Of a stretch of DNA of 33,403 nt, positions 1 to 33,403 are shown piece after piece (within the stretch, counting starts at the first letter, position 1; each line of letters starts with the position of its first letter). Under the pieces are notes generated by a model that saw nothing but the letters and a program-made list of their open reading frames with translations, searched no databases and was not told where the DNA came from. Position numbers and translations under genes: made by a program. The stretch comes from Reclinomonas americana ATCC 50394. Lineage: Eukaryota. The stretch covers positions 1 through 33,403 of the forward strand of contig PS015716.1 in assembly GCA_048213135.1 (NCBI GenBank), written 5' to 3'.

Positions 1-11347: not shown

Positions 11348-12246
11348 AATCGACAGACACGATGAAGCCAGCAAACACGCCTAGCAATTCTCTCAGACTC
11401 CATAAGAGATACAGGCGACACGGAAACCAGCAAGCACAACGACCACCGCCCCTTTCCTCCTCGATCTCCTCTGCAGTCGCCGGAAGGAAGTACCAGAAGC
11501 CAGCGAACAGACCAAGCAATTCTCTCAGATACAGGTACTGTCGATCTCTGATCCACTTCTCCTCCTTTTCTTGATCGAAACGAGTGCGGTAGAAGCCAGC
11601 GAATACGCCAAGCAATTCTCTCGGTCACAGCAACGTAGATACAATCGATGATCCTTGTCTTCTCCTCGCTCTCCTCTGCAATCGACAAAAGCAAGGGCCA
11701 GAAGCCAGCGAACACGCCCAGCAATTCTCACAGACTCCACAACAGATACAGGTACTGTCGATCCCTGATCCCCTATCCCTCGTTTTCCCTCTTACAATCG
11801 ACAGAAACGAGTGCGGTAAAGCCAGCGAACACGCCCGGCGATTCTCTCAAACTCCACAAGAGATACAGGCGACACAGAAACCAGCACATACAATCGATCT
11901 CCCTTCTCTTCTCCCCATATCCTCCCCACCCTCCTCCCCTCCTGCACACTCACCGATACCGCCGCGGCTCATCACACACAATGACCACGCGCATTGACCA
12001 CCCATCCCCGTCATCTCCGTCATCATCATTCCTCGCAGCAGCACTCTCCCTTCGCACCGCTCCCAACAACAAGTGTCGCGTCACTCGCTGCACCACTCGC
12101 ACACTCATCTCCGTCACCAACGACTCCATCAAGCGCACTTCATCATCATCATCATCGCCATTGCTCTTGTCACGCTGATGCTGCTGTCGCCCAACTTTCA
12201 CAATCTCAAACTCCACTGAACACATAGTGAGAGTGAGTTGCTCCAT
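7080..12246 (-). CDS. Large, mostly disordered protein with two LOTUS/OST-HTH-like domains and a C-terminal 29-aa tandem repeat array
   Basis: ATG at 12246 (MEQLTLTMCSVEFEIVKV...). About 10-11 exons join in frame through the ORF pieces 11950-12246, 10301-11005, 10419-10607, 10032-10301, 9339-9959, 9100-9513 and 7080-9167; TAG at 7080-7082. LOTUS-like segments: EVRQQFFEWTRTEYDALGMGPLEDLLR and VLRSALARNTLTIGQLAVQVVKSYGYPFERIGWGPLRPFLLRYPGVF. Confidence 0.75.
7295..8475 (-). repeat. Coding tandem repeat, about 87-nt / 29-aa unit (SGPSAENVSAAASALRSAMPRRSSPPPAA), 13 full copies plus 1 partial
   Basis: Counted in the 7080-9167 translation. Copies differ largely at synonymous sites. Confidence 0.95.
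11275..11346. repeat. (TG)n microsatellite, intronic
   Basis: Directly visible. Confidence 0.95.
11364..11890. repeat. Degenerate intronic repeat, five copies of a 30-nt core aagccagcgaacacgccnagcaattctctc
   Basis: Copies at about 11364, 11496, 11592, 11701 and 11819, with partly shared flanks (agatacaggcgacac or agatacaggtactgtcgatc). Lies in intron 10920-11953. Confidence 0.85.
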
Positions 12247-12458
12247 TTGTGCGCGTTTTTCTCATCACACACTCAAAAAACCTTCTTGTTCTTCGCCTCC
12301 TGATCGCTTTTTCGCGGGGGAAAGCAGTGTGGCGGTGATTAGGCGTGCATAGGCGTCGCTTTGTGTGGTGTGTTTCGTGTTGGTGTGCTCCACAAACGCC
12401 GCAACGCGCATTCTTTGTGAGTGAGTTTGTCCTGTGACTTCGGGAGAATATTGCAAGT

Positions 12459-13110
12459 GTGGAGGAGGATGGAGTCGATTTATCATTAGAGGATTGTCGG
12501 GCGTTGATGGGTGGCGATGTGCTGTCTGTTGTGGAGACTCGGGCGGCTGTGGAAAAGGGAGACGAAAAAACTATGCGACGTCGACAACTGACGTCGACCA
12601 TGCAGAAACTGTTTTCACAACAGCAACTCTGCGGGCTGTGTACCCTCTTCCCTTGATCCATTACACCTTTGTGGATATCTATCCTCAAATTTCGATATTG
12701 ACTTCGCCAGAGCTGACAGCTTTGCTTACTTTGCTTATCCGATGGACGTGTTGCGTACGATCGCGGAAAACACTAAAGTGCGTCGTCCACTGGTCAACCA
12801 CCACTATGCCCAATCGTTGCCCTCTGCCCTATCGCCCCTCCGCTTTGCCCCTTGGCAGCTCAAACTTGCTTCAATAAATCACCTGTATAACGCGCGCGCA
12901 AGCCCACATCACACAAATCCATCATCTCCAGTCCGACGCCCTTCCTCCACGTCCTTCCATGCCATCATGCGCACCGCGACATTGGGCAGATTCATTTCAA
13001 CAACCGCCACCTCTGCCAAACGAGTCGCATTCAACGGTGACCACTTGCTCATGGGGGAGAGGAAAGGAATACAAATAGAGAGAGAGACAGAGAGAGGCGA
13101 GAGACGATAA
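12459..13110 (+). CDS. Hypothetical spliced protein with weak resemblance to the RNA polymerase Rpb4 family
   Basis: Segments EEDGVDLSL..DVLSVVETRAAVEK..QLTSTMQKLF, ADSFAYFAYPMDVLRTIAENTK, a GTGCGT...CAG intron, LKLASINHLYNA, and PSSTSFHAIM..LGRF..KRVAF. The start (first in-frame ATG is 12507) and two junctions are uncertain. Confidence 0.3.
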
Positions 13111-13143
13111 CTAAACCCCTCGCCATCATCGCTGCTAGCACAC

Positions 13144-14067
13144 TCACGTGAAGTCGCATGTGTAGAGAATCTCCAGCGCTGCGGCCGCATTCAGCGCGCA
13201 GACCGGGAGCAGCGGGTCAAAGACCACAGCTGCGGCGTTGAGCTGGCAGCGGTCGCCTTCGGAGACAATCGGAATGTCGCAGAGGCCTTGCAGCACGGCA
13301 AGCGCGTTGTCGTCGCTGGCCGGCGCATTGCAGTTCGGGTTCAGTCCCGGGCACGTGGAGGCCACAATCGGCGGGAATGCCGGATTGATGGCCAGCGAAC
13401 CCGAAGCGAACGTGGCGTGCAACACCGAGATCGACGAGCCCACCGGGCACTGGTTCAGGTTGAACGATGCGTGACCGCAAGTGACGCTCAGGAAAGCATC
13501 GCAGTCGCCGTTGACGCCAAACGCGACGCCGTCGTTGAACACCAACGTGTCGCACACGCAGTCGCCGCTGGCGTCGCACTGGCCGTGACTGTTGCATGTG
13601 TCGCTGCCAGTGCCGTCGGAAACGCAGTGCTTGGTGCATGCCATGGCAGCTGTGCGTGCAGGTCAGCCAACACGAAGAAAGGGTAAAGGGGAACGAATGA
13701 AGTGGACGCAACCCGGCGGCGCTGGGTAGTAGTTGGTCGCGCACTCGTTGCAGAAGTCGCCGCCAAAGTTGCCAGTGCATGAGCACTCGCCACTTGGCAG
13801 GCAGGTGCCGTGGCCTAATTGACAGCAAACGCAGTGAGCACTCTCGTGCAGAATTTCGTCTCGCTGCTGAATCATCACGCTGCCGAGTAAACCAATGTCT
13901 CTAACACACACACACGACGACGACCTATACAACAACAGAGAGCCATTCTAACTCACAATCCAAACTCTTACACACTCTCTCAAACACAGCGACATTTTGG
14001 ACAAATAATTAGAGTCACCCTGAAATCGATCTCGCAGTCTCGATCACACTCACCCATCAACATGCAC

Positions 14068-14098
<31 letters not shown>

Positions 14099-17000
14099 CC
14101 GCAGAAAGAAACAACGAGTCTATCTCCGCATCTCATTCCCGTGACGCGTTCTTGCTCGTACACACACAACAGCAGGAATAAACATCACACAACCCCGCAA
14201 GATCTGTGCTCATCACTGTCGAACTTGCGCTCTCTCTCTCTCTCTCTCTCTCTTGCACACGGGCACGCAAAGCAAACAGCAACAAATACCACACACAACC
14301 TCGCAAGATCTCTGCACCTCACTGACAATCTCATACAAACACAACACCCACAGCCGTCACCAGCGACAACAACAGCAGTTGTAGCTAACGACAATATGAC
14401 TGCAAACGAATAACACCACACGTGTGCTCTCTGCCGCCTTTGCTCATTTCTCTCACCGACACGCGTATCCTGTCGCTCGAATTCCTTCCCCCTACCCCTC
14501 CCCTTTCCCTTCCCTTTCCCGTCCCCCTTATATATCCCCCTCCCTCACCGTTGCAGGTGACGGCATCGCTGCAAGCGCAATCCGAACCACCGAATCCAGG
14601 ATCGCACAGGCACGAGCCATCCGGCTGGCATGAACCGTTGTTGTTGCAGTCGACCGCCGACTGGCACATGCAGTTGGGGCCGCCGAATCCCGGGTTGCAC
14701 AGGCAGGAGCCATCGGGGGCGCAAACGCCACCGTTGTTGGCCTGGTTGCAGGAGCCGACCAGATCGGCGGGGAACGGACCGTGCGCGGCAATAACAGGAT
14801 GGCACTCGCAGTTTGCTCCGCTCCAGCCCATCGGGCACACGCAGGCACCGGTGCGCGAGTTGCAACCTTGTCCGTAGCTGCAATGACACAAACACAAGTG
14901 AGTTTCCTCTACCCGGCCAACTCAGCCACCACAGCACAGTTGCTTACCAGGTCTGATTCTCGTTGCAATTGCACGAGTCGCCGAACCAATCGCGGTCGCA
15001 GTCGCAATCCGTGTCGTCGAACTCGCTGCACGAACCGTGGTTGCTGCACGTACTGGCTTGCGAGCAAGAGCACGTGGGTCCGCCAAAGCCAGGCGGGCAG
15101 TAGCAAGTGGTGCCGCTCGGGTCGCACTCCGTAAAGTTCGAGCACGACGTGTTGTCGCACGAGCAATCGATGCCACCAAACGGCGGGTTGCAGCTGCAAC
15201 CATCGTTGGCGAGGCTGCATGCACCGTGCGGCGGCAACAAATCGGCGCCGCAGTTCAAATCCTGGCACGTGCAGGTGAGGCCACCGAACGGGGCCTGGCA
15301 GATGCATGCACCGTTGGTGCCGAGCTGGTCGCACGAGCCACCGCTGTTGATGGAGTTGCAGTCGGTGAGCACGTTGCAGCCGCAGTCGAGACCCGTGAAT
15401 CCAAGATCGCATTCGCACGAGCCATCCGACCTGCATGAGCCGTGACCTGTACACACCGATTAGCGACGCCAGTGAAGAGGTGAAGCAGCACAAAGGAGAG
15501 GCGACTTAACCATTGCAGTCGTCAGCATCGCTGCACGAGCAGTTCGGGCCACCGTAGCCGACAAAGCACTCGCAGTTGCCGTCAGTGCCGCACTGACCAC
15601 CGTTCGGGCCGTTGCACAAGGCGTCCACGCACGAGCAATCGGGACCACCAAAGCCTGCCTGACACGCGCAGCTGCCATCCGGCTGACATGAACCGTTGCC
15701 GTTGCACGTGCTCTGATCCGAGCAGCTGCAGTCCACGCCGTTGAAGCCGGCAAGGCAGACGCACTGGTTGATCGAGGTGGGATCGCAGAAGCCAGCAACC
15801 GGAGAGCCGCTACAAAACGATCCCAACAGTGAGAAAACAAACTTGACAGAAACACCTTTTGCGAAAAGGCGAGTGTCTCTTACCAGCCCGCCTCCACGCA
15901 GGAGCAGTTGAGGCCGCCAAAGCCAGTGTAGCATTCGCACAGGTGGGTGCCAGCGTTGCAAATGCCATTGTTGTTGCAGTCCACGTCCTGCGAGCACGAG
16001 CCGACGCAGGCGTCGTTGCATTGCGGGCCGCACAGACCGTTCTGCAAGAGGAGGGAAAGGGGGGGTGAGACACGCCAATAAACACAATGTCTCTAAGTGC
16101 ATTCATGGGAGAGACGCAACCGAGCACTGCGAGCAGTCCGTTCCGCCATAGGGTGCAAAGCTACGCAGCGCCCACACAGAGTCAGCATAATGCACACAAC
16201 AAAGCACTGCAACGCGGACAGCTCACCAAGAGCACGAGGCATCCGGATTGCAAGTACCGTGTCCGCTGCACGACTCCACCGGGCGGCACTCGCAGTGCGG
16301 TCCGGCAATGCCCGGGTTGCACTGGCACATGCCGCTGATGCACTGGCCGTTCGACTGGCCATTGCAATCGAGGTCGCTGGCGCAGTTGCCCGGTGGCGGT
16401 GGTGGCGGTGGCGGCGGCGGTGGGGGCGGCGGCGGAGTGTTGCAGATTTCATCGCAGTTGGCTCCGCACAGACCGTTCTGTCGAGGCGCAAGAGTACATG
16501 AGAACACGGATAGAAAGGCTTGCACAAGAAAAGAGGCAGGCGACGCAACAATGCACGCCTCGCAGAAGGTGCCGGCCCAGGTTTGAGAGAAGCTGTACAG
16601 AGACGGAAAAAGTGAGCGGGCACACGCAGAGGCACTCTCTTGTTCTCAAAAAATGTCTCACCACTGGCACGATCCGTCGGCATTGCAAGTGCCGTGGCCA
16701 TTGCAGGTCTCCACCGGGCGGCAAGAGCACTGCGGACCGCCAATGCCTGGGTTGCAGAGGCACTGTCCGTTGATGCACTGTCCGTTGGCGAGACCGTTGC
16801 AGTCGAAATCGCTGCTGCACGACGAGTTCGGGTTGGGCGTCGGCGTCGGCGGGCACAGCTGGTCGCAGTTTTCGCCGCAGAGGCCATTCTGCGATCACGG
16901 CAGGTGAGAAGAGTTGCCGAGGGGCAAGAAAAGGATGGCACGCAAGTGACGCAACAATGCAGAGCTCGCAAAACTGGCCCACCCACTGGTTGTCGAAGCT

Positions 17001-20000
17001 GTCTCGCAAAAAAAAGAGGGGACAAACATGAGTGTCTTGCCTCTATCTTTCACACACTCTGAGAAGATTGCACACGACTGACCAGTCGCAAGTGCCGTCA
17101 ACGTTGCACGTGCCGTGACCGTTGCAGGTCTCGACAGGGCGGCACGAGCACTGCGGGCCGCCAATGCCCGGATTGCACGCGCATTGACCATACACGCACT
17201 GCCCGTTGGCGGGTCCATTGCAGTCGGCGTCAATGTCGCATGATCCATCACCGGCAGTCGGCGGAATAGGCGGCGGGCACACTTGGTCGCACTGCGAACC
17301 GCAGAGTCCATTCTGATAGAATTCGAGGGGATGTGAGATTACTGAAAACAAAGAGATCTCTCCACCCATGTCAAAGGAGACGCAACGACACACAGCTCGC
17401 AGTTGGCGCCGAACCACCACTGGCTGAAGCTGTGCGTTGCAATGAAGAAATGAGAAGTTGTGCGGACACATCACAGACAAGAAGCTAGTGGGCACGCACC
17501 ACTCGCAAGATCCATCCGGATTGCACGTGCCGTGGCCACTGCAAGTCTCGACAGGGCGGCACTCGCAGTGCGGGCCAGCAATGCCCGGGTTGCACACGCA
17601 CGATCCGTTGATGCACGCGCCATTCGACTGGCCGCCGCAGTCGTCGACGGTGCTGCAAGTAGTCTGCGGCGGCGGAGGCGGCGGGGGCGGAGGCGGGGAC
17701 GTGCACGGCAAGCTGCACTGCGGGCCACAGAGTCCATTCTGGGTGCGCGAAGGAGTATAAGTATTAAAGCAACAGAGGCCTGCCTGAATGTAGAGTTGGG
17801 GGTGTGAAAGACGCAACGACACACTGGTCGCAAGTCGATCCCGTCCACCACTGGAAGCTGCAGAAAATGAAAAAAAGTCAGAACGGTGGCTCATCTTCCC
17901 CACAGCACAGGATACATACCAGTTGCAGGTTCCGTCGTCGTTGCAGGTGCCCTGACCGTGGCAAGTCTCCACCGGGCGGCACGAGCAGTTGGGACCACCA
18001 ATGCCCGGGTTGCACACGCAGTGACCGTTCACGCACTGGCCGTTCGACTGACCACCGCAGTCGGCGATGGTGCTGCACGAGCCGCCAGTGGTCGGCGGAG
18101 GCGAGCACGGCTCGCTGCAGGTGTTGCCGCACAGTCCGTTCTGATGAAAAACGAGCGCATTGAGAAAAGCAAAACACAAGTGAAGCACAAAAGAAGTCCA
18201 AAACGCAACGACGCAAGTCTCGCAGTGAGCTCCAGTCCACCACAGGTTGTTGCTGCGCGCGGTCATGGGTTTAGGAAGATAGAGCGAGTTTGCAGGGTGA
18301 TTGCACACAAACCATTGGCACGTTCCGTCGGGGTTGCAAGTGCCGTGGCCATTGCAAGTCTCGACCGGGCGGCACTCGCAGCTGGGGCCTCCAATGCCCG
18401 GGTTGCACTGGCAAGCGCCATTGACGCATGTGCCGTTCGACTGGCCGTTGCAATCCAAGTCGGTGACGCACGACGACACAATGTACGGCACGTCCGGCGG
18501 CGACTCGATATCCGGCGGCGAGTCGCACGGTGTGTCGCAAGCGTCGCCACAGAGACCATTCTGCACGAGGGGAAAAGATTGATGTGAGAATGAAGACACA
18601 ACAACGGCAAGCGCACACGAATGCGCAACGATGCACAGCTCGCAGTGAGCACCATCGTGCCACGAATCGTTGCTGTCAGCGATAAACAACATCAGAAAAC
18701 GCTGATGCGGGAAAAGTCGTTTGCCACAAAATCATACCACACGCAGTTGCCCTCGGCGCTGCAAGTACCGCGGCCGTTGCACGTCTCCACCGGGCGGCAC
18801 GAGCAAGTCGGTCCACCAATGCCCGGGTTGCAGTTGCACACGCCATTGACGCAGCTGCCGTTCGCCTGGCCACCGCAGTCGGCGTCGGTGACGCACGGAT
18901 TCGGGTTCGGCGTCGGCTCGACGCACTCGTCGCTGCACGTCGGTCCGCACAGGCCATTCTGTGGATGCCAGTAAGCACGACTGAGGGAGAAAGCAAAGGA
19001 TCAAGAAAGCGTACCGTGCAGGTCTCGCAGAACTCGCCAGTCCACCAGTTGTTGTTGCTGCGTAGAAAAAAACAGTCGTGAGAAGACCAGCAGACAAGAG
19101 TCGCATTAAAATAATCACGTCGTTCACACACACGCACCAGTTGCAAGTGCCGTCCTGGTTGCACGTGCCGTGGCCATTGCAGGTCTCGACAGGGCGGCAA
19201 CTGCAGTGCGGACCGCCAATGCCCGGATTGCAGATGCAAGAACCCAGCACGCAGTGGCCGTTCGATTGTCCACCGCAGTCGTCATCGGTGATGCAGCTGG
19301 CATCCGGGAACGGCGGCGGCGGTGGCGGCGGAGGCGGCGGCGGGGGCGAGTCGCACGGCAAGTCGCATGCCGGACCGCACAAGCCGTTCTGGGTGGGTGA
19401 AAGGGCGAGTGTCAACACAAGTCCCCCTTATCCAACCACATCCTATCTCCACGTTACGCAACCACGCAGTTCTCGCAGTACGCGCCAGTCCACCATTGCG
19501 GGAAGCTGTGTGACGGGATGTGTAAGTCAAGGTGTCTGGAGAGAGAGTGACGACGCGCTGCACCACCAACCAGTTGCACGAGCCGTCGGCGTTGCAAGTG
19601 CCATGACCGTTGCAGGTCTCGACGGGGCGGCACGAGCAGTTGGGTCCACCAATGCCCGGGTTGCACTGGCACGAGCCCTGGATGCAGCGGCCATTCGACT
19701 GGCCGTTACAGTCTTCGTCGGAGGAGCAGACGCCGTTGTTTGGCGGCGGGGGTGGCGGGGGTGGGACAGAGCACGGTTGGTCGCAGGCGTCGCCGCACAG
19801 ACCGTTCTGGGGAGGAGAAGGGATGTGAGGAAGGGGGAAGGGGGGAGAGGGGGAGGGGGAGAGGGAGAGGGAGAGGGGGAGAGGGAGAGGGAGAGGGGGA
19901 GAGGGAGAGGGAGAGGGAGAGGGAGAGGGAGAGGGAGAGGGAGAGGGAAGAGGGGGAGGGAAGAGGGAAGAGGGAAAAGAAAGAAGGGTGAGGGAGACGG

Positions 20001-23000
20001 AGACGGAGACGGAGAAGGAGACGGAGAAGGAGACAGAGAGGGAGAGAGGACGATGAAGGGGGAAGATTGAGAAGGGAGGAAGAGAGAATGAAGAGAGGAG
20101 AGATGAGGGGATATTAGATAGAACGAGAATGAGGGAAGCGGGCGATGGAGAGGAATGACGGAGAGAACAATGAGGAAGAGGCAACGAAGACATATGCAAA
20201 GGATAAATGGGAAGCGAATGATACTTGACATAACGAAGAGAGGAGGAGGGTGAGCGAGAATGAGGAAAGGAGCACGGAAATGCAATGCAAAGGAATAAAA
20301 GAGCGCTGCAAGGGGGACGAGAGAGACACTGAGGAGGCAGCGCAAGAGAGCAGGGCTGGAAACGAGAGAGAAAGAGCGTCACACAAAGAGGAAGCAAATG
20401 GAAGGGCAAAATCAAAACCAGAGCGATTGTGCAATGCAGAGTAAGTGAGTCACTTGTGAACAACGAAACGATGCAGTACTGGCAGTTGGAGCCGGAGTAC
20501 CACTGCGCGAAGCTGTGCACAAATAAAGCAGTCAGAATCGCACACAAGAAGCAAACATAGACTGCTGTGAACACACACCAGTTGCACGTTCCATCGCTGT
20601 TGCAGGTGCCGTGACCGTTGCAGGTCTCCACGGGGCGGCACTGGCAGTTGGGACCATTGATGCCCGGGTTGCAGACACACTGTCCAGTGACACAAGTGCC
20701 GTTGGCGAGGCCACCGCAGTCATCGTTGGTGGCGCACACCGGCGTCGGACCAGGCGGCGGGGGAGGCAATTCGGTATTGCAGTCGTCCAGGCAGTTGGGT
20801 CCGCACAAGCCGTTCTGTGAGCGACGAGTGAGGGATGAGGAAGAAGAAGCTGGGTGAAAATGGACATTGGTTGAGCACGAAACGATGCACAGCTCGCAGT
20901 TGATGCCAACCCACGAGGCGTTGCTGTTGGGGACGAGCGGGTAAGAAGAAGGGGGACAGGTAGAAGAGAGAGATCCCAATGAAGCAAACGCACCATGCGC
21001 ATGTGCCATAGATGCAGTAGCCGTTCATCGGGCCGTTGCAGTCCGCATCAAGCACACAACCCTCCACCTGAGGACCGTTGTTGGGTGGCGGTGGCGGTGG
21101 CGGTGGCGGCGGCGGTGGCGGTGGTGGTGGCGGAGGCGGAGGCGGGATGGGCGAGCACGGGTCGCCGCAAGTCGGGCCGCAGAGGCCGTTCTGCGTATTG
21201 CACACACGCGTTAAGAATCGACACGGCACAAAGACAAGCGGCTTCGGGCAACGCAACGACGCAGTTCTCGCAGAACGAGCCAGTCCACGACCCGAAACTG
21301 CGCAACACATGAAAATAGTGAGCATCACAACAGATCAACGACCAGTAATATGACGGGGACACATAACCAGTTGCAGCTGCCGTCATTGTTGCACGTGCCG
21401 TGACCATTGCAGGTCTCCACCGGGCGGCACTGGCACTGCGGACCACCAATGCCCGCGAAGCAGACGCACGAGCCGTTGATGCACTGTCCGTTGTTCGGGC
21501 CATTGCAGTCGGCGTCCTTGGAGCAGTTGGACGGTGGCGGTGGCGGCGGCGGCGGTGGCGGAGGCGGCGGTGGGTTCGACTCGCACGACTGATCGCACTG
21601 CGCGCCGCACTGGCCGTTCTGCGCAGAAGGGAAAGGGTGAGGCAAGAGGGGATACATGGAAACACATGCGTGTGGAGTGGTGCAACTAACCGAGCACTGC
21701 TCGCAGTGAGAGCCAGTCCATTGCTGGTGGCTGCTTATGATTGTGAGCGGAGATAAAGGCAAGACACGCAAATCCCCCTACAAACCAGTTGCAAGTGCCG
21801 TCGGTGTTGCACGTGCCGTGGCCGTTGCAGGTTTCGACCGGGCGGCACTGGCACTGGGCGCCGCCGAGGCCGGTCTGGCACACGCACTGACGGGTGACCG
21901 GGTTGCACAGGCCATTCGGGTAGTTGCAGTCGGTGTCGTTGCTGCACTCGCCGACAGGGATCGGGTTCTGGCACGGAGTGTCGCACTGGGCGCCGCACAG
22001 GCCGTTCTGCGATGAAGGATTAGGGGAAGGGAAAGGGAGGCGGAGGGGGAAAGGGAGGTGGAGAGGGAAAGGGAGGTCGAGAGGGAAAGAGAGTGGTGAA
22101 AGGGGAGGAGAAAGGTTAAGGGAGGTAAAGAGGGAAAGGAGGCGGAGGGGAAGGTGAAAAGGATAGCGTCGAAGGGAGAGTGGGAGAGAGCGAGATGGGA
22201 AGGGGAGTGAAAGGGTGAGTGTGGCTGAGAGTTGAGAGAGCGAGTGAGAACGAATGCGAAGTGGCTGAAGGTGACTCTTCGAAAAGTGGATAGAACGAGG
22301 GGGTCAAGCAAGAGGTGTGGCTGAGGAGGAGTGAAAAGACAACGAAGATGAACGCACGCAATATGTCCAGGAGCGGTGTGAACTGGGAAGGTTGCACACG
22401 ATACTGAGGAAACTAACCTCTGACAAGCACAGAACGAAAGGATCGCAGAGCGAGACACAGTTGAGAAGTCGAAGAGATCACAAGGGACAACAGAGATATT
22501 GAGGATGAGTGAGATAACCAACGCACACTGATGAGACATATCACACACTCGCCCCTCCCTCCCTTCCCACCCCAACGCAACGACGCAAATCTCGCAATGC
22601 GCTCCAGTCCACCAGGTAGTGTTGCAGTCGCAGCTTCCGTCGGGCTTGCACACACCGTGACCACCGCACGTCTCCACCGGGCGGCACTCGCAACGAGGGC
22701 CGGCAATACCCGGCAGGCACTGGCACGATCCGTTGATGCACGAGCCGTTGTTCGGGCCATTGCAGTCGGCGTCGTTCGAGCACACGAACGGCGGCGGCGG
22801 CTGGTTGCACGACGTGTCGCAGTTCGCACCGCACAGGCCGTTCTGCACGCAGAGGGGAAATGAGTCACTGTGTTTATATGTGAAGGCAAGGGAGGCAGAT
22901 GCGACAACGCAACAGCACAGCGATCGCAGCTCACGCCAGTCCACTGAGGATAACTGAGCGACAGAGGGAGTGTGAGTAACAACCTTTCAAGACCATGCAT

Positions 23001-25634
23001 TGCAGTAATACTCACCAGTTGCAGCTGCCGTCGGTGTTGCAGCTGCCGTGGTTATGGCAGGTGGTCTCCGGCTTGCACTGGCACTGGGCGCCACCAATGC
23101 CCGGCTGGCACTGGCAGTGACCGTACTCGCACGTGCCGTTCGGGTAGTTGCAGGCAATGTCGCTCTGGCACTGCTGGCACACGTCGGAGCACGTCGGGCC
23201 GCACTGGCCGTTGGTGCACTTGTCGCAGTAGGTGCCCGTCCATTGCGAGTTGCTGCGTGGGTGATTGTGTGTGAGAGCACAACTCAACAAGAAAAGTGTG
23301 ATATCGAAGAGAATCACAAACCAGCTGCACGTGCCGTCGGCCTGGCAAGAGCCGTGACCGTTGCAGGTGCCGGCAATGCACTCGCAGCGCGGACCCAGCG
23401 CGCCATTGTCGCAGGCGCACAGCTGAGTATTCTGGTTGCAGTGGCCGTGACCAATGCCGCCGCATTCGGCGTCCGAGTAGCAGACGGCCGGGGTGGGCGG
23501 GGGGACGGGCGGGGAGGGCGGGCAGGCGGTGTCGCAGCGGTCGCCGCACAGGCCGTTCTGCGGGAGGAGAAGGGGAAGAGAGGGGAAGGGATAAAGGGCA
23601 AGGTGAGGGATCGGGGAGAGGGAAGAAGGGGGGTATGGGGGAGGAAGGAGGAGGAGAGGGAGAAGGGATGCGGTGGGGAGAGGTCACGAGGGAGAGAGTG
23701 AGAATGAGAGATAATGCCGGAAGCGGAAAACGGAAGGGAGAACATAGAGATGACTAAATACACACAAGACAACACGAGTGGGAGCGGATGCCAGTGCAGA
23801 CGCTCCTCGACGATGTGAGCAAGGCAACCAGAGCACAAACAGAGGACAATGACATGCAAGACTGAGATCCCTGGAAACGCAACGACGCAGAGCTCGCAGA
23901 ACTCGCCAGTGTACTGGTTGGCAAAGCTGCAGTGAACAAGCACATCAGGTGAGCCACGAAGTCATTCAGTGACTCATTCGCGCAGAGGGACGCAACCAGT
24001 TGCAAGTGCCATCCGAGTTGCACGTGCCGTGACCGTGGCAGGTCTCGACGGGGCGGCACTCGCATCGCTGGCCACCGATTCCGGGCTCGCACTGGCACTC
24101 GCCGGTGGACACGTTGCAGTGACCGTTGGGAGTGTTGCAGTCGGAGTCGAGGCTGCAGTGGAAGCCTGGCGGCGGTGGCGGTGGTGGCGGCGGCGGAGGC
24201 GGGGGCGGGGGAGGCGGGGGAGCAGTGCTGGTTTGGCAGTCGGCGCCGGTCCAGCCGTCCTGAGAAAGAGGACAAGGAGGGTGAGAAAGAGGGAGAGGGA
24301 GAGGGAGAGGGAGAGGGAGGGAGGGAGGGGGGAAGGACAGAAGATCCTTGCGTCTCTCTCTGCAGTCCAGAAAGTGCGCATTGTGACGCGGAGAGTGCAT
24401 TGCTCAAAGAATGGCAACAAATATAGCATTTCACTGTGCAAGCCGTGTCTTCCCTGCCACAGGAGAGTCTGGAGAAAGACATTGCAATACAGGGCACCAG
24501 TAATTCCTGTCCAGTGAACCAGACTGCACACACTTTGCTTCTCTTCAGACAAAAAGTCTCAAGGAATCGTCTCATCCCTCTCCATCCATCTCTCTTCCCA
24601 CTCAAACTCCCATCCTCCCAGTCCTTTTTAAGCTCCACATCTCACACCCTTTGTTTCTGTTGGATACAGGTCTCCAGTCCGAAGGAATCACCTCGCCCTC
24701 TCCATCCATCTCTCTTCCCCTACTCATCCTCGCTCTTGCCCCTCCCCCTCATGCACCCCTGTCTGCACCACCGTGCCCGCCATGATCCCTCCCTCCCTCC
24801 CTCTCCCTTTCTTTCAGACGATTCTGCAATTCGGCACGCCTTGGGGGATCGAACACGCACGCACCTTGCAAGCGCACTCGGCGTTTCCGTTGCTCAGCAG
24901 ACCACCGGTGAAGCGACCATTGCCGCTGCAGTGGTTGCTGACGCACTTGTACGTCACCTCGAGGTACTTGTAGATTCCCGAGCACTGCGAACAAAATAAG
25001 GTGATTGCATGAGACATACAGGCAAATATCAGCAGAAAAAAAGAAGAAAAGGAATCTGCCTGCACTCACCGACTGCAGGTTGACCTGACCGGGCTCGCCA
25101 AGGTTATCAATCGACGGCTCAACGACGCACGTGGAGATGGGACCGGACACGGGGTGGCACGTCGACTGCAACTGCGAAATCAACGTCGTTCCAGCGCCCA
25201 TGCACAACGTCGTGGTCGACAGATTGGCAAAGGAGCCCGTAGGCGACGCGCATACAGTGGCTATCAATCACAAGAGAATCAGACAATGAGCGTGCATGCA
25301 TGTGAAAGGTATCATGCATAATCACTCAACTTTCACGACGACCCCAGAAGGCATTGCTGATGAGAATGTACGTCTGAGGCGCACAGGTAATGTTGGCGAG
25401 GCCGCTGGTGGCGCCGGCATCGACTTGACACGTTTGCTGAAAGTTGTCGTCTGCGCACAAAAAAAAAACGTAACGGTCAGATTTTTCGGGCGCGCCAAAA
25501 AATCGCACAGATGCGAACTCCTGTCACACTCTCCTCTCTCTTTTGTGTGTATGTCTGACGCAACTCGCATGCACCGCGGCAACGCAGCAGCACAGCAGCG
25601 CAACGAGGAGGAGGAGGAGAGCAGAGGTGCGCAT
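13144..25634 (-). CDS. Secreted Cys-rich protein: signal peptide, SUEL/Gal_Lectin domain, about 18 (polyproline + EGF-like) modules, tandem tenascin-type EGF repeats, C-terminal SUEL-like domain; 42 exons
   Basis: ATG at 25634, MRTSALLLLLVALLCCCVAAVHA (signal peptide). N-terminal ITCAPQTYILISNAFWGR...CSGIYKYLEVTYKC is a SUEL signature. Repeated NGLCG..C...C-Pn-C....DC...NG.C..G.C.C.PGIGG..C.CRPVETCNGHGTCN.DG.C.C...W.G..CE.C. Last exon CPVGSSISVLHATF...LQGLC..CQLNAAAVVFDP..C..LEILYTC, then TGA at 13144. All 41 introns are GT-AG and preserve the frame. No transmembrane helix seen. Confidence 0.9.
19830..20050. repeat. Polypurine (GGGAGA)n / (GACGGA)n intronic tract
   Basis: Directly visible; it abuts the splice acceptor at 19807. 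Confidence 0.9.
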
Positions 25635-26795
25635 GTTCAGTTGCGTCCTCTGTTGTCACTCTCTCTCTCTCTCTTTCTCTTTCTTGTGTGGAGAGTGAAG
25701 AGTTGCTTGTCTCTCTCACACACACGTACTCACACACAGAGTGCGAGGGAGAAGGGGGGATGGAAGGGAGGAGTGTGTTGCAGAGGGTATCAACACACAC
25801 TCACACAGGAGTTGGGCACACACGCACACACGCACACGCAGAGAGTGAGTGCAGTGAGTGGTGCTTAGTGAGAGGGGGGAATGTGAAGAGAGAGTGCGGG
25901 GTTGGTGTGCGCTCTCTCGCTTCCCGTGTGTGAGTTTGATTGTTTGATGCGATGAAAATACAGCACTTGGTTGGGCGCGAAATTGTGGTGTGCACAATGG
26001 AGGAGTGACGATTCGCGTGTTTGTGTGCGACTGTGCGCGATGCAGTAGAGCGTGTGGTGGAGGTGGAGGTGGAGGTGGTGCAGCGTGTGTGGGGCGAGAG
26101 AGGGAGAGTGGGGAAGATTGGGGGGAAAACACGATTCGAACACGCGACCACTCGCTCACGCACCAATTCGCTGCATGAAAGAGGACGCATGTGTGGTGGG
26201 TAAGTGGGTGGGAAAGAGGAGGAGATCATGTGGCAGTTTCGGTGTGAGCGTGCTGCAACGGCCATGACATGCATGTCGTGACCATGCATGCATGCACCGC
26301 GGACTCTGGGTGTCCGTGTTCGAGTTTTGCAGCTTCCTAACGGTCGGAACTGCAAGCACGGATGCACAGTTCCATCGCAAGTTCAAGAGAAACCCTAGAA
26401 TGGGCTTTCGAGAACGACCGCAGCGGTTTCTGTACGTTTTCCGATCGATGAATGCAAGTGCGCTTGCGCAGCCACAGCGGCTCCGCTTGTCCGCGAACAC
26501 AAATGACAGCCAGCTTGAAAACACTCGAAATCTTGAGCACTAATGGCTCCGATGGCGTCGACATGGAAGAGAGATAACCGCGATCGGTTGCATGCGCAAC
26601 GAATTGGTCGGAGCATTCCTGCATCCTTCCGTAATTGCGCATGCCTCTTGTTGTCTGGAGGGCATTATTTGTTGCAGCACGCTGCTATCGGCAAGCAACA
26701 GGATGAGAAAAGAACGAGGAATACACCTCTGGACAGCTGATTACGAAATGAGAAATCGGATTCGAAAAAATGGATCGCGACCAACAAATCGCTAG

Positions 26796-27199
26796 TTACC
26801 GATTGGTATACTTAGGTTTCCAGAGTGAGACGACCAGGAGCCACTTCAATGTCCTTTCAGTTGTCCTGTTCGTTTTCACTCTTCTTTTGCTCTTGGAGAG
26901 CAAGTTGGAGAGGCGGTACAGGGTAATTGTTTCGACGCGAGAGCGGTACAGTTGGGTGAAACGGACCTGCACGTGATGCACAAGTTGGCAAGTGAGCTTT
27001 CTCTCATCTCCTCCTCCCCCTGTCGACTTGCCTTCACGTTCTTGGCCACGCCCTCGAAAGCCTCGTCGAGCATGCCACGCACCGTCTTTTGGTAGGTCTG
27101 CACGGTGACTACGTCGTGTTCGGAGATGGCGGAGGGTGAGGAGGCGGCAGCGATGGTGGCCACGGCTTTGGGGGGTGGGAGGAGGGCCTCGCAGAACTC
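26796..27199 (-). pseudogene. COG6: COG6-like fragment (two exons), apparently truncated
   Basis: Exon 27032-27199, GC-AG intron 26967-27031, then an exon from 26966, giving EFCEALL...MLDEAFEGVAKNVKVRFTQLYRSRVETITLYRLSNLL. This resembles the COG6 motif LD..FEGVCRP.KVR.EQ.......Y.L.NLL. Similarity stops near 26895 and the frame ends at a stop at 26796. Confidence 0.55.
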
Positions 27200-27331
27200 C
27201 TGTGCACAGGGAAAGGGTGATGAGGGGAACGGTGGAGGGGGGGTGGAGATGAGGGGGAAAAGGTAGAGGGGGGAAGGGAAATCAAGAGAAGGAAGATAGA
27301 GACGAGGAAGGAGAAGAATAATGGACTCTCT

Positions 27332-27709
27332 NNNNNNNNNNNNNNNNNNNNNNNNNNNNNNNNNNNNNNNNNNNNNNNNNNNNNNNNNNNNNNNNNNNNN
27401 NNNNNNNNNNNNNNNNNNNNNNNNNNNNNNNNNNNNNNNNNNNNNNNNNNNNNNNNNNNNNNNNNNNNNNNNNNNNNNNNNNNNNNNNNNNNNNNNNNNN
27501 NNNNNNNNNNNNNNNNNNNNNNNNNNNNNNNNNNNNNNNNNNNNNNNNNNNNNNNNNNNNNNNNNNNNNNNNNNNNNNNNNNNNNNNNNNNNNNNNNNNN
27601 NNNNNNNNNNNNNNNNNNNNNNNNNNNNNNNNNNNNNNNNNNNNNNNNNNNNNNNNNNNNNNNNNNNNNNNNNNNNNNNNNNNNNNNNNNNNNNNNNNNN
27701 NNNNNNNNN
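27332..27709. other. Assembly gap (N run)
   Basis: 378 N. Confidence 1.
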
Positions 27710-27832
27710 CAGCGTTACTCACCCGCACAGCCACATCAAAGCCGTACTCCGACCGCTCAAGCGCCGCCATGTGAAATCCGATGATGAGTCATGCAGGACC
27801 GCGCGCGCGACCGCAAGCGACGTCGTCTTTTA

Positions 27833-30042
27833 TTATGAAGGCTTGCGAGGAGTCGCTGTTGCTGTTGCTGATGTACATTGACGGTACAGTGCGGCTGCGC
27901 GGCTGTTGGGCTCGGCCAGACCTTTGATCTCCATTTCACGCCACAGAATGGCCGCACGACTGTGTTTTTCCTTTCCTTCAACATTCATCTCTTCGGCAAG
28001 CAAGGGCGATGCAGTAGCACGAACCTGGCATCCGGGGGCGACTGCTGTGTGCACGCATGCAGCAGGCCGACATAATGCGCCGTGGAAATCGGCAGACCGT
28101 CACGCTTCAGCATCGAGAACACCTGCGGCAAGTGACACAGGTCAAACTCTCCGGCACTGCGATGCGAGATCCGCAGCGCAGCGACGCACCTGGTGAGCGT
28201 CATCGACGCGCTGCGCACTGCACAGATGCTGCAGGGCGGTCTCGTACACGCTAATGTGGATCGTACCGGTGCAGTATTTGCCCCGTGTCGCCCGGTATCT
28301 CTGCAAAAATGGTACAAGTGCGCCGGCATCGACCCGTGCCATGGCCACCACGGCACGCATCAGCACAAACGTGTTGACGCGCACGTGCAGCCTCTTCATG
28401 TCGACAAAGAGCAGGCGTTCGATCCGCTGTGCGACGGTCTCTCCCTGGTTGGTGAGAATGGCGGCGGGTACGACAGAGGCTGCGCCGAGAGCCTGCACGA
28501 GTGCAGCGGGTGTGTTGGGCGACGGAGCCGACTGCGACTGTGCGGACGGAGAGGCCACACTGGCGTCCCATATGCGAAACGCCTCGCACAGAAGCTCGCG
28601 CTCTTGATCTGCGGCGGAGACTCGTTTCAGTGTCGCTGGCGATTGCACGGTTGCCGCAGAGGGTGCACTCACCGGCAGCCTGTGCCGCCCGCGCCCGCGC
28701 GGCATTGTCGACCAACATGACCAGCAGCTCATGCAGCGTCTGCTCGTCGGGTCGCAGGTGCTGATGCGTCAGCATGACTCGGTAGGCCCGTCGCGCGTCG
28801 TCCACCAAGCCGTTCTTGCCGAGGCCCCAGATCATAGCATCAAAAACGGGGCTCGTGGTGCGCACTCCACGCTGGCGCATGTTCTCGAGCAGCAGCCACG
28901 CTCGTTGCGGCTCCCCATGCGTGCACACGCACCGTATGGCGTAGGAATAGGCTCGGGGTGAGAGCGGCCTGGACGACTCGTAGCAGAGTTGCTCCACCGC
29001 CGCCCAGTCGTCGAGTTTCCCGTACGCCACCTGCACCGTCTCCACCAGCGCCACGCTGCTCTCTGTGTGTTCACGCGCACATCGTCACGCTCTCCCCCTT
29101 TCTCTCTCCCTTACACACGAGTCAACAACAGCAACATGCCTGTTCGCTTCTCCGCCGGCATCTCCAACCACCTCTCCACGACCCGCTGCGGCTGGCCGTG
29201 CTTGGCCAGCACCTTGAGCAGAATCGTCAATTCGTACTCACCGACGCCAATCGCCGCTGCCGCATCGCTGTACACGCGCTCCGCCACCGCCACCACTTGC
29301 TCCATGCTCAGTGGCGCCTCCGCTTGGTAGCACTCCACGGCCACGGCCACCGACTGATTGAATGGTGCTCCGTCGGCCGCGGCCGTCGATGCCCACGCCT
29401 CCGGCGTGTTCTTGCGCACCTGCTGTGCCCACACAGCGCTATCAAACGACAGACAGGCGTTCAACACAGCGGCGTACACGCGTCGCGAGAGCGGTGACTG
29501 CGCCTCGCGATCGCGCATCGTCTCGTACAGCGACACAACCTGCAGCGGGAAGTCAGGCGACAAAAGCAATGCACGCAGCGTCGTCCTTTGTTCCCAACCT
29601 GATGCAATCGCTCATGCCGCCCCAACCACAGCAGAAGCAGCGCCACACGCTCCTGTGGCAACTTGCGTGTCGGCACCTCACTCACAGGCCGATGCAGCAG
29701 CGTCGTGAGCTGCAGGATCGCTGCGCCAAGCAGAACACGCAATGAGCACAACACACAAGTGCATCGTCCTCTTCCCCTCGCACCTGGCACGACCTGTCTC
29801 GCCGCCACATTCTCCGCAAACACGCGGATCAACTCGCCACCAGGGCGACGATCGTTGACAGCCGCCGCCGTCTGCGCATCGACACGCAAGCCGACCAAGT
29901 ATCGCGTTTGCTCTGCGCACTTGTAAGAGAGCAAGAAGAAGAAGAAGAGGAGGGAGAGAGAGAAGGACGCACTGCTCTGCAATCGCTGCAGGGTCTCTCG
30001 CGTGGCCGAGCGGAAGCCGATCGCCGCCTTTCGCAGCAACAT
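27833..30042 (-). CDS. Pentatricopeptide repeat (PPR) protein, probably mitochondrial, multi-exon
   Basis: PPR motifs RAYSYAIRCVCTHGEPQRAWLLLENMRQRGVRTT, SPVFDAMIWGLGKNGLVDDARRAYRVML, ISVYETALQHLCSAQRVDDAHQVFSMLKRDGLPIS and AHYVGLLHAC. Arg-rich N-terminus MLLRKAAIGFRSATR at ATG 30042; stop at 27833. The 5' junctions are approximate. Confidence 0.88.
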
Positions 30043-30153
30043 CGAGCAAGCGATCACAGACTGACAGACAATCACTCGCGCGCGCGATCGTCCTCTCTTT
30101 GTTTCGCTTGTCTCTCTCTGTCTCTGTGTGTGCGCGCATCCCACAAGCAAAGC

Positions 30154-30916
30154 ATGTCACTTCTGCATCGACTGGCCTGCCGGCTGAACCTGGCAAGTGG
30201 AGCGGCCCCGGTGACAAGATGGGCATTGTGTGGTGCCAGATCACCAGCACTGATGACGATGAGCAGCTTGGCGGCGCCGACACCGGGCGAGGATCTGCTC
30301 ACCAAGTCGAGCACGGGTCTCACGTTGCGTGTGGAATGCATACAGTGAAGGAGAGGACTGTGTGAGAGAGAGATGTGATTGAGATGCATGCATGTGTGCA
30401 CGTGTGTGTGCGTTGAATGCACGCTCGCTCGTGTGTGTGTGTGTATGCGATGAGTGCCTTGTGTGTGCTGACTGTGCTTGCGTGTGCGTGTGTGCTTGTG
30501 TGTGTGTCGTGCGCGCGACATTTCCACTTCACAGTGGTCTGCCAGCGCTGAGCTTTGAGGAGGCGCGCTCGCAGCTGGAGGGCGCATACAAGCGCATTTT
30601 GAGCGAGGTGGCAGCCAAGGTGCCGGCAGAGGCCGACTATCGAAAGAACGTCGAGGCAGTGACCAATGTGAGTGATCACTCGTGCGCTTCCTCTCTCTGC
30701 GTTGCTCAACGTGTGTGCGTGTGTGTGTGTGTGCAGTTCCGGTTGAATGTGCTGCGCTCAAGCTCTGACCCGGCGGTGATTGAGGGCAAGATTGATTGCG
30801 GACAGCTGGAGGAGTTGCTGGTGCAGGCAAAGGAGGAGCTGGCGCTCATCGATGTGGTGGCCAGCGACAGAGCGTGGGAGGGCTCCAGCGGTGTCACTGT
30901 GGAGCACAAGGAGTGA
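30154..30916 (+). CDS. NDUFA5: NADH:ubiquinone oxidoreductase subunit A5 (B13), about 160 aa with an N-terminal extension
   Basis: Exons 30154-30323, 30535-30667 and 30737-30916 give TKSSTGLTGLP...YKRIL...VPAEADYRKNVEAVTNFRLNVL...IEGKIDCGQLEELLVQAKEELALI...AWE. Confidence 0.95.
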
Positions 30917-31043
30917 GGATGGCTCACTGCGGGAGGGACGGAGTGGCGTGCCCGCTGCGTTCCCTGATCATCCCGGTTGTCGTGCAATGCAACCGAGCAC
31001 AATGCTGTTGATTGATGTTGTTGCTGCTCTTCACTGCAACGGG

Positions 31044-33144
31044 CTACCCCAAAAAGTACGACACGATCTTACTGACCAGCGAGCCTGGTGGTTCTGCTGT
31101 TGACGCTGCCGCCGCCGCTGCTGCTGCCTGTGCGGCTGCTGCGGGCCCTCCACGCGGTGGTGACATGCGGTTTGCCGCCCCCGCGCCACCGGCTCTGGCC
31201 GCTGGCGATGCGTACGATAGCGATCCACCACCACCACCACCACCGAAACGCGAGTAGCTGGATCCCGGACGTGGTGAGTAGGCGGCCGACACTGCACTGG
31301 CCGGCATCTCCACCGGTCGCTTCGACAGTGCCGACCAGTCGCGACCGGGGCGAATCGGCGACGTGTCGGTGTTGGGCAGCCGCAGGACGCCCTGCAACAT
31401 CGTTGAGAGGGAAGGCATGAGAACAAGGTAGGAAACGGGATGAGAACGAAGGGCGCGTACCGGGTCCGTGCACGGCAAGACGCCAATCATTATGTCGCCA
31501 CCCAAAATCTGGCCATTGCGACTCAGCGCATTCTCCACCTCCCGTTTGCTTCGATATCTGCACTTGAAATGAGGGAGGGATGCATGCGCCACGCTGGTTT
31601 AACACTGGAGGGAGTGCTCACCTGAGATACACCCAGTTGCCACCGTCTTCTCCCTCCACGCGATCAACGATTGCGCCACACGACTCAAACTTGCTCATCA
31701 CCAGCGGCAACTGCGGTGCGTCGAAACCAAAGACCGTCACCCAAAAGTCGAGCTCGTCCGACTCCATGTCCGACAGCGGGCTGCACGAGAAGGCAACAGT
31801 CACCACCACAAGCCTCTCGCCAGCGCAATGCAGTAAGAACACACCGATCATGCATGGAGAATTCGGATGGTGCGTGCGCAAAGCGGCGAGAGTTCGAGTT
31901 CCGCAGGGGCGACGCACCGACCAGCAGCGAGCGCATACCAGGCGTGCTCGGTGGCGCCGCAGCGGAGGTGGCGGCGGTGGTCGTCGTCGTCGACGTCGCA
32001 GTGGCCGCCGTCGACGAGTGACCGTATCGCGAACCGGCACCACCGGGCGTGGCAAACAGGCGACCGGCCGGCGAAAACGGAGCCGATGACGACGACTCGC
32101 CGAACCCGGCCCACGGATCGCTGGCACCCGCACCAGCGGCAGCAGTCGAACGACCCCCCTGTTGCTGCTGTTGCTGCTGTTGTTGTTGCGAGAAGCGCAG
32201 CGACGATCCAGCAGCTGCTGTGGCGGGACGCGACTTGCTTGGAGCCGACGTGGGTGTCGCCCACGGCGCCGTCGGCATGCTCGATCCCAGCGTCGATCGC
32301 GGTGGTGTCACCGCATGCCTGACATCACCATTTTTCAGGCTTCCCGCTGTTCCAAACACGCACACATATGCTACGAGCACATACCTGGCAAACGGATCCG
32401 CAGAAGACGCCATGGGTGTGGCAAACGGATTCGACCCCACCGTCGCCGCCGACATGGACGAGCGCAGTGCCATGCGCTGATCCAACACATGCACAGTGAG
32501 TCACACACGCGCATGTAATCACAGCCAACCGGCCAACAAACCCTATCAGGCGACCGGAAAGCTGCCGCCGCAGCCGGAGCACGATCATTCATGGACGGCA
32601 GCGTGGAGAAGTCACGCGTGCGACTGTGCACAAGAAGAAAACCAATCATCAGGTCAACACTACAAAAGACGTGTGTGAGAGAGAGAAAACGCAACACTCG
32701 CGGTCGCTCTTGCGGGGCGGCCAACAACTGCGGCGCGCCAAAGCCCGCATCACGACTGCCATCCACAGCCGTCGATCTGTGCGTGCGAAAGATTGCGCGC
32801 GAAATGCATTGCAAACATAGTGTAAGAAGAGCGCGATAAGACAACTCTCACACAACAAGGAGAGTGCAGCCACGCAACACCAACAACGACGTCTTTCGTC
32901 GCCCAGGCGACACACCACCGGCGTTGGCGAGGCCGCGCATGTCGTCCATGCCTCCTCCTTGCCCATTCGCCTGTTGTTGCTGATGTTGCTGCTGCGAAGG
33001 GTGCATGGGCGCCGACATTTGCGCCACGAGCGACTGCTGCGCATCAGACGCGGCACCACCACCACCACCACCACCGCCAGGCAGCGACACAAAACCACCA
33101 CCAGAGGTCGAACCGTACAGGCGACTGCCTCCTCTTCCAAACAT
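31044..33144 (-). CDS. NUP35: Nucleoporin Nup35/Nup53 (MPPN-type RRM), 8 exons
   Basis: Exons 32879-33144, 32696-32776, 32542-32623, 32385-32476, 31845-32318, 31622-31780, 31461-31557 and 31044-31391 join in frame. RRM: WVTVFGF...KFESCGAI...NWVYLRY.S..E...ALSRNGQILGGDIMIGVLPC. C-terminal amphipathic helix SLVSKIVSYFLG. Confidence 0.93.
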
Positions 33145-33403
33145 CGCTAACAATGAACGTGCGCAAGAGTGTGTTCGCGCGGATAGTGGTACAGCAGAAG
33201 CAGCAACAACAAGGGCGCTGCTCCCGAGCAAATGAGGTGAAATGACTGTGCAGGACAAGTCAGCAGAGCGAGCTTCGTTCTGCATCAGCGCAGCCGTTCC
33301 TGTCGTGCGTCTCTCCACCCCGCCCTTCTGCATTCACCTACAAGCGCAAAAAAACCGCCGCAGTCGACGTCGCACACGAGTTATTCTTGCAATTGTTTGT
33401 GAC

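What the first reader, a model, noticed from the sequence alone, without database searches (positions are those of the whole stretch)
13712..25564. Donor class is coupled to the last exonic base: a non-G exon end predicts a shifted donor
Seen by manual tally in the lectin/EGF gene: all 21 normal-register donors follow exonic G, and all 14 donors preceded by A, C or T are shifted (6 more shifted donors follow G). The carrier (3 non-G, all shifted; 4 G, all normal) and NUP35 (2 non-G, both shifted; 5 G, all normal) agree. Exceptions exist, for example AAT|GTGAGT at 30668 in NDUFA5. Inference: in the shifted register intron G+1 takes the U1 pairing normally made by exon G-1, which frees the exon end from constraint. 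This is a testable compensation rule.
Basis: partly seen in the sequence, partly recalled or inferred. Interest (0 to 1): 0.75.

Follow-up and report, generated by a model that had tools for sequence, protein, structure and literature searches.

The report
Shifted splice donors follow non-G exon ends
In this unidentified eukaryote about a third of introns start GTT(G/A)NGT instead of GT(G/A)NGT, and these one-base-shifted starts, unlike the ordinary ones, do not need a G as the last exon base, which fits a recognition mode known from only a handful of human introns.

Summary
The tally in the EGF-repeat gene is exactly right. My 42-exon, 2349-aa model has 41 donors: 21 normal-register, all after G; 14 after non-G, all shifted; 6 shifted after G.

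The naive p of 1e-6 is pseudo-replicated. 32 of the 41 donors sit at two paralogous positions. At one, a split Cys codon (TG|Y) forces G at -1.

The coupling still survives collapsing. Counting each repeat position once and adding NDUFA5, NUP35, a PPR gene, an unnamed 9-exon gene and the carrier's 3' half gives non-G 7 shifted / 3 normal and G 2 shifted / 24 normal (p = 4e-4). Outside the EGF gene alone p = 0.003-0.015.

The rule is a strong tendency, not a law. Exceptions are NDUFA5 30668, PPR about 29114-29118, and possibly NUP35 32851.

G at -1 in shifted donors is at the unconstrained level (2 of 9; 2.9 expected). This favours the known U1 shifted register over a bulged U. Human-type U1 energetics do not, however, explain why the extra T is kept.

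No RNA data, genome or U1 gene were available. I class this as a new variant of a known kind.

The parts
13144..25634 (-).
   Evidence: Open frame through all exons. EGF_Teneurin / EGF_2 Pfam hits on single exons. No lectin family hit on single exons.
25558..25564 (-). shifted donor cga|GTTGCGT, phase 1, non-paralogous
25324..25330 (-). shifted donor aaa|GTTGAGT, phase 1, non-paralogous
23990..23996 (-). class A donor ctg|GTTGCGT (shifted after a codon-forced G)
23877..23883 (-). class B donor gtc|GTTGCGT
22907..22913 (-). class B donor gct|GTTGCGT
22575..22581 (-). class B donor gtc|GTTGCGT
21684..21690 (-). class B donor tcg|GTTAGTT: -1 is G and the donor has drifted to the normal register
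21361..21367 (-). class A donor ctg|GTTATGT (shifted after a forced G)
21251..21257 (-). class B donor gtc|GTTGCGT
20877..20883 (-). class B donor atc|GTTTCGT
20463..20469 (-). class B donor atc|GTTTCGT
19456..19462 (-). class B donor gtg|GTTGCGT (shifted after G)
19008..19014 (-). class B donor acg|GTACGCT: the only class B copy without the extra T; -1 is G
18623..18629 (-). class B donor atc|GTTGCGC
18203..18209 (-). class B donor gtc|GTTGCGT
17811..17817 (-). class B donor gtc|GTTGCGT
17380..17386 (-). class B donor gtc|GTTGCGT
16949..16955 (-). class B donor att|GTTGCGT
16543..16549 (-). class B donor att|GTTGCGT
16114..16120 (-). class B donor tcg|GTTGCGT (shifted after G)
15504..15510 (-). 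shifted donor atg|GTTAAGT after G, phase 1
13706..13712 (-). shifted donor cgg|GTTGCGT after G, phase 1
30154..30916 (+). NDUFA5 gene, 3 exons, 160 aa
   Evidence: Pfam ETC_C1_NDUFA5; model
30324..30330 (+). shifted donor cac|GTTGCGT (NDUFA5 intron 1)
   Evidence: The junction restores S-T-G-L-T-G-L, which resembles the N-terminal motif of NDUFA5 as I recall it (no call supports the recollection).
30668..30674 (+). EXCEPTION: normal donor aat|GTGAGTG after T (NDUFA5 intron 2)
31044..33144 (-). NUP35 gene, 8 exons, 532 aa
   Evidence: RRM_Nup35 hits on two adjoining exons, meeting at profile positions 46-48; model
32689..32695 (-). shifted donor agt|GTTGCGT (NUP35 intron 2)
   Evidence: Best of 5 frame-valid pairs by 11 log units
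32872..32878 (-). candidate shifted donor ggt|GTTGCGT (NUP35 intron 1); ambiguous against tgt|GTGAGAG at 32851
7080..10918 (-). unnamed gene U, 9 exons, 1107 aa, introns 57-71 nt
10453..10459 (-). shifted donor aaa|GTTGTGT (gene U intron 2)
9862..9868 (-). shifted donor gct|GTTGCGA (gene U intron 6). The frame-valid alternative tat|GTGCGTG at 9846 needs the second AG.
27833..30042 (-). PPR-repeat gene, at least 6 exons
   Evidence: Pfam PPR hits; model
29106..29118 (-). EXCEPTION: frame-forced intron. Its three possible donors (ctc|GTGTGTA, cgt|GTGTAAG, tgt|GTAAGGG) all follow non-G and none has the extra T.
4647..6298 (-). 3' half of the putative carrier gene. Three donors after G, all normal (6162, 5281, 4977).
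   Evidence: No Mito_carr Pfam hit on single exons.

Best explanation
This organism uses two classes of GT-AG donor that differ by one extra T after the GT. The normal class is G|GT(G/A)NGT. The shifted class is N|GTT(G/A)NGT.

My reading is that U1 snRNA sees both classes as the same motif, G-(G/U)-U-R-N-G-U. In normal donors the first G of that motif is the last exon base. In shifted donors it is intron G+1, so U1 sits one base downstream (the Roca-Krainer 'shifted register'). Cleavage is then fixed at the only GU by the later U5/U6 steps.

Two consequences follow. Normal donors almost always need an exonic G. Shifted donors leave the last exon base free. Exons that end in A, C or T for coding reasons therefore mostly carry shifted donors.

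Shown here: the two classes, the coupling, the lack of constraint at -1 in the shifted class, and strong purifying selection on GTTGCGT at the non-G repeat position.

For: 1. Exact tally in the EGF gene: 21 normal after G, 14 non-G shifted, 6 G shifted.
2. Coupling outside the paralogous repeats. With repeats collapsed: non-G 7 shifted / 3 normal against G 2 shifted / 24 normal, p = 4e-4. In non-EGF genes: 4/3 against 0/18, p = 0.003. Donors there were chosen by a score that ignores exon bases, and it agreed with my curation in 15 of 17 introns.
3. -1 is unconstrained in shifted donors (G in 2 of 9 independent positions, 2.9 expected) and constrained in normal ones (24 of 26-27).
4. Same-age paralogs behave differently. 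Intron interiors are at shuffled-level identity (0.54-0.56 against 0.53-0.55). Class A (-1 G forced) has 14 distinct donor heptamers among 16 copies. Class B has 5 among 16, with GTTGCGT 11 times.
5. Within class B, the two copies that left the shifted register are both among the 4 copies with G at -1. None of the 12 non-G copies left it (p = 0.05).
6. Pair counts against AUACUUACCUG: shifted register 6.4, bulged 5.9, canonical 3.7 for non-G shifted donors.
7. The shifted register, and cleavage set by U5/U6 rather than U1, are established for human sites (passages of PMC4856993, and PMC11162779).
Against: - There is no RNA evidence for any junction. Frames alone leave 2-26 alternative GT-AG pairs per intron.
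- 3 of 10 independent non-G donors are best read as normal-register.
- With a human-type U1, non-G shifted donors are predicted to bind very weakly (mean -0.6 kcal/mol). Deleting one U would improve 18 of 19. Simple U1 energetics therefore do not explain why N|GTTGCGT is preferred to N|GTGCGT.
- The organism's own U1 sequence is unknown: no genome is held and there is no Rfam hit in the window.
- The sample is 36 independent intron positions from one 33-kb window.
Confidence: 0.5

Rival explanations
1. The recognition machinery itself is retuned in this lineage. GUUGCGU would be the optimal, fully paired 5' splice site, either for a divergent U1 5' end or for another factor that binds UGCGU. 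GUGCGU/GUGAGU donors would then be the imperfect class and would need the extra exonic G-C pair. On this view the coupling is real, but the 'shifted' class is the canonical one here.
For: - GTTGCGT is the commonest heptamer: 14 of 41 EGF-gene donors, plus NDUFA5 intron 1 and NUP35 intron 2.
- It is kept under strong purifying selection in class B.
- Human-type U1 energetics predict almost no binding for it and favour loss of the extra U in 18 of 19 cases. This is hard to square with its conservation.
Against: - The shifted class shows the same spectrum as the normal class moved by one base: GTTGAGT, GTTAAGT, GTTATGT and GTTGTGT beside GTGAGT, GTAAGN, GTATGT and GTGTGT. That is what one canonical U1 read in two registers would give.
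- Many normal donors are classic GT(A/G)AGT matches to ACUUAC.
- From recall, with no call behind it: the U1 5' end is very conserved among eukaryotes.
Confidence: 0.2
2. The coupling is mainly a by-product of gene history plus the ordinary exon/intron seesaw. Two ancient intron positions were copied 16 times each. One happens to be TG|GT in a Cys codon. The other happens to be GTC|GTTGCGT. Donors lacking G at -1 simply keep whatever strong intronic consensus they inherited. On this view there is no register-specific rule.
For: - 32 of 41 donors belong to the two paralogous classes, and the Cys codon fixes G at -1 in class A.
- The within-class B test is weak: p = 0.05, or 0.25 if +3T is the criterion.
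- The 9 non-repeat EGF-gene donors alone give p = 0.17.
- A link between the exon-end G and +5G is described in the abstract of PMC8283771 (search listing only).
Against: - In four other genes no donor after G is shifted (0 of 18), while 4-5 of 7 after non-G are (p = 0.0004-0.003; worst case 0.015).
- Non-G shifted donors occur in all three phases and in unrelated genes.
Confidence: 0.13
3. The GTT donors are read in a bulged register: G+1 and U+2 pair normally, one U bulges out, and RNGU pairs one step further along (the 'bulge +2/+3' register of Roca et al. 2012). They would not be read in the shifted register.
For: - For GTT donors after G, the bulged and shifted registers give equal pair counts (7.7 each).
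- The register is experimentally validated for human sites, with 68 predicted cases (passages of PMC4856993).
Against: - In a bulged register exon -1 still faces U1 C9, and a weakened helix should need that pair more, not less.
- Observed instead: G at -1 is at the unconstrained level in GTT donors, and non-G donors have fewer pairs bulged (5.9) than shifted (6.4).
Confidence: 0.1
4. The shifted-donor introns are copies of a mobile intron (an introner-like element) that brings its own GTTGCGT end and inserts without regard to the flanking exon base.
For: A recurrent, nearly invariant 7-base intron start in unrelated genes.
Against: Interiors of 10 shifted-donor introns from different positions align no better than shuffled controls (mean local score 14.3 against 13.4). 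The same holds for 10 normal-donor introns (13.7 against 12.5). Class B interiors are also at shuffled level.
Confidence: 0.03

Closest known systems
Shifted-register 5' splice sites recognised by U1 one base downstream (Roca & Krainer 2009, NSMB). The paper is not held; I saw it only as described in PMC4856993 and PMC11162779.
   Same: - GU is cleaved normally, while the best complementarity to the U1 5' end is offset by +1.
- G+1 sits where exon G-1 normally pairs.
- The model shifted site in PMC4856993 Table 2 (ACA/GUCAAGUAUA) also has a non-G exon end.
- Pair counts here favour the same register.
   Different: - In humans all validated non-canonical registers together are 1.5% of 201,541 sites. 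The shifted class proper is a few dozen sites by my recollection.
- Here 24-25 of 66 modelled donors, or 9-10 of 36 independent positions, are of this type.
- The +3 base here is always U and the core is GCGU rather than AAGU.
- No suppressor-U1 evidence exists here.
Bulge +2/+3 register (Roca et al. 2012, Genes Dev, not held; Tan et al. 2016, NAR, PMC4856993, passages read)
   Same: Donors that look like the consensus with one nucleotide inserted between +2 and +5 (wording from PMC11162779). GUU... sites are the textbook case.
   Different: This register predicts that G at -1 stays favoured. Here -1 is unconstrained in the GTT class.
Dependency between the exon-end G and intronic positions of the 5' splice site (the 'seesaw'). 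Carmel et al. 2004 is recalled. The abstract of PMC8283771 was seen in the listing.
   Same: Donors without G at -1 keep a much stricter intronic motif: class B has 5 distinct heptamers among 16 copies, class A has 14 among 16.
   Different: The compensation here is a change of register (an extra T), not a better match at +3 to +6 in the same register.
Strict GTGCG(T/C) donors of Ostreococcus introns (Irimia & Roy 2008). Known to me only through the earlier scan note e1-560454; the paper was not read.
   Same: - A G+C-rich genome with a GCGT-type donor core.
- A CT(C/G/A)A(C/T) motif within 45 bases of the 3' end in 14 of the 20 introns examined here.
   Different: That note reports no GTT class. 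Introns here are numerous (41 in one gene) and the donor spectrum is broad.

Membership tests
Shifted-register U1-type 5' splice sites | Cleavage occurs at a GU that is not the GU position of the best U1 alignment; complementarity is better in the +1 register than in the canonical one. | tested here: met
   Mean pairs for 19 non-G GTT donors against AUACUUACCUG: canonical 3.7, shifted 6.4. Cleavage sites are inferred from reading frame only.
Shifted-register U1-type 5' splice sites | Exon position -1 no longer faces U1 C9, so G there is not favoured. | tested here: met
   G at -1 in 2 of 9 independent shifted donors (2.9 expected if unconstrained) and in 4 of 16 class B copies. Normal donors have G in 24 of 26-27.
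Shifted-register U1-type 5' splice sites | Genetic proof: rescue by suppressor U1 in the shifted register but not in the canonical one. | not testable with these tools
   Needs minigenes and the organism's U1. No genome is held.
Shifted-register U1-type 5' splice sites | The organism's U1 5' end is the canonical ACUUACCU. | not testable with these tools
   No Rfam family hit in the window. No genome.
Bulge +2/+3 register 5' splice sites | G+1/U+2 and exon -1 pair canonically while one U is bulged, so -1 G remains useful. | tested here: not met
   -1 is unconstrained in GTT donors. Bulged pair count is 5.9, below 6.4 shifted, for non-G donors. The two are equal (7.7) for the six donors after G, so a bulge stays possible for those.
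Exon/intron compensation at 5' splice sites | Sites lacking exonic G show stronger conservation of intronic positions. | tested here: met
   At equal age, class B has 5 distinct heptamers among 16 and class A has 14 among 16. Intron interiors are at shuffled identity.
Introner-like mobile introns | Sequence similarity between copies beyond the splice signals. | tested here: not met
   Local alignment scores equal shuffled controls.
U12-type (minor spliceosome) introns | Donor (A/G)TATCCTT. | tested here: not met
   None of the 66 modelled donors has it. The motif is recalled, not taken from a call.

The most novel reading that the evidence does not exclude
An entire eukaryotic lineage, with no close relative in the searched protein collections, may have made the one-base-shifted 5' splice-site register a mainstream mode. 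It would be used by roughly a quarter to a third of introns. GUUGCGU would be an optimal site, and the last exon base would be freed from the near-universal preference for G. This may go together with a retuned U1 5' end or U1-C.
Probability: 0.25. Interest if true: 0.75.

Novelty: new variant of a known kind. Interest (0 to 1): 0.5.

Why it matters
The shifted U1 register is currently a curiosity. It rests on a few dozen human sites and on minigene experiments.

A genome in which it serves a large share of introns would be a natural, genome-scale experiment on how the 5' splice site is read. It would separate the role of U1 pairing (register) from the role of U5/U6 (cleavage site). It would also show how coding constraints on the last exon base are accommodated.

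Gene-finding would be affected too. Standard donor models score +3 T poorly, so they would misplace many exon ends in this organism.

The practical limit is that only 33 kb are available here, without RNA data.

Tried and rejected
- RNA evidence: no RNA holder was listed for window 27710-33403. Read laying could therefore not be used.
- Rfam scan of the window: 0 matches, so no U1.
- Protein searches to name the organism or obtain annotated models:
  - Carrier exon: no hit.
  - NDUFA5 open frame: no hit.
  - PPR open frame against 1.84 billion representatives: only generic PPR relatives at 23-31% identity, plus one unnamed 130-aa ENA protein at 53% over 60 residues.
- Metagenome scan with the EGF-repeat alignment A1: 9 pattern matches, none related.
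- Protein atlas on the last EGF-gene exon: no usable hit.
- Signal-free dynamic-programming gene finder: read through introns and skipped exons, so I discarded it.
- Greedy acceptor choice: failed at long introns. I replaced it with fixed repeat starts.
- Annotation-free k-mer count of donor-like motifs: too noisy for the normal class, because GTGCGT is frequent inside Cys/Val/Arg codons.
- Six-frame coding score: not discriminating.
- Literature searches for the motif itself (GTTGCGT with intron; GUUGCGU) returned only unrelated papers. Searches on shifted/bulge registers and on protists listed no paper describing a genome rich in GTT donors. This is the only basis for saying I found none in print. 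The two primary papers (Roca & Krainer 2009; Roca et al. 2012) are not held.
- Introner hypothesis: rejected.
- Earlier scan notes: none for this genome.
Full report
SCOPE AND LIMITS

The window is eukaryotic, about 58% G+C, gene-dense and rich in short introns. No whole genome is held and no RNA run was listed. Rfam finds nothing in the window. Every splice junction below is therefore inferred from reading frame, repeat architecture, a few Pfam matches and splice-signal scores. None is seen in RNA.

THE OBSERVATION

The gene at 13712-25564 lies on the minus strand. I located its repeated exons by three codon-level patterns and chained them by frame. The result is 42 exons from 25634 to 13144, encoding 2349 aa with no internal stop. 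Teneurin-type EGF hits fall on single exons.

I call a donor shifted if it has T at +3 and G at +6 but not at +5. I call it normal if it has G at +5.
- 21 normal, all after G;
- 14 after A, C or T, all shifted;
- 6 shifted after G.

By +3 = T alone, 11 donors after G carry the T. These include GTTTGT (three times), GTTGGT and GTTAGT, which keep G at +5.

WHAT THE TALLY IS MADE OF

Each EGF repeat has two intron positions.
- Class A (16 copies) splits a conserved Cys codon, TG|Y. G at -1 is therefore fixed by the protein.
- Class B (16 copies) is phase 0, after C-x-x-C-(V/I/S/T/A) and before N-G-L-C-G.

Class A has 14 normal and 2 shifted donors. In class B, the 12 copies with a non-G end are all shifted, and the 4 copies with G are 2 shifted and 2 normal. 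So 32 of the 41 observations are two ancestral events copied. The naive Fisher p of 1.1e-6 is pseudo-replicated. The nine non-repeat donors of the gene give only p = 0.17.

THE PARALOGS STILL CARRY INFORMATION

Intron interiors within each class are no more alike than shuffled controls: mean identity 0.54 against 0.53 for class A, and 0.56 against 0.55 for class B. The duplications are therefore old. Over the same time, class A donors have drifted to 14 distinct heptamers among 16 copies. Class B keeps 5 among 16, with GTTGCGT 11 times. The donor behind a non-G exon end is thus under much stronger purifying selection. The only two class B copies that left the shifted register (tcg|GTTAGTT at 21690 and acg|GTACGCT at 19014) are among the four whose -1 has become G (p = 0.05).

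NON-PARALOGOUS INTRONS

- NDUFA5 (plus strand, 3 exons, 160 aa; Pfam hit): cac|GTTGCGT at 30324 and the exception aat|GTGAGT at 30668.
- NUP35 (8 exons, 532 aa): RRM_Nup35 matches on two adjoining exons meet at profile positions 46-48. Two T|GTTGCGT donors and five normal donors after G.
- An unnamed gene U (10918 to 7080, 9 exons, 1107 aa, introns 57-71 nt): aaa|GTTGTGT, gct|GTTGCGA and six normal donors after G.
- A PPR gene: four normal-register donors after G. One frame-forced intron has three possible donors (29118, 29116, 29114). All follow C or T and none has the extra T, so this is a second exception.
- The carrier's 3' half: three normal donors after G.

Frames alone leave alternatives at every intron. 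One search listed 0 to 15 valid GT-AG pairs per intron. With the wider windows the range was 2 to 26.

To avoid choosing donors by the rule under test, I trained a class-neutral score on the EGF gene. It uses intron positions +3 to +8 as an equal mixture of the two classes, the acceptor profile, and intron length. It uses no exon bases. It picked my curated donor in 15 of 17 introns. The two disagreements were:
- gene U intron 7, where both candidates follow G and are normal;
- NUP35 intron 1, where tgt|GTGAGAG (32851, 75 nt) outscores ggt|GTTGCGT (32878, 102 nt). This is a possible third exception.

The carrier's 5' half has 59,057 frame-valid paths. The top paths contain cga|GTTGCAT (6438) and ttt|GTTGCGT (6362), the latter flanking a 9-nt exon. 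They differ in the first donor. The shifted candidate at 6813 falls inside P-W-D-V-A-R-A-R, which mirrors P-W-N-F-A-R-N of the third repeat, so I take it as coding. I left this region out of all counts.

STATISTICS

| Set | non-G shifted/normal | G shifted/normal | p |
|---|---|---|---|
| Non-EGF genes, class-neutral picks | 4/3 | 0/18 | 0.0028 |
| Non-EGF genes, curated picks | 5/2 | 0/18 | 0.0004 |
| Non-EGF genes, worst case (gene U intron 6 also counted as normal) | 3/4 | 0/18 | 0.015 |
| All independent positions, each repeat class counted once, conservative | 7/3 | 2/24 | 4e-4 |

The association therefore survives collapsing of duplicates within this window. It is a tendency: about 70% of non-G ends carry shifted donors, against about 8% of G ends.

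IS -1 REALLY FREED?

From the modelled coding sequences, G makes up 28-34% of each codon position. Nine independent shifted donors should then show 2.9 G at -1 if unconstrained, and 2 are seen. Class B has 4 of 16. Normal donors have G in 24 of 26-27. So -1 looks unconstrained in the shifted class and nearly obligatory in the normal class.

MECHANISM

I compared the donors with the U1 5' end printed in PMC4856993 (AUACUUACCUG). Non-G shifted donors form on average 3.7 pairs in the canonical register, 6.4 in the +1 shifted register and 5.9 with one U bulged.

The shifted register, and the principle that U1 only roughly marks the site while U5/U6 set the cleavage point, are established for rare human sites (passages of PMC4856993; PMC11162779; review PMC9311317). 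A bulged register would keep exon -1 opposite U1 C9 and cannot explain an unconstrained -1.

One result speaks against a simple 'compensation' story. Nearest-neighbour duplex energies with this U1 are -0.6 kcal/mol on average for non-G shifted donors, against -7.0 for normal donors after G. Removing one U would improve 18 of 19. Either U1 proteins weight the C9-G pair far more than the energy model does, or this lineage's U1 (or another factor) is retuned so that GUUGCGU is a good site. I cannot tell which without the U1 gene.

OTHER RIVALS

Shifted-donor introns share nothing beyond the donor: local alignment scores average 14.3 against 13.4 for shuffled controls. They are not introner copies. 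No donor resembles the U12 type (motif recalled).

COMPARISON WITH WHAT IS KNOWN, AND NOVELTY

In humans all validated non-canonical registers together make up 1.5% of 201,541 sites, and 68 sites are predicted for bulge +2/+3. The shifted class proper is a few dozen by my recollection. Here 24-25 of 66 modelled donors, or 9-10 of 36 independent positions, are shifted.

My searches listed no paper describing a genome with abundant GTT donors or this coupling. The primary papers by Roca and colleagues could not be read, so I cannot say whether they noted the -1 state of shifted sites beyond the ACA/GUCAAGUAUA model site quoted. An earlier scan note on Ostreococcus (e1-560454) records GTGCG(T/C) donors in another G+C-rich genome but no GTT class.

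VERDICT

It is plausibly extended here to a mainstream role. It is not an absolute rule, and the energetics are unexplained. Interest is moderate. It would be high if RNA data and the genome confirm the frequency and the coupling.

Noticed in passing
window 23016-23252 and 22582-22842 (minus strand): Two EGF repeat units each lack one of the two standard introns. Exon 23252-23016 reads straight through the class B position (…C-D-K-C-T-N-G-Q-C-G…). Exon 22842-22582 reads through the class A position (…C-D-C-N-T-T-W-W…). These look like precise intron losses, or gains in all the other units.
   Followed up: partly
window 24260-24864, 23558-23883, 22007-22581, 19807-20469, 13815-14548 (minus strand): Five introns of the EGF gene are 326-734 nt long, against a tight 55-114 nt mode for the other 36. 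On the coding strand four of the five are largely C+T-rich low-complexity repeats such as (CCCTCT)n. The 13815-14548 intron instead starts G/A-rich and carries (GA)n runs. Three of the five follow class B shifted donors.
   Followed up: no
window 27026-27037 (minus strand): A possible GC-AG intron start, gtgaag|GCAAGT, at the end of an open frame (…Y-Q-K-T-V-R-G-M-L-D-E-A-F-E-G-V-A-K-N-V-K) that runs out of the 27332-27709 N gap. The gene was not modelled.
   Followed up: no
window 7083-9044 (minus strand): The last exon of gene U is a long array of roughly 30-aa repeats (…S-A-E-N-V-S-A-A-A-S-A-L-R-S-A-M-P-R-R-S-S-P-P-P…). It gives a whole-protein DUF4817 helix-turn-helix score (E = 7e-16) with no single stretch passing on its own.
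   Followed up: no
window 3071-3174, beside the N gap 2191-3070: A (GTAC)n microsatellite on both strands at the edge of an 880-base assembly gap. It inflates donor-like GTACGT counts in motif scans.
   Followed up: no
window 29913-29972 and about 29710-29772 (minus strand, PPR gene 5' part): Two intron-like segments whose length is a multiple of three: agca|GTGCGT…tgcgcag (60 nt) and ccag|GTGCGA…ggcgcag (63 nt). Frame cannot tell whether they are spliced. The first would be another normal donor after a non-G base (my reading of the sequence).
   Followed up: no
window 6363-6371 (minus strand): The best-scoring splice paths for the carrier's 5' half contain a 9-nt micro-exon (GCGGCTTTT) between introns of 67 and 62 nt. 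Skipping it keeps the frame, so it is unproven.
   Followed up: partly
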